A stretch of DNA of 64,000 nucleotides from a phage (PZ019086.1), one strand, 5' to 3'. Counted from the stretch's first letter, positions 1 to 64,000 are shown. Notes: generated by a model from the sequence alone, not told the origin. Numbers and translations: made by a program.

Positions 1-1008
1 CTTAATAACTTGGTTGATCGTGGTAAAGTTAAGCGTTATGAAGCTGATTCTGAAATAGCTATCAATAGTCAAACTGGTATTCGTATTAGAAGCAATGGCG
101 ATAAAACTGGTTCTGTTGCTACAATGCTACGAAATGATGGCGGTAGTTTTTATATTCTATTTACAGATAAAAATGCCACCGATGGCGCAGCAACCGTTAA
201 TGGTGATTGGAATAGTAAACGTCCTTTTGCAATTAACTTAACAACTGGCGAAGTGCTAATGAATAACGGCATAGCTGTTCGCAGCGCAGCTTTATTCTAT
301 AATAGTATAAATGTCAAAGATAATGGTTCTATTAACTTTGATAAGTCTGGTGCTAACCCAAGAAATATGAGAATATTTCATGCTGGCGATGCTTCTCGTG
401 GTAACCGTATTGAAATTGCAGATGAAACTAACTATATTGCTTACTTTGAAAAAGCTCCAGGTGGAGCTAACCGCTTTGTAGTAAATAATGCTACTGTAGC
501 TGGTGTTAACCAAATGAATTCATTTGGTATTAATATCAATAACGCACTTGGTGGAAATAGTATAGCATTTGGTGATAATGACACTGGAATTAAACAATCC
601 GGCGACGGACTTCTTGATATTATTACTAACGCCGCACGCCGAATGAGATTCCAGACGGGTGACACTTATTCTGACATGAATATAAATGCTCCAAACGTTT
701 ATATTCGTTCTGATATTCGTTTGAAATCTAATTTCAGACCTATTGAAAATGCTCTTGAAAAGGTTGAACAGCTTGATGGTTTAATCTATGATAAAGCTGA
801 CTATATAGGTGGTGAAATTGTTCAGACTGAAGCGGGTATTGTGGCTCAAACACTACAAGACGTTTTACCAGAAGCAGTTCGTGAAGTTGAAGATATTAAG
901 GGTAATAAAATACTCACTGTTTCTTCTCAATCCCAGATTGCTCTTCTAGTTGAAGCTGTGAAAACACTTTCTTCTCGTGTAAAAGAACTTGAATCTAAAC
1001 TTATGTAA
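1..1008 (+). CDS. 37: Long tail fibre distal subunit gp37, C-terminal part (gene starts upstream of window); last ~100 aa look like an intramolecular-chaperone/autoproteolytic domain
   Basis: Open frame runs from window edge to stop at 1008; repetitive beta-rich fibre-like sequence; C-terminal SDIRLKSNFRPIENALEKVEQLDGLIYDK plus coiled-coil tail resembles fibre C-terminal chaperone domains; sits immediately upstream of gene 38 and t as in T-even phages. Confidence 0.7.
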   Translation, partial: LNNLVDRGKVKRYEADSEIAINSQTGIRIRSNGDKTGSVATMLRNDGGSFYILFTDKNATDGAATVNGDWNSKRPFAINLTTGEVLMNNGIAVRSAALFYNSINVKDNGSINFDKSGANPRNMRIFHAGDASRGNRIEIADETNYIAYFEKAPGGANRFVVNNATVAGVNQMNSFGININNALGGNSIAFGDNDTGIKQSGDGLLDIITNAARRMRFQTGDTYSDMNINAPNVYIRSDIRLKSNFRPIENALEKVEQLDGLIYDKADYIGGEIVQTEAGIVAQTLQDVLPEAVREVEDIKGNKILTVSSQSQIALLVEAVKTLSSRVKELESKLM

Positions 1009-1010
1009 AA

Positions 1011-1026
1011 GAGGGCTTCGGCCCTC
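1011..1026 (+). terminator. Stem-loop (GAGGGC-TTCG-GCCCTC) between genes 37 and 38
   Basis: Perfect 6-bp GC-rich stem with TTCG loop followed by T-rich stretch. Confidence 0.45.
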
Positions 1027-1038
1027 TAAGGATTTTTA

Positions 1039-1824
1039 ATGGCAATTGTAGGTGTTCCTGGCTGGATTGGTGAATCTGCCGTGAATGAAACTGGACAACG
1101 TTGGATGGATGCTGCAATGAAAGCAGTTCGTGTTTCAGTTCCTGGTTGGATGAGCTCAATGGCCGGACAATCTAAAGAAGTATATTACAGCATTGGTGCT
1201 AGCAATTCTTATAATAAAGACACACTAATAAATTGGATAAAAGCCCAAGGAAGTACTCCTGTTGTTATTACAATTACAGGCAATATCGTTTCTTCATCGA
1301 CAGGTCAACCATGCTTAGATTTTCCTAGCTCATTAACTAATGCATACGTGACACTTAATATCAATTCAGGTGTGCATGTTTGGGGTCGCGGCGGGAATGG
1401 TGGAAATAACTCTGCCGGTGGAGCAGGAGGAACTGCAATAAATAACGGAATTGGAACTAGATTACGTATTAACAACAACGGTGTTATCGCAGGCGGTGGC
1501 GGCGGCGGAGGAGGCGGATACTACTCTCCTTTTTCACAAATGAGATTGACTTTTGGCGGAGGAGGCGGGCGTCCATTTGGCGCTGCTGGCGGCTCTGCTA
1601 ATATGGAACGAGGTGCTACCGCTGGTACTATTTCTGCACCCGGTAAAGGGTCTGTAAACGGTGTCTACAATGGCGGAAACGGTGGTGATGCTGGTGCCGC
1701 AGGAGGTAGATGTAATATTCGTGGTCAAGGATCAGAATATAACGGCGGTGCGGCTGGTAAAGCTGTTACTGGTAATGCTCCAACTTGGACTAAAGTTGGT
1801 ACAATATATGGTGCAAGAGTATAA
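1039..1824 (+). CDS. 38: Tail fibre adhesin gp38 (T2-type, glycine-rich motifs separated by variable segments)
   Basis: 261 aa; several Gly-rich blocks (GRGGNGGNNSAGGAGG, a 9-10 residue poly-Gly run followed by YY, FGGGGGRPFGAAGGSA, NGGNGGDAGAAGG); position between 37 and t. Confidence 0.8.
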   Translation: MAIVGVPGWIGESAVNETGQRWMDAAMKAVRVSVPGWMSSMAGQSKEVYYSIGASNSYNKDTLINWIKAQGSTPVVITITGNIVSSSTGQPCLDFPSSLTNAYVTLNINSGVHVWGRGGNGGNNSAGGAGGTAINNGIGTRLRINNNGVIAGGGGGGGGGYYSPFSQMRLTFGGGGGRPFGAAGGSANMERGATAGTISAPGKGSVNGVYNGGNGGDAGAAGGRCNIRGQGSEYNGGAAGKAVTGNAPTWTKVGTIYGARV

Positions 1825-1855
1825 TTTTGAATAAATATCCTTAAAAGGAGGGTCT

Positions 1856-2512
1856 ATGGCAGCACCTAGAATATCATTTTCGCCCTCTGATATTCTGTTG
1901 GGTGTTCTAGATCGCTTGTTCAAAGATAACGCTACCGGGAAGGTTCTTGCTTCCCGGGTAGCTGTCGTAATTCTTTTGTTTATAATGGCGATTGTTTGGT
2001 ATAGGGGAGATAGTTTCTTTGAGTACTATAAGCAATCAAAGTATGAAACATACAGTGAAATTATTGAAAAGGAAAGAAATGCACGCTTTGAATCTGTCGC
2101 CCTGGAACAACTCCAGATAGTTCACATATCATCTGAGGCAGACTTTAGTGCGGTGTATTCTTTCCGCCCTAAAAACTTAAACTATTTTGTTGATATTATA
2201 GCATATGAAGGAAAATTACCTTCAACAATAAGTGAAAAATCACTTGGAGGATATCCTGTTGATAAAACTATGGATGAATATACAGTTCATTTAAATGGAC
2301 GTCATTATTATTCCAACTCAAAATTTGCTTTTTTACCGACTAAAAAGCCTACTCCCGAAATAAATTACATGTACAGTTGTCCATATTTCAATTTGGATAA
2401 TATCTATGCTGGAACAATAACCATGTACTGGTATAGAAATGATCATATAAGTAATGACCGCCTTGAATCAATATGTTCTCAGGCGGCCAGAATATTAGGA
2501 AGGGCTAAATAA
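1856..2512 (+). CDS. t: Holin t
   Basis: 218 aa, single N-terminal TM segment then large periplasmic domain; SD AAGGAGG 5 nt upstream of ATG; T4 holin is 218 aa and follows gene 38. Confidence 0.9.
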   Translation: MAAPRISFSPSDILLGVLDRLFKDNATGKVLASRVAVVILLFIMAIVWYRGDSFFEYYKQSKYETYSEIIEKERNARFESVALEQLQIVHISSEADFSAVYSFRPKNLNYFVDIIAYEGKLPSTISEKSLGGYPVDKTMDEYTVHLNGRHYYSNSKFAFLPTKKPTPEINYMYSCPYFNLDNIYAGTITMYWYRNDHISNDRLESICSQAARILGRAK

Positions 2513-2785
2513 TTATTTGTTTGTATACATTTCTAGATATCGATATACACCCTCAAAACCCTCGTTGAATTCGTCGATGAGGGTTTTCTTATCTTCTTGA
2601 GTTAATTCAGAAACAATTTTACGGAATGAATTCTGATTTAACTTTCTACCTTCATGCGTTACTCCAATCTCATTCAGAAATGCAATAAAATTAGCACGAT
2701 TCTCAACAATATCTTCTCTGGAAAATTTAATCAAAATAGACGCAACAGTAATAATTTCACGAACTGTATCAATGTTTTTATTCAT
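2513..2785 (-). CDS. asiA: Anti-sigma-70 factor AsiA
   Basis: 90 aa, sequence MNKNIDTVREIITVASILIKFSRED... matches remembered T4 AsiA; convergent with t. Confidence 0.9.
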   Translation of the reverse strand: MNKNIDTVREIITVASILIKFSREDIVENRANFIAFLNEIGVTHEGRKLNQNSFRKIVSELTQEDKKTLIDEFNEGFEGVYRYLEMYTNK

Positions 2786-2797
2786 TAACTATACCAC

Positions 2798-2950
2798 TCA
2801 ATTAGTTGACTTTATTATAATATCATCAGACACTTGATTTGTAAACTGGTCTGTGTTATTTTCTTCAAAAATTTTTTCTACGAATTCTTTGAACGACTCA
2901 CGTTCCTGAGCTACATTATGCTCGATTACCTTTTCAAGATTATGACTCAT
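2798..2950 (-). CDS. Small acidic ORF (50 aa), not in ORF track; ATGA overlap with arn stop
   Basis: Manual translation MSHNLEKVIEHNVAQERESFKEF...; start overlaps upstream stop (translational coupling pattern). Confidence 0.3.
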   Translation of the reverse strand: MSHNLEKVIEHNVAQERESFKEFVEKIFEENNTDQFTNQVSDDIIIKSTN

Positions 2951-3225
2951 TCGAAATAATCTTCAATTTCGTAATCATGGACATAAAACATTATAGTTTT
3001 TAATACATCATCAATACTTTTTCCTGGAGCTGGAATTACGTAAAAATATCCTGCTTTTGAGAGGTCTTTATAAGTTCCAACCAAGAAATCATTATTCTCG
3101 AGATGCAATTCTTCAACTAATTCATTAACAATTGAATGGTATAAATTTGGTAGAAACTTATATAGCTTTTCTAGAATATCAATTTTGATTGTGTATTGAA
3201 CCACAGACTGAGAATCAATAATCAT
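2947..3225 (-). CDS. arn: Anti-restriction nuclease protein Arn (acidic DNA-mimic type)
   Basis: 92 aa acidic protein at the T4 arn position and length. Confidence 0.6.
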   Translation of the reverse strand: MIIDSQSVVQYTIKIDILEKLYKFLPNLYHSIVNELVEELHLENNDFLVGTYKDLSKAGYFYVIPAPGKSIDDVLKTIMFYVHDYEIEDYFE

Positions 3226-3308
3226 AGACCTTCCCCTTATGTTTCTGTTTGCGATTAGATTCTTTAAACGCTTTCTTTTTATCTTTATGGACAGAAGCTT
3301 TATTAAAA

Positions 3309-3527
3309 TTATGTTTTGCGACTAAATTGTTCATAGTGCTGAATTACCTCTCTTAAACATTTGCATGTGAATGAAAACTTTTTAGCTACACCACATTCAA
3401 ATATATGTTCTCTTAAATCACGTGTATCAGTATATCCCATCTCAACGATAAAATGCCGTATTAGATTTTTATCTTTATCATTGAGAGAATTAAAATAATC
3501 GGATTTTGAATTAATTTCCCTGGCCAA
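3309..3527 (-). CDS. Hypothetical early protein (72 aa)
   Basis: ORF in co-directional early cluster between arn and motA. Confidence 0.4.
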   Translation of the reverse strand: MAREINSKSDYFNSLNDKDKNLIRHFIVEMGYTDTRDLREHIFECGVAKKFSFTCKCLREVIQHYEQFSRKT

Positions 3528-3807
3528 ATTGAATCACCTTCAGTTGACGTTTTAGTTCTTTTATCATTTCTTCGTTCATCGCAATATAAAGATCGCGTAA
3601 AGCAGGCTTTAGCATTCCATTTATTGGGGAACTAAATGGACATACATAATCTTTTCCTACGAGCTTTTTAGTGAATTCCATATCGCAGAACTTAAATCCC
3701 GGTTCATTGGCATAAATTCCCCAATTAGTTGACATCATTTTATTGGCATATTCCAGTGCCTGGATTTGATTCATAATTCCATCAATTTGAAACTTTTTAA
3801 TATTCAT
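3511..3807 (-). CDS. Hypothetical early protein (98 aa)
   Basis: ORF with ATGA-type overlap to neighbour. Confidence 0.4.
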   Translation of the reverse strand: MNIKKFQIDGIMNQIQALEYANKMMSTNWGIYANEPGFKFCDMEFTKKLVGKDYVCPFSSPINGMLKPALRDLYIAMNEEMIKELKRQLKVIQFGQGN

Positions 3808-4268
3808 TAGTAAAGGTCCTCAGAGTAAAGTTCTTTTTCACTACCACCGCGTTCAATACGTACTTGTCCAGCATAAGTTGCAATAATCATTGCTTCTTCA
3901 CGTGTCCAATAATTACTATATTGGTCAATAAACCCTTGATCATCATCACAAACTTGCTGAGTAACTAATTGAGGTTTAACTACATCTAAAACTTCTGCCA
4001 TATCTTTAGAATAATGACGAGCACCTGGAATAACAAGAGTTCGTCCATCTTTTAATTTAAAACGGTTGGCTGCGCAAACAATTCGTCGTTGATACTTTTG
4101 GTTTTCGTCCCAATACGCAGTTTGCCAACAGATTTCAGGAACTTCTTTCAGAATATCTTCTTCTGTGCATTTATAACCATGCGCTTTAAATTTTTCAACA
4201 AGACTTTCTGGAGTTTCACGAGATAAAGGAACATTCAGCATTTTTAAACGATTAATAAATGGGTTCAT
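3807..4268 (-). CDS. Hypothetical early protein (153 aa)
   Basis: ORF in co-directional array, overlapping stop/start with neighbours. Confidence 0.45.
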
Positions 4269-4594
4269 TTAAACCATCCTTTAATACGCTGCCACAAAGT
4301 TTTCTGTTGAGCTTTGTTAACACCAATTGAGCGAATAACTGGTTGAGATTCCTGGAATTCTTTATAATCAGCAAGGTAAATTTCGTAAGCTGAATCCGTA
4401 AAGGAACTTATCGCTGCCATGAAATTATTACGAATACCTACTGGAGCATCTTTACTTTCACGAATAATCATGTATTTGCCAGTCTTAATCTTTACGATGG
4501 TTCCAAGATAAGCTCCATGGTACCAGATATCCCACCCCTCTTGAGTGGGTTCTGCACAACGACGAAGTTCATTGATAATTTCTAACTTGTTCAT
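4265..4594 (-). CDS. Hypothetical early protein (109 aa)
   Basis: ORF in co-directional array. Confidence 0.45.
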
Positions 4595-4604
4595 TATTTA
4601 TTCC

Positions 4605-5240
4605 TCACAGTTCAGATGCTACGGTGATTACTGCTTCAATGTTTTCTGCCGAGCGTTTAATGTCAAGATACACATTACCGTTTTTAGCGATTTTACATGA
4701 CATTCCGATATCAGTAAATTTCTGAATATGGTGTTCCATCATTTTGTATCCAAAAATTCGCATATTTCCGTTGTTGTTAATTTCAAAATTGCGAATTCCG
4801 TGAGTGCGTTTTTCTAAAATAGCAAGATAGTTACTGCGGTAAGTTTCAACCTTTTTAAGAACAAATCCATTTTCATCTAAAAGTTTTAACATGAAGTCTT
4901 TATCTTCTTCCATATCGGAAGTAATCTCACGAGCTTTACGAGTTGCTCGTTTTTTCAGCAGTTCCGGAGCATTTTCCTGTGCGTATAAAGTTGCTGCATT
5001 TGAAATAATATCCTGAGCTTCACCTGTAATGATTAATCCATCACCGGATTTCTCCACTAGGCCTTTTTTAATCAATACCCCAATATTACTATTAACTACT
5101 GCATTACCTAAATCTGGATGCACCTCACGAACTTCTGCAGCTGTAATGAAATCTTTCTTAGCAATGGTAATTAAAATCGCAGCAGTTTTTTCATTCAGAA
5201 CATCGTTAGAAGCTTTGATGATATAAGTTACTTTAGACAT
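4605..5240 (-). CDS. motA: Middle-transcription activator MotA
   Basis: 211 aa, same length as T4 MotA; sequence MSKVTYIIKASNDVLNEKTAAILITIAKKDF... recognised; early promoter and terminator immediately upstream. Confidence 0.85.
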   Translation of the reverse strand: MSKVTYIIKASNDVLNEKTAAILITIAKKDFITAAEVREVHPDLGNAVVNSNIGVLIKKGLVEKSGDGLIITGEAQDIISNAATLYAQENAPELLKKRATRKAREITSDMEEDKDFMLKLLDENGFVLKKVETYRSNYLAILEKRTHGIRNFEINNNGNMRIFGYKMMEHHIQKFTDIGMSCKIAKNGNVYLDIKRSAENIEAVITVASEL

Positions 5241-5281
5241 TTTCTAATCTCCGTAATTCTGTATCAGTAGTTGATAGTTGT

Positions 5282-5311
5282 ATAGTACCACAGTATGCTT
5301 TGGTTGTAAAC
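5282..5311 (-). promoter_or_regulatory. T4-type early promoter for motA
   Basis: Minus strand GTTTAC -35, 18-nt spacer, TGG-TACTAT extended -10; A/T-rich UP-like tract upstream. Confidence 0.55.
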
Positions 5312-5342
5312 CGTTTTGTGAAAAAAATTTTGAAATAAAAAA

Positions 5343-5362
5343 GGGAGAGCCGAGGCTCTCCC
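5343..5362 (-). terminator. Rho-independent terminator hairpin after gene 52 operon
   Basis: GGGAGAGCCGAGGCTCTCCC palindrome followed on the minus strand by a U-rich tract. Confidence 0.6.
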
Positions 5363-5368
5363 TAAAAT

Positions 5369-5518
5369 TTACTGCATGACTGTGATAACTGTCATGATAA
5401 CACGTTGAATGCCGAACGCAAGAAGACCTCCTGCTACGGCTGGAACAACACCTAAACCCGCCAGTAAAATGCTACCAGATACTAATGCTGCGCTTGTAAT
5501 ACCAATGAATGGACTCAT
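5369..5518 (-). CDS. Small glycine-zipper membrane peptide (49 aa), not in ORF track
   Basis: Manual translation MSPFIGITSAALVSGSILLAGLGVVPAVAGG...; ATG overlaps gene 52 stop (TGATG). Confidence 0.4.
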   Translation of the reverse strand: MSPFIGITSAALVSGSILLAGLGVVPAVAGGLLAFGIQRVIMTVITVMQ

Positions 5519-6843
5519 TTGATTTCCTCTAAATCTTTAGTGTATTCTGTAACTACATCAGTAGTTTTCCAATATTCGTTTTCTTCTTTCTTAGCTTTAG
5601 CTTCTTCAGCAAGTTTCTTTGCTTCGTCGGAAGTCATATGAAAAATATTCATTCCGACTAGTTTATCAACATAAGAAGAATACATCTCAATTTTAGAAAG
5701 TTCTTCGGTCAGTTCTTTACGAGTTTTACCCTGCACAACAATTTCACCTGAAATTACTTTCTTAATGAAATGTGCCTTGGCAAAGGCTAAACGAAATGCT
5801 GATTCAGTTTCTTTGATTTTATTATCAATTCGTTTTTGGACATAAGTTTTACGAACTTCAACAAAGTCTTTGATTAAATCAACTACGTTATCGTAAACTT
5901 GTAGCTTTCCTTTCTCATTAATAACGGTGATATTCTGGGAACGACGCTCAATCAATCCAAAGTCTTTCATAATTTTTGCATGGCGTTCTTCTTCGTTATC
6001 GCTCAAAGAATATTCTTTACGGAATTTAACTTTGAAGCCAAAACCATGCTCACCGCAAGCATCATCCCATGTAATGAAGCCTTTATCTTCAAGCGGGTCT
6101 AAGATTTTACTCACGTAAGTTTCACGATCATACTTATATGGAATCTCAGTGATATTCATTTGAGTTCGTGAAGTAAACTTGTACGTTCCACGAATTTCAT
6201 ATTGACTGTCAATTTCAACGACTTCACCACGAAATTCTGGGAATTCTACCTTCGGTTTAGTTACTTTCTTTCCTTGAAGAGCTTGTAGTACAGCTTTCTT
6301 GACAGAAGAAACACTATGAGGAAGAATGTAAGTTGCATAACCAGTTGCAATACCGGAAACACCATTAAGAAGAACAGTAGGAATAATAGGCAAATAAAAA
6401 GCAGGCGGAATGTGTTCTTTATCTTGATGTACCGGAGCATATTCAGTATCTTTATATACACTATAGAAATTTTTACTTACACGGGCAAAAATATAACGAC
6501 TTGCCGCTGCTTTTTGAACGGTACGAGAACCAAAGTTTCCTTGACCATCTAACAAAGGAAAGTTATTATTCCAAGTGTTAGCCATCAAAGCACCTGCGTC
6601 TTGTGCAGAGATTTCACCATGATGATATCCAAGGTCTGCTACACCACCTGCGATAGAAGCGAGTTTGTGAAACTTATCTTTATTTCCTCGTGCCAAATCA
6701 AGAGCTCGAGCAATAACAAATCGTTGAACTGGCTTAAATCCATCAATCATATTTGGGATAGCACGATTTTCAACCGTGTACATAGCATAAGCCAATGCTT
6801 CATTATCAATGATACTTTTTAAATCGCGATTATTCAGTTGCAT
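5515..6843 (-). CDS. 52: DNA topoisomerase II medium subunit gp52 (GyrA-like)
   Basis: 442 aa; GyrA/ParC-like N-terminus (FKPVQRFVIARAL); T4 gp52 is 442 aa. Confidence 0.9.
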   Translation of the reverse strand: MQLNNRDLKSIIDNEALAYAMYTVENRAIPNMIDGFKPVQRFVIARALDLARGNKDKFHKLASIAGGVADLGYHHGEISAQDAGALMANTWNNNFPLLDGQGNFGSRTVQKAAASRYIFARVSKNFYSVYKDTEYAPVHQDKEHIPPAFYLPIIPTVLLNGVSGIATGYATYILPHSVSSVKKAVLQALQGKKVTKPKVEFPEFRGEVVEIDSQYEIRGTYKFTSRTQMNITEIPYKYDRETYVSKILDPLEDKGFITWDDACGEHGFGFKVKFRKEYSLSDNEEERHAKIMKDFGLIERRSQNITVINEKGKLQVYDNVVDLIKDFVEVRKTYVQKRIDNKIKETESAFRLAFAKAHFIKKVISGEIVVQGKTRKELTEELSKIEMYSSYVDKLVGMNIFHMTSDEAKKLAEEAKAKKEENEYWKTTDVVTEYTKDLEEIK

Positions 6844-6847
6844 AAAT

Positions 6848-6988
6848 TTACCATACTAGTGAATGTAGTGCCATAATAACATCAGAAATGAAAAGCACGA
6901 CTTGAATTAATCCGAACATTACTCCATAATATAGTGCTACCAATAAAGTAGCAAGGGCTAATGAATAGCCCAAGATTTTCTTAATCAT
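6848..6988 (-). CDS. Small hydrophobic peptide (46 aa), not in ORF track
   Basis: Manual translation MIKKILGYSLALATLLVALYYGVMFGL... Confidence 0.35.
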   Translation of the reverse strand: MIKKILGYSLALATLLVALYYGVMFGLIQVVLFISDVIMALHSLVW

Positions 6989-7139
6989 TAGTAGATAACA
7001 ACACAAATGTTAAATATGCACACATACCCTGGGCTAAAGCTTGCGAAAACACACTGCTAGCATCGATACAGATAGTTAAAACACATGCTACTATCCAACA
7101 AATAAATGAAATAACTCCTAATAATTTTGCGATATTCAT
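6981..7139 (-). CDS. ac: Small membrane protein, likely Ac (acridine sensitivity)
   Basis: 52 aa hydrophobic ORF MNIAKLLGVISFICWIVACVL... directly upstream of stp, as in T4 (ac is ~51 aa). Confidence 0.5.
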   Translation of the reverse strand: MNIAKLLGVISFICWIVACVLTICIDASSVFSQALAQGMCAYLTFVLLSTND

Positions 7140-7146
7140 ATTTTCC

Positions 7147-7227
7147 TCACTGGCGTCCGAAGACGCCTTTAGTTTTAAGATTGTTACGATAGAACTGCAT
7201 CACATGTTCGTTATGGAAATTACTCAT
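7147..7227 (-). CDS. stp: Stp peptide (host PrrC/EcoprrI modulator)
   Basis: Manual translation [26 protein letters not shown] (26 aa) matches remembered T4 Stp; ATG overlaps ndd stop by 1 nt. Confidence 0.8.
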
Positions 7228-7682
7228 TAATATGCCTGCAAAACAAATTTAAAGTTATCAGCCAACATACGGTTCATTTCTTCAAGTGTTTGATACTCAG
7301 AATGATGATTACGAGTAAACGCCAAAGCTAACTGACCTTTTCCAAATCCTGTCGTCAAAGGTTTCATCTTAGAAGCAGGAAGATAAAATACTGCGTATGG
7401 AACATTGTTATTTGCAATAGTACGCGCAAGCTGAGACCGACGCTGACGAATATGACTTAGAACTGCACTGAATCCTTGCTTAGAACGCTGATTACCTACA
7501 TAAAATCGTGCAGATACACACGGACTATCAAATGGACCACCAAATTTGCTCACTAAAAAGTAAAATCCAGGATTAGACAAAATGTCTTTATGCGGAGTTC
7601 CAAAAACCCATTCACCGCCCTTGATTGTACCAATAACAGTTGCGCCTGCATTATTCAAATCAGTAACAGTCATATATTTCAT
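7227..7682 (-). CDS. ndd: Nucleoid disruption protein Ndd
   Basis: 151 aa, same length and position as T4 Ndd. Confidence 0.85.
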
Positions 7683-7741
7683 GTTAATTTCCTCTAATTA
7701 TTTTCTACTCCAAGGCCGCATGAATACACACGGCCGATAAA

Positions 7742-7957
7742 TTAATCGTCGCAGTCGACGCTCAATTCCCAGAACTCTTCTACAGTATAAGTTTCAGTAT
7801 CATTTTCAATACAGAAACGTTCATTACTGTTGTTTGCTAAAGTAGCATTAACTGTCATTTTCTCACTAGTGCTCTTAAGAGGTGAAATACGAATTAACTG
7901 ATCACCATTATCCAAGCAAAAAATTTCGCCAACTTTTACATCTTTAAAAATTTTCAT
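7742..7957 (-). CDS. Hypothetical early protein (71 aa)
   Basis: ORF in ndd-denB accessory block. Confidence 0.4.
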   Translation of the reverse strand: MKIFKDVKVGEIFCLDNGDQLIRISPLKSTSEKMTVNATLANNSNERFCIENDTETYTVEEFWELSVDCDD

Positions 7958-8072
7958 AATTCACCTCAGGGAGTATAAAATCCAAATGCAGTTGTCGACC
8001 ATCCCATCCAATATGGAAAATTTGCACCAACGTAAAACATGAGAATATAAAACCAACCACTCAGCAAATTTA

Positions 8073-8291
8073 TCATTTTACACCATTCCAAATTGTTTCA
8101 ACCACAGATTTTAAGCCATTTTGGTGAATATCCATTCCGACAACTGCCATCAAATAGATTCCAACTACAACTGAACCTAAGGCGAAAATCAGCATGAAAA
8201 TGAATAAAGCTGGAAAAATATTATCGAAAAACCATTCCATAAATGTAAAAGCACTGCGTTTACGCTTCATATTTTCCTCACATAAATCCAA
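8073..8291 (-). CDS. Small membrane protein (72 aa)
   Basis: Two predicted TM helices. Confidence 0.4.
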   Translation of the reverse strand: MDLCEENMKRKRSAFTFMEWFFDNIFPALFIFMLIFALGSVVVGIYLMAVVGMDIHQNGLKSVVETIWNGVK

Positions 8292-8391
8292 AGTAAGCGT
8301 TTAATACATCAATCATTAAAACGATTGGGAATATACTCAAAACTACTAGTATTATAACTACATTCCATATAGCTTTAACAATCTTTTTCAT
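8278..8391 (-). CDS. Small membrane peptide (37 aa); track ORF 8278..8526 is over-extended across a promoter
   Basis: Internal Met preceded by SD GGAGG; early promoter lies at 8420..8449, inside the longer track ORF. Confidence 0.3.
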   Translation of the reverse strand: MKKIVKAIWNVVIILVVLSIFPIVLMIDVLNAYFGFM

Positions 8392-8419
8392 TTTCTGTTC
8401 CTCCGTAGTTGATAGGGTA

Positions 8420-8449
8420 ATAATACCACAGAGGAACAGTCTTGTAAAC
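8420..8449 (-). promoter_or_regulatory. T4-type early promoter
   Basis: GTTTAC / 17 nt / TGG-TATTAT on minus strand. Confidence 0.5.
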
Positions 8450-8634
8450 AACTTTTTTAAAAATATTCGTAATAAATGTGAATACCAACTACTACTGCTG
8501 AAACTTGCACAACCCACCATGCACAAGCAATAAGTATAGAATTCAAAATTTTCATAATAACCTCATCACAAAAGTAAATGTTAAACAAATTAATGGAATA
8601 CTAATTAACCAAATAAAACACCACCACAATGAAC

Positions 8635-8898
8635 TCATAGTTCAATCTCAATGATTTCAAGATTATTTTCTTTAATAGCTTTCTTTAAATCATCGTAAAT
8701 AAGAACTTCCCAAGAATTGTTTAAATCGCCATTCAACAAACGCTCTTGTTGCAATTTATCAGTAAGATATGGTTGGTCTGATTCATATTTAGACAATCCC
8801 AATGAAATAAATGATGTTGCATCGTCAATTTCAGAATATTGTACATGAACAAATTCACCTGTGATTTTATGTTTAACATAAAAGAATTTAAATTTCAT
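8635..8898 (-). CDS. Hypothetical early protein (87 aa)
   Basis: ORF with SD, downstream of early promoter at 8926..8955. Confidence 0.45.
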   Translation of the reverse strand: MKFKFFYVKHKITGEFVHVQYSEIDDATSFISLGLSKYESDQPYLTDKLQQERLLNGDLNNSWEVLIYDDLKKAIKENNLEIIEIEL

Positions 8899-8925
8899 TT
8901 TTGTTCCTCTGTAGTTGATAGTTGT

Positions 8926-8955
8926 ATAGTACCACAGTCCTTGTGGTATGTAAAC
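8926..8955 (-). promoter_or_regulatory. T4-type early promoter with palindromic spacer
   Basis: GTTTAC ... CCACAAGGACTGTGG ... TACTAT on minus strand. Confidence 0.5.
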
Positions 8956-8971
8956 CGTTTTATGAAAATTT

Positions 8972-9529
8972 TTAAATGGAAAGATACCATCCGTTGTAGT
9001 TGCTTTTTCTTACAACTTTACGAAGGTCTTCTCTATCACCGATGAACTTCGGAGTGTACTGGATGACACCTGGATGAATTTCTTTAGTGTTGAATATAAT
9101 TATACAGTCAGCGACCTGATGATTCAGAATGGGCCCTAGATTTATTCCAGAACCGTATGGATACTCTCCGCTGCATCCGGTTGTTACCGAAATCCAGCGT
9201 GAGTCAGTTTGGTGTGTTTTGACTTCTACACGAAGCCCGCAATATCTTGGATGCGCCAATACATCCCATGCGTATGTATACGGGTCATTAACATCCTCTT
9301 GGCCTTTGTTAACATACCCGCTCAGCCAATCTGCTACAAAAAACTCTGCATACACAGCGATACGGCATCTTTCGATGACTTCTGCTTTATCCTGATTAGG
9401 ATTTTGTTTTAAAGAGTATCTTGCTGTATCAGCAATTTTGACCTTCATTTCACTAGTCAAATCATTGTTCGATAGGGTAAATGTTGGAATCTGAAATAGT
9501 CTCTGTAAACCCGGATTCGTTTTCTGCAT
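8972..9529 (-). CDS. denB: Endonuclease IV DenB
   Basis: 185 aa, same length and position (before rIIB) as T4 DenB. Confidence 0.8.
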   Translation of the reverse strand: MQKTNPGLQRLFQIPTFTLSNNDLTSEMKVKIADTARYSLKQNPNQDKAEVIERCRIAVYAEFFVADWLSGYVNKGQEDVNDPYTYAWDVLAHPRYCGLRVEVKTHQTDSRWISVTTGCSGEYPYGSGINLGPILNHQVADCIIIFNTKEIHPGVIQYTPKFIGDREDLRKVVRKSNYNGWYLSI

Positions 9530-9597
9530 TAAACTTTCCTTTTACGACGGAATCACTGATATTCATACAATAAATCATAGTTTCCCTTAAAACAAAA

Positions 9598-9609
9598 GGG
9601 CCGAAGCCC
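9598..9609 (-). terminator. Tetraloop hairpin terminator (GGGCUUCGGCCC)
   Basis: GGGCCGAAGCCC palindrome plus U tract on minus strand. Confidence 0.55.
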
Positions 9610-9615
9610 TTTATT

Positions 9616-9810
9616 TTATTTGAATTGTGCAATTCTTTTCTCTAAACAATCTGCGTAAGATTTCATTGAAATAAACTGCGAAAGTAACAGTTCTTGCTCA
9701 ACTGCATTAACCGTTGAAAACTTTTCACTTTCTAAAAATTTGCTCAGTGCATTAATTTTGAGCATTAATTGATCGTATTCTTCTTTTACTCGTGCTTGAT
9801 AACCTAACAT
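9616..9810 (-). CDS. Hypothetical protein (64 aa, denB.1 position)
   Basis: Small ORF between denB and rIIB, flanked by tetraloop hairpins. Confidence 0.45.
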   Translation of the reverse strand: MLGYQARVKEEYDQLMLKINALSKFLESEKFSTVNAVEQELLLSQFISMKSYADCLEKRIAQFK

Positions 9811-9826
9811 AATTTTCCTCAGTTAA

Positions 9827-9838
9827 GGGCCGAAGCCC
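9827..9838 (-). terminator. Tetraloop hairpin immediately after rIIB stop
   Basis: GGGCCGAAGCCC; weak U tract, may be a partial terminator or RNA stability element. Confidence 0.4.
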
Positions 9839-10777
9839 TTATTTAAATTGTTCAGTAACGTCTTCAACTACTTCGTATTGGCAGGTACGCATTTTAGCAT
9901 CGTTGTAATCAATCGGAATTGATACTACATCACGCGGATGCACTTTAACTTTTACAACTCGGCTGGTTGAACTGCCAAAGTGACGAATATAAGATTTAGA
10001 ACACACATGCAGACCACGAGAACAAGTTTGTGTATCATCGTCATTCACACGAGTACGTGGCATTTTAACTACTTTACCAGGACTGTTATCAAAGGTATTT
10101 GAATGACAGTCAAAGTAATTACTGCGAACTACTTTCCAAGCATAGAAGTAACCGTCTTCAGTAATTTCAATATCGTTTGCTACCAAGAAATCAAAGAGTC
10201 GAGATACCGCTTTTTGGCTCGGGTTTTCCAACAGATTTTCCAAGAACGGAAAATAAAATTCAAAGTTTTCACCTTTTTCCATCGAATCGAGAATACGATC
10301 AACTAAACCAGACCGCAATTCAATATTTTGATAGAACAAGCTTCCACCTTCAATTCGAACATCACCGGAAATATATTTTTCAACAGCGCGACGAACGTTA
10401 ATTTTTTGTGCCGCTTCTTCCAATTTATCTGCAACAAGCAGGTTAAGAATTTCCTGGAAGTTTGAATGAGTATTAGGAGTTGCGTTATAAGTTACGCCGT
10501 CAACAGTAATTGAAATGAATTTTTTAGATGCATTCCAAATAATGTCAGATTTAGCAACTGGAGCGATAGCTGTATCGCTATTAACTTTAACTGTAATGTC
10601 ACCGCTAATGGTAACTTTGGAGCGCTCAGCTTCTTCAGCATTTTTCAAAACACGACGGATTGTGTCCACCGATACACCTTGCCAATCAGCCAATTCCTGT
10701 TGGGTGTAATTACCACTTGAATACAGTTTGACAATTTCAGCTTGTTCGTTTTTGGTCAGGCATTTAATATTGTACAT
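9839..10777 (-). CDS. rIIB: rIIB protein
   Basis: 312 aa, same length and position as T4 rIIB. Confidence 0.85.
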   Translation of the reverse strand: MYNIKCLTKNEQAEIVKLYSSGNYTQQELADWQGVSVDTIRRVLKNAEEAERSKVTISGDITVKVNSDTAIAPVAKSDIIWNASKKFISITVDGVTYNATPNTHSNFQEILNLLVADKLEEAAQKINVRRAVEKYISGDVRIEGGSLFYQNIELRSGLVDRILDSMEKGENFEFYFPFLENLLENPSQKAVSRLFDFLVANDIEITEDGYFYAWKVVRSNYFDCHSNTFDNSPGKVVKMPRTRVNDDDTQTCSRGLHVCSKSYIRHFGSSTSRVVKVKVHPRDVVSIPIDYNDAKMRTCQYEVVEDVTEQFK

Positions 10778-10788
10778 AATTTTCCTTA

Positions 10789-12966
10789 TTAGGCCGCAAG
10801 GGCCTTCATAGTTTTAGCGATTTGGGAAACTTCATCATCACTTAAAGAATTGCGATAACCGATGAAGTCGGAAACAATACGGAATTTCTTGGTAAACTCA
10901 GCAACCATTTTATCACTGTTTTTTAAAGCATTACGTGATAATTCATCAAAAAGATTAGTTACGGTCCAGATGTCATGACCGATGGTATCTTTTCCACCAT
11001 TGAAATATACACCCCGCAATGAACTAACCATATTACCAAGGCGAGTATATTCTTCGGAAACTTCATCTGTACTGAAATATTTCATCATAAAATTAAGTTC
11101 AGGATACTTAATAATTTTATCAATATATCGCTGAGCTGAACTTGAATAACCTACATACTTATCATAATCTACATCGTCAAAAGCATCTACATATAAATCA
11201 CGCAGAGTTTCAAAAATACATTGGCACTGACCAAGTTCTTTTACCTTTTTCTGTAAAAGTGGACGAATAACATAAAATTCATTAATGCCAATAAGATTAG
11301 CCATACGGGTCAAAATACTCGTAGATGGATTACAAAGCGATGTAGTACCATCCATAGAGAAAATATCAGAACGATGCATGTATGCTACATAACCAGTAAT
11401 TTCATCCGCTTCTGATGTGAGTGTAAGCAGTTCCTCTTTTTCCCAGCGTCCGTCTTTAATTTCAAACTTAAATGCAGTAGCAGCTTTAGGACGAGGAGCT
11501 GCGCTTTTTACCACCTTTGGAATATAACTTTTAACTAAAGCTTCGATTTCTGACAAATAATGAATGTTAACTTCATCACTTTCAAACATTGCCATAATAT
11601 CAGGGAGTAAATCAATCTGCGATTCTACTTCCGGATTAATAAACAGAAGACGCTCATTGTGATGAATATTTAAGGTGTTATTGAATTCACTATCATCTAA
11701 TGCACGTGCTAATCCACGGACAATATTAACACGATTTTTAATATTATCAATAACAATATTAATTTTTGTCGTATTAATACCAAACAGACGATAGCTTGAT
11801 GCAACGGCTGAAGTTTCATGGCTTTGCTTAATGCGTTTCAGTCGAGGGTCAAGATTTACTTCATACACAACCCCTGCATTGCATAGCTTACTATCTGGTT
11901 CAAACATGCTTTGCATCTTCTTATATGACAGATTTTTAGTCGTGAATTTGACTGAATTACTAATCATATAATCTCGAGCAGAATATCCCATCTTCATCAA
12001 TTCACGGTATGTATGACGAGGAGATGTAGATTCTTTAAATCGTTTTACATCTTCATTGAATGCCTTCTCACTAAGCTCTTTAACACGCTCAATAATATTT
12101 TTACGAGTACGATCATCTAGTGAAAGAGCCTCACGCGATGGAGCAATATCAAGTGAACCCATTGGAAACTTAATATAATTCACTTCATTGCGGATGCTTA
12201 ACCAGTTACGATCTCTAATAACACCTTCGATAGGATAAACAATACCGCCATAGATAGCATACAATCCACCACGATCTGGCCAGTATCTTTCTGGATTTAC
12301 GCCGTAATAGTCATCAAAATCCGGAAAATAATCAATTTCGCGGTCAAGACCATTAATGATAGCCAAATCTTTGAATGGTCGCATGATATAAGAAACTTCA
12401 TAAGCAAAGTTTCTAAAGTCTTTTTCTTCAACTGGAACTACAATTTCAATACCAGTTTTATCATCTGGACCCATTTCTTTTACGAATGTAGGTTTAATCT
12501 GCGGACCATCACCATCCATGTAAGCTACATAACCACGAATTTCGCCTTTATGATATGAAGTAATACTAAATGTATCAGTATAACTAAACGGAGATTTAGA
12601 ACCTAAACCAAATCCACCAATGAAATCGTTAGATTCAGCCTTAGATGAACTAAAGTATGAATTATACAACCCAGGAGAATTATCATCACCTTGAATATCA
12701 AAATCGCTCATACCCGGACCAAAATCTCGGCAAACAAATCGCGGATCTAATCGTCCTGGAACTTGAATAATAAATTTTTCAGGATTTCCATTGAGAGCAT
12801 GGGCATCAATCATGTTGGTAATCAATTCACGGACTACTGCGCGAATCTTGTTTGTATACAAATCAGATGACAGAATTTTGAATACTTTAGGAGATGCTGT
12901 GATGCTAAATGCTTTTGATTTAGAACCATTACCAAGAATTGTTTCTTTTTCAGTGGTGATAATCAT
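10789..12966 (-). CDS. rIIA: rIIA protein (GHKL-type ATPase fold N-terminus)
   Basis: 725 aa, same as T4 rIIA; ELITNMIDA...DFGPGMSD motifs. Confidence 0.9.
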
Positions 12967-12976
12967 AATTTCCTCA

Positions 12977-13180
12977 TTAATTCATATTGCGTTTAATAAC
13001 TTCAGCAACTTCTAGTAGTTCATCTTTAGTTGCAGTGTCGGATTGAATTTTATCTCTAATATCCTTAAAGCGGTTTTTAAACTCTTCGGCTTCTCCCATA
13101 TCGAAAAAGCGTTGAATGATTCTATATTCTCGATGAACTGCTTTATCAAAAAGTTCTAAATTTACTTTATATGATTTCAT
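12977..13180 (-). CDS. Hypothetical protein (67 aa, rIIA.1 position)
   Basis: Small ORF downstream of consensus early promoter at 13206..13235. Confidence 0.5.
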
Positions 13181-13205
13181 TTCAATATCCTCATTTGCCC
13201 AATTA

Positions 13206-13235
13206 ATTATACCACATCCTTGTGGTAAAGTAAAC
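13206..13235 (-). promoter_or_regulatory. T4-type early promoter (consensus -10) with palindromic spacer, upstream of rIIA.1
   Basis: GTTTAC / spacer containing CCACAAGGATGTGG / TATAAT on minus strand. Confidence 0.6.
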
Positions 13236-15055
13236 TATTGGCTCATCCATTCTTTACGAAGGTCAGCATTATCTCCCATGAGCATTTCAAAAAGCTCTTT
13301 CCAGTTCTCAGGAAGTTTAACAACATCATATACTGGGTTTTGAATCATCTCACGATATTCAGATTTTTCCAAAGAGCCAAGTCCCTTAATATAACGGATG
13401 CTATGTTTAGGTAGAGCATCTTTGGCACTCTCATATTCAGCGACTGTATAAAACCATTCTTGTTTTTTACCGACCTGAGCGATGATTACAGGAGTTTTGA
13501 CAAAGCGAATTCTTCCTTGTTCAAACAGTTCTGGCCAATTACTAAAAAATCCGAGCAGAGAAGGATAAATGCTTCCTAGACCATCATGGTCAGCATCGGT
13601 CATAATAGCAATATTATGATAATTCAAGTTTTCAGCCTTTTCACCAAGAACTAATCCAGTGATTGCGCAAATATCAAACAGTTCTTTGTTTTTAAGCATA
13701 TCAGCATATGACATACCCCAACTGTTGAGAACTTTACCACGTAATGGATAACCGCCATGAAGTTCTTTATCACGAACATCAATAAGATATCCGATAGCAG
13801 AATCACCCTCAGTCAAGAAAAGAGTAGTGTCAGCGTCTTTACCGCAAAGATTCGCTTTAATATGTTTATGAACCTTAGCTTTAGAAGCCTTTTTAGCTGC
13901 TTTAGTTTCTGCTGCCTTTTCTGCCGCCAATTTACGAGCCAAAGCAGCTTCAATAATTGGCATTAAAATTGCTTCATTATTTAAAATAGCACGTGAAATC
14001 TTTTTAGCATCAAGCTGAATATGACTACGAATTTCACCAAATGGAGAAGTCAAACGCTCTTTAGTCTGAGAATCAAATCGCATGTTTTTCATATCACGAA
14101 CAAACATAACGATAGTCAAACATTCTTTAACCCGTGCTTTAGTTACATCAATTTTGAACTTACGTTTGATTTGTGGAATAAGGTCTTCACAAATATCATC
14201 CATAACGCAGTCAATGTGATGGCCGCCATTCTTAGTATGAATGTTATTAACGTATGTTAATTGACGAAAACCATCCGGTGAACGACCAATCGCAATAGAA
14301 CAATTTTCTTGTTCTTGAACGATAGCATGCTCATCATATTGGCGTGCGTATTTCTTAAAATTGCCCTGAACCTTTTTACCATTAAAGGTAAATTGAATAT
14401 CAGGATAAACTACTGCAAGTGTCTGGAGACGATCTAGCGTAATGTCAAGATAAACTTGAGATAGCTCATTAGTTTCAAATGACATAAAATCAGGAATGAA
14501 AGTAACACGTGTTCCTTTCCATTTTCCAGGAATAGTTTCCCATGATTTATTTTCCATGCCATTTGAACAACGAACTACAATATTATTTTGACCGTCGCCA
14601 GTTTCACCGACAAACGTCACAGAAAAAATGTTAGTTAAACTAGAACCAACACCGTTCATACCACCAGTGACGCGTTCTTTGTCATCACCGAAGTTACCAC
14701 CTGCCTTTGGAATAGTCCAGGCAGCAACAGGACCAGGAATTTCTTCACCAGTAGGTGTTTTAACCATCGCTTGCGGAATACCACGACCGTTATCTTCAAC
14801 TGTTACTTGATTGTTTTTAATGGTAACATTAATTTTATTTGCGAATTTAAACTTAGTACGAATACCTTCATCTACTGAGTTATCGATAATTTCATCAATA
14901 AGCTTAACAAGACCAGGTACATACTGAACACTTTCCCATTTACCAAACAGAAAGCGCTCATGCATTTCATTAGCAGAAGAGCCAATATACATGCCGCTAC
15001 GCTTTTTGATATGTTCAATATCGCTCAGAATTTTAATTTCATTCTTAATCATCAC
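13235..15055 (-). CDS. 39: DNA topoisomerase II large subunit gp39, uninterrupted (GyrB-like ATPase plus Toprim in one ORF)
   Basis: 606 aa; GHKL motif (IDNSVDEG...DNGRGIP) and Toprim (LFLTEGDSA); T4 splits this into 39 plus 60. Confidence 0.9.
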   Translation of the reverse strand: MMIKNEIKILSDIEHIKKRSGMYIGSSANEMHERFLFGKWESVQYVPGLVKLIDEIIDNSVDEGIRTKFKFANKINVTIKNNQVTVEDNGRGIPQAMVKTPTGEEIPGPVAAWTIPKAGGNFGDDKERVTGGMNGVGSSLTNIFSVTFVGETGDGQNNIVVRCSNGMENKSWETIPGKWKGTRVTFIPDFMSFETNELSQVYLDITLDRLQTLAVVYPDIQFTFNGKKVQGNFKKYARQYDEHAIVQEQENCSIAIGRSPDGFRQLTYVNNIHTKNGGHHIDCVMDDICEDLIPQIKRKFKIDVTKARVKECLTIVMFVRDMKNMRFDSQTKERLTSPFGEIRSHIQLDAKKISRAILNNEAILMPIIEAALARKLAAEKAAETKAAKKASKAKVHKHIKANLCGKDADTTLFLTEGDSAIGYLIDVRDKELHGGYPLRGKVLNSWGMSYADMLKNKELFDICAITGLVLGEKAENLNYHNIAIMTDADHDGLGSIYPSLLGFFSNWPELFEQGRIRFVKTPVIIAQVGKKQEWFYTVAEYESAKDALPKHSIRYIKGLGSLEKSEYREMIQNPVYDVVKLPENWKELFEMLMGDNADLRKEWMSQ

Positions 15056-15106
15056 TTATCCTCGTTTGGTTTCGGGAATATTATACTCCGGTAATCATAA
15101 AGCTAA

Positions 15107-15120
15107 AGGCCCGAAGGCCT
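15107..15120 (-). terminator. Tetraloop hairpin terminator
   Basis: AGGCCCGAAGGCCT with flanking T/A-rich runs. Confidence 0.5.
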
Positions 15121-15121
15121 T

Positions 15122-15391
15122 TTATTTAAAACGGATAGTCGAATCCTTGAAGAATAGACCAGAACATACAGTTCCTTCTACTTTCTGCCCAGTAGGTCCA
15201 ATAGCACGAAATCCAGTATGTTGGAAATCATTTTCAGAGCAACCGAACCAATTGTATCCAGTGATTTCAATATTAGTAAACCCACTTGAAGACAAAACTT
15301 TGGTTGCATTATCAGCATCAGTACATCCTGCTAAAGACACTGCTAATACTAATGCCGCGATAGAACGATTAATATATTTCATAATTTTCAC
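15122..15391 (-). CDS. Putative lipoprotein (89 aa)
   Basis: Signal peptide with lipobox (LAGC). Confidence 0.5.
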   Translation of the reverse strand: MKIMKYINRSIAALVLAVSLAGCTDADNATKVLSSSGFTNIEITGYNWFGCSENDFQHTGFRAIGPTGQKVEGTVCSGLFFKDSTIRFK

Positions 15392-15759
15392 TCAAATTTA
15401 ATGGCTTGAAGAAGACTAATAATTCTCAAGCGACTTCTTTCATCTTTAACCGTAAATGAAAGAGGGTCACCAGATTTCATAGTAATAGTACATTCAAAAT
15501 CAAAATCTTCGGAAACTTCTTTGAAGAAGTCAAATTCTTCATCATAAATTAAAACATTACTCTGACAACTATGAAGAATTTTTCCATCATTTCCAGATGC
15601 TGTACTAATCATCGTAACATTATTACCTTTCATATCTTCAACGATAAATTCGCTTGTAGATATTACGGCATTAATAGAACCATTCCTATAAATAGAAGAA
15701 AGTAGATATTTCTTTTCTTCACCTTCGCGAATGCGATATTTCTTACCAATTTTAAACAT
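15388..15759 (-). CDS. Hypothetical protein (123 aa)
   Basis: ORF with ATGA overlap to neighbour. Confidence 0.45.
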   Translation of the reverse strand: MFKIGKKYRIREGEEKKYLLSSIYRNGSINAVISTSEFIVEDMKGNNVTMISTASGNDGKILHSCQSNVLIYDEEFDFFKEVSEDFDFECTITMKSGDPLSFTVKDERSRLRIISLLQAIKFE

Positions 15760-15761
15760 AA

Positions 15762-15938
15762 TTACCCTTTAAGTAAGTCGTAAAAACCACCATTCACATG
15801 CTTAGGAGCGGAAACTAACCGAATAGCAATCCGATGACAATCAGGACATACATCAGTATCCCTTTCAGAAATTTTCTTGATTTTTTCGTATTCTTTTGCA
15901 CAGTCTTTAGATTGACATTTATAATCATAAAGCGGCAT
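15762..15938 (-). CDS. FmdB-like zinc-ribbon protein (58 aa), not in ORF track
   Basis: Manual translation MPLYDYKCQSKDCAKEYEKIKKISERDTDVCPDCHRIAIRL...; two CxxC pairs and the MP-YDY-C N-terminus typical of FmdB-type zinc ribbons. Confidence 0.45.
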   Translation of the reverse strand: MPLYDYKCQSKDCAKEYEKIKKISERDTDVCPDCHRIAIRLVSAPKHVNGGFYDLLKG

Positions 15939-15940
15939 AA

Positions 15941-16360
15941 TTATTCCTTAAAGTGAGCTTTCAACATCTGATACAAAGACCACGCCTGTTCATTATTTTC
16001 AATAGTAACTTTCATGACAGGAAATTCTGTGAAATCTTCTATTTGTTCTTGCTCTTCCTGCTCTTGCTCTTCAGATGCCTGATATGGATTTTCAACTTCA
16101 TCAAAGAACTCAGCTTCGTTAGTAGAAAGCCAGATAAAGTTTTCATCAAGGATATCACCATGTTTTGCATATCCAATTGTGCCAGTAAATGACATAATTT
16201 TAGTAGGACGACCAAGATGGTCAGCATCTAAAATTTTAAAAGGATGCATACCTAAACGGCGTGCATAGATTCCGTTATCAGTATGGTCTTTAATAAAATT
16301 TTCTTGAGCTTGTTTATTTTTAAATTGATACCATTTATTAACTTCAAATTTAATAGCCAT
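15941..16360 (-). CDS. Hypothetical protein (139 aa), possibly goF-equivalent by position
   Basis: Lies immediately upstream-adjacent to cef; acidic EQEQEEQEQ stretch. Confidence 0.4.
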
Positions 16361-16575
16361 TAATAAATTTCCTTCCAGTAAGTTGTACCGTCTTCAGTGA
16401 TTTCACGGAATACACCGTAAATTGGTTGTTTATCACCAACCTTTTCATACACATAAACCGAAGTCAAGTGAGTAAACTTAACGGTATGTTCCTTTTGAAC
16501 TACTACCAAATCTGGATCGAATAACACATCTTCAAATTCGTCATTAGTGCAGTTCTGAACAATTTTACGTTTCAT
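16360..16575 (-). CDS. cef: Cef (tRNA processing modifier)
   Basis: 71 aa, same length as T4 Cef and expected position. Confidence 0.55.
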
Positions 16576-16749
16576 TACAATTTCCTCATTAATTGAACAT
16601 TGGAGCGATGCGTTTCAGAAGAGTGGCAGCACCTTTGGCAAATTTTCCATTTTATTCTCCAAGTTATTTTCTGTATCAGTAGTTGATATTGATATAGTAC
16701 CATAATCAACTACTGATGTATATAGTTTTATGAAAAAAAAAATTAAACT

Positions 16750-17247
16750 TTATGCACAGCGAGCTTTGCTATAGTGTTTAATCCAACTTTCAGGAATGAC
16801 TTTGTATGTTCCTAAAAATACTGCGTTGTACAACTTAACGCCATCTTCTACCCACTGATCGGTAATGTATGCACACATAGCGCGAGTACGATGTTTTTGA
16901 ACAACCCCTTCTTCGTCTTCGGTAAATTCAAATTCATAAGGAGCGACGAACTTAATAGCTTGACCGAGTTTCCACTTAAAGTCTACACCTACATGCGAAG
17001 TATCAATCGTTTCAATTCCTTTAGCAGGAACAGCTTTCAAAAACGCAGACTCAAGAAATTTCGCACGAACATAGCCAAACTGGGGTTTAGACTTTCCATC
17101 TTTAGGAATGATACGCACTTTTACTTCAGAATCTTCATCTTTAACACCGTGTTTAAGCTGAATGCTTACAATTTCAACCAATTTTCCTGCTGCTTTAGAA
17201 CGGGATTTATCAGATACACGAGCAATTTCACCAATATTAATAATCAT
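16750..17247 (-). CDS. Hypothetical protein (165 aa), paralog of next ORF
   Basis: Shares C-terminal motif ITDQWVEDGVKLYNAVF with 17324..17866. Confidence 0.5.
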   Translation of the reverse strand: MIINIGEIARVSDKSRSKAAGKLVEIVSIQLKHGVKDEDSEVKVRIIPKDGKSKPQFGYVRAKFLESAFLKAVPAKGIETIDTSHVGVDFKWKLGQAIKFVAPYEFEFTEDEEGVVQKHRTRAMCAYITDQWVEDGVKLYNAVFLGTYKVIPESWIKHYSKARCA

Positions 17248-17323
17248 AGTTATCTCTCACTTGTTAAAAAGATTTTATACTCCGCGGGACCATTATACTC
17301 TGGTCCCAAGAGTTTGTAAACTA

Positions 17324-17866
17324 TTAATTCAAAATAGCTACCACCGCACTACGAGGTACTACACTAAAATCACCTGCATGAACAACGTTCAGAAGTTCAA
17401 CACCATCTTCAATCCACTGGTCTGTTACCCAACCACAGACCGAAATAAATGGGGTCTTAATAGCTACTGCACGAGTTAGAAGGTCGGTAGGGTCTTGTTC
17501 TTCAACTTCTTGGAACAGGATGAACTCTGCTTCATAAACCAGGATTTTCTCTATTTTGTTATTGTCTAAACGACGACCGTGGACAATATAAGATTTAGTA
17601 AACCATTTACTTTTTTCAAAGTCTTCAACAGTAAATTCGCCTTCGCCAAAAACATCAGTCAAAATTTTATGGCCGGAAATCAAGGCATTAGTTTTAATTT
17701 CAGGTTCAACCAGTTTGTAGGTTTTGCCGATTTCAATAGCAGTAGTCATAGTAGGTTCCTTAATTTCCAGTGGTTTAACAGGGCATACATAAGTGCTTAC
17801 AACATCAAAATCAATCAGTTTAGCTACCGGATTTGGTGTGTATTCAGGATTATAATTAAATTTCAT
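17324..17866 (-). CDS. Hypothetical protein (180 aa), paralog of previous ORF
   Basis: C-terminal VTDQWIEDGVELLNVVH motif shared with 16750..17247. Confidence 0.5.
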   Translation of the reverse strand: MKFNYNPEYTPNPVAKLIDFDVVSTYVCPVKPLEIKEPTMTTAIEIGKTYKLVEPEIKTNALISGHKILTDVFGEGEFTVEDFEKSKWFTKSYIVHGRRLDNNKIEKILVYEAEFILFQEVEEQDPTDLLTRAVAIKTPFISVCGWVTDQWIEDGVELLNVVHAGDFSVVPRSAVVAILN

Positions 17867-17868
17867 AA

Positions 17869-18369
17869 TTATCTCATTTCAATAAAATCTACAAGTTCAG
17901 CATGGGATTTACGGAACATTACTTGGTGCCCGCCAATGATAACTTCATCTTCAGGAACTTCGTATACAGCGAGATAAAATCCTTTAGAAGATAATTCTTC
18001 CCGCTCTTCTCGTGTGAACCATCTCATCATATCATATTCACTAGCGAAAGCAAAATGATAAAGAGCTATAAACCATCCTGGAATATGATATTCTACTCCA
18101 ACATAATCTTTCTTGAACTTAGTATTAATTACTATATTAGCGTTTTTAACTAATAGTTTATCTTCATGTGGTACAGGAATTCTTTTATTATCATCGCTAT
18201 GATGCATAAAATTAGGTCTACTATAACCTACACGTAATAGCCACTCTTCGCTCCATGAATCTATTATACTCCTGTACGGCGTTATTTGAACACAAAGATT
18301 TCGACGTATTGTTATAGCATCTTCATAATTAAGAATACTAAAAGATGATTCAACACGATAAATTTTCAT
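17869..18369 (-). CDS. Hypothetical protein (~166 aa), possibly MotB-equivalent by position; track ORF start at 18408 is over-extended
   Basis: Early promoter -10 at 18397..18402 lies downstream of the track ATG; internal Met at 18369 has SD GAGGA. Confidence 0.35.
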   Translation of the reverse strand: MKIYRVESSFSILNYEDAITIRRNLCVQITPYRSIIDSWSEEWLLRVGYSRPNFMHHSDDNKRIPVPHEDKLLVKNANIVINTKFKKDYVGVEYHIPGWFIALYHFAFASEYDMMRWFTREEREELSSKGFYLAVYEVPEDEVIIGGHQVMFRKSHAELVDFIEMR

Positions 18370-18396
18370 TTTATTATCCTCAGTAGCTATGGTGTT

Positions 18397-18426
18397 ATAA
18401 TACCACAACTAACCGAGGAAGTAAAC
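18397..18426 (-). promoter_or_regulatory. T4-type early promoter
   Basis: GTTTAC / 18 nt / TGG-TATTAT on minus strand. Confidence 0.5.
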
Positions 18427-18432
18427 AACTTT

Positions 18433-19116
18433 TTATCGTTTTGTTGGAAGAGACAGAGGATCGCACTCTTCCTCTGACGGAGCATCTTCAAGACCCATAG
18501 CATATCGCAAAGCATACTTCATCATCAGAATGTCTTTCGCACAGTCATGAATAGAATCATGTGCAACGAATCCATCTAAAGTTCCCTTTGGAAGAGGACA
18601 CGTGGTCATATCACGAACAAGAAGAAGTGCTTCAATTCTGGTACGAATATCACGCTGATTCCAGAATTTACATGGTTCTAACTTAAATGTATCAAGCTCA
18701 TTCTCAGAAACGCCGTTAAGACGTTGAATATCACGAATGAGATCGACTAAAATTGGAAAATCAAACGACATTCCACGGCACCAGCCTTGAGATTTCCAAG
18801 GATCGATGTTATGTGCATTGATGTAATCATTAAATTTTACAATACCATCGATAGTGCTTACATCTTCATCTGATGGTGCAATATTTTTTCGAGCTTCAGG
18901 AGACTGATTTTTCCACCATTCGATAGTGCTTTTAGTAAAAAGACGATGTCCTTTTTGGCTTTTTAAATCAAACTTGATTTTAATGCCGCGCGAAACTAAT
19001 TCATCAAATGTTTCAACTACTTCTGGATTAGGGTCAAAGGCAATAACAGCCAAATCAATAACAGCTGCCTTTTCACCGCTTCCCATTGTTTCAAAATCTA
19101 TAATAAAATCAAACAT
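18433..19116 (-). CDS. dexA: Exonuclease A DexA
   Basis: 227 aa, same as T4 DexA; DEDD-type N-terminus (IIDFETMG). Confidence 0.8.
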   Translation of the reverse strand: MFDFIIDFETMGSGEKAAVIDLAVIAFDPNPEVVETFDELVSRGIKIKFDLKSQKGHRLFTKSTIEWWKNQSPEARKNIAPSDEDVSTIDGIVKFNDYINAHNIDPWKSQGWCRGMSFDFPILVDLIRDIQRLNGVSENELDTFKLEPCKFWNQRDIRTRIEALLLVRDMTTCPLPKGTLDGFVAHDSIHDCAKDILMMKYALRYAMGLEDAPSEEECDPLSLPTKR

Positions 19117-19391
19117 TAAATTTTCCTCGCTAAATCGCGAATTTGACCTACAGTATAATCTTGGATATAAACTTTATTAATGGGCTCATCAATAAATTTT
19201 GCCATAGATTCAATATCTTTTTGTATCTCTTCAAGACTGTATACTATCTTTGAAGCTTTTTCGCGAATAGTAACATTATCAGGTCCTGGATTTTCCTCAA
19301 TGACAGCTTTAACATTTGCCATAAGAGATTTAAACTGGTGCAAACTTAATTCAATCATTAATAACCGCCTTATAAAGATGGCTAATTTCAC
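19116..19391 (-). CDS. Hypothetical protein (91 aa)
   Basis: ORF, ATGA overlap with dexA. Confidence 0.4.
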   Translation of the reverse strand: MKLAIFIRRLLMIELSLHQFKSLMANVKAVIEENPGPDNVTIREKASKIVYSLEEIQKDIESMAKFIDEPINKVYIQDYTVGQIRDLARKI

Positions 19392-19605
19392 CTAAAACAT
19401 AATCACCGATTGTAACAGTTTTCACTTCACCGCAAAAGAATTCTAACGCAATCAAATCTCGTTCAATTTCTTCCAATTGAAGCATTAACTTTCCTGATTC
19501 AATTTTCACGTTTTTGCGATTTTTACGATTTTTACTATAAGCTATTTCATAAATTTCGCTCACTTTATCTTGAAGTAGATAAAACTGGTCTTTAGTTATT
19601 TCCAC
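19351..19605 (-). CDS. Hypothetical protein (84 aa)
   Basis: ORF upstream of previous; similar repeated charged/hydrophobic pattern. Confidence 0.4.
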   Translation of the reverse strand: MEITKDQFYLLQDKVSEIYEIAYSKNRKNRKNVKIESGKLMLQLEEIERDLIALEFFCGEVKTVTIGDYVLGEISHLYKAVIND

Positions 19606-19626
19606 GAATAGCTTCCTCGAATTTAA

Positions 19627-20946
19627 TCATACGTAAAACACATCATAACGACCACGAGTGACACCAACATAAAGAAGCTGTTGAGCTAGTTCAGCGTCTG
19701 CATAATGAATACAAGGCGTATAGATAAAAGCACGATCTACAGACATGCCCTGAGCTTTATGGAATGTTGACGCAGGAAGTGCTTTTACTTTACTAAATTG
19801 TGATTTAGCATCCCAAAAATCACTCCATGGAGCCTTTCCGCCTTTATTCCAATTTTTGTAAGTTTCTGCAGTTTTACCTAAAAATAAGTTAAACTTATAC
19901 AGCTCTTCATCAGATGAAATTATTTTAATCTTTTCACGATAATATTCATCATCGCCGTAAGTTTCTACTGTTAAATCCCAATGACGAATTAGATATTCTC
20001 CAGGAACGCCACGAGCTTTAACAAATGTTGATGTATATTCTGCTTCTATAATACGAACTAATTGTCCGTTATTAAAAATAATTTCTGACACAGGCTTTCC
20101 ATCAATTTTATATGTTTTAATTAACGGTTCCTGCATTACAATAATTTCACCGACAATAAAATCTTTATCAGTTTCAAAAATCTTTTTACGAATAATGCTA
20201 TTTAACTTATCAACAGATTTATTCGTAAATGCCATTACGCGATTTTCAAACAAATCATCTAGTGATTTTACGATTGAAAAATAATTTACCATAAAATCGC
20301 GTAAAGCGGTATCACCAGTAAATCCACGTACTCCATGCCCGTCAACAACTTTATCATAAATCCACTTACCGTTGCGAACATCAGTAGCTACATCAATAAT
20401 AGGAGCATTACTGCGTTTAACTTCGGTGAGTTCACACTGATAAAAATCTTTGTGTGTAAAGAATGGACTGATATAAGCAGTGTTTTCTCCTGGGTCAACA
20501 GGTCTAATTTGCTTATTATCGCCGATTCCAATTATAGTACACCACGGCGGGATAGTTGAAAGCAGAATTTTAAATAGCTTTCTATCATACATTGACACTT
20601 CGTCACAGATTAATACCCTGCATTTAGCTAAATCTGGTACTTCTTTTTGTTCAAAAAGAACGTTTTCTTCATACGTTACTGGGTTAATTTTAAGAATACT
20701 GTGAATAGTACTCGCTTCTTTCCCTGACAGTTTTGAAAGAATCTTTTTAGCTGCATGAGTAGGAGCTGCTAAAATAATTCCAGTTTCGCCCGTAGATATT
20801 AAAGCTTCAATGATGAACTTAGTAAGAGTAGTCTTACCAGTACCAGCAGGTCCATTAATAGTTACATGATGTTTCTTTTCTTTGATAGCCCTCATAACGA
20901 TGTTAAAGGCATTTTTCTGGCCTTCTGTCAAATCATCAAATGTCAT
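19627..20946 (-). CDS. dda: Dda DNA helicase (SF1)
   Basis: 439 aa, same as T4 Dda; Walker A GPAGTGKTT. Confidence 0.9.
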   Translation of the reverse strand: MTFDDLTEGQKNAFNIVMRAIKEKKHHVTINGPAGTGKTTLTKFIIEALISTGETGIILAAPTHAAKKILSKLSGKEASTIHSILKINPVTYEENVLFEQKEVPDLAKCRVLICDEVSMYDRKLFKILLSTIPPWCTIIGIGDNKQIRPVDPGENTAYISPFFTHKDFYQCELTEVKRSNAPIIDVATDVRNGKWIYDKVVDGHGVRGFTGDTALRDFMVNYFSIVKSLDDLFENRVMAFTNKSVDKLNSIIRKKIFETDKDFIVGEIIVMQEPLIKTYKIDGKPVSEIIFNNGQLVRIIEAEYTSTFVKARGVPGEYLIRHWDLTVETYGDDEYYREKIKIISSDEELYKFNLFLGKTAETYKNWNKGGKAPWSDFWDAKSQFSKVKALPASTFHKAQGMSVDRAFIYTPCIHYADAELAQQLLYVGVTRGRYDVFYV

Positions 20947-21254
20947 CGTAAATTCCCTGCAATTGGTATACTAACAATACGCCCAGTATCTAAAATTCGC
21001 CGATATAATCTTTGTGTGTCTACATCAGGCTTAACGTGTTTAACTTCTATTTTATTAAACCAAAACTTGCGTGGAGTCTCAACTAATCTAGGAATTCCCA
21101 TACCTAAAGCTAGTCGATACTGATCTTTAAGAGTTGTAAATACTTTATCAGCAATCTCCCTTTCAAAAAATACAGCAGGGCGATGTTCATCGAGCGGAAC
21201 AGGCACTGCAAATCCATCTTTGTCTCTATACACTATCGCATATACATAAAACAT
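20943..21254 (-). CDS. Hypothetical protein (103 aa, dda.1 position)
   Basis: ORF with ATGA overlap to dda. Confidence 0.45.
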   Translation of the reverse strand: MFYVYAIVYRDKDGFAVPVPLDEHRPAVFFEREIADKVFTTLKDQYRLALGMGIPRLVETPRKFWFNKIEVKHVKPDVDTQRLYRRILDTGRIVSIPIAGNLR

Positions 21255-21255
21255 A

Positions 21256-22002
21256 TTATCCTCGGATAAGTTTAAAAATTGAACAATTTAGCGGGTATCC
21301 TCTTTTCAGTTTAAGTTTATCAATAAAAGACAAGTTTTGATACCGCTCTACACCTTGAATAATTTTATCACACATATCATATTGCATTTCTGCTTCTGAC
21401 AACTTTTTCACGGTTTTCCAATCCGAGCCTTTAAGAAGAACGTTCAATTTAACAACTTCAGCGCCTTCTGCTATACGAGAACCATCAATACGAGCTTTGA
21501 GTGCTATAATCGTTAGCTTAACGTCAGAGGTCTGTTTTGATTTAGAAAGCTGAGAAATGTGTTCAATTCGGTTTTCACGTTTTTTCTGTATAGCTTTAAT
21601 TTGATTATAAGTCTTTTTGATTTTAGCCCATTTCTTTTCATCTAAATTTAGTTTATGAACTTTTTTCGCAGATGAACGACCAATTCGTAAAGCAAATAAA
21701 TCACGCTTTTCAATCAACTCTTCTAAAGTATAATCAGAACGAAATGTATTATACTTTTTCTTTACTGCAATAACATTCCCTTTAATGTATCCAACGTTAT
21801 TATCAAAACGTTCTAATGATAATTTCTCTCCTTCAATACGATTATCAAAAGGTTCTCCCGAGTAAGCGCAAACTTTCTGATCTAAAATGTTCTTAATGTA
21901 ATTGAAGTCTAAGTTAAAATCTTTAGAACGTCTTTTAGCAGATGCCCGAGTGTTCTCTAGACGACGTGTAATTTTACGAATTTGATTTTTAGACAGTTTC
22001 AT
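21256..22002 (-). CDS. Basic 248 aa protein, possibly Srd-equivalent by position
   Basis: Between dda.1 and modA; Lys/Arg-rich; identity not verified. Confidence 0.35.
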   Translation of the reverse strand: MKLSKNQIRKITRRLENTRASAKRRSKDFNLDFNYIKNILDQKVCAYSGEPFDNRIEGEKLSLERFDNNVGYIKGNVIAVKKKYNTFRSDYTLEELIEKRDLFALRIGRSSAKKVHKLNLDEKKWAKIKKTYNQIKAIQKKRENRIEHISQLSKSKQTSDVKLTIIALKARIDGSRIAEGAEVVKLNVLLKGSDWKTVKKLSEAEMQYDMCDKIIQGVERYQNLSFIDKLKLKRGYPLNCSIFKLIRG

Positions 22003-22032
22003 ATTTTTCTCACGGACGGGTTAACTACTTAT

Positions 22033-22062
22033 ACTATAACATTTTTACTTCAGCTTGTAAAC
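22033..22062 (-). promoter_or_regulatory. T4-type early promoter
   Basis: GTTTAC / 18 nt / TATAGT on minus strand. Confidence 0.45.
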
Positions 22063-22118
22063 AACTTTATGAAAAATGCTTTAAAACTTTCATGGTATAA
22101 TGAATCTAAGTCCTTCCA

Positions 22119-22721
22119 TTATAGATTAAATCCTTCAAAATCAAGAGTATAGATAGTGTATGTTGAATACTTTTTATACTCGTATCTATCCGCAATTCTA
22201 AATACACTTCCAGCTGGTATCATTACTTCTTGTTCATCTGAAACTAATTCCATATTACGATAACGATGGCTATCTGGAAACTTAAAACTTGGACTATATT
22301 CTTTACAACGTAGAGCTTTTATAGCATACTCCTGGAAATTAAATACCATAGGAGCTTTGAATTCAAAAATAACTTGTGTGTTGTATTCTAATCCAGAAGC
22401 AAAATGTATAGCTATATTTTTATCATATGAAGCTGATACTACTTTATCAAATGTAATAATATCAATTCCTTGATTTAACACCTGCTTAGTCTCAACTGGA
22501 ACACCTCTCCAAAGAGGTTTATCGTTTGGTTCCAAACGAGATTTGATTATTTCATTTAACCAAGAATGATCGTCTGGCTTATTAGTAATACAATGAATTA
22601 AAAGTTCAATTTCGGATAAATTAAATCCTTCAGAAAGTAATTCTTCACGAATAGAAGCACGCACAGATGCATCCATTGATTTGATTTTAAAATCTTTTAA
22701 TTGCATTGCTGAATATTTCAT
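22119..22721 (-). CDS. modA: ADP-ribosyltransferase ModA
   Basis: 200 aa; R...S-x-S...E-x-E pattern (LWRG, SASY, EQEVMIP); T4 ModA is 200 aa. Confidence 0.75.
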   Translation of the reverse strand: MKYSAMQLKDFKIKSMDASVRASIREELLSEGFNLSEIELLIHCITNKPDDHSWLNEIIKSRLEPNDKPLWRGVPVETKQVLNQGIDIITFDKVVSASYDKNIAIHFASGLEYNTQVIFEFKAPMVFNFQEYAIKALRCKEYSPSFKFPDSHRYRNMELVSDEQEVMIPAGSVFRIADRYEYKKYSTYTIYTLDFEGFNL

Positions 22722-23341
22722 TCAACTACCTCAATATCATACACTTTAAATGTTCCAAATGAATCGTGTAATTTTTCTTTTGAAATAGAAGTTATTTTAT
22801 ACTTTCCAATTGGAATCATCCATTCTTGTTCACGTACAATCATCATTAAGTTATCAGTACGTTCTGAATCTAATCCATCAGTATCTTCATATGTATACTT
22901 AAACTCAGTATTAGGAGAAGAAAGTATAATATCGCTGATATGGTCAGAATAATTAAAAGCTTTATCAGTTTTTAAGCGAAATATTATTTCAGTGGAATAT
23001 TCAACATAAGAAAAACCACATGCTGTGTGCAAACTAGTAGTAAATGAATCTACTCTGTTCGTTGAAAACACTTCTCCAACTTGTAAATCTTTAATGAGTT
23101 CTTTTGTCGATTTTGATATACCACGATATAGCTGATAAGGCGATTTAGTTAAATGCTTTTTAACGATTTTATTCAACTGCTGATGAAGAGCTTCATTCTT
23201 TTTGGCTTCCATACATTGCCAAAGAATTGACTGTTCAAAGTCCGTAAATTTTTCACAGACCTTTTTATACATATCATATTGAAAATCAACACTTTCAGCT
23301 TTTATAGATAGCTGTTCAACATCTGCAAGATTAATAATCAT
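22718..23341 (-). CDS. modB: ADP-ribosyltransferase ModB
   Basis: 207 aa paralog of ModA (LYRG, FSTN, EQEWMIP); T4 ModB is 207 aa. Confidence 0.75.
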   Translation of the reverse strand: MIINLADVEQLSIKAESVDFQYDMYKKVCEKFTDFEQSILWQCMEAKKNEALHQQLNKIVKKHLTKSPYQLYRGISKSTKELIKDLQVGEVFSTNRVDSFTTSLHTACGFSYVEYSTEIIFRLKTDKAFNYSDHISDIILSSPNTEFKYTYEDTDGLDSERTDNLMMIVREQEWMIPIGKYKITSISKEKLHDSFGTFKVYDIEVVE

Positions 23342-23408
23342 GATAGCCTCCGTATACTTCAGAAGCTATCATATCATTGTTAGGAAGGAAAGTAAACAAC
23401 TTTTTGAA

Positions 23409-23591
23409 TTATTTTGCCCAGGGAGCCCAGGGCGGAGGGTCAAGATGGTATGAAGCTAGTTCTTCTAGAAGAGCATCTGGGGCTTCAATTCCATAATTCT
23501 GTAATACTATACGGTACTCTTTCTTATAATCACTAGAATCATTCTGGATATTCGTAAAATGATTATCTTCTAACATCTCAAATAAATCCAT
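23409..23591 (-). CDS. Hypothetical protein (60 aa)
   Basis: ORF in modB-soc accessory block. Confidence 0.35.
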   Translation of the reverse strand: MDLFEMLEDNHFTNIQNDSSDYKKEYRIVLQNYGIEAPDALLEELASYHLDPPPWAPWAK

Positions 23592-23599
23592 ATTAATTC

Positions 23600-24070
23600 C
23601 TAGCGATAAAAACCAAAATAACGATTAGCTTCAATAATCTTTCTTTCTTCTTCAGACATTCTCCAGCGTAGTCCAACATCAAAATGAGCCCAGACCATCT
23701 TAACAAATGCATTTATATCTTTAATATCTTCAATAATGAATGTTTTACTTTTAGAAGGTTGACTAGCTAATTTAACTTTATCATCTTCAAACAGGTCAAA
23801 AAGACCGTATTCATGAGCTCTTTTATAGCCTTTAATAGTTAAAGCTTCAGAAGAAGAAAACGGCGAATCAGTATTCTGCAAAATATCTTCAGTATGCTTT
23901 ATAATTAGAATAACATTTTCTGGATATTTTCTTTCTTTTATATCTTTAATTAAAATATCCGGATTTTCTGCTAAAGGAATAATTAATGAGCACTTTTTAT
24001 CAAGTGCATTTACTGATTTACCTTCTTTGGACATAAATTCTATTGAATAATGTTTTGCTACTTCAATCAT
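23600..24070 (-). CDS. Hypothetical protein (156 aa)
   Basis: ORF. Confidence 0.45.
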
Positions 24071-24223
24071 GTGATTTCCTCTTGCCTACTAATGGGCCGT
24101 CAGGAATTTTGTTTTCCTGGATATATTTCTCATTTTCTTCCATCATTTTACTACCGACTTTAAGAAGCAAATCCAGTGCTTCATTTGCTTTAGCTTTAGC
24201 CTCTTCTAACGTCATATCTCTGT

Positions 24224-24427
24224 TCATGATTTATCCCCATAGATGTCTCTCATCAATTTAAGCGCTGAGCGTTCTAATTTCTTTTCTTTCTCAGCACTAA
24301 TCATTGATTTCATCCATTCTTCCGATTCGTTCTGCATTTCTTTATTTGCTTGTTCAACCCAACCATCGTCAATATACATTGAGTTTGGTCTATTGAACCA
24401 TTCAAGCATCTTCTTCAGAACTTTCAT
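24224..24427 (-). CDS. Hypothetical protein (67 aa)
   Basis: ORF. Confidence 0.35.
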
Positions 24428-24899
24428 TTGTTTTACCTAAAACAATAGTAGGAGCATCGTCAAATTCATGAATTTTTAGCAATTTTGGATTTAAATTATT
24501 CCATACATAATAAATGAAGTATGATAAAGCATCTTCACTCGCAATTATAAATTTATTTCCTTTATCTATTTTCCAGTCATATACTGAATCGTACGAATAA
24601 AAAGATAAAGGGTTATCATTATATTGTTCTGCGCTAACATTGATGTATTCGGATTTAGTAAATGCTTCAATTGCTCTAAACGGACTATTTGGCACAGTTT
24701 CAATAATTCCGATCTTTTTAAGTTTTATTTCAGCATCTTCTGGAACTGGCATTGAAACGAAATTTTCTACGAGATACATAGGATTACGATAACCCTTATC
24801 AATAATTACAGCTACAGTAATTGGAACATCTTTAGCAAATGACATGCTATTACTGCTAATATACATTTCAAACAAAATCGCTTCCATAATTTTCCTCAA
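24402..24899 (-). CDS. Hypothetical protein (165 aa), possibly Mrh-equivalent by position and size
   Basis: ORF; position-based guess only. Confidence 0.4.
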
Positions 24900-25234
24900 T
24901 CACAAGATGTAGATGAACAACTAGAATCACAAGAACTTCCACACGAATCGCCTGCCCATACATGAACAGGAACATTAGTGTCATATGAATCAGAACTAGA
25001 CTGTGTATTCTGCGTATTAGATGATGTAGGTGTTGACCAGCGCCAAGGATTTTTATAATATTCCTGGGCTTCTTCATAAGTCATAGTAACTGCTTCTACT
25101 GTTCCATCTCCCATATAAACATATTCAACTACAGTTAAAGGAAGGTAGTCATTTGAAATAGGAACTACACCTTCTCCGGGAGTTGTAGAGAAAAAATCTG
25201 TAAAGAAACTTTTAAACCAATTAAAGATAAACAT
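24896..25234 (-). CDS. Hypothetical protein (112 aa) with Cys/Ser-rich C-terminal tail
   Basis: C-terminus [19 protein letters not shown]. Confidence 0.4.
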
Positions 25235-25446
25235 TACAAAAAGCCTCTTTGAAATTCGACTCTTTGAAATCCACCCCAGTCAGTGTATCGCATTTCAGCA
25301 TTGAACTCGACTGAACCATCTGCATGCATCATGAATGAATGCGTGACGACATCACAATCCCAGCTTTTCATACCCCATTTATCAGCGATAGCTTTATCAA
25401 GAACCTTCTGGAGGTCTTCATTTGGTTTAATCCAACGATTTAACAT
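25234..25446 (-). CDS. Hypothetical protein (70 aa)
   Basis: ORF downstream of consensus early promoter 25473..25502. Confidence 0.4.
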   Translation of the reverse strand: MLNRWIKPNEDLQKVLDKAIADKWGMKSWDCDVVTHSFMMHADGSVEFNAEMRYTDWGGFQRVEFQRGFL

Positions 25447-25472
25447 AGTGTTCTCCTCTATAAGATATTTTT

Positions 25473-25502
25473 ATTATACCACACTCATTTTGACATGTAA
25501 AC
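25473..25502 (-). promoter_or_regulatory. T4-type early promoter
   Basis: GTTTAC / 18 nt / TGG-TATAAT on minus strand. Confidence 0.55.
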
Positions 25503-25517
25503 CATAAAATGAAAAAA

Positions 25518-25535
25518 GGAATCCCGGAGGATTCC
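25518..25535 (-). terminator. Terminator hairpin after soc
   Basis: GGAATCCCGGAGGATTCC palindrome followed by UUUUUUCAUUUU on the minus strand. Confidence 0.6.
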
Positions 25536-25543
25536 TTAAATTA

Positions 25544-25789
25544 TTAACCACCAGTTACTTTCCACAAATCTTCATTTGCAGTAATCCATTCAGTACGTTG
25601 ATTTTCTTCATATACAGTAGTATATGCTGCTTTTTCTGAAGGGAATATCTGATAATGAGCGCCAGAAATTTTGTGAACGTCAGAATAAAGAGGGAAAGCT
25701 ACAGAAATTTCTTTTCCTTCAATTTTCTTATTTCCATCTAATTTCTGCTCAAATGTTTTAATATTAACATAACCGCGAGTACTAGCCAT
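25544..25789 (-). CDS. soc: Small outer capsid protein Soc
   Basis: 81 aa, MASTRGYVNIKTFEQKLDGNKKIEGKEISVAFPLYSDVHK... matches remembered T4 Soc; late promoter TATAAATA upstream. Confidence 0.9.
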   Translation of the reverse strand: MASTRGYVNIKTFEQKLDGNKKIEGKEISVAFPLYSDVHKISGAHYQIFPSEKAAYTTVYEENQRTEWITANEDLWKVTGG

Positions 25790-25819
25790 GTAATTCTCCT
25801 TTTATTTAAATTACATGAC

Positions 25820-25827
25820 TATTTATA
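25820..25827 (-). promoter_or_regulatory. Late promoter box TATAAATA for soc
   Basis: Exact TATAAATA on minus strand ~30 nt upstream of soc ATG, followed by SD AAGGAG. Confidence 0.6.
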
Positions 25828-25861
25828 ATAAATTCTCACAGCTTTTAAGCTGTCGTTTATA

Positions 25862-26380
25862 TTAATAACCTCGGTCTTGACGTTCAAAATTATGCTTGTT
25901 CTTCAGATAATAAAGTTTAAAGATTTCTTCAGCAGTAAGACCGAGACCTTGGAACATGTTCAGAACGAAATGAAGAATATCAATCATTTCGAATTTAATT
26001 TCCAATTGGTCTTGTGGTGACAAATCAGTAATTAGAGTTTCACGACGTTCACCATGCTGTGACTTCCAAGGTTTCCATACAGCAGATGCATCTTTTTCAC
26101 CATTGCTCATACCGCCAAGAGAAGTCAGAAGTTCACGGAATTCATCATCAATGTAATCTTTCTGATTACGCAGCCAATCAACAACTTCACCTGCAGTAGC
26201 CAAATCATCAGGATGACGGTTATATTCAGGTTTATCTTTAGCTAAACGAACCTGCAGAGATTTCTGCATATCAAGCATAACCTGCAGCGGGTCTTTTTCA
26301 TCACCGAGAATATCCCAGTATTCATTTTGAGCTTTATCAGCGCCTTCGATCAGTTGTGAACATTCATTAAAGTAAGCCAT
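25862..26380 (-). CDS. 56: dCTPase / dCTP pyrophosphatase gp56 (MazG-like); true start at internal Met, track ORF over-extended to 26488
   Basis: 172 aa from MAYFNECSQ... with SD AAGGAAA; T4 gp56 is 171 aa; upstream 36 codons are low-complexity read-through of an AT-rich region. Confidence 0.75.
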   Translation of the reverse strand: MAYFNECSQLIEGADKAQNEYWDILGDEKDPLQVMLDMQKSLQVRLAKDKPEYNRHPDDLATAGEVVDWLRNQKDYIDDEFRELLTSLGGMSNGEKDASAVWKPWKSQHGERRETLITDLSPQDQLEIKFEMIDILHFVLNMFQGLGLTAEEIFKLYYLKNKHNFERQDRGY

Positions 26381-26453
26381 TATTTTTCCTTTCAATTCAT
26401 GGGTTAGTAGATTAATTATACAATAAATATATAAAGCAATAAGGAGGATATAT

Positions 26454-26654
26454 ATGGTACAAAAATTAATGGCACTTGTAGATGCCATAAAAGGTAATAA
26501 AAGACGTATAGCTTTTACTATTTCTGCTATGGTAGGAATTTTACTTTGGAATTTTGTTTTATCGCCAGTTGCTATTGCTCATGGTGTTAGTATTCCAGTA
26601 ATTACTCTCGATACATTCGTAGATTTAGCATTTGCTTTAGTTGGGTTAATTTAA
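26454..26654 (+). CDS. Plus-strand small membrane ORF (66 aa) in the 56-61 gap
   Basis: Canonical SD AAGGAGG 6 nt upstream of ATG; predicted TM segment(s); 3' end overlaps gene 61 stop by 4 nt on the opposite strand. Confidence 0.35.
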   Translation: MVQKLMALVDAIKGNKRRIAFTISAMVGILLWNFVLSPVAIAHGVSIPVITLDTFVDLAFALVGLI

Positions 26655-27679
26655 ATCTTAGCATATTTAGATAGCCGCATTTTGGCCATCAACCCTTGGG
26701 CAATATTATTTTTCATATATTCCATAATTTGTTCAGGGGTTGCACCTTCCTTTCTAATCATATCATTAACATCTTTTGATTTCCAGGGAGATTTGTCCCA
26801 AAACATAACCCTTTCTCCTGCATCAACCAATTTAGTCATTCGTTTAATAGTATCAGGGTGACGAGGTTCATTATCTAAAACCCATACACGTCTATCTTTA
26901 AATGGAACAATTTCTAGGTCTAATTGACCACCCGTAATAGCTATACCATTTTCAATAAAAAGTGAATCTATAGGTCCTTCTAGAACATATACATCACCAT
27001 CTTTGACTCGTTCAACTCCATAAATTTTTGTTGCCTCAGGATAAGCTTTGATTGTGATATATTTTTGAGGAGCATCTTTCTTTAATGCACGCCCTTGAAA
27101 AGACTCAGCTTTTCCATTAGCATTATAAATTGGAATAACAAGACGAGGCTCAGGTATTTCCTTTTTATATGTTCCTGGTGCTATACTATTAACTAATTTA
27201 GGCCATTCAGTTGTAAACCAAAGATATTTCCATTTATCCTTTGGAATACAACGGGCTTTTACATATTTTATAATTGGATGGTCTTCCGCCAGTTTATCTA
27301 ATCTAATGCATGACGGAAGAGATTTAATTATTTTCTTCTCAGGTTGTTTAGGAAGTTCTTTAGGTTTTTCTACTGGACGACTTTTACCTTTTTCTTTTCT
27401 TATTTCAAAGATATACTCACGATATAAATCAGGTTCAAACTCCTTTAAATATATTCCGATTGGTGCATGATAGTTGCAGTTATAACAATGAATATTTCCT
27501 TCATTATTATCACCATAATACCATCCACGGGCTTTATTTTGGTCGGTTTTTGAATCTCCACAAACAGGGCATCTAAACCGTAATTTAAAAGTTGAACTAT
27601 TATTTACTTGTGTGAATTTAGGTAAATGAGCCAATGCACGGTATGCAAACTCATTATCAATCCAAGGTATTGATGACAT
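26651..27679 (-). CDS. 61: DNA primase gp61
   Basis: 342 aa as T4 gp61; N-terminal zinc ribbon (CPVCGD...CYNC) and Toprim (EGPIDSLF). Confidence 0.9.
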   Translation of the reverse strand: MSSIPWIDNEFAYRALAHLPKFTQVNNSSTFKLRFRCPVCGDSKTDQNKARGWYYGDNNEGNIHCYNCNYHAPIGIYLKEFEPDLYREYIFEIRKEKGKSRPVEKPKELPKQPEKKIIKSLPSCIRLDKLAEDHPIIKYVKARCIPKDKWKYLWFTTEWPKLVNSIAPGTYKKEIPEPRLVIPIYNANGKAESFQGRALKKDAPQKYITIKAYPEATKIYGVERVKDGDVYVLEGPIDSLFIENGIAITGGQLDLEIVPFKDRRVWVLDNEPRHPDTIKRMTKLVDAGERVMFWDKSPWKSKDVNDMIRKEGATPEQIMEYMKNNIAQGLMAKMRLSKYAKI

Positions 27680-27681
27680 TT

Positions 27682-27846
27682 TTACTCTTCTTTTTCTTTA
27701 GATTCCTCTTTTTTCTTTTTAGGAATCTGTTCAGGACCTTTATTTACTACAGCACCTGACGTTGTTCCAGTAGAGATATTTTCAGGATTACCGCCTGAAT
27801 CTCCAGCTACCATATCTTCTTTAATAAATTCTTTATATGTTTTCAT
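27682..27846 (-). CDS. Small Lys/Glu-rich ORF (54 aa), not in ORF track
   Basis: Manual translation MKTYKEFIKEDMVAGDSGGNPENISTG...KKKKEESKEKEE. Confidence 0.3.
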   Translation of the reverse strand: MKTYKEFIKEDMVAGDSGGNPENISTGTTSGAVVNKGPEQIPKKKKEESKEKEE

Positions 27847-27847
27847 A

Positions 27848-28474
27848 TTAACCTCTATTCATAAAAGCATTAAAAATTTGGTCATCAATAGAAACATCTA
27901 CTTTAGACTGTTTTTCTGATGGTAATTCATATCCACATATTACAATTTTGTGATCAATATCAAAATACACAGAAGCAATATGATTAATGGTGTTTTCAGT
28001 AAAGTCTAAATCAACATCAATATCTTTTTGACCACAGCCCAAAGGATAAATAATGCGAGTAATTCGATTATCTTTAACAAAGATTCCACCGACATACTCT
28101 GTGCTGCGTTTAAAGTCTACGCGCCGACGAAATGAAAAATATTCAGGCTCTTTATGAGCTCTGCTCATAGGACATAACGAGTAACTAGAATAAGAGATGT
28201 CAAATCCTACGCCTTCAATATGAGCCAAATTATCATGATTAAACCAATTATAATCGTACGCCAAGTCCATTAGATTATAATATGTAAAAGGCACCGGATT
28301 AACGTCATTAGTCACAAGCATGTAATTAGCAACTGCTATAATTTCATTGTTTTTAACGAATACAAACCGTGATTGATGCGAATGACCTGGACCCGCGTTT
28401 TCACGATTAATGATATAACACTGGGCACCTTTATATTTGTATGTATCTTTGCACTTGTGCATTTGATAGAGCAT
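27848..28474 (-). CDS. Hypothetical protein (208 aa, 61.x position)
   Basis: ORF between primase and helicase genes. Confidence 0.45.
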   Translation of the reverse strand: MLYQMHKCKDTYKYKGAQCYIINRENAGPGHSHQSRFVFVKNNEIIAVANYMLVTNDVNPVPFTYYNLMDLAYDYNWFNHDNLAHIEGVGFDISYSSYSLCPMSRAHKEPEYFSFRRRVDFKRSTEYVGGIFVKDNRITRIIYPLGCGQKDIDVDLDFTENTINHIASVYFDIDHKIVICGYELPSEKQSKVDVSIDDQIFNAFMNRG

Positions 28475-28767
28475 TATTCACCTACCACTTCAGCGATGAT
28501 ATTTTTATTATTAAAGTTTTTATCGCAATACAGAACATAATTATACTGCATTACACCACCAGACTTAAGCTGTTTTTGCACTTCAGCTTTCATTTCAGGA
28601 CGATCACGCTCAACGATATTCATAATATCTGCTTCAATTTGAGTTTCAACTTCAGTCTGATCTGCAGTCATAGACCACTCACACAAATCTTTGTCATAAC
28701 CCGCCATAGCAGGCTGAGCAGCGCAAGAAGATAAAGCAAAAATTGCAGCAAAGATAAATTTTTTCAT
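28474..28767 (-). CDS. Secreted/periplasmic small protein (97 aa)
   Basis: N-terminal signal peptide MKKFIFAAIFALSSCAAQPAMA. Confidence 0.5.
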   Translation of the reverse strand: MKKFIFAAIFALSSCAAQPAMAGYDKDLCEWSMTADQTEVETQIEADIMNIVERDRPEMKAEVQKQLKSGGVMQYNYVLYCDKNFNNKNIIAEVVGE

Positions 28768-28795
28768 GATAATCTCCTCAGTAGTTTATGTTTAT

Positions 28796-28825
28796 ATAGT
28801 ATCTCAATTTCCAACAAAAGTAAAC
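28796..28825 (-). promoter_or_regulatory. T4-type early promoter
   Basis: GTTTAC / 18 nt / TACTAT on minus strand. Confidence 0.45.
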
Positions 28826-29079
28826 TATTTTATTTCCTCAAGTTCGTTAATCAATAAAAGTTCTCTGACGCTAAAAACAAAGAAAAATGTGTTCCCATCA
28901 ACCAGAGCATGACCGCTAATAGAACACCCTCTGCGGAATTTAGAAACTTCACAATCTAGAACTGTAAAGGGTTTTAATCCTATGACTTTAGCTGTGCGTC
29001 TATTCAGTTCACAACCACTTGCGAATTTTTCCAAATCTTCTTCTGATTTAAACTGATATTCTCTATTAACTAGCATCAT
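28825..29079 (-). CDS. Hypothetical protein (84 aa)
   Basis: ORF downstream of early promoter 29111..29140. Confidence 0.4.
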   Translation of the reverse strand: MMLVNREYQFKSEEDLEKFASGCELNRRTAKVIGLKPFTVLDCEVSKFRRGCSISGHALVDGNTFFFVFSVRELLLINELEEIK

Positions 29080-29110
29080 TTTCTTTTCTCCGCGATTAGC
29101 TGATAGAATT

Positions 29111-29140
29111 ACTATAACACAACTCTATCAGCTTGTAAAC
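29111..29140 (-). promoter_or_regulatory. T4-type early promoter
   Basis: GTTTAC / 18 nt / TATAGT on minus strand. Confidence 0.45.
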
Positions 29141-29142
29141 TA

Positions 29143-29427
29143 CTATTTTACTAGCATCAATAACTGTTTCTCTAACTTAATAATTTTACGAAAGTATCTT
29201 TTGCATTGACGAATCTGCCGCTTCGTAGGGCGCACAGCAAACTTAATAAATTCCACTCGACCAAATGGAGGACTTTCTTCTGGTGGAATATCTAACACCA
29301 ATTCCCACGTATCTGCAACAAGTGCTTTGAATTGAGTATTTTTCCTGACATTATACGGAGTAGGTTTAAATAAAGCAATATGCATATTATCCTCGGCAAT
29401 CCACTTCACATACTTTCTTGTCATCAA
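29143..29427 (-). CDS. Hypothetical protein (94 aa)
   Basis: ORF. Confidence 0.4.
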   Translation of the reverse strand: MMTRKYVKWIAEDNMHIALFKPTPYNVRKNTQFKALVADTWELVLDIPPEESPPFGRVEFIKFAVRPTKRQIRQCKRYFRKIIKLEKQLLMLVK

Positions 29428-29569
29428 TGAAAGCTTTAACTAGCGCTTTATTAACTTCAGCATATTGAGTAGTAGCCCATTGAACGTCATCTTTCATCAT
29501 TGTGATTTCTTTAGTAAACATGCTTTCGTTCTTAAACCACCCCATAAAAACTACCTTTACCAATTCCAT
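29387..29569 (-). CDS. dmd: Dmd antitoxin (inhibitor of host RnlA/LsoA RNase toxins), by size and position
   Basis: 60 aa ORF immediately downstream-adjacent to gene 41 (61.5 position in T4); T4 Dmd is 60 aa. Confidence 0.55.
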   Translation of the reverse strand: MELVKVVFMGWFKNESMFTKEITMMKDDVQWATTQYAEVNKALVKAFIDDKKVCEVDCRG

Positions 29570-29598
29570 AACAATCTCCTAATTTAACCAACAAGACT

Positions 29599-29628
29599 AC
29601 TATACCATAGTCTTGTCAGCTTGTAAAC
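29599..29628 (-). promoter_or_regulatory. T4-type early promoter upstream of dmd
   Basis: GTTTAC / 18 nt / TATAGT on minus strand. Confidence 0.45.
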
Positions 29629-31055
29629 TAAAATTTTAATTCGTTTGCTAAAGCATCTAACTGGGCTCGAGTAGATTCATTTCTTTGATAGCGATTCTGT
29701 TCAGCTTGTATCTGTTGTGAACCTGCTACTTCGTTCACTTCGGTTGGAGTAGAATCTTGCTCAATTTCTACCCATTTTTGATTTCCTTTTTGAACACCCA
29801 TCAAAAACTTATTCCATTTATTCTTATCACCATATCGTGATTTGATTTGCTTAATGAGTTGTTGTTCAGCAGCTGCTAACTCCTCGGTTTCAATGACCGC
29901 AAGCATAAAATCGGCTGTTGCTGGAAGCCCGGCAGATTCCGCAATATCGCTCATGTTAACATCAGAAGAATCCCAAGCTTGTTTACCAACCTGTGCTGCA
30001 GTCCAAAGAACAGTTTCAGTTTCAACAGCCAGAGCACGCAATTCTTCTGCGATGGCTTTAACAGTTGTGTAACTATTTTCTGAATAAACTCTGATGCGGC
30101 AAGATTTACAAATACCCAGATAGTCAACAATAATGATTGTTGGAACAAAATTCTTCTTGAGCTTTAATTCATTTAAAAGCGACCGAAATGTATTAGCGTC
30201 TGCTCCACCAGTGGGATACTGTTTAACGATTAAACGGCCGAGAGTAGATTTCTCACGCCATTTTTCCATTTTTCCTTTATACTCAGCGTAAGAAATATGC
30301 CCATCATCAATGTCATCAAGAGAAACATCGAGCATATTAGCGTCAATACGCTTAGCACAGACTTCTTCTGCCATTTCCATTGAAATGTAAAGAACATTAT
30401 GACCGAGCTGCAAATAATCTGCTGCCAATGAACACAGACCTAATGACTTGCCAACGTTAACACCAGCCATTAAAACGTTCAGTGTTCCAGTTTCAGCTCC
30501 GCCTTTAGTAATTTTATTTAGAATTTTGAGTTTAAATGGAACCTTACGAGCTTTATTCATATAAGATAGCCAACGTGCTTCGTAGTCATCCATCCAATCA
30601 TGACCAACGTAACTATCAAATGAAATTGATAATGCTTGGCGCATGATGTCAGGAATAGCACCTACATCTGGCATTTTCTTATTGCGTTTTTCCGGAGGAA
30701 GCTCAGCATTGGTTTGAATTTCAATTATTTTAGATGTGGCGTTAAACATCGCCCTTTGCTGAACATATTTTTCTGTTTCTTTTACTAACCAGCTGTGGTC
30801 TTCTGGAGAATCGGTTAGTTTCGAAATAAGTGTTTTTACACCAGAATATTCTGTTTCAGTAAATGAACTATTTTCTAACGCAACATTTAACGCATTAATA
30901 GATGGAACGCTATGGTACTCATTAACATGAGATTTAATTAATTTGAATGTATTTTTAGCTGGACCACTTTCAAAATATTCTGAATCCATATATGGCCAAA
31001 CTTTTGAAAAATAAGCTTGATCAAATATGAGATGAGAAAGAATAATTTCTACCAC
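29628..31055 (-). CDS. 41: Replicative DNA helicase gp41 (DnaB-like)
   Basis: 475 aa as T4 gp41; Walker A GVNVGKS. Confidence 0.9.
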   Translation of the reverse strand: MVEIILSHLIFDQAYFSKVWPYMDSEYFESGPAKNTFKLIKSHVNEYHSVPSINALNVALENSSFTETEYSGVKTLISKLTDSPEDHSWLVKETEKYVQQRAMFNATSKIIEIQTNAELPPEKRNKKMPDVGAIPDIMRQALSISFDSYVGHDWMDDYEARWLSYMNKARKVPFKLKILNKITKGGAETGTLNVLMAGVNVGKSLGLCSLAADYLQLGHNVLYISMEMAEEVCAKRIDANMLDVSLDDIDDGHISYAEYKGKMEKWREKSTLGRLIVKQYPTGGADANTFRSLLNELKLKKNFVPTIIIVDYLGICKSCRIRVYSENSYTTVKAIAEELRALAVETETVLWTAAQVGKQAWDSSDVNMSDIAESAGLPATADFMLAVIETEELAAAEQQLIKQIKSRYGDKNKWNKFLMGVQKGNQKWVEIEQDSTPTEVNEVAGSQQIQAEQNRYQRNESTRAQLDALANELKF

Positions 31056-31064
31056 ACTTACTCC

Positions 31065-31427
31065 TTAAAAGAATTTAAATTTTTTCTTTGACCTTTTATT
31101 AAATGCATCTTGTAGTTGCATTGTAATACATTTTTCTACATGAGGAGCTAACTCAGCTTTTCTTTCTTGGTCAAGAACAGCAAAGTCCATTACGACTTTT
31201 CCATCAACCCAATCTAATTTTGTCACATACACAATGTGTGTAGAACCATCTTCTAGTTTAATGACAATCTCCTGGATAACATTTTCCATGGCAGATTTAA
31301 TTATCTTAAGAGATTCATTAAAAAGATGCTCTTTTCTTTCTTCTTCCCCCTCCGAAGAGGGGGATTCATCGATAATTTCTAGATCTAAATCCAAATCATC
31401 TTTATTCATTAAATTCTTCCATATCAC
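31065..31427 (-). CDS. 40: gp40 head assembly accessory protein (by position)
   Basis: 120 aa ORF between 41 and uvsX. Confidence 0.5.
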   Translation of the reverse strand: MIWKNLMNKDDLDLDLEIIDESPSSEGEEERKEHLFNESLKIIKSAMENVIQEIVIKLEDGSTHIVYVTKLDWVDGKVVMDFAVLDQERKAELAPHVEKCITMQLQDAFNKRSKKKFKFF

Positions 31428-32583
31428 TTAACTGATCTAGGTCAGTTTCTAAATCAGCTGCTGATTTACTTTTACTTTCTGGGGATTTAAATTTTTCAAC
31501 CTTTGAGTTAATCAATTCATCAACTTCAGCTTCAACAATTTCATTACTATCAATAGCACCTAACTGATAAGCGCGTTTAATAGCATCTCGGAATGGTTGA
31601 TGCTTAAATAAAGGACCCCAGAATGTAGTGCAATTGGTATCTTTTGCACGCCAAGATTTTTCTTCGCGAATCATCTCGCCGGTTTCTTCGTCAAGAAATT
31701 CACGAGCATACCAGCCATTTTTAGGTTTTACCACAAATCCTAATTCAAGAGCCATATCTAACAATCCAGAATAAGGATCGATGCCACCGTCAAATTTAAC
31801 ATCAATAAAGAATTTACTTTTTTCTTTAACTGTACGAGATTTTTCTACATTTAGAACAAATTGATACCCCTGAAGATCAGAACCATCTTTAATCTGGCGC
31901 TTACCGATAATGAATACGGTATCAGCCGAATACATTACGCCTGTACCACCTGTCATCACGGTTTTACTAAACATTTCAATTGTTTCAATTGTGTGGTTAA
32001 CCGCAACACATGGAATGTTTTTAATACTAAAATAAGGAGTAACAATACGGAATAATGACTTCAGTGATTTAGCACGAGTCATATCTGCCACAGATTTTTC
32101 ATTCAAGGCATCTTCCGTTTCTTTCTTAGAAGCCATATTACCGATTGAGTCGATGAATACAATAACTTTTTCACCGCGCTCAATAGCTTCAAGCTGATTC
32201 ACCATATCAATTTTCAGCTGTTCAACTGACTGGATTGGTGTATGAATTACTCGTTCCGGATCAACTCCCATGGATCGCAAATAAGCTGGAGTAATACCAA
32301 ATTCGCTATCATAAAATAGACATACCGCGTCAGGATATTTGTTCAAATACGCCGCAACCATAGTCAAAGACATATTTGATTTAAAGTGTTTAGAAGGACC
32401 TGCAAAAATGGTTAAACCAGACTGCATACCACCATCAATCGCACCAGAAATAGCGATATTAAGCATTGGAATTTTTGTACGGATTACATCCTTTTCATTA
32501 AAGAATTTAGATGTAGTCAGTTCAGCAGTCATTTTAGAAGTGGAAGCTTTAATCAAACGGGATTTTAAATCTGCAATAGACAT
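31402..32583 (-). CDS. uvsX: UvsX recombinase (RecA-like)
   Basis: 393 aa (T4 391); RecA-like core. Confidence 0.9.
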   Translation of the reverse strand: MSIADLKSRLIKASTSKMTAELTTSKFFNEKDVIRTKIPMLNIAISGAIDGGMQSGLTIFAGPSKHFKSNMSLTMVAAYLNKYPDAVCLFYDSEFGITPAYLRSMGVDPERVIHTPIQSVEQLKIDMVNQLEAIERGEKVIVFIDSIGNMASKKETEDALNEKSVADMTRAKSLKSLFRIVTPYFSIKNIPCVAVNHTIETIEMFSKTVMTGGTGVMYSADTVFIIGKRQIKDGSDLQGYQFVLNVEKSRTVKEKSKFFIDVKFDGGIDPYSGLLDMALELGFVVKPKNGWYAREFLDEETGEMIREEKSWRAKDTNCTTFWGPLFKHQPFRDAIKRAYQLGAIDSNEIVEAEVDELINSKVEKFKSPESKSKSAADLETDLDQLSDMEEFNE

Positions 32584-32660
32584 TCATTTTTTCCATAGGC
32601 ATCATTATATTTTCCTCACTGGTTAAAGATAGAGTAATTATAACACAATAAATTTAGGCA

Positions 32661-33509
32661 TTAATCGACTGCTATTGGATGAATAGCATTAAACTTATGA
32701 AACGCTTCTGATTTTTCTTTGCGTGAAACACACATGCGAAGAACCTTTAATGGCTCGTCTTCTTCACCCAACGATTTTCTCTTTTCGATATTCGATGTTT
32801 TCCAACGAGCTTGCTCTGGAAACTCTCTATTGATTTGCTCAAGAGCTCTATTATGTTTTGAATTACTACGAATTGAACTACATCCGCCAGGAGCTTGTGC
32901 TTTTCCAGATACAACCAGATATTTGAACAAGGCCAAATGCGGATAACCTTGATTAATTAAATTGAGAAATGCATACATATCTTCGCATAAATCAATTTTT
33001 CCATACCCAATTTGTTCTGTCGTGAGTTTTCCAAGGTCATACCATGTATTCGTGAATCCATATGAATTTTCACGATAATTACCCCAAGATGAAGTAATTT
33101 TAAAAATTGGTAGACGAGCATGGCCATGATAATACCCACAATCCATGGCATCTTCAACGTATTGAATCAATTCATAGAACTGTTCACGAGTTAATTGATT
33201 AATTTTATCTACGCAGCGACGATCATCTTTCTTTCGCATTGAACTCATACGAATAGTAGTATCATCATCAATCATCCAAATTCGTTGACCTGCATACATA
33301 TCAGTAATTGCTTTACGAGTACCAGCAATTCCATTAACATCATCAGGAATAGTTATAATTTTAGCTCTAGATCCGTAAGCGTCATAATAAGCTTTTTCTT
33401 CATGTTCACGTACTACAATATGAGGTTCATAATCAGTCGGAAACATATCAAGGGCAGAAACTGCCGCTACGCGTTGATAGCTTGGAATTACGAATTGAAT
33501 CATTTCCAT
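32661..33509 (-). CDS. Glycosyltransferase with DxD motif at the beta-gt locus; candidate HMC-DNA beta-glucosyl-alpha-glucose (gentiobiosyl) transferase
   Basis: 282 aa; QRIWMIDDDTTI (DxD); sits between uvsX and gene 42 where T4 has 351 aa beta-gt. Confidence 0.5.
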   Translation of the reverse strand: MEMIQFVIPSYQRVAAVSALDMFPTDYEPHIVVREHEEKAYYDAYGSRAKIITIPDDVNGIAGTRKAITDMYAGQRIWMIDDDTTIRMSSMRKKDDRRCVDKINQLTREQFYELIQYVEDAMDCGYYHGHARLPIFKITSSWGNYRENSYGFTNTWYDLGKLTTEQIGYGKIDLCEDMYAFLNLINQGYPHLALFKYLVVSGKAQAPGGCSSIRSNSKHNRALEQINREFPEQARWKTSNIEKRKSLGEEDEPLKVLRMCVSRKEKSEAFHKFNAIHPIAVD

Positions 33510-34240
33510 TCACCATTATAATCTTTTTTCACAATATGAGTTTCGCCAGTATTCCACCAATGATCAACCAAGTAAAAATGACGAGAATATACATGAAGAC
33601 TTCCAACATTCCATATAATAGAACCTGCTTTATACTGACGAGTTGAATCACCTGCATTCAAATCAGATACTAATTTATCTAGTACGTATTTTTGCCATGC
33701 ATAATCATTACGGAATCCGAAGACTACGTCATTTGAACGCATGCTTACTACTGCATTGACTTTCTTATCACGAATCAGGTACTGTACTGTATTCGTACAC
33801 ATGAAATCTGACATACCATCTTTATTGTAGTCAAACTGCATGGATGGACGAGTATAAATCATGATACCGCGTCGAGAATCAGGATTTTGACCAAGTTCAG
33901 CTAAACACATATCATATTGGGCATAGTTATCTTCTGACCAGATGGCCCAACCATAATTCGAATTAATTTCGCCTTTAGAAGATGCTACCTGTTGCCAAAT
34001 CTTCGGTGTTTCACCTGGAATATCTTTAACAAACAAACTTTTAGATTTATACCATTCAAGTTCACGCTGAATGTATTCATCATTAAGAGCGCCAAAAATA
34101 AAAGGTTCATCTGCTACAAATGATGCACCAATAATTTCAATAGTTTTAACACCAGTTTTATCAATTACGAAATCTTTTTCCTTTAATGCAAGACCCAAAT
34201 CAAGACGGATTTCTTCAACTGTCATATAATCGTTAATCAT
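33500..34240 (-). CDS. 42: dCMP hydroxymethylase gp42
   Basis: 246 aa as T4 gp42; thymidylate-synthase-like fold. Confidence 0.9.
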   Translation of the reverse strand: MINDYMTVEEIRLDLGLALKEKDFVIDKTGVKTIEIIGASFVADEPFIFGALNDEYIQRELEWYKSKSLFVKDIPGETPKIWQQVASSKGEINSNYGWAIWSEDNYAQYDMCLAELGQNPDSRRGIMIYTRPSMQFDYNKDGMSDFMCTNTVQYLIRDKKVNAVVSMRSNDVVFGFRNDYAWQKYVLDKLVSDLNAGDSTRQYKAGSIIWNVGSLHVYSRHFYLVDHWWNTGETHIVKKDYNGEWK

Positions 34241-34247
34241 TTAAACC

Positions 34248-34397
34248 TCAATTGATACATTCATATTTAACTTGTAACAGTAATAAACCCCAACCTATAA
34301 TAAGTGTCGGAATCATAAGAGGAACCGTTACGCTATAGTATATACTTATTATAATCATCAAGATTAAAAGCAATACTGCTAAAATTTTGCTTTTCAT
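34248..34397 (-). CDS. Small membrane peptide (49 aa), not in ORF track
   Basis: Manual translation MKSKILAVLLLILMIIISIYYSV...; ATGA overlap with imm stop. Confidence 0.35.
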   Translation of the reverse strand: MKSKILAVLLLILMIIISIYYSVTVPLMIPTLIIGWGLLLLQVKYECIN

Positions 34398-34645
34398 TCC
34401 TTCTCTCTGATGATAATTACTTGATTCGGTTGTGCAGATTTTTTAGTTTCACCTGCAATTGACCAAATAAATGTAATAAACCAACCAATAATTGACCAGT
34501 TAAACAGTAAAGATGTGAAAAAGATTCCTACTGTCGATTTTGACCCACGCATCAAGGCGATGAACCATGGAAGCATGTATATAATAATAGCCAACACGCC
34601 TGAAACTAAAACCATAAAAATTGAACCTGCTACTAAAGTTTCCAT
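34394..34645 (-). CDS. imm: Immunity protein Imm (superinfection exclusion, membrane)
   Basis: 83 aa two-TM protein between 42 and 43, as T4 Imm. Confidence 0.8.
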   Translation of the reverse strand: METLVAGSIFMVLVSGVLAIIIYMLPWFIALMRGSKSTVGIFFTSLLFNWSIIGWFITFIWSIAGETKKSAQPNQVIIIREKE

Positions 34646-34652
34646 GTTTTCC

Positions 34653-35033
34653 TCACTTAGTCAAATTTTTTACACATGAATTATAAGAATTCACTACATA
34701 CTCCATCGGAGCATTTTTACCAGTACGCCATTGATAATTATTAGCCCAATTAGCCCAAAGTCCAGCGCAATAGTTTTCAATTTTTTCTTCGCGTGTAATT
34801 ACATCCGAATTACGATATGCTTGAGCAGATTCGTCTGGACGAATAGCTTCGTCAAAATTCGCCTGCATTTGTTCTACTGTCTGCTTTGGAGCTTCTTTAT
34901 AACATTTAACATTAGGATTATAAAATTTACTTGAACAGTTTACAATTTTTCCTACATCAGACTGATTTACTACTGATCCTTGAGCTACACAACCAGTAAG
35001 ACCTAATGCAATAACCAAAATAGCAATTTTCAT
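34653..35033 (-). CDS. Lipoprotein (126 aa); track ORF over-extended to 35222
   Basis: Internal Met with SD GGAG and lipobox signal MKIAILVIALGLTGC; early promoter at 35058..35087 lies inside the longer track ORF. Confidence 0.5.
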   Translation of the reverse strand: MKIAILVIALGLTGCVAQGSVVNQSDVGKIVNCSSKFYNPNVKCYKEAPKQTVEQMQANFDEAIRPDESAQAYRNSDVITREEKIENYCAGLWANWANNYQWRTGKNAPMEYVVNSYNSCVKNLTK

Positions 35034-35057
35034 TTCATTCTCCAAATTTGTATTGGT

Positions 35058-35087
35058 TGATAGTTGTATAGTACCATGGAAGAACGG
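35058..35087 (-). promoter_or_regulatory. T4-type early promoter
   Basis: GTTTAC / 18 nt / TGG-TACTAT on minus strand. Confidence 0.5.
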
Positions 35088-35185
35088 GGATGTAAACAGT
35101 TTTGTGAAAAAATTTTTAATGAATTTACAGGACCTAGAATCATCTATTTTTCCTAAGTATAGATTTATATTACTTGTATGAAAAA

Positions 35186-35201
35186 GGGACCCGGAGGTCC
35201 C
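35186..35201 (-). terminator. Terminator hairpin after gene 43
   Basis: GGGACCCGGAGGTCCC palindrome followed by U tract on the minus strand. Confidence 0.6.
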
Positions 35202-35214
35202 TAGATTTATTCTA

Positions 35215-37911
35215 TCAGCCAAACAGGAAGTCTAACGAAGCTTTTTCCTCATAGTCCATACCTGCCGATTCACACATGCCCGCAAGCGGTTTAACAAACG
35301 ATTTTTGGAACAAAGTTGAGTAGTCAATCCAAGACAGTACGTCAGAACGAATTTCTTTTGGAAGTTCTGTGCCCGACGGCCAAGCAATACACTTGTCACC
35401 AAATGGATTTCCCTCACGTAATGGAAGAACCATTACCTTATTTCCATCCAAAATTGGAGCTACACCTAAACCGCTAACAGCTCGACGATAAGTTAGCACC
35501 CCACGAATGTGGAACGGGCATTTAAATCCTGGCCAACCTTTATCATCATATTTCGCTATATCGTTCGCAGTTTTTACTTCAGCAATAACTTTATAGTCAA
35601 GCTGACGATATTCTTTCTCAAAGTTCTTGTAGTATTCTTGGACAGACTCTTCGCCTTCCTGAAGAATACGACGAATACTTTCTTCGAGAGCTTCTTGTAC
35701 TGCTTTTGGTGTTGAGCTCTGCTGAGTTTCCATACCCATGATTTTTAGATGCGGTTCAGCAAATCGTTTATCTTCCATATCATAAACGTTCAGAGCATAA
35801 CGCTTTTTCGCTTTCCAAAATCCACCAACACCCTTTGAACCAAGTGGAGGGCAAGAAATAGCTTCACGGTCCATATGCATCAGATGCTCGCGGTTATTCA
35901 TATAATCGCATAACTCGCGATATGCAACATCAATCATAGGTTCCATCTTTTTCTTACCAAACTGATTCATGAATTCAACTAAATCATTTTGTTCTTTAAA
36001 GCGGTCAAGACCTACTTTTTCAATTACTTTATCTACGCAAACATATACCGAATCAGTATCACCTGCTGCGATGAAATCTTCACCATTAGTTCCACATACT
36101 TTATTCAGATATTCATTAATTTTGCGAGCAATCCACTGAATACCGACTTGACCGAAAATTGTAATAGCAGTAGCATTTCGCAAATCATAGTAGCGGAAAT
36201 GAATATTACCAAGAGCACCATAAAGACTGTTAATAAGAATTTTACGGTTCAGCTGATTTGTGTTAGCAAGTGTAGCAGCTTTTTCACATTCTTCAATCAG
36301 ACTATTAAGAACAGATTCGGTGTAATTCGATAATTCGTTTAAGAAATCATCACTGAACTTAACATATCGTTCAACTTCTGGTTTAGTTGAGCAAGACCCT
36401 GCACCTTTCATAATAATCTTTTTAATAGCTTCGGCATTCATTTCTTCCGCGAACATTTTCTTTTTCCAATCTTTACGCTGGAAAAATACTTTAGCGATTT
36501 CCTTTGGAATGATACCTTCTTGGTGCTTATCATACATCCATCCATTCGGAGAACAAGAATATTCATCACTTGGCTTAGGAGCTGTTCCTGCGATATATTC
36601 ATGAATTGGATGAACTTTAAACTGTCCACGAATAGTCTCAGGACTAATGTTAACCTGACGAATAATGCTAGGATACAGAGACGTCAAGTCAAAACTCATA
36701 ATGTATCGACGAGCAATCGGTTTAGGTTCAAACACAAATGCACCTGGAAAACTCTGTTTAACGTGCGAACCTTGTTGAGGAATAACCTTATGTTCACCTT
36801 TTAGTGAGTTAAAAATAATAGCATCCCAAGTTTTAATAGGACTCATTACACCAGAAAAAGGCATTTTAGCGTAATAAGACATACTTAAAACTAGATCGAT
36901 AAACCCGCGAATTTTATCAATTGCTTGAACTGATTCTACGTCAATGATGTTATAACTAATGTATCGTTGATGATTAGTCTCACGAAGTTTATTAATAGGA
37001 CCATCGTACGGCAATTTACCTTTTTTGGTTTCATGTTGAGCAACTGATTCCAAAGAGAACGATGGCAAATTAGTAAATGCGAATTTCTTGTACAAATCTA
37101 AATAATCAAGAATAGATACGCCATCAATAGAATAAATTTCTTTGCTACCGTACATATTTTGAATTAGTTTAGATTTTACTCGACCGATTGGAGAGAAGCG
37201 TTTCATACTACGTTCACCGAGAACCATTTTAACACGATTCATGATATACGGAACGTCAAATCCCTCAATATTCCAACCGGTAAAAATAGCAGGTCGTTTC
37301 TGTTCCCAGAGATTAATATATTCCATGAGCATATCACGCTCATTATCAAATGGCATATAAATTACTCGGTCAAGAATTTCTTGAGGAACTTCATCACCAC
37401 CTTCACAGTCAAGCTTAGCAGCTAACTTTGCGTCCCATTTTGATACTGAACCGTACATTGAATTCAACAAATCAAAGACGTAAAAACGATCATCAATTGA
37501 ATCATAATGAGTGATAGCATCAATTTCATATTCTGCTTTCATTGGGTCAGGAAATTTATCACCAGTAACCTCAATGTCACAGTTAGCTACACGAACAAAT
37601 TTTCGGTCATAAACAATTTCTGAACCATATGTATCACTGATATAAGCGAGTTTAAAATCGTTCATACCGAGAGCTTCGAGACCGATGTCTTCCATTCGCT
37701 TCATCCAGTCTCGTGCATCTTTCATTGATGGAAATTTTTGAGGAGCACAGTTTTTACCATAAATGTCTTTGTATTTTGACTCTTCCTTACAATGTCTAAA
37801 CATAGTCGGAAGATATTCTACTTCACGAGTACGTTCCTTTCCATTTTCATCAATATAACGCTCAACAATGTTATTTCCGACTGTTTCGATAGAGATATAA
37901 AATTCTTTCAT
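35215..37911 (-). CDS. 43: DNA polymerase gp43 (family B)
   Basis: 898 aa as T4 gp43; exonuclease and polymerase motifs including DTDS. Confidence 0.95.
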   Translation of the reverse strand: MKEFYISIETVGNNIVERYIDENGKERTREVEYLPTMFRHCKEESKYKDIYGKNCAPQKFPSMKDARDWMKRMEDIGLEALGMNDFKLAYISDTYGSEIVYDRKFVRVANCDIEVTGDKFPDPMKAEYEIDAITHYDSIDDRFYVFDLLNSMYGSVSKWDAKLAAKLDCEGGDEVPQEILDRVIYMPFDNERDMLMEYINLWEQKRPAIFTGWNIEGFDVPYIMNRVKMVLGERSMKRFSPIGRVKSKLIQNMYGSKEIYSIDGVSILDYLDLYKKFAFTNLPSFSLESVAQHETKKGKLPYDGPINKLRETNHQRYISYNIIDVESVQAIDKIRGFIDLVLSMSYYAKMPFSGVMSPIKTWDAIIFNSLKGEHKVIPQQGSHVKQSFPGAFVFEPKPIARRYIMSFDLTSLYPSIIRQVNISPETIRGQFKVHPIHEYIAGTAPKPSDEYSCSPNGWMYDKHQEGIIPKEIAKVFFQRKDWKKKMFAEEMNAEAIKKIIMKGAGSCSTKPEVERYVKFSDDFLNELSNYTESVLNSLIEECEKAATLANTNQLNRKILINSLYGALGNIHFRYYDLRNATAITIFGQVGIQWIARKINEYLNKVCGTNGEDFIAAGDTDSVYVCVDKVIEKVGLDRFKEQNDLVEFMNQFGKKKMEPMIDVAYRELCDYMNNREHLMHMDREAISCPPLGSKGVGGFWKAKKRYALNVYDMEDKRFAEPHLKIMGMETQQSSTPKAVQEALEESIRRILQEGEESVQEYYKNFEKEYRQLDYKVIAEVKTANDIAKYDDKGWPGFKCPFHIRGVLTYRRAVSGLGVAPILDGNKVMVLPLREGNPFGDKCIAWPSGTELPKEIRSDVLSWIDYSTLFQKSFVKPLAGMCESAGMDYEEKASLDFLFG

Positions 37912-37930
37912 AGATATTCCTTAGTTTATA

Positions 37931-37950
37931 GCCCGAGTTATTAGGCTCTT
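37931..37950 (-). promoter_or_regulatory. Hairpin in gene 43 leader, candidate translational operator
   Basis: Short stem-loop (AGCC...GGCU) just upstream of the gene 43 SD AGGA; T4 gp43 is known to autoregulate translation via a leader hairpin. Confidence 0.3.
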
Positions 37951-37970
37951 GATATATTATACTCCAAATA

Positions 37971-37987
37971 AGGGGCCGAAGCCCCTT
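37971..37987 (-). terminator. Tetraloop hairpin between regA and gene 43
   Basis: GGGGCCGAAGCCCC palindrome. Confidence 0.5.
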
Positions 37988-37989
37988 GC

Positions 37990-38358
37990 TTAATTACCAA
38001 TCGTATATTTAGGAACGAGTTTCCATTCGTGTTTTTGTTTAAAAGAAATAACTCGAAAGTTATTGGTTAAATCTTTCATAAAAGTTCTTTGACCAGGAAC
38101 GATTTCAATCAGTCCCCAATCTTCTAACAGCCATGCAATTGAATCACGACGAACTTCATCTTCTTCTGTCATTTCAACCTGACGGCCATCCATACGAAGC
38201 ATTTCTTTAAAATGAACGATATAGTATAGTCCTTTTTTCTGAAGAATGTGGCAGGACTGATACAGAACTTTATCTTTATTATTAGCAATTCCCATACGAG
38301 TCAAAGTTTCTTTTACTTTCAGAAAATCTTCAGGTTTTTTAAGAGTAATTTCAATCAT
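37990..38358 (-). CDS. regA: Translational repressor RegA
   Basis: 122 aa, same as T4 RegA and expected position. Confidence 0.85.
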   Translation of the reverse strand: MIEITLKKPEDFLKVKETLTRMGIANNKDKVLYQSCHILQKKGLYYIVHFKEMLRMDGRQVEMTEEDEVRRDSIAWLLEDWGLIEIVPGQRTFMKDLTNNFRVISFKQKHEWKLVPKYTIGN

Positions 38359-38359
38359 T

Positions 38360-38923
38360 TTACCATTCCAATGCTAGTTTTTTGAGTTGTTTCTGTTCTT
38401 TTACGTTCTTAGTCACTTCTTTTAAAAAATCATCCGTGACTAAACCTTTTAGTTCTTTTAATACTAAAGGAAGTTTTCCATTTTTAGTAAGAATTGATTT
38501 ATAGTTAATTGCATCATTTGTATTAACTTGATACCGCTTAGCAAGTAACTTAATAATCAATACTTCGGTAGAATCTTCAACCAGTTTTGCCCATTTACCA
38601 TATCTTTTACCCCGAGGAACAGCAGCCATCAGATAATTAAAATGGGCTTCATCGCTTAAACCTGATCCAATTAAATTCATAGCATATACAGCTGGCATGC
38701 ATTCAGGAAATTGTGATAATGCATTCTCAACCATGTATTTTGAATAATCTTTTTGAGCAATAGAGCATTTAGTTTTATTATTAATAGCTCCAATTATTTC
38801 AAAAAACTCATTTTCAGCTTTTTCTTTAAAAGAATCGGCAGCAGATTGGACAGCTGTCCAATCTTTTGAATACCAAGCAACTTGATGCTCGTTTAATTGA
38901 ATATCATCTTCAAATAAGCTCAT
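38360..38923 (-). CDS. 62: Clamp loader small subunit gp62
   Basis: 187 aa as T4 gp62. Confidence 0.85.
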
Positions 38924-38924
38924 A

Positions 38925-39899
38925 TCACTTCCACTGCATTTCGCATGCCAATTGAATGAAAAGATATGCTAAATGTAATTCCGTATTAGCTGCAATTCCA
39001 TGATACTGGTTATTTTCACCAACAATTTCATACATACGAATAATACTCTGCGGAGTTACGCGTGTATAGATTTCTTCGGCAAGTTTACCTACGAACCACG
39101 AATAATCAGCCGCATATTTTGGTGCTAAAGCTCTGAGCTGTTTAACATCTTTATTTTTGAGAGATTCAAGAACATCATCAATAGCACCACGATCGTTAGT
39201 AACCAGTGATAAAATACCAGCATCCAAAACACCTTTAGATGAATAACTATCGAGCTCACCAATAGTTTTACGAAAATCAGGAAAATTCTTTTTAACCAAA
39301 GCTGCTACAACTTTCATATCAGCTATAGCAATTCCTTCATGCTTGCAGATTTCAGTCAATCGACGAATCATCTGCTTCATCATTTCAATTTTATCTTCAT
39401 CGGTCGGTTGACCGAATGTAATAACTCGGCAGCGTGACTGAAGCGGTTTAATAATACCATCAATATTGTTAGCAGTAATAATAATACTACAGTTTGAACT
39501 ATAAGCTTCCATGAAGGAACGAAGATGTCGCTGAGACTCTGCTAACCCTGAACGGTCAAATTCATCAATAACGATTACTTTTTGACGACCATCAAATGAA
39601 GCTGCACTAGCAAAATTAGTCAAAGGACCGCGAACGAAATCAATTTTACAATCTGACCCATTCACAAACATCATATCAGCATTTACATCATGACACAATG
39701 CTTTTGCTACGGTTGTTTTACCTGTTCCTGGAGAAGGAGAATGAAGAATAATATGTGGAATCTTACCTTTACTTGTAATAGATTTAAAGGTTTCTTTATC
39801 AAAGGCGGGAAGAATACATTCATCGATAGTAGATGGACGATATTTCTGTTCAAGAATGTGTTCTTTTTCATTTACAGTAATCATAATTTCCTCATTCAA
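38925..39899 (-). CDS. 44: Clamp loader large subunit gp44 (AAA+)
   Basis: 324 aa; Walker [11 protein letters not shown], Walker B VIDEFD. Confidence 0.9.
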
Positions 39900-39917
39900 G
39901 TTTTAGTGTAAATTTAA

Positions 39918-39929
39918 GGGCCGAAGCCC
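39918..39929 (-). terminator. Tetraloop hairpin between genes 45 and 44
   Basis: GGGCCGAAGCCC palindrome. Confidence 0.45.
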
Positions 39930-39933
39930 TTTA

Positions 39934-40620
39934 TTAAAAATCGTGGGTAGAATCAGCTTCAAGAGCTACTACATAATTCGCATGTTCACCTTCAAATTTA
40001 GCAGCGCCTTGTTTACCTTTTGCCCAGAGAAGAAGTTTATAATTTCCTGGTTGCATTTTCATATTTGCCATATTGATAATGAAATTAAATGTATTTTCAC
40101 CATCATAATCACCAAGAGTCAAAGAATATTTAACACGGGTCAAAGCAGAATCTTCCACTTTATTAAAACCGTTAATTACGATTTTACCTTCTTTTACTGT
40201 GATAGCAATTGTATCAATCTGCAGACCACGAGATACACGCAACAGCTGTTGAAGGTCTTCAGCTTTAATTTCAGTAACAACAGATGCTACTGGGAATGGA
40301 ATTGGTTTATTAGGAGCAACTACTGTACTCGGATCGGCTGCTGGCCAAAAAATTGTTGAACGGGCATCAGCAATTTTAATATTACCATCTTCTGACTGGG
40401 AAATTTCTGCATCATCATTAACTAGGGACAGAATACCGAGAAAACCGTTCAAATCGTAAATTGCTACATCAAAATCAATAGTGTCAGAAATATTTGCTTC
40501 CGCATAAGTTGTACCATTAACTGCGCGAGTCATAATAAATTGACCAGATTTAAGCATAATACCAGAGTTAATAGTAGCGAAATTTTTAAGCAGAGCAGTA
40601 GTATCTTTAGACAGTTTCAT
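39934..40620 (-). CDS. 45: Sliding clamp gp45
   Basis: 228 aa as T4 gp45. Confidence 0.85.
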   Translation of the reverse strand: MKLSKDTTALLKNFATINSGIMLKSGQFIMTRAVNGTTYAEANISDTIDFDVAIYDLNGFLGILSLVNDDAEISQSEDGNIKIADARSTIFWPAADPSTVVAPNKPIPFPVASVVTEIKAEDLQQLLRVSRGLQIDTIAITVKEGKIVINGFNKVEDSALTRVKYSLTLGDYDGENTFNFIINMANMKMQPGNYKLLLWAKGKQGAAKFEGEHANYVVALEADSTHDF

Positions 40621-40675
40621 GTAATTTCCTTCAATTCAAATGAGATTTAATTTTATAACTAATTTAATAAAGCAA

Positions 40676-41065
40676 TTAACGATTAAAATCAGCAGCAATT
40701 GTTTCAGCAACAATTTGAGCAGCAACAATTAGACGTTCATCTGCATTACCGCAATAATCATCTTCAAGGCGCTCACCACATGAAGTCATAATAAATTTGG
40801 CACCAGCATTTAGAGATTCTGCTGTATGTTTGCGCATCAGTTCAATCCATTTATTACTTACTTCACGATCGATAGCTTCATAATACGCATGACGAGCAGG
40901 TGCAGATTTAATTTTGCTCTGAATAACTTCCATCGCATTATCAGAAAGAGACAAAACCCATGCTCGACGAATTTTATTTTGGTTTTGTGGATTTGATTCA
41001 GAACGCACGTGTTTTGGCTGAATATCTTTTACATCAACAGTATAATTCACCGTAATTTTAGTCAT
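40676..41065 (-). CDS. rpbA: RNA polymerase binding protein RpbA
   Basis: 129 aa as T4 RpbA, adjacent to gene 45. Confidence 0.6.
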
Positions 41066-41074
41066 AATACACCT

Positions 41075-41266
41075 TTAGTCATAATAATCAGTAACAGTCC
41101 AAGCTTCATTTCTGTTGGACATTATTTTCGTATATTCTGATTTAAATGCATTCTTAAGCATAGATTCAGTAACTATATGCTCTTCATTAGAAAAATTATT
41201 TCTCAGAATATATCGTTTTATTTCAGGAATAGTTAATAGATGCTGTCCAGTTGAATATTCTGCCAC
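41075..41266 (-). CDS. Hypothetical protein (63 aa, 45.2 position)
   Basis: ORF. Confidence 0.45.
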   Translation of the reverse strand: MAEYSTGQHLLTIPEIKRYILRNNFSNEEHIVTESMLKNAFKSEYTKIMSNRNEAWTVTDYYD

Positions 41267-41276
41267 AGTTCCTCCG

Positions 41277-41284
41277 TATAAATA
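41277..41284 (+). promoter_or_regulatory. Late promoter box TATAAATA (plus strand) upstream of the HNH endonuclease gene
   Basis: Exact TATAAATA 33 nt upstream of ATG at 41318. Confidence 0.55.
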
Positions 41285-41317
41285 TGTTTATCACTCGCTG
41301 TATCAAAAGGATATGTT

Positions 41318-42034
41318 ATGAATTATAAACTAATTTATGAAAAGTTAATCTCTAATGCTAAATCTCGAAAACTTGATTGCTATACTGAATCTCATCACAT
41401 TATACCACGCTGTTTAAATGGTAGCGATGATGCTTCAAACTTAGTAGATTTAACACCAGAAGAGCACTATGTAGCTCATCAACTTTTAGTAAAAATTTAT
41501 CCTTCTGAACCAAAATTAGTCTATGCTGCTAACATGATGACAGTTTCTACGAAATACGCTAAACGTAATAATAAAACTTTCGGCTGGATTCGTCGTAAAC
41601 TCTGGGAAATAGAAAAGAATAAAGAGTTCTCCCAAGAGACACGAAAGAAAATGTCCGATGCAGTAGCTAATAAAGCAAGACTAACTTGTCCACATTGCGG
41701 TAAGTCTGGATTAAGCGGGAATATGAATCGATGGCATTTTGATAACTGCCCAAATCACCCCAATCCTAAAGTTAGACCGCCAATGTCTAAAGAACACAGA
41801 AATAATATCTCAAACGGGCTTAAAGCAATCGTTCTTGAAGAAACAACCTGCGAATTCTGCGGAATGATAGGCAAGAAATGCGTTATCGCAGCGCATAGAA
41901 ATTTCTGCAAGAAAAATCCAAATGGACGCAAGAAAACTGAAAAGACTGGTACTTGCGTCCATTGTGGTAAAGTTACCACTTTCGGAAATTTATCAAGATG
42001 GCATAATGATAATTGTAAATATAAACCTAGCTAA
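41318..42034 (+). mobile_element. Free-standing HNH homing endonuclease gene with three C-terminal Cys/His zinc-finger-like repeats
   Basis: 238 aa; HNH motif ESHHIIPRCLNGSDDASNLVDLTPEEHYVAH; repeats CPHCGK...RWHFDNC, CEFCG...HRNFC, CVHCGK...RWHNDNC; opposite strand to all neighbours; 3' end overlaps gene 46 stop by 8 bp. Confidence 0.75.
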
Positions 42035-43715
42035 TCTTAGCTAAACTAAATCTACCAACTTTTTCCATTTGAATGTGCTGACCATATTCCTGTGGGTCAT
42101 GGTCTTTATGCGAAATTATGAAGAAGTTGGTATCCTTCAAACCATCTAAAATTTTAGCCACATTTTTAATACCTTCAGCATCAAATGCACCGTCATATAC
42201 TTCATCAAGAAATAAACAACTTATTTTAACACCTGAAACTTTTTCAGCAATATCACGCCAAGTAAATAAAAGAGCAATATCAATTCGCGCTTTTTCACCT
42301 TGACTAAATGAAGCATAACTAAAATCTTCACGACCACGGGATTTAATTGTCTCATTAAATTCTTCATCTAATGTAAACACATAATCCGCTTCCATTATTT
42401 TAAGATAATGGTTAATCTGCTTATTAAATAATGGAATGTACTTTTTAATAATAGCACCTTTAATACCAGAATCTTTGAGCATATCAGTCAAAATTCCTCT
42501 ATGGTATTTTTCCATTACTAAATTAGTTTTTGTCTTAACAATTTTATCAAGTTCTTCTTGAAGCAGTGCTATTTCATCAGCATGATCAATAAACTCAGAT
42601 GATGCTTTTTCTATAGCCGCTTTAACCTTTTTAGCTTTATCTACCGTCGTGATTAGAGATTGCTTTTTATTGCGAATATCATTCGCCAACGTCTGCTGGG
42701 TTTTAATATTATCTCGGTATTCATCAACAAGAACTTTTAAATTATCACGATGTGTTGAAAGCTGTTCAAATGAATGCGTGCATTCAGAAACTTTATCTTT
42801 AATTTTAGAAACAACTTTATCACCGGAACTTAATTGTGACAAACAGGTTGGACATAATCCACCTTCGTGATACATATTAATGACTTTATTATACGAGTCA
42901 ATTTTTGATTTAATTAAAAATGCTTCTTGACCGATTTTATCAAATGCATCAGTCGGGTCTTCATCCAAAACAATATTAACTAATCTTTCATTAGCTTCTT
43001 CTATTTCCGATTTTAACGTTCTAGCTTCTTTTGCCAAATCATCATACATATTCTGCAGACGAGTAAGGTTATCACCAGTTAATTTTTTCTGGCGTTCAAC
43101 GTTATCATTATATATTTTAATTTGTTGGATAATACTATCTTTTTTAACATCAAGCACTTGGTTTTGTGAATTTAATTCACGTATTAGTGCTTTATTAAGC
43201 TTATCCATTTCAGCTAATGTTCCTACCTCAAGCAGGTCTTCCACAAGCTTTCTTCGCGCAGGGGTCGACAAACCCATGAAAGGGGTATACCCTGCTGTAC
43301 CAAGGACAACAATCTGCTTGAAACTGGCATATGACATTCCGATAAGCTGTTCAAATTCTGCTTGGAAATCTTTACTGCTGGCAGATTCATTAAGACGTGT
43401 ACCGTTAACGGTGATTTCGAAAACGTTTGGTTTTTGTCCTCTTTTGATATAGTACTTTTTCTCATCATATTCCATCCACAGTTCAACTAAAAGTTCTTTC
43501 TTATTTGTGCTGTTTATTAATTGGCCTTTCTTTACATCACGGAATGGCTTGCCAAAAAGCCCAAATGTGATGGCTTCTAACATAGTAGACTTACCACCAC
43601 CATTTCGCCCAGTAATAAGAGTTTTTTGAACCTTATCTAATTGAATGTCAACTCCATTTTGACCAACTGACATTATATTTTTATATTTTACTCTATTAAG
43701 TTTAAATGATTTCAT
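42027..43715 (-). CDS. 46: Recombination exonuclease subunit gp46 (SbcC/Rad50-like)
   Basis: 562 aa (T4 560); Walker A GRNGGGKST, long coiled coil, C-terminal ABC signature region. Confidence 0.9.
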   Translation of the reverse strand: MKSFKLNRVKYKNIMSVGQNGVDIQLDKVQKTLITGRNGGGKSTMLEAITFGLFGKPFRDVKKGQLINSTNKKELLVELWMEYDEKKYYIKRGQKPNVFEITVNGTRLNESASSKDFQAEFEQLIGMSYASFKQIVVLGTAGYTPFMGLSTPARRKLVEDLLEVGTLAEMDKLNKALIRELNSQNQVLDVKKDSIIQQIKIYNDNVERQKKLTGDNLTRLQNMYDDLAKEARTLKSEIEEANERLVNIVLDEDPTDAFDKIGQEAFLIKSKIDSYNKVINMYHEGGLCPTCLSQLSSGDKVVSKIKDKVSECTHSFEQLSTHRDNLKVLVDEYRDNIKTQQTLANDIRNKKQSLITTVDKAKKVKAAIEKASSEFIDHADEIALLQEELDKIVKTKTNLVMEKYHRGILTDMLKDSGIKGAIIKKYIPLFNKQINHYLKIMEADYVFTLDEEFNETIKSRGREDFSYASFSQGEKARIDIALLFTWRDIAEKVSGVKISCLFLDEVYDGAFDAEGIKNVAKILDGLKDTNFFIISHKDHDPQEYGQHIQMEKVGRFSLAKIS

Positions 43716-43730
43716 TTTGTATCCAATTGT

Positions 43731-44585
43731 TCACAATGAAGAAAATTCTTTAACTAAAGCCTGTAATGAAGCCTCTATTGGATATCCATTCTTAACTAAC
43801 ATTTTCCTAAACATCACATGTTTAGGACGATTATATGATATCCACAATTCATACAATTTATCTTTATTATCCCAATGATAGCCTTTTCGTCGAGATGCTA
43901 TATGAGCTTTTCTAATCTCCGGATTTTTCCAACTAGCGGCTACTGAATTTGATATAGCTATTTTATATTCAGGTTTTGATAAAGCAACACGAACAGCCTT
44001 TTGGTGTTTAATTTTATTTTCTTCGTTATTAAACCATTCCCTTGAAGCCATTGAAATTTTTTGTTTTGTTTTAAAATTATTTAATCTTTCTTTGTTATCT
44101 TTCCTATTTTTTGCTACTGAAAAGTATTTTAATGCTCTTTCTCTAGCAGCATTTCTATTTTGTGGATTTGAATAATATTGTTGAAGCCTTTTTGATATTG
44201 TGTCACTTACATCTTGTTTTATAAAACTATATTCAGCAGCTATTAAATCAACTTCGGCTAAAGATAAATTTTTATATGTTTTTCCTGACATCATTCTATT
44301 TAAAGCATTTAGCATTTTTCCATTTTTACCTTTTGCTAATAAGAAATGTGCTTTAAAATGATTAAAATGACTTAAATTAACTAAATTCCATGTAGATTTT
44401 AAATATTCAGGAAATATTGATTTAGGAAGCACATGGTGTGCTTCCGTTTTACCTGGAGTTTTAACAGTTGAATTCATAGAAATAAAATTAATGTAAGACT
44501 TGGCGTCTTCTTCACTCAACGCTAATTTTTCAACTAATTCCTTTATTAAAAATTCATCATTAATGTCAAGTTTAAAATTCTTCAC
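43731..44585 (-). mobile_element. Second HNH-like nuclease ORF with NUMOD-like C-terminal repeats
   Basis: 284 aa; EAHHVLPKS...NLVNLSHFNHFKAH; repeated basic helix motifs (IRKAHIASRRK, HQKAVRVALSK); inserted between 46 and 47. Confidence 0.5.
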
Positions 44586-44845
44586 AAAAGATTCCTTTTA
44601 ATGTATCTTTTAGACCATTCTATCATATCATCATAATCTAAAAAGTATTCATCAAATTCAGCCATGCAAACAACACCTTGTGCTGCTTTTGATGTGATAT
44701 AAATTATTCCAACATATCTAGAATCTTCTTCGGTGTAATCAATATTTGCTACGAATTCATCGTTAATGTCAAATGTCGAAAACTTCACAGTATGCATCCT
44801 TAATACAAGATACAGCCATATCTTGTAATGATTTAGGTGTGTCAT
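44582..44845 (-). CDS. Hypothetical protein (87 aa; start may be internal)
   Basis: ORF overlapping next ORF in another frame. Confidence 0.35.
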   Translation of the reverse strand: MTHLNHYKIWLYLVLRMHTVKFSTFDINDEFVANIDYTEEDSRYVGIIYITSKAAQGVVCMAEFDEYFLDYDDMIEWSKRYIKRNLL

Positions 44846-45032
44846 TATCTAAAATGTTGAAGTTAAAAGATACAGCCCAGTCAGTGCAGACCGTGACCTT
44901 TTTAATACAATTATCTTCAACCTCTAGCGGTTCAAACCAATATTCAATAATTTCTTTATGCCCAATATCATCTTTTACTTCGCATTCAAAATGCTGACTC
45001 ATCATAACATTTTTAAATTCATCAAAAGTCAT
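44769..45032 (-). CDS. Hypothetical protein (87 aa)
   Basis: ORF with ATGA overlap to gene 47. Confidence 0.4.
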   Translation of the reverse strand: MTFDEFKNVMMSQHFECEVKDDIGHKEIIEYWFEPLEVEDNCIKKVTVCTDWAVSFNFNILDNDTPKSLQDMAVSCIKDAYCEVFDI

Positions 45033-46048
45033 TGTGTTGCCTCTACATATAACTGATTTGCATATTGAATAAGTGCTTCGCGGTCAGAATCAGTGATGTC
45101 TGGAATTGCATTAATGTATTCTTCCATCAACGTCTGAAGAGATTGAACTTCAACTTCTTCACTATCATCTGACTCGACAGAGTTATCAATCTTTGACACA
45201 ACTCGTAATGAATGCACAACTTTTTCTAGTTCAGATTCGAACTTCGTTAGATTTTTGTCTACTTCAGTTACTATAACACGCACTGATAGATTTGTAAAAT
45301 CTTTATAGTCAATTTTTCCCTTAAATGGATATTGAATTCGACGATGCCAGGTAGTGTTGTTTGGAATAAATTCCATTCGTTCTGTTTCTGTATCAAACAT
45401 CCAGAACCCGCGAGGGTCATTCTCGTCACCTGCAGTTAATGTCCATGGTGTCCCAATATATTTGACGTTAGCAGCCTCAGAGATAGTATGGAAGTGACCA
45501 GACCACACCTCTTTATAAGTCTTAAGGAAATCAGGTTCAAGACCGTGAGATTTCATTCCTTTATAAAAATAAAATCCATTCAGTTCCCAGTGACCAACAC
45601 AAAAAGAAGCAGATGAAGTTTTGATGTGTTCAAGAATTTCACCAGTATTTTCTTCACACATCCAAGGAATTAAATCAATCAAACATCCGTCAAAATCTAC
45701 TGTAGTAGGCTTATCATATACTTTAACATTAGGATATTTAGCCAGAAGCTCAGTAGAAGCATTTGGATGCATTACATTTTTGTAGTGGAGATCGTGATTT
45801 CCTACAATAGTATGTAATGTGATTCCAGCACCATCAAGCATTTGAACTATTTCACGGGCAAACTCCATAGTTTTATGCGTGATCGCTTTTCGTACATCAA
45901 AAATATCACCGTATTGAATCCATACCGTAATTCCATTTTTCTTAGAATATTCTATCGCTTGCTTAATTCCATCAATTTGAATACCGCGAATCCACTCATC
46001 ATCAGCTTTAACACCTAAATGCCAATCACCTAAATTTAAAATTTTCAT
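45029..46048 (-). CDS. 47: Recombination nuclease subunit gp47 (Mre11/SbcD-like)
   Basis: 339 aa as T4 gp47; calcineurin-like phosphoesterase motifs (GDWHLG, GNHD). Confidence 0.9.
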   Translation of the reverse strand: MKILNLGDWHLGVKADDEWIRGIQIDGIKQAIEYSKKNGITVWIQYGDIFDVRKAITHKTMEFAREIVQMLDGAGITLHTIVGNHDLHYKNVMHPNASTELLAKYPNVKVYDKPTTVDFDGCLIDLIPWMCEENTGEILEHIKTSSASFCVGHWELNGFYFYKGMKSHGLEPDFLKTYKEVWSGHFHTISEAANVKYIGTPWTLTAGDENDPRGFWMFDTETERMEFIPNNTTWHRRIQYPFKGKIDYKDFTNLSVRVIVTEVDKNLTKFESELEKVVHSLRVVSKIDNSVESDDSEEVEVQSLQTLMEEYINAIPDITDSDREALIQYANQLYVEATQ

Positions 46049-46185
46049 ATATCAAGAACCGTCATTGAAATGCAAAATAAAATTATTGAAATAAATCCAT
46101 CTGGAGTGCTAAAAAACCCAATCCAACATGCTCTAGTGAATAGATAAAATGCGAGAAAAAGTATCACATATCCAAGAAATATCAT
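46045..46185 (-). CDS. Small membrane peptide (46 aa), not in ORF track
   Basis: Manual translation MIFLGYVILFLAFYLFTRACWIGFF...; stop overlaps gene 47 ATG. Confidence 0.3.
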   Translation of the reverse strand: MIFLGYVILFLAFYLFTRACWIGFFSTPDGFISIILFCISMTVLDI

Positions 46186-46211
46186 TATATCAAACTCCGT
46201 ATAAAGCTAAA

Positions 46212-46223
46212 GGGCCGAAGCCC
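46212..46223 (-). terminator. Tetraloop hairpin after alpha-gt
   Basis: GGGCCGAAGCCC palindrome with flanking T-rich runs. Confidence 0.5.
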
Positions 46224-46224
46224 T

Positions 46225-47427
46225 TTATTTTGTAATAATGTCAAACTGTTCTTTAAAGCAGAAGCTTGAATCTTGATGCTGATACAAAAATTCATAAGCT
46301 TTTTCGCGTTCACGGTCATAAAGAGCTCGGTCAGATGACAGTTCTTTAATACGCTCAAATGTTGATTCCATGTCATTTTCATCAAACCAAACGATACCGC
46401 TATCGTGTGAAATTAACGGAGTATTATCAACACGGAATTTTAAATTTTCGCCAGTAGATTTCCAAAATACCGGAATTGTTCCACATGCACCAAGCTCGAG
46501 ATGAGTGTATTCTAAAGAACGCTGTAGATATTTTTTGTCCAACTTACTCAGCTGATAACCAAATCCGGATTTACTCATGCGTTCAAGCATTTCGCTATTT
46601 ACATAACGGTCGAGAATTTGCGTTGGCAAATTAGGAGCAATTTTAATTTGGTCTACTTGATGAAGACGATAATACTCGTATGGAATTCCTTTTTCTTTAA
46701 TAGGAATGAACGCTGGAGAACGTTCCAGACCTTCCATAATAGTACTTAGTCCTGCAGGTTTAAGATGTTTTTCGTGAAAATCAAACATCTGATAAAAACC
46801 TTTCCATGTAGTCGTACGACCAATCCAACGGTTGATATTCATGTTAATTTCAGAAACATCTTTCCAGTAGGTTGATCGAACCTTCGCAATATCCATAGGA
46901 GGCTGAAAGTTATATACGGTCGGTGCTTCTTCAATATCATCAAACAGAGAAACAGTTTCCGGATACCATTCTTTCATCAAAACTTTATTAAAGTCACCAT
47001 TATCAGAATGGCTAAAAATAACATCAGCTCGACGAACAGTTTCTTCTAATCCCAAATTTCGACGCAAAGAAAGAGAAGAATGGTCATGCTGATAAACTAC
47101 AACACGAACCGAAGGTTTAATGTTATCAATAATTTTTTTATAGTTATTAATTGTGTCTTCTTCGACTGAAGTAGCAGGAACTGAATTGATAACTAGAATA
47201 TCACAATCATTTACCAGCTTAAGCGTTTTATCGTATTCTTTTGCCAATAAAACCGGAATTGAAAATGATTTATAATCATGCGCGCAATTACGAGTAAATG
47301 ATTTATCTTTAGCATAAACCAAAGTTACTTCATGACCATTTTTAATAAACCAATCACGCTGCTCAAGAGAAAATTTAGTTACACCGCAACCTTCAAGACC
47401 TCGAGCCATAAAAATACATACTTTCAT
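46225..47427 (-). CDS. agt: DNA alpha-glucosyltransferase
   Basis: 400 aa as T4 alpha-gt, located after gene 47. Confidence 0.8.
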   Translation of the reverse strand: MKVCIFMARGLEGCGVTKFSLEQRDWFIKNGHEVTLVYAKDKSFTRNCAHDYKSFSIPVLLAKEYDKTLKLVNDCDILVINSVPATSVEEDTINNYKKIIDNIKPSVRVVVYQHDHSSLSLRRNLGLEETVRRADVIFSHSDNGDFNKVLMKEWYPETVSLFDDIEEAPTVYNFQPPMDIAKVRSTYWKDVSEINMNINRWIGRTTTWKGFYQMFDFHEKHLKPAGLSTIMEGLERSPAFIPIKEKGIPYEYYRLHQVDQIKIAPNLPTQILDRYVNSEMLERMSKSGFGYQLSKLDKKYLQRSLEYTHLELGACGTIPVFWKSTGENLKFRVDNTPLISHDSGIVWFDENDMESTFERIKELSSDRALYDREREKAYEFLYQHQDSSFCFKEQFDIITK

Positions 47428-47480
47428 TTAATATCCTCATTGTTTTGGTTTATTTTACCAAAAATTTATAAAGCAATATA

Positions 47481-47494
47481 GGAGCCGAAGCTCC
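47481..47494 (-). terminator. Tetraloop hairpin
   Basis: GGAGCCGAAGCTCC palindrome. Confidence 0.45.
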
Positions 47495-47685
47495 TATCCG
47501 CATAATACGCCATACAAAGGCTCGTTAGAGCTTCTAAATTTTATGCGCTTATATGTTATAGTTCCTTCTGCTTTAGCTTTATCGTGAGCCTCTTTAAAGC
47601 GTCTCATCATTTCTACTTTAGAGGAACGAATTTTGTTATAATCTATTTCACAAGTCTGGCGTTCATCTTTCACAGTTGCCACCAT
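47494..47685 (-). CDS. Hypothetical protein (63 aa)
   Basis: ORF. Confidence 0.4.
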   Translation of the reverse strand: MVATVKDERQTCEIDYNKIRSSKVEMMRRFKEAHDKAKAEGTITYKRIKFRSSNEPLYGVLCG

Positions 47686-47876
47686 TTTTTGACTTGATAA
47701 GAATCAACCCACACTTTCATGTTAGGGTCTGCTCTTACAATAGGAGGATTAACTTCTTTAATTGAACTATCATGGTATTCTTTTTCAGAAATTTTCACAC
47801 AAAGATGACCATTCAAAGATTCAGTAAATCCTGCATTAATTTTAAGACGCTTGAATTTTACGTGTGTAAGCATCAA
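47670..47876 (-). CDS. Hypothetical protein (68 aa)
   Basis: ORF. Confidence 0.4.
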   Translation of the reverse strand: MMLTHVKFKRLKINAGFTESLNGHLCVKISEKEYHDSSIKEVNPPIVRADPNMKVWVDSYQVKKWWQL

Positions 47877-48159
47877 TCATATCCTCAATCTGCGATCTAG
47901 TAGTCTTCCAAAGAATACTAATGAGTTCATCGTTATATGGCTGTTTTAGAATATCCCGACTTTTCTTGATAGCATATTCGTATTGAGCAAAATTATTGTT
48001 TTCAGCTGCAATCTGAGCGTGCTTATAAAGACGGTTCAGTTCGCGTTTATTTTTAGACAATAACTTATTTGCTTTTCTTTCTGCTTCAAGACGGTTCTTT
48101 TCTTCAATAGAAGAAATAAGCTTTTCCACTTCATCATTAATTTCGGGTTTATCAGTCAT
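47842..48159 (-). CDS. Hypothetical protein (105 aa)
   Basis: ORF. Confidence 0.45.
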   Translation of the reverse strand: MTDKPEINDEVEKLISSIEEKNRLEAERKANKLLSKNKRELNRLYKHAQIAAENNNFAQYEYAIKKSRDILKQPYNDELISILWKTTRSQIEDMIDAYTRKIQAS

Positions 48160-48160
48160 A

Positions 48161-48379
48161 TTATTTCTCTAATATAAAATAAAAATCATCATCTGTTAAA
48201 TGATACCGATAGTTTAATTCTACACCATTAGATTTAAAAGCGGTATCATACGGATTTTCTGGATCAATATCAATGTCAAGAGCTAAAACTTCCCTGAGAT
48301 ACATTTTAAGTAAATAGGGAATAGCTTCAACTTCAGGTATTTCTTCCAAGAATCCGGAGAGGTTAATCGTTAGCCTCAT
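48161..48379 (-). CDS. Hypothetical protein (72 aa)
   Basis: ORF. Confidence 0.4.
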
Positions 48380-48926
48380 ATAAAAAATCCAAACTAGGAG
48401 AATCGTCTACAACACTTTTCTTTTCAGCCCCTGGTGTTCTATAGGTTGATTCTTCGTAATGCGTCATTTTATCATAGATGTCTTGAATAAAAGTTTCATC
48501 TACTAACGCAACCATATCGTCGTCACGACTGTCATAGACATTGTGAACGAAGTAACTATATTTCTTTGCAACTTCCTTACGTTCTTTTTTAATACGTTGG
48601 ACGAATGCATTAAAACAAGCTTGAGTTATATATGCATGTGGGTTTTTATATTTCGTTTCATCAAAATTATGAAGCCCCTTAATAGAAGCTTCTATACCAT
48701 CTGCAATCATTTCTTGTTTCCAGGATTGGGTGTATCCTGAAAAGTTGAAACGTTTAGATAAGCCTTCTGCAATAAGCATAATGGCCAATCCGATAGTATC
48801 ATTCTGACGAACTACTTTATTTGGGTCTTTATTATTTGCTAATTCTGTTTTCCAATCAATAATAGCTTGTAAAAGCTCTTTATTGTTTACGTAATTATAT
48901 TTAGGCTTAGTTTCTGACATTTTCAC
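48363..48926 (-). CDS. 55: Late sigma factor gp55
   Basis: 187 aa (T4 185); sigma region-2-like segment. Confidence 0.85.
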
Positions 48927-49002
48927 CTCTTAGCTCAATTCATAGATCTATTATATCATAATATTTGAAGATCTATCTTAAAGCATAGAGGATGAATCAA
49001 TT

Positions 49003-49218
49003 TCACGCATTCATTAAGTTAGCCGCTTCAAGAGCTGCATCTAACGAATCAAACTGGTCAACGTATTCAATCAATTCGCCATAATTAGCATATAACCACC
49101 ATTGGCTAAATTCATACTCAAGGATGAATCCATTTCCTTCAATTTGAGTTAAACCAATGCCGTTTGTATTTACTTCATATCCAGCAAGACGTAAATCGTT
49201 AATAAGAGCTTCGTTCAT
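49003..49218 (-). CDS. Hypothetical protein (71 aa)
   Basis: ORF. Confidence 0.4.
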   Translation of the reverse strand: MNEALINDLRLAGYEVNTNGIGLTQIEGNGFILEYEFSQWWLYANYGELIEYVDQFDSLDAALEAANLMNA

Positions 49219-49220
49219 AA

Positions 49221-49547
49221 TTATGCCTTAGTAATTTTCAGGTCAGCAAATTTTTTCTTGCGTTGATTTTTCATACGACGAATAGTTTTATCGGAAATTT
49301 CATGCTTTTGATAAGCTTTAGATTCTACACCAAAAGCTTTAACATCAAATTCTGACAAGATATATTGAACCAACAATTCACGGACAGTATTGCGTCCAAT
49401 CTTCTGATCATTCTGTTTCATCGTCTGATGAAGCTCTTTTTCCCATTTATCCAAAATTTGAGGAGTTACAATATCGCCTTTTTCTAGCAAAGAAACTACT
49501 TTATCATATGCGTAAGAATTGATGGCGTTTTTAATTTGAATAGTCAT
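49221..49547 (-). CDS. Hypothetical protein (108 aa)
   Basis: ORF. Confidence 0.45.
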   Translation of the reverse strand: MTIQIKNAINSYAYDKVVSLLEKGDIVTPQILDKWEKELHQTMKQNDQKIGRNTVRELLVQYILSEFDVKAFGVESKAYQKHEISDKTIRRMKNQRKKKFADLKITKA

Positions 49548-49586
49548 ACATTATCCTCAATTACATTAAAATTTTATTATCCAAAA

Positions 49587-49598
49587 GGGCCGAAGCCC
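49587..49598 (-). terminator. Tetraloop hairpin terminator
   Basis: GGGCCGAAGCCC followed by U-rich tract on minus strand. Confidence 0.5.
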
Positions 49599-49799
49599 TT
49601 AGCTAAATTTTTTGGCACCCTTCCAGCCTTCGTACATCATTGCAGCTGATATTAATATTGCTCCTGCGCATTTTGAATATTTGTGATTCCAAAACCAGTT
49701 TAGAAAAACTTCGTCATCAATACCTTGGGCTATCATATTTTCAAAGAACTGACGACGAGCTTCAGCAATTCGTTGCGATAATTTAGATTCAGGATTCAT
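49599..49799 (-). CDS. Hypothetical protein (66 aa)
   Basis: ORF followed by terminator hairpin. Confidence 0.4.
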   Translation of the reverse strand: MNPESKLSQRIAEARRQFFENMIAQGIDDEVFLNWFWNHKYSKCAGAILISAAMMYEGWKGAKKFS

Positions 49800-50015
49800 T
49801 TAAATTTTCCAGTTACCATTTTCATCAATAAATTTAATCCAGTCATTTACTGACCACTTGGTCGTATCGCCTTTTGGAGCAACATTTAAAGTGTATAATC
49901 CTTGTTTAAAAAGCATGCGTTTGATATTCATATTTTCCTCAGCTGTAACGATAGCACTCGTTTGATTTACGCTTAGCAACTCGTTGAGAAGTATTGTAAT
50001 CAAAATCATCGTCAA
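49800..50015 (-). CDS. Hypothetical protein (71 aa or shorter from internal Met)
   Basis: Overlaps next ORF by 77 nt in another frame; start uncertain. Confidence 0.3.
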   Translation of the reverse strand: MTMILITILLNELLSVNQTSAIVTAEENMNIKRMLFKQGLYTLNVAPKGDTTKWSVNDWIKFIDENGNWKI

Positions 50016-50271
50016 TGTAAACTGATTTTTTCAACTTTCTTACTTCACCACGCAATTGACGATTTAGCTCATCTTTAACTTCTGAATCAATGCCTTTCAT
50101 TCTACGCCATTTATCTGAACGAAAAATGTTTTCAACCATATCTTTATGACTTACACCATCAGGAGCTTTACGCTTTCCGAAATAGTCATAATCACGAACT
50201 TTCAAGTCTTTACGACGATACGTTTTACCCATGGAGTTTAATTTCCTTAGCAACTGAACTAAATACAGCAC
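49939..50271 (-). CDS. Hypothetical basic protein (110 aa or shorter)
   Basis: Arg/Lys-rich; start uncertain. Confidence 0.35.
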   Translation of the reverse strand: MLYLVQLLRKLNSMGKTYRRKDLKVRDYDYFGKRKAPDGVSHKDMVENIFRSDKWRRMKGIDSEVKDELNRQLRGEVRKLKKSVYIDDDFDYNTSQRVAKRKSNECYRYS

Positions 50272-50407
50272 GATCGCAAATCATCTGTTTATGTAACTTG
50301 AGTATAAGATAATAAACTTCAAAACCGTTTACATAAGTAACACGAACAACATTACCATTAATAAAATAATATTGTCCCTTTTTAATTTCTTTATCAACCA
50401 CAACCAT
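50225..50407 (-). CDS. Hypothetical protein (60 aa)
   Basis: SD GAGGA; downstream of early promoter 50438..50467. Confidence 0.35.
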   Translation of the reverse strand: MVVVDKEIKKGQYYFINGNVVRVTYVNGFEVYYLILKLHKQMICDRAVFSSVAKEIKLHG

Positions 50408-50437
50408 ATCAAATCCTCAAAGGCAATTCATGTGTTA

Positions 50438-50467
50438 ATAATACCACAGTTTGAACTTCTTGTAAAC
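50438..50467 (-). promoter_or_regulatory. T4-type early promoter
   Basis: GTTTAC / 18 nt / TGG-TATTAT on minus strand. Confidence 0.5.
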
Positions 50468-50548
50468 AACTTTGTGAAAATTATTTTAGGGAACGATAAG
50501 AAGGGAACGATAGCTTAGAATGGTAATATACAGAATGCGAGAAAGAAA

Positions 50549-50561
50549 GGCCCAGAGGGCC
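50549..50561 (-). terminator. Terminator hairpin after nrdH
   Basis: GGCCC-AGA-GGGCC followed by UUUCUUUCUC on minus strand. Confidence 0.5.
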
Positions 50562-50565
50562 CGTC

Positions 50566-50889
50566 TTAGTCTTCTATGATATCTCTATCATATCCAAGTG
50601 AAATGAGAGTTTCTTTGAAGTGTTTAATGTTCTTTTGTCTAGAATCATTAATGAAAATGACTGGATAACGAATGTTAAGAGATGTGAATCCAGCGCGTTT
50701 AGCAAGAGATACAATCAGTGGGCGATCATACTCAATCTTACCATTATTTGTAAGAACTTTATAGAAAGTAAAAGGAGCATTGAGCTCCTTTAGAAGTTTT
50801 GTAACTGATTGACATCCAGGACAACGACCTACTTCATCTGGAATTCCATAGACTTCAATCTTATTCTTTAAGTTCGAGTTTTGTTCCAC
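50566..50889 (-). CDS. nrdH: Glutaredoxin-like NrdH; start uncertain (GTG at 50889 or upstream ATG)
   Basis: CPGC redox motif after KIEVYG beta-strand; track ORF 50566..51018 overlaps upstream ORF. Confidence 0.55.
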   Translation of the reverse strand: MEQNSNLKNKIEVYGIPDEVGRCPGCQSVTKLLKELNAPFTFYKVLTNNGKIEYDRPLIVSLAKRAGFTSLNIRYPVIFINDSRQKNIKHFKETLISLGYDRDIIED

Positions 50890-51172
50890 GAGAAATAATT
50901 CCTTGATAAGCCCAGTATGGCGGGTTAACAGAATCATCGCCAGAATTTTCTTCAGGAAAATAAACCTGGATAACAAATCCAGATGCATCAAAGGTAAAAT
51001 AAACCGTAGGTAATTCACCTAACAATTCAGCGCGGTTATTAATTTCTTCAAGTTCTCGTTCTCGTCCAGCCCAAAAACTAGGATTTAGACTACATTCATA
51101 GAAATAATAGTCATTACCGAACATATCAAAACCCTTCCAACTCTCTACCACATACCGCTCAAAACTAATCAT
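50861..51172 (-). CDS. Hypothetical protein (103 aa)
   Basis: ORF. Confidence 0.45.
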   Translation of the reverse strand: MISFERYVVESWKGFDMFGNDYYFYECSLNPSFWAGRERELEEINNRAELLGELPTVYFTFDASGFVIQVYFPEENSGDDSVNPPYWAYQGIISRGTKLELKE

Positions 51173-51174
51173 AA

Positions 51175-51390
51175 TTAAGCCTTTTTATCAAGAACAGCAT
51201 TCAGTTTGTTAGTAATTTTATCCAGACGCTCATTGAACTCGCTAGAAGATAGTCCTTTTTCTGGAGAAATTAAGCTAATCACGAAAAATATAGCAATAAA
51301 AGGAATAAGAAAAATAGCTCCAACTGCCATAAACAGAAAGAATGTTACAGTTGTAAGAAAATCAGCTAAACCTTTACGAAATTTATACAT
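51175..51390 (-). CDS. Small membrane protein (71 aa)
   Basis: Predicted TM helices. Confidence 0.4.
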   Translation of the reverse strand: MYKFRKGLADFLTTVTFFLFMAVGAIFLIPFIAIFFVISLISPEKGLSSSEFNERLDKITNKLNAVLDKKA

Positions 51391-51505
51391 ATTTTACCCT
51401 TAATTGATTAACCAAGCATTGATAAGCACTAAACTATATTGCGAATAAAATTCTGGACCAAAATGAAAAATCATATCATTTATAGTGTCCATAATATAAT
51501 TCAAT

Positions 51506-51976
51506 TTAATCATGTTTCCACACCCCATCGGTATTTGACCAAAGTCGCTGATTATCTGATCCTCGCCACAGCTTTTTGGTCGGAAGATTTTTCTCATACT
51601 TCCCATCAATAATAACATCAACATATTTAAGCATTTCTAGTTGTTTAATATCTTCAAACTTATATCCTGTCCACAACCAAATGCTTTTATTTGGATAAAG
51701 ATTTTTTACTGTTTGAACAATGCAATGAATAACATCTCGGTTATCAGGATAAAGAGGGTCACCTCCAGTTATAGTTAATCCTTCTATATAATCATTATTC
51801 AAACATTCAATTAATTGTTCTAGTGTTTCACCAGTAAATGGAACGCCATTTCTAGCATTCCATGTTGATTTATTATAACACCCTTCACATTTATGCAAAC
51901 AACCTGTAACGAAAAGAACGACCCTGCAACCAGGGCCATTCACAAAATCGCAAGGATAAAATCTATCATAATTCAT
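51506..51976 (-). CDS. nrdG: Anaerobic ribonucleotide reductase activating protein NrdG (radical SAM)
   Basis: 156 aa as T4 NrdG; CxxxCxxC cluster (CLHKCEGC). Confidence 0.85.
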   Translation of the reverse strand: MNYDRFYPCDFVNGPGCRVVLFVTGCLHKCEGCYNKSTWNARNGVPFTGETLEQLIECLNNDYIEGLTITGGDPLYPDNRDVIHCIVQTVKNLYPNKSIWLWTGYKFEDIKQLEMLKYVDVIIDGKYEKNLPTKKLWRGSDNQRLWSNTDGVWKHD

Positions 51977-53790
51977 TGGTGTTTAACCCTATGCATGATT
52001 TCTTTATTTTTGCCGAGATTAAATCCACGTTCGTTCGGATTTCCCAAATAACCGCAAGTTCTTCTTATTGTGTTCATCTTTTTAGGATCAGTTTCTCCAC
52101 AAATAGAACAAACAAATCCGTTTTCAGTAGGAGTCATTTCATGGGTACTTCCACACGTAAAACATTTATCTACTGGCATATTAACACCAAAATAATCTAA
52201 ATGTTGTGCAGCATAATCCCATACAGCCTCAAGACCTTTTAGGTTATTTTTCATATCAGGAAGTTCAACATAAGAAATGTGACCACCTGTCGCAATGAAA
52301 TGATATGGTGCTTCACGAGAAATCTTTTCAAACGGAGTAATATTTTCTTCTACTGAAACATGGAAACTATTAGTGTACCAGCCTTTATCAGTAACATCTT
52401 TTACACTTCCATATTTTTCGGTATCAAGTTTACAGAAGCGATAACAAAGGTTTTCAGCAGGTGTAGAATACAAGCTAAAAGCAAAACCAGTTCTTTCAGT
52501 CCACTGCTTAAGACGAGCATTCATTTTAGTTAAAATTTCTTGCCCAATATCACGTCCGACAAGAATATTCAATTCGTGAATACCAATGTATCCTAAGGAC
52601 ACTGAACTTCTACCGTTTTTAAATAACTCAATTATGTCGTCATCAGGTTTAAGACGAACCCCGAATGCACCTTCTTGGTAAAGAATAGGAGCAACAGTCG
52701 CTTTAACTCCTTTTAAGGAACTAATTCTACACATCAAAGCTTCAAAACACAAATCCATTCGTTCATTGAACAATTCGGCAAATTTCTGTTCATTGAATTG
52801 TGTTCCAATATAAGAATCTAACGCAATGCGAGGAAGATTCAGCGTTACAACGCCAAGATTATTACGTCCATCAAGAATTTCATTACCAGTCGAATCTTTC
52901 CATACGCTTAAGAAACTACGGCAACCCATTGGAGAAACAGGAATAGATGAACCGGTGATAGCTTTATTGTTCTTAGCTGAAATAATATCAGGATACATTC
53001 TTTTGCTTGCACACTCTAGAGCAAGCTGCTTAATATCATAGTTCGGATCGTCTTTATAAAGATTAACACCTTCTTCAACAAACATAACAAGTTTAGGGAA
53101 AATAGGAGTTATCCCATCACGACCAAGACCTTTAATACGATTTTTCAGAATTGCTTTCTGAATCATTCGTTCAGTCCAGTCAGTTCCCGTACCAAATGTA
53201 ATTGTTACAAAAGGCGTTTGTCCGTTTGAACTAAAGAGAGTATTTACTTCATATTCATAAGCTTGGAATGCATCGTATACATCTTTTTCTGTTTTAGATT
53301 GGGCATAATTCAACGCATCAGCGATTTGCCATTTTTCTGCATCCTCAATATGTTTTGCGTATGTGCGTTTAACATAAGGAGAAAGTACTTTATCTACATT
53401 AGCAAAAGTCGTTCCGCCGTACTGATGTGAAGCAACCTGTGCGGTAATTTGTGCCATAATTGCAGTAGCAACGCCGATTGATTTAGGAGTTTCAATCTGT
53501 GCATTACCGAGCTTAAATCCGTTTTCAAGCATTCCTTTTAAATCTACTAAACAGCAATTAGTAAATGGAAGAGCAGGGGAATAATCAATATCGTGGAAAT
53601 GGATAATTCCGCTTTCATGCGCTTTCATAATAAAAGACGGGACCATATTTTTGGCAATGTGTTTAGACACAATACCAGCCATAAGGTCCCGTTGAGTTGG
53701 AAAAACACGAGAATCTTTATTAGCATTCTCGTTCAAAAGGTCTTTATTAGTTTTATGAATCAATCCTTCAATTTCTTTTTCAATTGTCAT
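51973..53790 (-). CDS. nrdD: Anaerobic ribonucleotide reductase NrdD, uninterrupted
   Basis: 605 aa single ORF; C-terminal glycyl-radical motif RRTCGYLG and Zn site CxxC. Confidence 0.9.
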   Translation of the reverse strand: MTIEKEIEGLIHKTNKDLLNENANKDSRVFPTQRDLMAGIVSKHIAKNMVPSFIMKAHESGIIHFHDIDYSPALPFTNCCLVDLKGMLENGFKLGNAQIETPKSIGVATAIMAQITAQVASHQYGGTTFANVDKVLSPYVKRTYAKHIEDAEKWQIADALNYAQSKTEKDVYDAFQAYEYEVNTLFSSNGQTPFVTITFGTGTDWTERMIQKAILKNRIKGLGRDGITPIFPKLVMFVEEGVNLYKDDPNYDIKQLALECASKRMYPDIISAKNNKAITGSSIPVSPMGCRSFLSVWKDSTGNEILDGRNNLGVVTLNLPRIALDSYIGTQFNEQKFAELFNERMDLCFEALMCRISSLKGVKATVAPILYQEGAFGVRLKPDDDIIELFKNGRSSVSLGYIGIHELNILVGRDIGQEILTKMNARLKQWTERTGFAFSLYSTPAENLCYRFCKLDTEKYGSVKDVTDKGWYTNSFHVSVEENITPFEKISREAPYHFIATGGHISYVELPDMKNNLKGLEAVWDYAAQHLDYFGVNMPVDKCFTCGSTHEMTPTENGFVCSICGETDPKKMNTIRRTCGYLGNPNERGFNLGKNKEIMHRVKHQ

Positions 53791-54260
53791 TTTAAACTCT
53801 TTCTAAGCTGCTTCTTAAATGAAGCTATTAATTGTGTTTTAGTGTCAGATTCATTATATTCAAATCCTCTTTGAAGCATCTCAGCCATCATTTCCTCTTT
53901 TCCTAAACGAGAAAATTCCTTTGATTTATCTCCAACGAAGTTAGGGTGAATATTATTTTGGGTGTAATCGGATTTTAAATAAGTAAGTAAATTTTCTAAC
54001 CATTCAAGATAATCAACACCTTGTCCCTTTAAGCCAGAACGATTAAATTTATGCTTCATTTGACCTTCTGCAGCATTACAGAGATTACATAGCAACCCAC
54101 GTACCTTTCCTGCTTTTGGTCCATTTAATTCATGGTCATGGTCAAGGTGATTAGCTTGAACATCAGGATTTAGTTCTCGTTGGCAAATTAAGCATTTACC
54201 GTTTTGTGCATCATAAAATTTCTGTTTTTCTTCTTTGTATAATTTGCCAGTCAATAACAT
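53787..54260 (-). CDS. 49: Endonuclease VII gp49 (Holliday junction resolvase)
   Basis: 157 aa as T4 gp49; zinc-binding CLIC...C...C pattern. Confidence 0.85.
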   Translation of the reverse strand: MLLTGKLYKEEKQKFYDAQNGKCLICQRELNPDVQANHLDHDHELNGPKAGKVRGLLCNLCNAAEGQMKHKFNRSGLKGQGVDYLEWLENLLTYLKSDYTQNNIHPNFVGDKSKEFSRLGKEEMMAEMLQRGFEYNESDTKTQLIASFKKQLRKSLK

Positions 54261-54309
54261 AATAAAACCCTTACCTTGAATAGATAAGGGTATTTATTAT
54301 TTTCAAGTA

Positions 54310-54774
54310 TTAAAACGCTCGGTCAGAAAAAGAAATTTGAGTTTCAAGCCATTCAATATATTCTGCCGCAGCTTGCATCAAATTTCCTTCATAACCATCG
54401 TTATTTTCTTGTGCAGCTAATTTAGCTAATGCATATGAAATACGTTCACCTTGAAAAGCGGCTTTAGGTTTATGAATAGCTTGATCAATTCGTTCTACGA
54501 CTTCTTCAATTTCGCCATTTTCTGCGGATTCAGTATTCCACAAGCACCAATACGTAATTGGCTTATCATAGATGTTAATAATCTTTCCATCAGAAAGTTC
54601 AATTTCAATAATTCCAGTATCAGGTTCTATATCATCTTCGCATTCTTTTGCAAGTTCACGAACTTTAAAGACAGTACCTGCACTAAGTTCCGGCCAGTAA
54701 TTACACAGCCCTTTATCAGCACGATTAATTCTAAACCACTTATCTACTGCAATCATATCCCATCTCCATATCAA
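54310..54774 (-). CDS. Hypothetical protein (154 aa), possibly Pin-equivalent by position
   Basis: Position next to gene 49 only. Confidence 0.3.
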   Translation of the reverse strand: MIWRWDMIAVDKWFRINRADKGLCNYWPELSAGTVFKVRELAKECEDDIEPDTGIIEIELSDGKIINIYDKPITYWCLWNTESAENGEIEEVVERIDQAIHKPKAAFQGERISYALAKLAAQENNDGYEGNLMQAAAEYIEWLETQISFSDRAF

Positions 54775-54879
54775 TTAAGTCATTTATCGTTGGTTCATTA
54801 TATACTGTTTCTTCATCAGTGTAAACCGGTTCTTCCGGCTCTGGCTCTACTGTTTCCCATCTAGCCGCCCACCAAGGTT

Positions 54880-55200
54880 TTATAGCGTAATCCATTCTCG
54901 TACTGTCTGAGTTACTACACGTTCACGGGGCTCGACTAGTTCAACAGTCGGAACTGCATAATACCAGTCAGAATGGTAAGAACCTGAGCGAGATTCATTT
55001 ACAGACACATGAACGTTATGTTTTGGACTAAAATAAACGCACTGCCGATATTGGCATTTGCCATCTTGTACCCAATCTTCTATTTCGACAGGTTTAAGAT
55101 AGTCTGAAAAATCAAAATCATAATTTTCTGAAAATGCATCATGGTCTTCGATGATTTCGCTCAGAACTGCATCAACATCTAATTTATTTTCAATAGTCAT
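54880..55200 (-). CDS. Hypothetical protein (106 aa)
   Basis: ORF. Confidence 0.4.
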   Translation of the reverse strand: MTIENKLDVDAVLSEIIEDHDAFSENYDFDFSDYLKPVEIEDWVQDGKCQYRQCVYFSPKHNVHVSVNESRSGSYHSDWYYAVPTVELVEPRERVVTQTVREWITL

Positions 55201-55211
55201 TTTTCACCACT

Positions 55212-55421
55212 TTAATTTCGCAATTTATTAAGTTCTTCATAATCAATCCAGGATTCTAATCCTGATGGCAAATCAGATTCAATTTCCCAAAAAAGTTCTT
55301 CAATTTTCTGAAGACGATCTAATTCTTCAGCAGGAATAGTAACCATTGACGGAGTTCTTGATACACTAATATCGTAAATCATATTTACCCCAGTTTGACC
55401 ATACAATCGCCATATTTCCAT
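55212..55421 (-). CDS. Hypothetical protein (69 aa)
   Basis: ORF. Confidence 0.35.
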   Translation of the reverse strand: MEIWRLYGQTGVNMIYDISVSRTPSMVTIPAEELDRLQKIEELFWEIESDLPSGLESWIDYEELNKLRN

Positions 55422-55600
55422 TTAGAAATAGACTTTTCGCCATTAGAATAATAAACTTCGAGTTTAGCACGATTATTTTTAATTTGAATAACCTTAGCTG
55501 TCATCAAAGTTCCATACCCATAGTAAACTGCAACTTCATCACCTACATATACCGCGCTTCCGCGGTAGTCATGGATATAATCAGTTCCTTTGAGCATCAT
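55385..55600 (-). CDS. Hypothetical protein (71 aa)
   Basis: ORF. Confidence 0.35.
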   Translation of the reverse strand: MMLKGTDYIHDYRGSAVYVGDEVAVYYGYGTLMTAKVIQIKNNRAKLEVYYSNGEKSISKWKYGDCMVKLG

Positions 55601-55860
55601 TTAAAGTATTCCCGCAATTGGTCAAATCCGCCAATATGACTTCCATCAGGAGCAAATACTTGTGGCATTGTCAAACCAATTTGAGTATCACGACCCAGTT
55701 TAGTTAGAAGCTCAGCGATTTTCTCATCATCAAAAACACCTTTTTCCGGCATAATGTTGATAAATTCAAACGGCTGTTTCTTCACAGTCAAAAGACGTTT
55801 TGCATTATCGCAATACACACATTTATGGATGCTGCTATCATAACCATATACTTTAAACAT
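55597..55860 (-). CDS. nrdC: Thioredoxin/glutaredoxin NrdC
   Basis: 87 aa, CVYC active site; MFKVYGYDS... matches remembered T4 NrdC. Confidence 0.85.
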   Translation of the reverse strand: MFKVYGYDSSIHKCVYCDNAKRLLTVKKQPFEFINIMPEKGVFDDEKIAELLTKLGRDTQIGLTMPQVFAPDGSHIGGFDQLREYFK

Positions 55861-55861
55861 A

Positions 55862-56119
55862 TTATTCCTTAATTCCTAGTACTTGTTTAAAAGTCTCGTC
55901 GTAATCAAGACTTTGACCTGTTTGTTCTTTATGTTTGTATATAATATCACTTACTTCTGATAGCATATTTTTATATGAACGAGTTAAAGCAGATTTAAGC
56001 ACGCTATATCTATCAGGAAATTTACCATGTTCATTATAATACGCTATTGCTAATTCACGGACTGCTTTTTCAGCAGTCTCCATATATTCTTTACGCTTTG
56101 TCATTTTCTTCTCGGTCAA
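55862..56119 (-). CDS. Hypothetical protein (85 aa)
   Basis: ORF. Confidence 0.4.
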
Positions 56120-56408
56120 ATCGGTGTTTGCAATGACGACATTTATAGCGAAGATTACTAGTCTGCCAATGGACTAATTGAACCTGTTCAGTACCGCATT
56201 CAGGACAATTAGGAACGTTTTTAGAAGCCCTTTCGCGACGTTCAACCATAGCCATAATGGCATCCCAAGCTGGAGGTATAAAGTCTAAATCATCGCAACC
56301 ATGAATCTTTCCACGCATTTCCAGATCGTCTTCTTCACCAGCCATAATAATTTTAATTAGACTGGAATTACTTGAAGCTGCAATATCTTCTAATAAACGC
56401 TTTTTCAT
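56091..56408 (-). CDS. Zinc-ribbon protein (105 aa)
   Basis: CPECG...CRHC motif. Confidence 0.45.
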
Positions 56409-57334
56409 TTCAATACCTCAATAGCATTACGTAAACCATTTGCTTTTGCATTAAGAGCTTTTAACAATTTGGTGTGTTCGGCAATCTGGGCTTCAACTTC
56501 AACTAGTCGAGATTTGAGGTATTCACGTTCTTCACTCATGTTATCAATCTTTTCTACTTTAGGCTCTTTTACAACTGTCTTATATGTATTAGGATTCTTC
56601 AGTTTAATTAGAATACGTGAACTGTATAACATTGAACCATTATCTTCGATTTCGTCATACATTTCTACTACGTCCATGATTTTTAACATCATGCGGAGTT
56701 TATAAGACAACGAACGAATAGTTTTGTTGTGCTTATTAATTTCTCTAGATGTCATGGTGCCGAGATTACGTGAGTAATAATAAGGAACTTGGATATTAAT
56801 TAACACTGATGAACCACCTGGCTTGTGTGTTACTTCATCAGCAATAACCCAATCCTTAACATGAACTGTATTTGTACGGTCATCGCCTGCGGTAAATAGT
56901 TTACGAGCATGCTTAAAAAGCATATTCACTTGGTCATTAAATTGACAGGCAAATTTATCAGCAAATTTAGTTTCAGGAATGGTAGATAGCCAATCAGCCA
57001 AATGGGTCTTTTTAACATCGTTAACAATAGTAAATTCAACCAAATCGGTTATAGATGTTGCAGATTTAATGAAGCTTGGCTTCATAAAGTTTTTAATGTT
57101 ATCACGAGCTACAGTAGAAGATAACATACGAGAACGTTTAAACCATTCAAGCAAATTGCCTAATGAATGAGAATAGGCGTTCTGAGTATCTTTACAGATA
57201 TGATTTTCCTGGCCAATATATTGAAGGAAATCACGAAGAATATTATTGATTACTGCTCTGTGTCCGATCTGATAATTACGGTGTTTAGCAATAAGACTGT
57301 CAAAATAATCAATATAATGTTTACGAGTTTTCAT
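56405..57334 (-). CDS. Hypothetical protein (309 aa) with C-terminal coiled-coil tail
   Basis: C-terminus [42 protein letters not shown]. Confidence 0.5.
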   Translation of the reverse strand: MKTRKHYIDYFDSLIAKHRNYQIGHRAVINNILRDFLQYIGQENHICKDTQNAYSHSLGNLLEWFKRSRMLSSTVARDNIKNFMKPSFIKSATSITDLVEFTIVNDVKKTHLADWLSTIPETKFADKFACQFNDQVNMLFKHARKLFTAGDDRTNTVHVKDWVIADEVTHKPGGSSVLINIQVPYYYSRNLGTMTSREINKHNKTIRSLSYKLRMMLKIMDVVEMYDEIEDNGSMLYSSRILIKLKNPNTYKTVVKEPKVEKIDNMSEEREYLKSRLVEVEAQIAEHTKLLKALNAKANGLRNAIEVLK

Positions 57335-57386
57335 GTTCTTCTCACTTGGTTAATGATTTATACTCCGAGCCATCCTTGGCTTTAAA

Positions 57387-58409
57387 TTACTTAATTAACT
57401 GTAAAGCTTGTTCAAGACGATCCAGGCGATTAACAGATTCTTCCCAAATCCTTTTAGCTTGCTCATATTCTTTCTGCGCTTTATTAGAAATTTCTAGAGC
57501 TTCTTTATAAGCTTTTTCTAATGCAATAACTTCTGGACGAATTTCTACCGGTTCAGGTGAATCGTCAAGACATTCCATTAGTTCCTCAAGGGTAGTTTCT
57601 TCTTTAGGAGTATTCACAATTTCTTCACATTTTTGTTGGTAAATTTCTTTATCAGTCGGTGAGTACGCACACTTTACTTCACGAAGACTAACTACAATTT
57701 TATATCCTTCCCAACCGCATATATTCTTAAAAGGATACGTATGAATATTTTCTACTGTTTCCATACAAAGTAGTGCAGTCTCTAATTGACGAGTTATAGT
57801 GCTAGCAATTGAGAAAAATTTATTAATATTCCTTTGGTTAGTTTCTGGTGTAAAAAATCCATAATTCACAAAAATAGATACTTTATTTTTATCAAGTTCA
57901 TATTCTTTTATGATAATCATATCAGAAGCCAAAGGATGAATTTGACGATAATCGCCATAACATAATTTAGAAGCTGATTTTAGAATCTGTCCTTTGAAAA
58001 GCCTGAAATTACTAATCCAACGACGAGTAAAAATATTCTCAGGGTCTTCTTTATTATTAAGATGATAAGAATTAACATCACCGAACCAATTATATCCTAC
58101 TACATCTTTGGTTCGTTTAATTTCTTTCCCAAAATTACCAAGAATATCTCGATTAACCAAATATGAAAGAAGACGAGACTCTTTAAAGGTTTTCTTGATA
58201 ACATCTTTATCTACACGGCTAGAAATTTTACGAATTTCATGAATAAATTTAACAGAAGAAACAATACTTGCATCAACACTATTGAGCCATTGATTGATAA
58301 TAGAAATAACGCTATTTTGGCCAAACATCGGTATAGCTTTATCATCAATAACGCTATTGAATGATTTGATATATTCGTTACGAGTCATATTAATCTCCTC
58401 AGATACCAC
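57387..58409 (-). CDS. Hypothetical protein (340 aa) with C-terminal coiled-coil tail
   Basis: C-terminus ...EKAYKEALEISNKAQKEYEQAKRIWEESVNRLDRLEQALQLIK. Confidence 0.5.
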   Translation of the reverse strand: MVSEEINMTRNEYIKSFNSVIDDKAIPMFGQNSVISIINQWLNSVDASIVSSVKFIHEIRKISSRVDKDVIKKTFKESRLLSYLVNRDILGNFGKEIKRTKDVVGYNWFGDVNSYHLNNKEDPENIFTRRWISNFRLFKGQILKSASKLCYGDYRQIHPLASDMIIIKEYELDKNKVSIFVNYGFFTPETNQRNINKFFSIASTITRQLETALLCMETVENIHTYPFKNICGWEGYKIVVSLREVKCAYSPTDKEIYQQKCEEIVNTPKEETTLEELMECLDDSPEPVEIRPEVIALEKAYKEALEISNKAQKEYEQAKRIWEESVNRLDRLEQALQLIK

Positions 58410-58428
58410 ATCCTTGTGGCAAAGTAAA

Positions 58429-59451
58429 CTAGTTCAGTGCATTTAGTGCATTGTTCAGTTTAGAACGTTGCTTTGTCAGATTTTGAACCCTTGACTGAGC
58501 TTGTTCTAACACCTTTTCAGCTTCTAGCACTTCATTGGTCGCTTTAACTAATTCAGCATCTACTGCTTTAAGAGACTTCTCAATCGCGTCAGCGTGCCAT
58601 TTTTCTACAGGTTTAAAATTTGAATTTTCAGTAGGAAGAAAACTCACTTTATTAAGTTTACATGCATCTATATTGCTTGAGCTATACATCCAAAATTTAG
58701 GATCGTTTGATAAGTAATTGGATAAATTTAAGTTATCTTGCACTTCCTGCTTTTTCTCTTGCGGGACTTCGTCCTTTCTCAAAAAATCGTATTTAAATGA
58801 AACGATCATATCAAGTTCATACGTTGTTGTGTCTAATTTAAATCGTTCAAAACGAGGTAAAATCTTAGATTGAACAGCAGCAACAACATCCATATACTTA
58901 AATGCTTCTGTCAACTGTGATTTAAGGCATTCACAAATTGAAAGAGAATTTTTTGTATTAGGTTTAAAGCTAATTCGTGCAGTTCTGTTATTTTCTTTTA
59001 ATGGTCTTACTTCCATCTGAAGAGTATAACCATCAAATTTCAGGTTCTTTAAGTTAATATCAGAACCTTTCAATCGACTCGCAGTTGATAAAATTTGCTT
59101 TAATTGTCTACGGAACAGAGCAATAAATCTCCATTCAATACGATAATGATTTGGATTGAAAAATCCAGATGATAAATCGACCTTACTTTGACCAACGCCT
59201 TGAACAAATAGAGGATTTTTATAATCAATAGTTTTACAGAAATCTGTGAGCTGCTCACGAGCCGTCATTTGTGTAATATACCCCGCTTTACTAAAATTAC
59301 TCACCCATTCACTGCTATTTAGATATTTAAAGTGATGAATAGCACGATTAACTTTATCAGGGTCTAAATTATTTTCACACAAAAATGTCATAACATCACG
59401 AGTATCGCTGGCATTACGAACCATATCTTCAATTTGAGAACGAGTTTTCAT
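58429..59451 (-). CDS. Hypothetical protein (340 aa) with C-terminal coiled-coil tail
   Basis: C-terminus ...AELVKATNEVLEAEKVLEQAQSRVQNLTKQRSKLNNALNALN. Confidence 0.5.
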   Translation of the reverse strand: MKTRSQIEDMVRNASDTRDVMTFLCENNLDPDKVNRAIHHFKYLNSSEWVSNFSKAGYITQMTAREQLTDFCKTIDYKNPLFVQGVGQSKVDLSSGFFNPNHYRIEWRFIALFRRQLKQILSTASRLKGSDINLKNLKFDGYTLQMEVRPLKENNRTARISFKPNTKNSLSICECLKSQLTEAFKYMDVVAAVQSKILPRFERFKLDTTTYELDMIVSFKYDFLRKDEVPQEKKQEVQDNLNLSNYLSNDPKFWMYSSSNIDACKLNKVSFLPTENSNFKPVEKWHADAIEKSLKAVDAELVKATNEVLEAEKVLEQAQSRVQNLTKQRSKLNNALNALN

Positions 59452-59459
59452 GGTGTTCC

Positions 59460-60365
59460 TTAAGATTTAAGTAAATCAACAATTTTAATTAACTTTTCAC
59501 GCTCAGATTTAGCTTTACTACTCAATCCAGATAGTCTGAAAATTTCATCGTCATACTGTTGAATAGAAATATTCAGCTCTTCAATCTGCTTATTAAAATA
59601 ATCAATTTGTTCAGAATGTTTTTCGTTACTGCGAACTGGTACAGGTTTTGTAGGCAATGTAGTTGAACTGGATTCATTCGGGCGATAAATCAAAATGCAA
59701 TTTGAACCAATCGGGCATTTAGCACCAGACGTATATTCTAATGTTCCAGCTTCTTTTAAAACTTCAAAAGCTAAACAGAGATGATGCCCCATATTAACAT
59801 AATCTGTAGAGTGAGCTCTGATGTAATAATCATCTCCACGAATACTAAATTTAAAGCATTTAAGGTCTTCTGTATTATTGGTCTTAAAAATCATTTGTTT
59901 ATCTAGACCTTTAGCTAATCGAGCGCCTAATGCTAATAATCGTCGTTGATTTTTCCACAAATCCGCAATCATTTGATCGAATGATAATTTTGGCATTAGT
60001 CGACCATAAAGGTCATATCCTTTATTATAATTACGAAGGATTTCACTCGCGTTAATACGAGACAATGCTCCAATTTTATTAAGGGCTTTCATAATGCGAT
60101 TAGATAAACTCATTCCAGATCCGTTTGTTCGCTGTAAATGTTTTTCTAATCCAAATCCAATATCAACTTTAAACTTATCTAAAATTTCAGCATGAACATC
60201 TCTGTCGATAACATTCAAATCCAAAGTTGGGTTAAATCTATGAAAAAATTTATCTGGCTCTCCACGACGAAATACAGTCCATTCATTCATCATTTTTTTA
60301 TTAACTAATGATTTAATTACTGCATTGACATTATTAATTACTACTGACATATTTTCCTCACTCAA
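59460..60365 (-). CDS. Hypothetical protein (301 aa) with C-terminal coiled-coil tail
   Basis: C-terminus ...EQIDYFNKQIEELNISIQQYDDEIFRLSGLSSKAKSEREKLIKIVDLLKS. Confidence 0.5.
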   Translation of the reverse strand: MSEENMSVVINNVNAVIKSLVNKKMMNEWTVFRRGEPDKFFHRFNPTLDLNVIDRDVHAEILDKFKVDIGFGLEKHLQRTNGSGMSLSNRIMKALNKIGALSRINASEILRNYNKGYDLYGRLMPKLSFDQMIADLWKNQRRLLALGARLAKGLDKQMIFKTNNTEDLKCFKFSIRGDDYYIRAHSTDYVNMGHHLCLAFEVLKEAGTLEYTSGAKCPIGSNCILIYRPNESSSTTLPTKPVPVRSNEKHSEQIDYFNKQIEELNISIQQYDDEIFRLSGLSSKAKSEREKLIKIVDLLKS

Positions 60366-60759
60366 TTTTACTAATTACACGAAATAAGATTGAACAGACT
60401 ATATAAGTACCACATATAGACTGAACTAATGCCATTCCAAAGAACCAAACAATATTATCAAACCATGTCTGTTTTACGTCGAAAGGACGTAAACTTACAG
60501 TAATATTATCACCTTTTTCTATTGAAGAATACATCTCTGGGGAAATATATTCACTAAATCTATAACCATCTTTGAGTTCATATACGGCAATAAACGATAA
60601 ACTAGACCCTTTTCCTTGTGTTCCTGTAATGGTATTAACTACAGTAACATCATAATCTTTATAGTGCATATAATCATTAATTGCGTAATAACCATATGCA
60701 ACTACTACACATAAACAACATATCAATAAATTCAATCTTTTAATTATCGACTGTTTCAT
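60358..60759 (-). CDS. Membrane protein (133 aa; N- and C-terminal TM segments)
   Basis: Hydrophobic termini flanking a soluble domain. Confidence 0.45.
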   Translation of the reverse strand: MKQSIIKRLNLLICCLCVVVAYGYYAINDYMHYKDYDVTVVNTITGTQGKGSSLSFIAVYELKDGYRFSEYISPEMYSSIEKGDNITVSLRPFDVKQTWFDNIVWFFGMALVQSICGTYIVCSILFRVISKIE

Positions 60760-60814
60760 AATAATCTCAATTAAAAGGGCTTAGAACCATTATACCATCC
60801 TTGGTATAAAGCGG

Positions 60815-61342
60815 TTATGCGAGTACCGTCTTTAACCGTTCTTCAAACTTCCGAAGAGTATTTTGGCGTTCAGCTCTTTGCTTTTTGTAAGTTTCAATAC
60901 GCTCTGAAATGAGAGTGTATCGTTCATTTACTGATTCTTTCATAAAATCAGGAATTTCACGAGAAGCTTTAATCTCGTCAAATTTATCAATAACAGCTTG
61001 CTCTTCAGCAATTAAGTTATCATACATTAAAATATCTTTCTTGATGAACTCAATATCTTCTTGAGTTACACTAGATAATTTAGATGCTTTATCCTTTTTG
61101 TACTGTTCGTTAGTATCACGAGACCAATGTAATGTACGATTTTTATTCGTATTTTTGTAAATTTCTACAATACCGATCTCATCAATAATAACGATCCAAT
61201 TCCAACGGGATTTGTAAATTTGTCCTCCATCAACAGTGATTTCACCTCCGATTGAGATGTCGTTAAAGAACTTGCTTTGCGCTTCAGATTTAAATTTACC
61301 ATCGTTGTAATTTACCAAGTTGAAAATATCTTTAGCGTTCAT
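60815..61342 (-). CDS. Hypothetical protein (175 aa) with C-terminal coiled coil
   Basis: SD GGAGG; downstream of early promoter 61371..61400. Confidence 0.5.
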   Translation of the reverse strand: MNAKDIFNLVNYNDGKFKSEAQSKFFNDISIGGEITVDGGQIYKSRWNWIVIIDEIGIVEIYKNTNKNRTLHWSRDTNEQYKKDKASKLSSVTQEDIEFIKKDILMYDNLIAEEQAVIDKFDEIKASREIPDFMKESVNERYTLISERIETYKKQRAERQNTLRKFEERLKTVLA

Positions 61343-61370
61343 TTTCTGTTCCTCCGTAGTTGATAGTTGT

Positions 61371-61400
61371 ATAGTACCACAGAGGAACAGTCTTGTAAAC
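61371..61400 (-). promoter_or_regulatory. T4-type early promoter
   Basis: GTTTAC / 18 nt / TGG-TACTAT on minus strand; near-copy of the 8420..8449 module. Confidence 0.5.
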
Positions 61401-61402
61401 CA

Positions 61403-61717
61403 CTAAAAGAAACTTCTTTCACAATTTTTTCCACTGAACCAGGCGCTCACTGCTTTCTTAGTCTCAGGAGCAGTGTTATCCATAAACCATTCAAAGGCAG
61501 CCTTTTTATGATTCTGGAGGGCTTCTCGGGCTTTAATCTGCTCACGGTCTATTAACACTAACATATGAGCCTTTCTTGTCACCATGGGCTTCTTATGATT
61601 TTTTGAATACTCCCAGTCATTTGTCCATCGCATTGTCGTTGCGAACTGAAATACTGCTTCTTTAATTTTAGTTTCGTAAATTTCACGAGCCTTTGAGTAT
61701 AACATCATTACCTCCAT
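61403..61717 (-). CDS. Hypothetical protein (104 aa)
   Basis: ORF. Confidence 0.45.
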   Translation of the reverse strand: MEVMMLYSKAREIYETKIKEAVFQFATTMRWTNDWEYSKNHKKPMVTRKAHMLVLIDREQIKAREALQNHKKAAFEWFMDNTAPETKKAVSAWFSGKNCERSFF

Positions 61718-61806
61718 TCACCAGTTTAATTCTAGTCATCTTTTTAATGGCAGTCCATATAATCTATTTCTGAACTGCCTTTTTGTTATAGAAGTCCTCT
61801 TATGAA

Positions 61807-62793
61807 TTATTTCAGAAGAGTAACCTCAGCAATTTCTTCCCAACCGTTTTTGTCGGTCATAATAAAGTCAGCAAGATAAAGAGCAGTACGCAGTGAAACA
61901 TTGCGTAAACGGTTAACATTAACTTTCATCCATGATAATGCTTTATAAGTTTCTTCATCAGAAAGACCGCGCTTTTGCATCATATCAGTTGAAAGAATAA
62001 CATCTTCAACCCTGACCATAATTTCTTCATTAGTGTGAACACCCAAATCTAAATAAACTGAGCGGGACACTAATGCTTGTAAATGTGGAGCAAGTTTAGT
62101 ACCACGGTCTAATTCGCGGTCAATGTCAACGTTTGTGATAAAAACAATCGTTCCTTTAAATTCAAACTCACGGTCAATGCCTTTTTCTTCTAAGTAAGAA
62201 GATGCAGTGCTCCAGCAGACTTTACGGGTCTCTCCAGTGTCCAGAGCAGCTTTTAGAAGATTAAGAATGTCCATATCAGAGAAAACATCCACATCATCAA
62301 TCAAAAGGACAGAATTCTCTTCACGATTATTCCAAAGCTGTTCATAAAGACCAATACCAGAGATTTTACCGTTAATGCTTTTATATTCAATGTATCCATT
62401 ATCATTTGCTTTATTTAAAGCTTTATCTAAAGAATACGTTTTACCAATACCTGCTGCGCCAGAGATAATCAATGAACGAATATTTCCATTAATAATACCA
62501 TTCGTCATCATTCCCATAACATTAAATCTTTTATTAATGCGGGTTTTCATATCTTCATATGATTCTTTAACTTCTTCAACTTTTACACCATCATATGAAA
62601 TATCTGATTTGTAAACCCAAACACCGCGACGTTTACCGTCAATTTCAACAAAAACTTTACCATCTCCTTGTGCATCTACCGGAGCATTATCTGGGAACCA
62701 TTCGCCTAAGAGCTCAAAAGTTCCAGAGATTTCTTTACCGAAGTAGATACCCTTATTGATAGTTACAGTTTTCATTTTATTCTCCAATTTCAC
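61807..62793 (-). CDS. P-loop NTPase of unknown function (328 aa)
   Basis: Walker A GAAGIGKT and Walker B LLIDDVD. Confidence 0.55.
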   Translation of the reverse strand: MKLENKMKTVTINKGIYFGKEISGTFELLGEWFPDNAPVDAQGDGKVFVEIDGKRRGVWVYKSDISYDGVKVEEVKESYEDMKTRINKRFNVMGMMTNGIINGNIRSLIISGAAGIGKTYSLDKALNKANDNGYIEYKSINGKISGIGLYEQLWNNREENSVLLIDDVDVFSDMDILNLLKAALDTGETRKVCWSTASSYLEEKGIDREFEFKGTIVFITNVDIDRELDRGTKLAPHLQALVSRSVYLDLGVHTNEEIMVRVEDVILSTDMMQKRGLSDEETYKALSWMKVNVNRLRNVSLRTALYLADFIMTDKNGWEEIAEVTLLK

Positions 62794-62844
62794 ATTTGTT
62801 TTGATAGGGTAATAGTATCACACTACTACCCTACTGTAAACAAT

Positions 62845-63108
62845 TTATTTTAATGTTCGCCAAATTTTTACTGCTTCGCGACGAGATACTTCTACAGCTC
62901 CAAGTTCTACGGCTTTTTGGCGGCGGCGCGCGTGTAAGTCATAATGTTTAATGCGTTTATCTTGAAACCAAGAGCGTTTCATTCCTATTGCTTCTGCCAT
63001 TTCATGAAGCTCTTCAATATCTCCATCAGTGAACATATGACAATTTTTAGTTGGATGACCGCGAAGTTTCCATCCATGATTCATTAAAACATCTACGTAA
63101 ACTGTCAT
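62845..63108 (-). CDS. Hypothetical basic protein (87 aa)
   Basis: ORF. Confidence 0.45.
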   Translation of the reverse strand: MTVYVDVLMNHGWKLRGHPTKNCHMFTDGDIEELHEMAEAIGMKRSWFQDKRIKHYDLHARRRQKAVELGAVEVSRREAVKIWRTLK

Positions 63109-63254
63109 TGATTCTGCTCCAAATATGTTTCTATAATTTTCTGAGCGAGATAAACTGCGTTATCTTCAGTTGCATCTTCTAAGAAATTTTCAAAACAAGC
63201 TGAAATCTCTTCTGTGTCAATCAACTTTTTTACTTCAATTAACGTAGTTTTCAT
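63105..63254 (-). CDS. Small acidic ORF (49 aa), not in ORF track
   Basis: Manual translation MKTTLIEVKKLIDTEEISACFENFLEDATEDNAVYLAQKII...; downstream of early promoter 63289..63318; ATGA overlap with next gene. Confidence 0.3.
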   Translation of the reverse strand: MKTTLIEVKKLIDTEEISACFENFLEDATEDNAVYLAQKIIETYLEQNQ

Positions 63255-63288
63255 TTTATTCCCCAAATCCACATCAGTTGATAGTTGT

Positions 63289-63318
63289 ATAGTACCATAA
63301 AGCTTTATGCTTGTAAAC
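63289..63318 (-). promoter_or_regulatory. T4-type early promoter
   Basis: GTTTAC / 18 nt / TGG-TACTAT; near-copy of the 5282..5311 module. Confidence 0.5.
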
Positions 63319-63348
63319 CGTTTTGTGAAAAAATTTTGAAATAAAAAA

Positions 63349-63366
63349 GGGAGCCCGAAGGCTCCC
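63349..63366 (-). terminator. Terminator hairpin
   Basis: GGGAGCCCGAAGGCTCCC followed by U-rich tract; near-copy of the 5343..5362 module. Confidence 0.6.
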
Positions 63367-63368
63367 TA

Positions 63369-63968
63369 TCATTTATAATAACTTCGATGGTTTTCAAGAT
63401 AGACCTTCTCAAGGAAGTCATCCCAGAAACTCATGTCTACTTTTTGCTGCATACCGTTCTTAGAAGCTTCAGTAGATGCTGCTTCTACTTGATCGACCAC
63501 ATCTTCCAAAAACTCTTGAACAATTTTAAATGGATGTTTACCCAACTTCACGTCGAGAATAAATGGAGCGTCTTGAAGTGGATAGACTAAGTCACCAGTT
63601 TTGTAAATTTCCAATAGTTGAAGTCCACCACGACAAGCATGGCTCAGAGCTTTCCAGTCAATACCTTCGTTGGCTTCGGCCTTACGGGCACGTTCACCAT
63701 ATTCAGCATCTAATTTGTTCAGTGACTGCTTAAGCTCAATAAGAGAAAGCGTTGTCTGATATTTACGACCCAACACAGTGTAAAACGTTTGTGGACCTGT
63801 TTTCTCATGATTATGGAACACCCATTCACAGAATTCGTTTTCTGGAAGACGATGCTTAATATCTTCAACTTTAGTACGACGCTGCTTAATGGAACCGTCT
63901 TCTTGGTAATCAACCCATTGCTCAGGGATTTGATTAACTACTTTCAATACATCGCGTAATGCAGCCAA
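63369..63968 (-). CDS. Hypothetical protein (199 aa)
   Basis: ORF followed by terminator hairpin. Confidence 0.45.
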   Translation of the reverse strand: MAALRDVLKVVNQIPEQWVDYQEDGSIKQRRTKVEDIKHRLPENEFCEWVFHNHEKTGPQTFYTVLGRKYQTTLSLIELKQSLNKLDAEYGERARKAEANEGIDWKALSHACRGGLQLLEIYKTGDLVYPLQDAPFILDVKLGKHPFKIVQEFLEDVVDQVEAASTEASKNGMQQKVDMSFWDDFLEKVYLENHRSYYK

Positions 63969-64000
63969 ACGAGAACCCTTGACACCGTATTTAGAAGCTT

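Follow-up and report, generated by a model that had tools for sequence, protein, structure and literature searches.

The nrdC.3, nrdC.4, nrdC.5 and nrdC.6 genes of this T4-like phage are best read, from profile comparisons and predicted models, as diverged tandem paralogs of one phage-specific family, with nrdC.6 joined to the other three through bridging sequences and a common architecture. In the predicted common build, an alpha+beta head of about 220-280 residues is followed by a flexible linker and a 45-60 residue heptad-repeat helix. Within the head, an N-terminal helical part precedes a strand-strand-helix-strand-strand unit. That the block forms a tandem paralog array of oligomeric anti-defence proteins is the whole reading, which we hold to be moderately probable. 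Its anti-defence element is documented for T4 nrdC.5; for nrdC.3, nrdC.4 and nrdC.6 we only infer it. Neither the paralogy of the four genes nor the head-linker-tail build was found in the literature searched.

The nrdC.3-nrdC.6 block and its surroundings

The window, a 64,000-nucleotide stretch of phage DNA (PZ019086.1), originates from a Tequatrovirus with approximately 96% nucleotide identity to known phages. The four adjacent, co-directional ORFs claimed in a first-pass annotation are confirmed as longest ORFs, all on the minus strand, at 56405-57334, 57387-58409, 58429-59451 and 59460-60365 (309, 340, 340 and 301 aa). Based on ribosome-binding sites and family alignments, the likely lengths of nrdC.3, nrdC.4, nrdC.5 and nrdC.6 are 309, 333, 340 and 296 aa. 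The longest nrdC.4 ORF begins with a GTG at 58409, and its likely start is the ATG at 58388, with a GAGGAG Shine-Dalgarno sequence 7 nt upstream; the longest nrdC.6 ORF begins with a TTG at 60365, and its likely start is the ATG at 60350, with GAGG ahead. Both likely starts match the T4 annotation and the conserved family N-termini. The nrdC.3 stop overlaps the nrdC.2 start (ATGA).

Table 1 Features of the block and its neighbours, in window coordinates.
Feature	Position	Strand	Basis
nrdC.2, 105 aa zinc-ribbon protein	56091..56408	-	weak zinc-ribbon Pfam matches
nrdC.3 ortholog, 309 aa	56405..57334	-	Phage_T4_Y04OP / phrog_1435 member; T4 gene map
nrdC.3 heptad-repeat tail, residues about 265-309	56408..56542	-	unbroken register, a/d residues IMRLLVIHLLALIL
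nrdC.4 ortholog, 333 aa	57387..58388	-	ATG at 58388; T4 annotation; family member
nrdC.4 heptad-repeat tail, last about 47 aa	57390..57530	-	periodicity z 4.1, reached by no shuffle
nrdC.5 ortholog, 340 aa	58429..59451	-	Pfam DUF7235 (PF23882); tblastn to T4T nrdC.5
nrdC.5 C-terminal long helix / heptad tail, residues 281-339	58435..58611	-	AlphaFold2 single helix
nrdC.6 ortholog, 296 aa	59460..60350	-	ATG at 60350; divergent member, Phage_T4_Y05B (PF26899) / phrog_2257
nrdC.6 C-terminal helices 247-277 + 283-300 (301-aa numbering)	59466..59627	-	AlphaFold2
nrdC.8, 175 aa, helical C-terminal half	60815..61342	-	phrog_2274, PF26901
T4-early-type promoter match, TTTACA / 17 nt spacer / TACTAT, with TG	61371..61399	-	upstream of nrdC.8

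The guess that these ORFs belong to the nrdC.x block of T4-like phages proved right: the block is T4 nrdC.3, nrdC.4, nrdC.5 and nrdC.6, and the 175 aa neighbour is nrdC.8. In this assignment, nrdC.5 was located directly (tblastn on T4T), and nrdC.3, nrdC.4, nrdC.6 and nrdC.8 from the T4T annotation, gene order and sizes. The nrdC.5 product is 94.9% identical to T4T NrdC.5 over 97% of its length, and it shares with T4 NrdC.5 (UniProt-style name Y05A) an equal length and the position between nrdC.4 and nrdC.6. As anticipated, these are conserved unknowns and not new genes: they occur in over 600 phage records, and Pfam and PHROG families of unknown function include them. Pfam provides three families for the four genes, PF26897 (nrdC.3 and nrdC.4), PF23882 (nrdC.5; 397.7 bits against a cut-off of 30, residues 1-340 covered) and PF26899 (nrdC.6; on 109/109 homologs), with the Phage_T4_Y04OP (PF26897) assignment precomputed on nrdC.4 homologs and on an nrdC.5/nrdC.3 hybrid. 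Full-length PHROG membership follows the same division: phrog_1435 for nrdC.3 (E 4.5e-116) and nrdC.4 (E 1.1e-168), phrog_2351 for nrdC.5 and phrog_2257 for nrdC.6 (E 3.4e-151). The lack of a catalytic motif in the four proteins is upheld, and no known domain was found in them.

The T4-early-type promoter match upstream of nrdC.8 likely gives transcripts that read into the block, and the identical hexamer pair recurs at 62812-62840 and 63289-63317. Between 54 and 64 kb there is no match to a MotA-box middle promoter. These matches, the missing MotA box and the naming of nrdC.5 as an early gene (PMC9391042) make the early-gene context proposed earlier plausible.

Kinship and predicted architecture of the four proteins

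Pfam and PHROG hold three separate families, whereas the present evidence merges these into one superfamily. The sole pair linked by BLASTP is nrdC.3-nrdC.4. In profile-profile comparison by hhalign, nrdC.3 and nrdC.4 align collinearly with a probability of 97% (E 1e-10), as do nrdC.4 and nrdC.5 with a probability of 75% (E 2.5e-5). The joint alignment contains an invariant TR near the N-terminus and a C-terminal L..A...L(K) motif, and the joint profile retrieves the nrdC.3, nrdC.4 and nrdC.5 families in a whole-library search. The direct hhalign score of nrdC.6 against the other three is weak (E 0.006, probability 6%). The nrdC.6 link passes through intermediate sequences: P0251 and P0253 are matched by both the nrdC.6 profile and the nrdC.3/nrdC.4/nrdC.5 profile, and the nrdC.6 profile further matches CC31 p082 (28.6 bits), in a search whose E-values apply to a set of just 134 sequences; P0251 also reaches CC31 p082 by tblastn.

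The AlphaFold2 models of nrdC.5 and nrdC.6, of moderate confidence (pLDDT 66.7 and 75.6), present the same order of elements: helices, strand-strand-helix-strand-strand, linker and C-terminal helix. In the nrdC.5 model, helices extend to residue 128, the strand-strand-helix-strand-strand unit occupies residues 144-219, and residues 225-279 are disordered. In Foldseek searches, Klebsiella phage Mineola protein A0A2Z4QAR2 is matched by both the nrdC.5 (E 5.4e-8) and nrdC.6 (E 6.1e-4) models, and both also match other uncharacterised Straboviridae proteins of 300-370 aa. The heads had been described as unrelated-looking, a description that gives way to the profile links among nrdC.3, nrdC.4 and nrdC.5 and, for nrdC.6, to the same predicted architecture, the bridging sequences and the common Foldseek match. 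AlphaFold2 predicts a long C-terminal helix in each of the two proteins modelled.

The heptad-repeat tails claimed for nrdC.3-nrdC.6 are borne out, each by one unbroken register with hydrophobic a/d positions. The hydrophobic periodicity of the four tails peaks at 3.5 residues, with z of 2.4 to 4.1 against shuffles: 2.4 for nrdC.3 (tail score 0.56 on a home-made heptad score), 3.6 for nrdC.5 (longest heptad-score run 288-339) and 3.2 for nrdC.6 (a/d residues NHIFILIYILSARLVL). When the window's 71 ORFs of 100 aa or more are ranked by their C-terminal home-made score, these four tails and that of the 175 aa ORF fall within the top 6, and the probability of five pre-named ORFs reaching the top 6 by chance is about 5e-7. 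The nrdC.3, nrdC.4 and nrdC.5 tails align gap-free over 45 residues; a tail profile built on these three does not detect the nrdC.6 tail. The tail cores are rich in Ala and polar residues. From the heptad pattern only, we infer that the tails may oligomerise.

The tail of nrdC.8, called the same kind in the first-pass annotation, is helical and charged but proline-interrupted, with a weak heptad z of 1.5-1.7. No profile or tail homology between nrdC.8 and the four paralogs was detected by hhalign (E of at least 0.04), by the tail HMM (E > 1) or in the 134-sequence search. The only pointer to a link, a weak one, is the Foldseek match (E 9.7e-4) of the nrdC.5 model to a Klebsiella phage KPV15 protein of 175 aa, which may be an NrdC.8. 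nrdC.8 is far more conserved than the four paralogs. Overall, the earlier observation is partly confirmed and its interpretation partly supported.

Distribution, divergence and dispensability

The family is confined to T4-like phages (Straboviridae), and its spread is narrow: a search of 1.84 billion representatives gave only 23 clusters at E <= 1e-3. Copy number varies between genera from 1 to 4: Karamvirus CC31 and Jiaodavirus KP179 carry one member each, and Gaprivervirus and Dhakavirus lack nrdC.3. A natural deletion hybrid of nrdC.5 and nrdC.3 exists. nrdC.3 is also a case of allelic replacement: the allele found here recurs at 90-99% identity in about 358 records and shares only about 60% identity with that of T4, T2 and RB32.

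At the sequence level, the heads change fast and the tails are held far more constant. Tail identity exceeds head identity in 20/22 comparisons with orthologs from other genera or divergent lineages, for example 75% against 25% and 60% against 29%. The ranges are 57-75% in the tail against 25-51% in the head for divergent nrdC.4 orthologs, and 56-71% against 29-54% for nrdC.6 orthologs in other genera. This conservation, beyond what a plain coiled coil needs, could reflect a specific partner instead.

The literature places the genes in an early transcription region. In HIDEN-SEQ, nrdC.3-nrdC.6 are non-essential and dispensable on laboratory E. coli, and nrdC.3, nrdC.4 and nrdC.6 are without significant fitness effect in the comparisons and conditions that were accessible. 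The nrdC.1-6 fragment can be deleted.

NrdC.5, Dsr1 and the possible role of the family

For nrdC.5, the earlier statement that function is unassigned is outdated, since the T4 protein is published as a Dsr1 counter-defence factor (PMC9391042), a result with which the earlier anti-defence guess agrees. Expression of T4 nrdC.5 in trans allows a T4 deletion mutant to plate again on E. coli with ECOR17 dsr1; the phage rescued by plasmid-borne nrdC.5 alone has deletions that include nrdC.5 (PMC9391042). The result of Srikant, Guegler and Laub (eLife 2022) is a phenotype of the T4 allele only, published without structure, mechanism or family relationship (PMC9391042). Dsr1 is a SIR2 NADase with a TPR sensor, and the major capsid protein is reported as what it senses (PMC12803255). 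A functional analogue is DSAD1 of phage SPbeta, likewise a phage protein neutralising a SIR2-NADase abortive-infection protein; it is described as binding the sensor region of DSR2 in competition with the tail-tube trigger. DSAD1 targets DSR2, whereas NrdC.5 counteracts Dsr1, and PDB-wide profile searches returned neither DSAD1 nor a DSR2-complex chain among the matches of the two family profiles.

In the proposed mechanism, for which DSAD1 serves as the model (bind the sensor, block the trigger), the tail would turn each family protein into a homo-oligomer presenting several heads, which would inhibit a host immune protein by stoichiometric binding. NrdC.5 would engage Dsr1 ahead of the late capsid protein, although its rescue could also be indirect, and nrdC.3, nrdC.4 and nrdC.6 would act likewise on different defence proteins or on different alleles. 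The neighbourhood includes nrdC.1, a Septu inhibitor, and gp49.2, an OLD inhibitor. Like nrdC.5, these are non-essential early accessory genes that each defeat one defence system, but they have no sequence relationship to the family, are far shorter (85 and 106 aa) and lie outside any paralog family.

A doubtful alternative is that the tails dock the paralogs on one shared host or phage partner, or pair with one another, to give one multi-headed complex. The far higher conservation of tails over heads, the common terminal motif and gap-free alignment of the nrdC.3, nrdC.4 and nrdC.5 tails, and the adjacency and common direction of the genes all suit such docking. The translationally coupled zinc-ribbon NrdC.2 could be the partner, a possible role in view of the family member that immediately precedes nrdC.2 in six genera, four of which have the ATGA stop/start overlap; this adjacency may, however, mirror the region's conserved gene order. 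A fixed four-part complex is not required, given the single-member genera and the losses of nrdC.3, and both the rescue by plasmid nrdC.5 alone (PMC9391042) and the failure of the other tails' profile to find the nrdC.6 tail may speak against this alternative.

It is improbable that the family targets ordinary host machinery (transcription, RNA decay, membrane or nucleoid) and not immune proteins, in which case the Dsr1 rescue would be indirect, for example through changed timing or level of the trigger or of NAD metabolism. Early expression and dispensability are shared with many T4 host-takeover genes, and nrdC.3 residues 30-86 bear a weak, sub-threshold likeness to the N-terminal SAM-like domain of tyrosine recombinases. 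Fast head divergence, allele replacement and copy gain and loss are nevertheless not expected from conserved host machinery; the sole phenotype on record is restricted to a single defence gene (PMC9391042), and the flanking nrdC.1 and gp49.2 are defence inhibitors. The picture implicit in the first-pass annotation, of unrelated neighbours bearing independent generic amphipathic helices, is highly improbable. It fits the single BLASTP link, the three Pfam families and the weak direct nrdC.6 score, yet it is largely refuted by the profile links, the bridging sequences, the identical predicted secondary-structure order, the Foldseek matches common to both models, the conserved N- and C-terminal motifs and a tail ranking far beyond chance.

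In conclusion, the genes themselves are known, and the family-level view is new and testable. On the preferred reading of an oligomeric anti-defence array, paralogs directed against different defences would account for the expansion of the genes, for the differing copy numbers among genera and for the replaced nrdC.3 allele.

Identity of the block and its heptad-repeat tails

The four adjacent minus-strand genes correspond to nrdC.3, nrdC.4, nrdC.5 and nrdC.6 of T4. The nrdC.5 ORF alone is placed directly on the T4T genome by tblastn, and the other three follow from gene order, sizes and matching flanks, with nrdC.7, nrdC.8, nrdC.9 and nrdC.10 upstream and nrdC.2, nrdC.1 and nrdC downstream on the T4T map. 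Upstream of the block, the window has two further ORFs, one membrane-like of 133 aa and one of 175 aa. The identity proposed in the first-pass annotation, the nrdC.x block of a T4-like phage, is therefore correct. In a megablast search, 657 phage records matched the 3.96 kb block, 463 of them over 80% or more of its length; nearly all belong to T4-like phages of Escherichia, Shigella or Yersinia, and the best matches are Shigella phage TB004 and Escherichia phage KIT06, 96% identical. In nrdC.4, an ATG at 58388 has GAGGAG seven bases upstream, and in nrdC.6, an ATG at 60350 is preceded by GAGG. These are the most likely starts, fitting the T4 annotation and the conserved N-termini of the family (MTR.EYI and MS...), and with this correction nrdC.3 to nrdC.6 likely encode 309, 333, 340 and 296 aa.

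Features of the block and its surroundings; coordinates are those of the window unless a contig is named
Feature	Coordinates	Strand	Basis or content
nrdC.2	56091-56408	-	105 aa zinc-ribbon protein
nrdC.3 ortholog	56405-57334	-	ORF; T4T gene order and size
nrdC.4 ortholog	57387-58409 as longest ORF	-	T4T gene order and size
nrdC.5 ortholog	58429-59451	-	tblastn to T4T nrdC.5, 94.9% identity
nrdC.6 ortholog	59460-60365 as longest ORF	-	T4T gene order and size
nrdC.8	60815-61342	-	175 aa
nrdC.10	61807-62793	-	P-loop
Two small ORFs between nrdC.10 and nrdC.11	62845-63272	-	87 aa and 55 aa
Early promoter-form match	61399	-	upstream of nrdC.8
Early promoter-form match	62840	-	upstream of nrdC.10
Early promoter-form match	63317	-	upstream of ORF 63105-63272
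Terminator-like hairpin	63348-63367	-	just downstream of the nrdC.11 stop
ORF cut by window start	124-1008	+	high C-terminal heptad score
Deletion variant	L009 3570-4900, and L010		L009: metagenome Tequatrovirus contig, 167 kb; 299 aa fusion ORF
P0255	L011 120-641		173 aa

All four C-termini carry a single unbroken heptad register of 45-56 residues with hydrophobic a and d positions, as in the tails of nrdC.3 (IMRLLVIHLLALIL) and nrdC.6 (NHIFILIYILSARLVL). The hydrophobic periodicity of the tails peaks at 3.5 residues, with z values against shuffles of 2.4, 4.1, 3.6 and 3.2 for nrdC.3 to nrdC.6. In the AlphaFold2 model of nrdC.5, one helix (281-339) follows a low-confidence stretch (225-279, pLDDT <50); in that of nrdC.6, helices 247-277 and 283-300 follow a linker (228-246). 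The heptad-repeat helix that the first-pass annotation placed at the end of each ORF is thus borne out by the register in all four and by the models of two. When a simple home-made heptad score was applied to the C-terminal 35 residues of each of the 71 window ORFs of at least 100 aa, the top six included the tails of nrdC.3 to nrdC.6 and nrdC.8, a result with a chance of about 5e-7 for five ORFs named beforehand. The only other ORF with a comparably high C-terminal score (0.52) is cut by the window start.

The tail of nrdC.8, at first described as of the same kind, resembles the four in its helical C-terminal half and its top-six score, but it is broken by a proline and its heptad z is weak (1.5 overall, 1.7 for the last 42 residues). 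The last 45 residues of nrdC.3, nrdC.4 and nrdC.5 align without gaps. Since a tail-only HMM built from these three detects neither the nrdC.6 nor the nrdC.8 tail, homology of all the tails is not claimed.

A large share of public entries, including many at GenBank, name nrdC.3 to nrdC.6 and nrdC.8 ‘thioredoxin’. None of the five shows a thioredoxin domain, and the label appears to be carried over from the locus name nrdC; the only literature mention of nrdC.8 calls it a nucleotide reductase, on its name alone.

Relationship of the heads

Plain BLASTP among the window proteins gives a single link, between nrdC.3 and nrdC.4 (27.5% identity over 160 residues), which share PHROG 1435 and whose relatives share Pfam PF26897 (Phage_T4_Y04OP). 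With family alignments built from six genomes (T4T, VR25, SP18, RZ, Shf125875 and IME08), hhalign connects nrdC.3 to nrdC.4 (97% probability, E 1e-10) and nrdC.4 to nrdC.5 (75%, E 2.5e-5), in both cases collinearly across the head. Across the joint alignment of the three, an N-terminal T-R and one Phe are invariant, and a C-terminal L..A...L(K) motif is kept. Direct comparison of the nrdC.6 profile with the others reaches only E 0.006, and pairs two helices earlier noticed by eye, the one including LSR.NA..L.NY.K and the other setting NQRRLLALGARLA.G against FR...IL..ASRL.G.

Bridging sequences provide further links for nrdC.6. Searched against 1.84 billion representative proteins, the nrdC.3/4/5 profile matches two distant members, P0251 (E 3.5e-6) and P0253 (E 1.5e-4), both of which are also matched by the nrdC.6 profile. 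The p082 protein of phage CC31 is matched by the nrdC.6 profile at 28.6 bits and is also found from P0251 by tblastn, and the nrdC.6 proteins are themselves the first matches of the nrdC.3/4/5 profile outside its own family. The models of nrdC.5 and nrdC.6 present their elements in a common order: an N-terminal helical part, a long helix, strand-strand-helix-strand-strand, a linker and the C-terminal helix. Among predicted viral structures, Foldseek finds the same Klebsiella phage Mineola protein (A0A2Z4QAR2) from nrdC.5 (E 5.4e-8) and nrdC.6 (E 6.1e-4); its other matches are uncharacterised proteins of 300-370 aa from T4-like phages of Erwinia, Serratia, Pectobacterium, Aeromonas, Acinetobacter, Enterobacter and Yersinia. 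The heads, which had been described as unrelated-looking, are thus linked, and the four genes are very probably paralogs with a common architecture; paralogy has good support among nrdC.3, nrdC.4 and nrdC.5 and is probable in the case of nrdC.6. As a fifth member, nrdC.8 was rejected, with no profile link in any test.

Pfam, NCBIfam and PADLOC contain no informative domain for the family proteins, the sub-threshold matches being a tyrosine-recombinase N-terminal SAM-like domain (nrdC.3) and generic coiled-coil families (tails). Sequence profiles from the PDB give no solved fold; matches to designed helical proteins and mitofusin (E ~0.01) were taken as helix bias.

Copy number, divergence and neighbouring genes

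The family is narrow. A word-indexed protein search brought up little beyond close relatives, and the distant members needed the exhaustive search, in which the 1.84 billion representatives yielded only 23 clusters at E <= 1e-3, several of them fragments; all matches that could be placed belong to T4-like phages. Tequatrovirus has four copies, Mosigvirus three, and Gaprivervirus and Dhakavirus three, without nrdC.3; in Karamvirus CC31 and Jiaodavirus KP179 one copy each was detected. Family copies have been both gained and lost.

The heads evolve fast, and the tails are constrained. Tail identity exceeds head identity in 24 of 27 ortholog comparisons; of the three exceptions, one is a near-identical T4 pair and another a closely related nrdC.5. 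The head and tail of nrdC.4 are 25% and 75% identical to those of the ortholog P0127, and 25% and 64% to those of P0237; the values are 29% and 60% for nrdC.6 against its Mosigvirus ortholog, and 36% and 64% for nrdC.5 against P0239. Within Tequatrovirus, nrdC.3 occurs as two alleles. That of the window is found in about 358 records at 90-99% identity, while the allele of T4, T2 and RB32 is only about 60% identical to it, although the genes on either side share about 95% identity. With 75-79% identity, the Mosigvirus gene stands closer to the window allele, a pattern suggestive of allelic replacement between genera. For nrdC.8, in contrast, about 500 records show at least 95% identity, and other genera 68-85%.

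A natural Tequatrovirus deletion, present on 4 contigs, fuses nrdC.5 residues 146-272 to nrdC.3 residues 129-309 at non-equivalent positions of the two paralogs; nrdC.4 is lost and nrdC.5 is frameshifted to a 115 aa stub. In the metagenome protein P0255, an unrelated N-terminus of 120 residues precedes a tail 87% identical to the nrdC.5 type over the last 53 residues. Either a real domain swap or an assembly chimera would account for this protein, whose contig, only 803 nt long, gives no informative context.

The zinc-ribbon gene nrdC.2 (CP.C ... CR.C) always stands directly downstream of the last family member, in the window and in the comparison loci L001, L002, L005, L006, L007 and L008. 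The place of last member is taken by nrdC.3 in T4 and Mosigvirus, by nrdC.4 in Gaprivervirus and Dhakavirus, and by the one copy present in CC31 and KP179. In four of six genera, the nrdC.2 start overlaps the preceding stop (ATGA), which points to translational coupling and, possibly, to two proteins that function as a pair.

On the upstream side, nrdC.10 matches STAND/AAA NTPase families (nSTAND3, AAA_16, AAA_22) weakly, below threshold, and is, by its sequence, an uncharacterised predicted phage NTPase within an anti-defence-rich region. In the space between nrdC.10 and nrdC.11, a gap of only 114 nt in T4T, the window carries a DUF4031 protein (Pfam E 8e-22) and a smaller ORF without a match; in CC31, a DUF4031 gene likewise adjoins nrdC.10. 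The T4 early promoter form (TTTACA, 17 nt, TACTAT, upstream TG) is matched three times on the coding strand; these are consensus matches of putative function. The MotA-box of middle promoters has no match between 54 and 64 kb of the window, thus none in the block; elsewhere in the window it is strongly enriched (12 matches, 2.1 expected). A hairpin with a perfect GC-rich stem of 8 bp (AGGGAGCC TTCG GGCTCCCT) precedes a T run and is terminator-like; after it comes a T4-early-type promoter match at 63289-63317.

Anti-defence activity and a proposed role of the tail

A T4 clone with deletions no longer plated on E. coli ECOR17, regained plating once dsr1 was removed from this host, and was kept from MG1655 by plasmid-borne dsr1; nrdC.5, the only gene of the block reported tested, counters Dsr1 (Srikant, Guegler and Laub, eLife 2022; PMC9391042). 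The early anti-defence role guessed in the first-pass annotation therefore holds for nrdC.5, and would extend to nrdC.3, nrdC.4 and nrdC.6 by inference. The window allele of nrdC.5 is quite likely to retain the activity. The literature search found no functional study of nrdC.3, nrdC.4, nrdC.6, nrdC.8 or their Pfam accessions. The nrdC.1-6 fragment can be deleted (PMC9825161), and a supplement of transposon-type mapping lists nrdC.3 to nrdC.8 of T4 as all non-essential (10.1101/2025.11.20.689424). The literature also describes the genes of the block as early. Among the neighbours of the block, nrdC.1 is a published inhibitor of Septu and gp49.2 of OLD.

With moderate confidence, the heptad tail is proposed to make the family proteins oligomeric. 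Such an oligomer would bring several heads to bear on a host immune sensor, binding and blocking it. According to a 2026 preprint (PMC12803255), phage major capsid proteins are recognised by the TPR sensor domain of Dsr1. NrdC.5 would engage Dsr1 early, ahead of capsid protein synthesis; by analogy, the SPbeta-phage protein DSAD1, reported to block DSR2, may serve as a model for this action. The other three proteins would address other defence proteins or other alleles, and anti-defence roles for them are put forward tentatively. For the whole, an oligomeric paralog family whose heads block immune sensors, with nrdC.5 directed at Dsr1, the balance leans slightly in favour.

The main alternative is that the tails dock onto a common partner or onto each other, which would explain why their conservation exceeds the need of a plain coiled coil and why a family member is apparently translationally coupled to nrdC.2 in several genera; the genera with a single member, however, speak against an obligatory multi-paralog complex, and docking is considered unlikely. 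Rather improbable, too, is a tail that acts as a portable docking module, joining interchangeable, fast-evolving heads to one fixed partner, and not as a plain self-association helix. The partner might be NrdC.2 or a host factor. Compatible with such a module are tails far more conserved than heads, the tail joined to an unrelated N-terminus on a single short metagenome contig, and an nrdC.3 head that varies by allele with the tail kept. If it were real, T4-like phages would carry a modular platform on which new heads against new immune sensors are set on a constant tail.

With the genes already catalogued and one phenotype published, the finding does not amount to a new kind of system. The searchable literature yielded no account of the union of three database families in one superfamily that shares an architecture and a conserved tail. 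No phage has been studied better than T4, yet four of its genes, nearly 4 kb, stand without an attached mechanism, one of them defeating the Dsr1 sirtuin defence. Their unification makes nrdC.3, nrdC.4 and nrdC.6 concrete candidates for further counter-defence factors, and the common head-linker-coiled-coil build offers a simple experimental design. In conclusion, this Straboviridae-wide family makes a sensible target for structure determination and may explain host-range differences between therapeutic T4-like phages.
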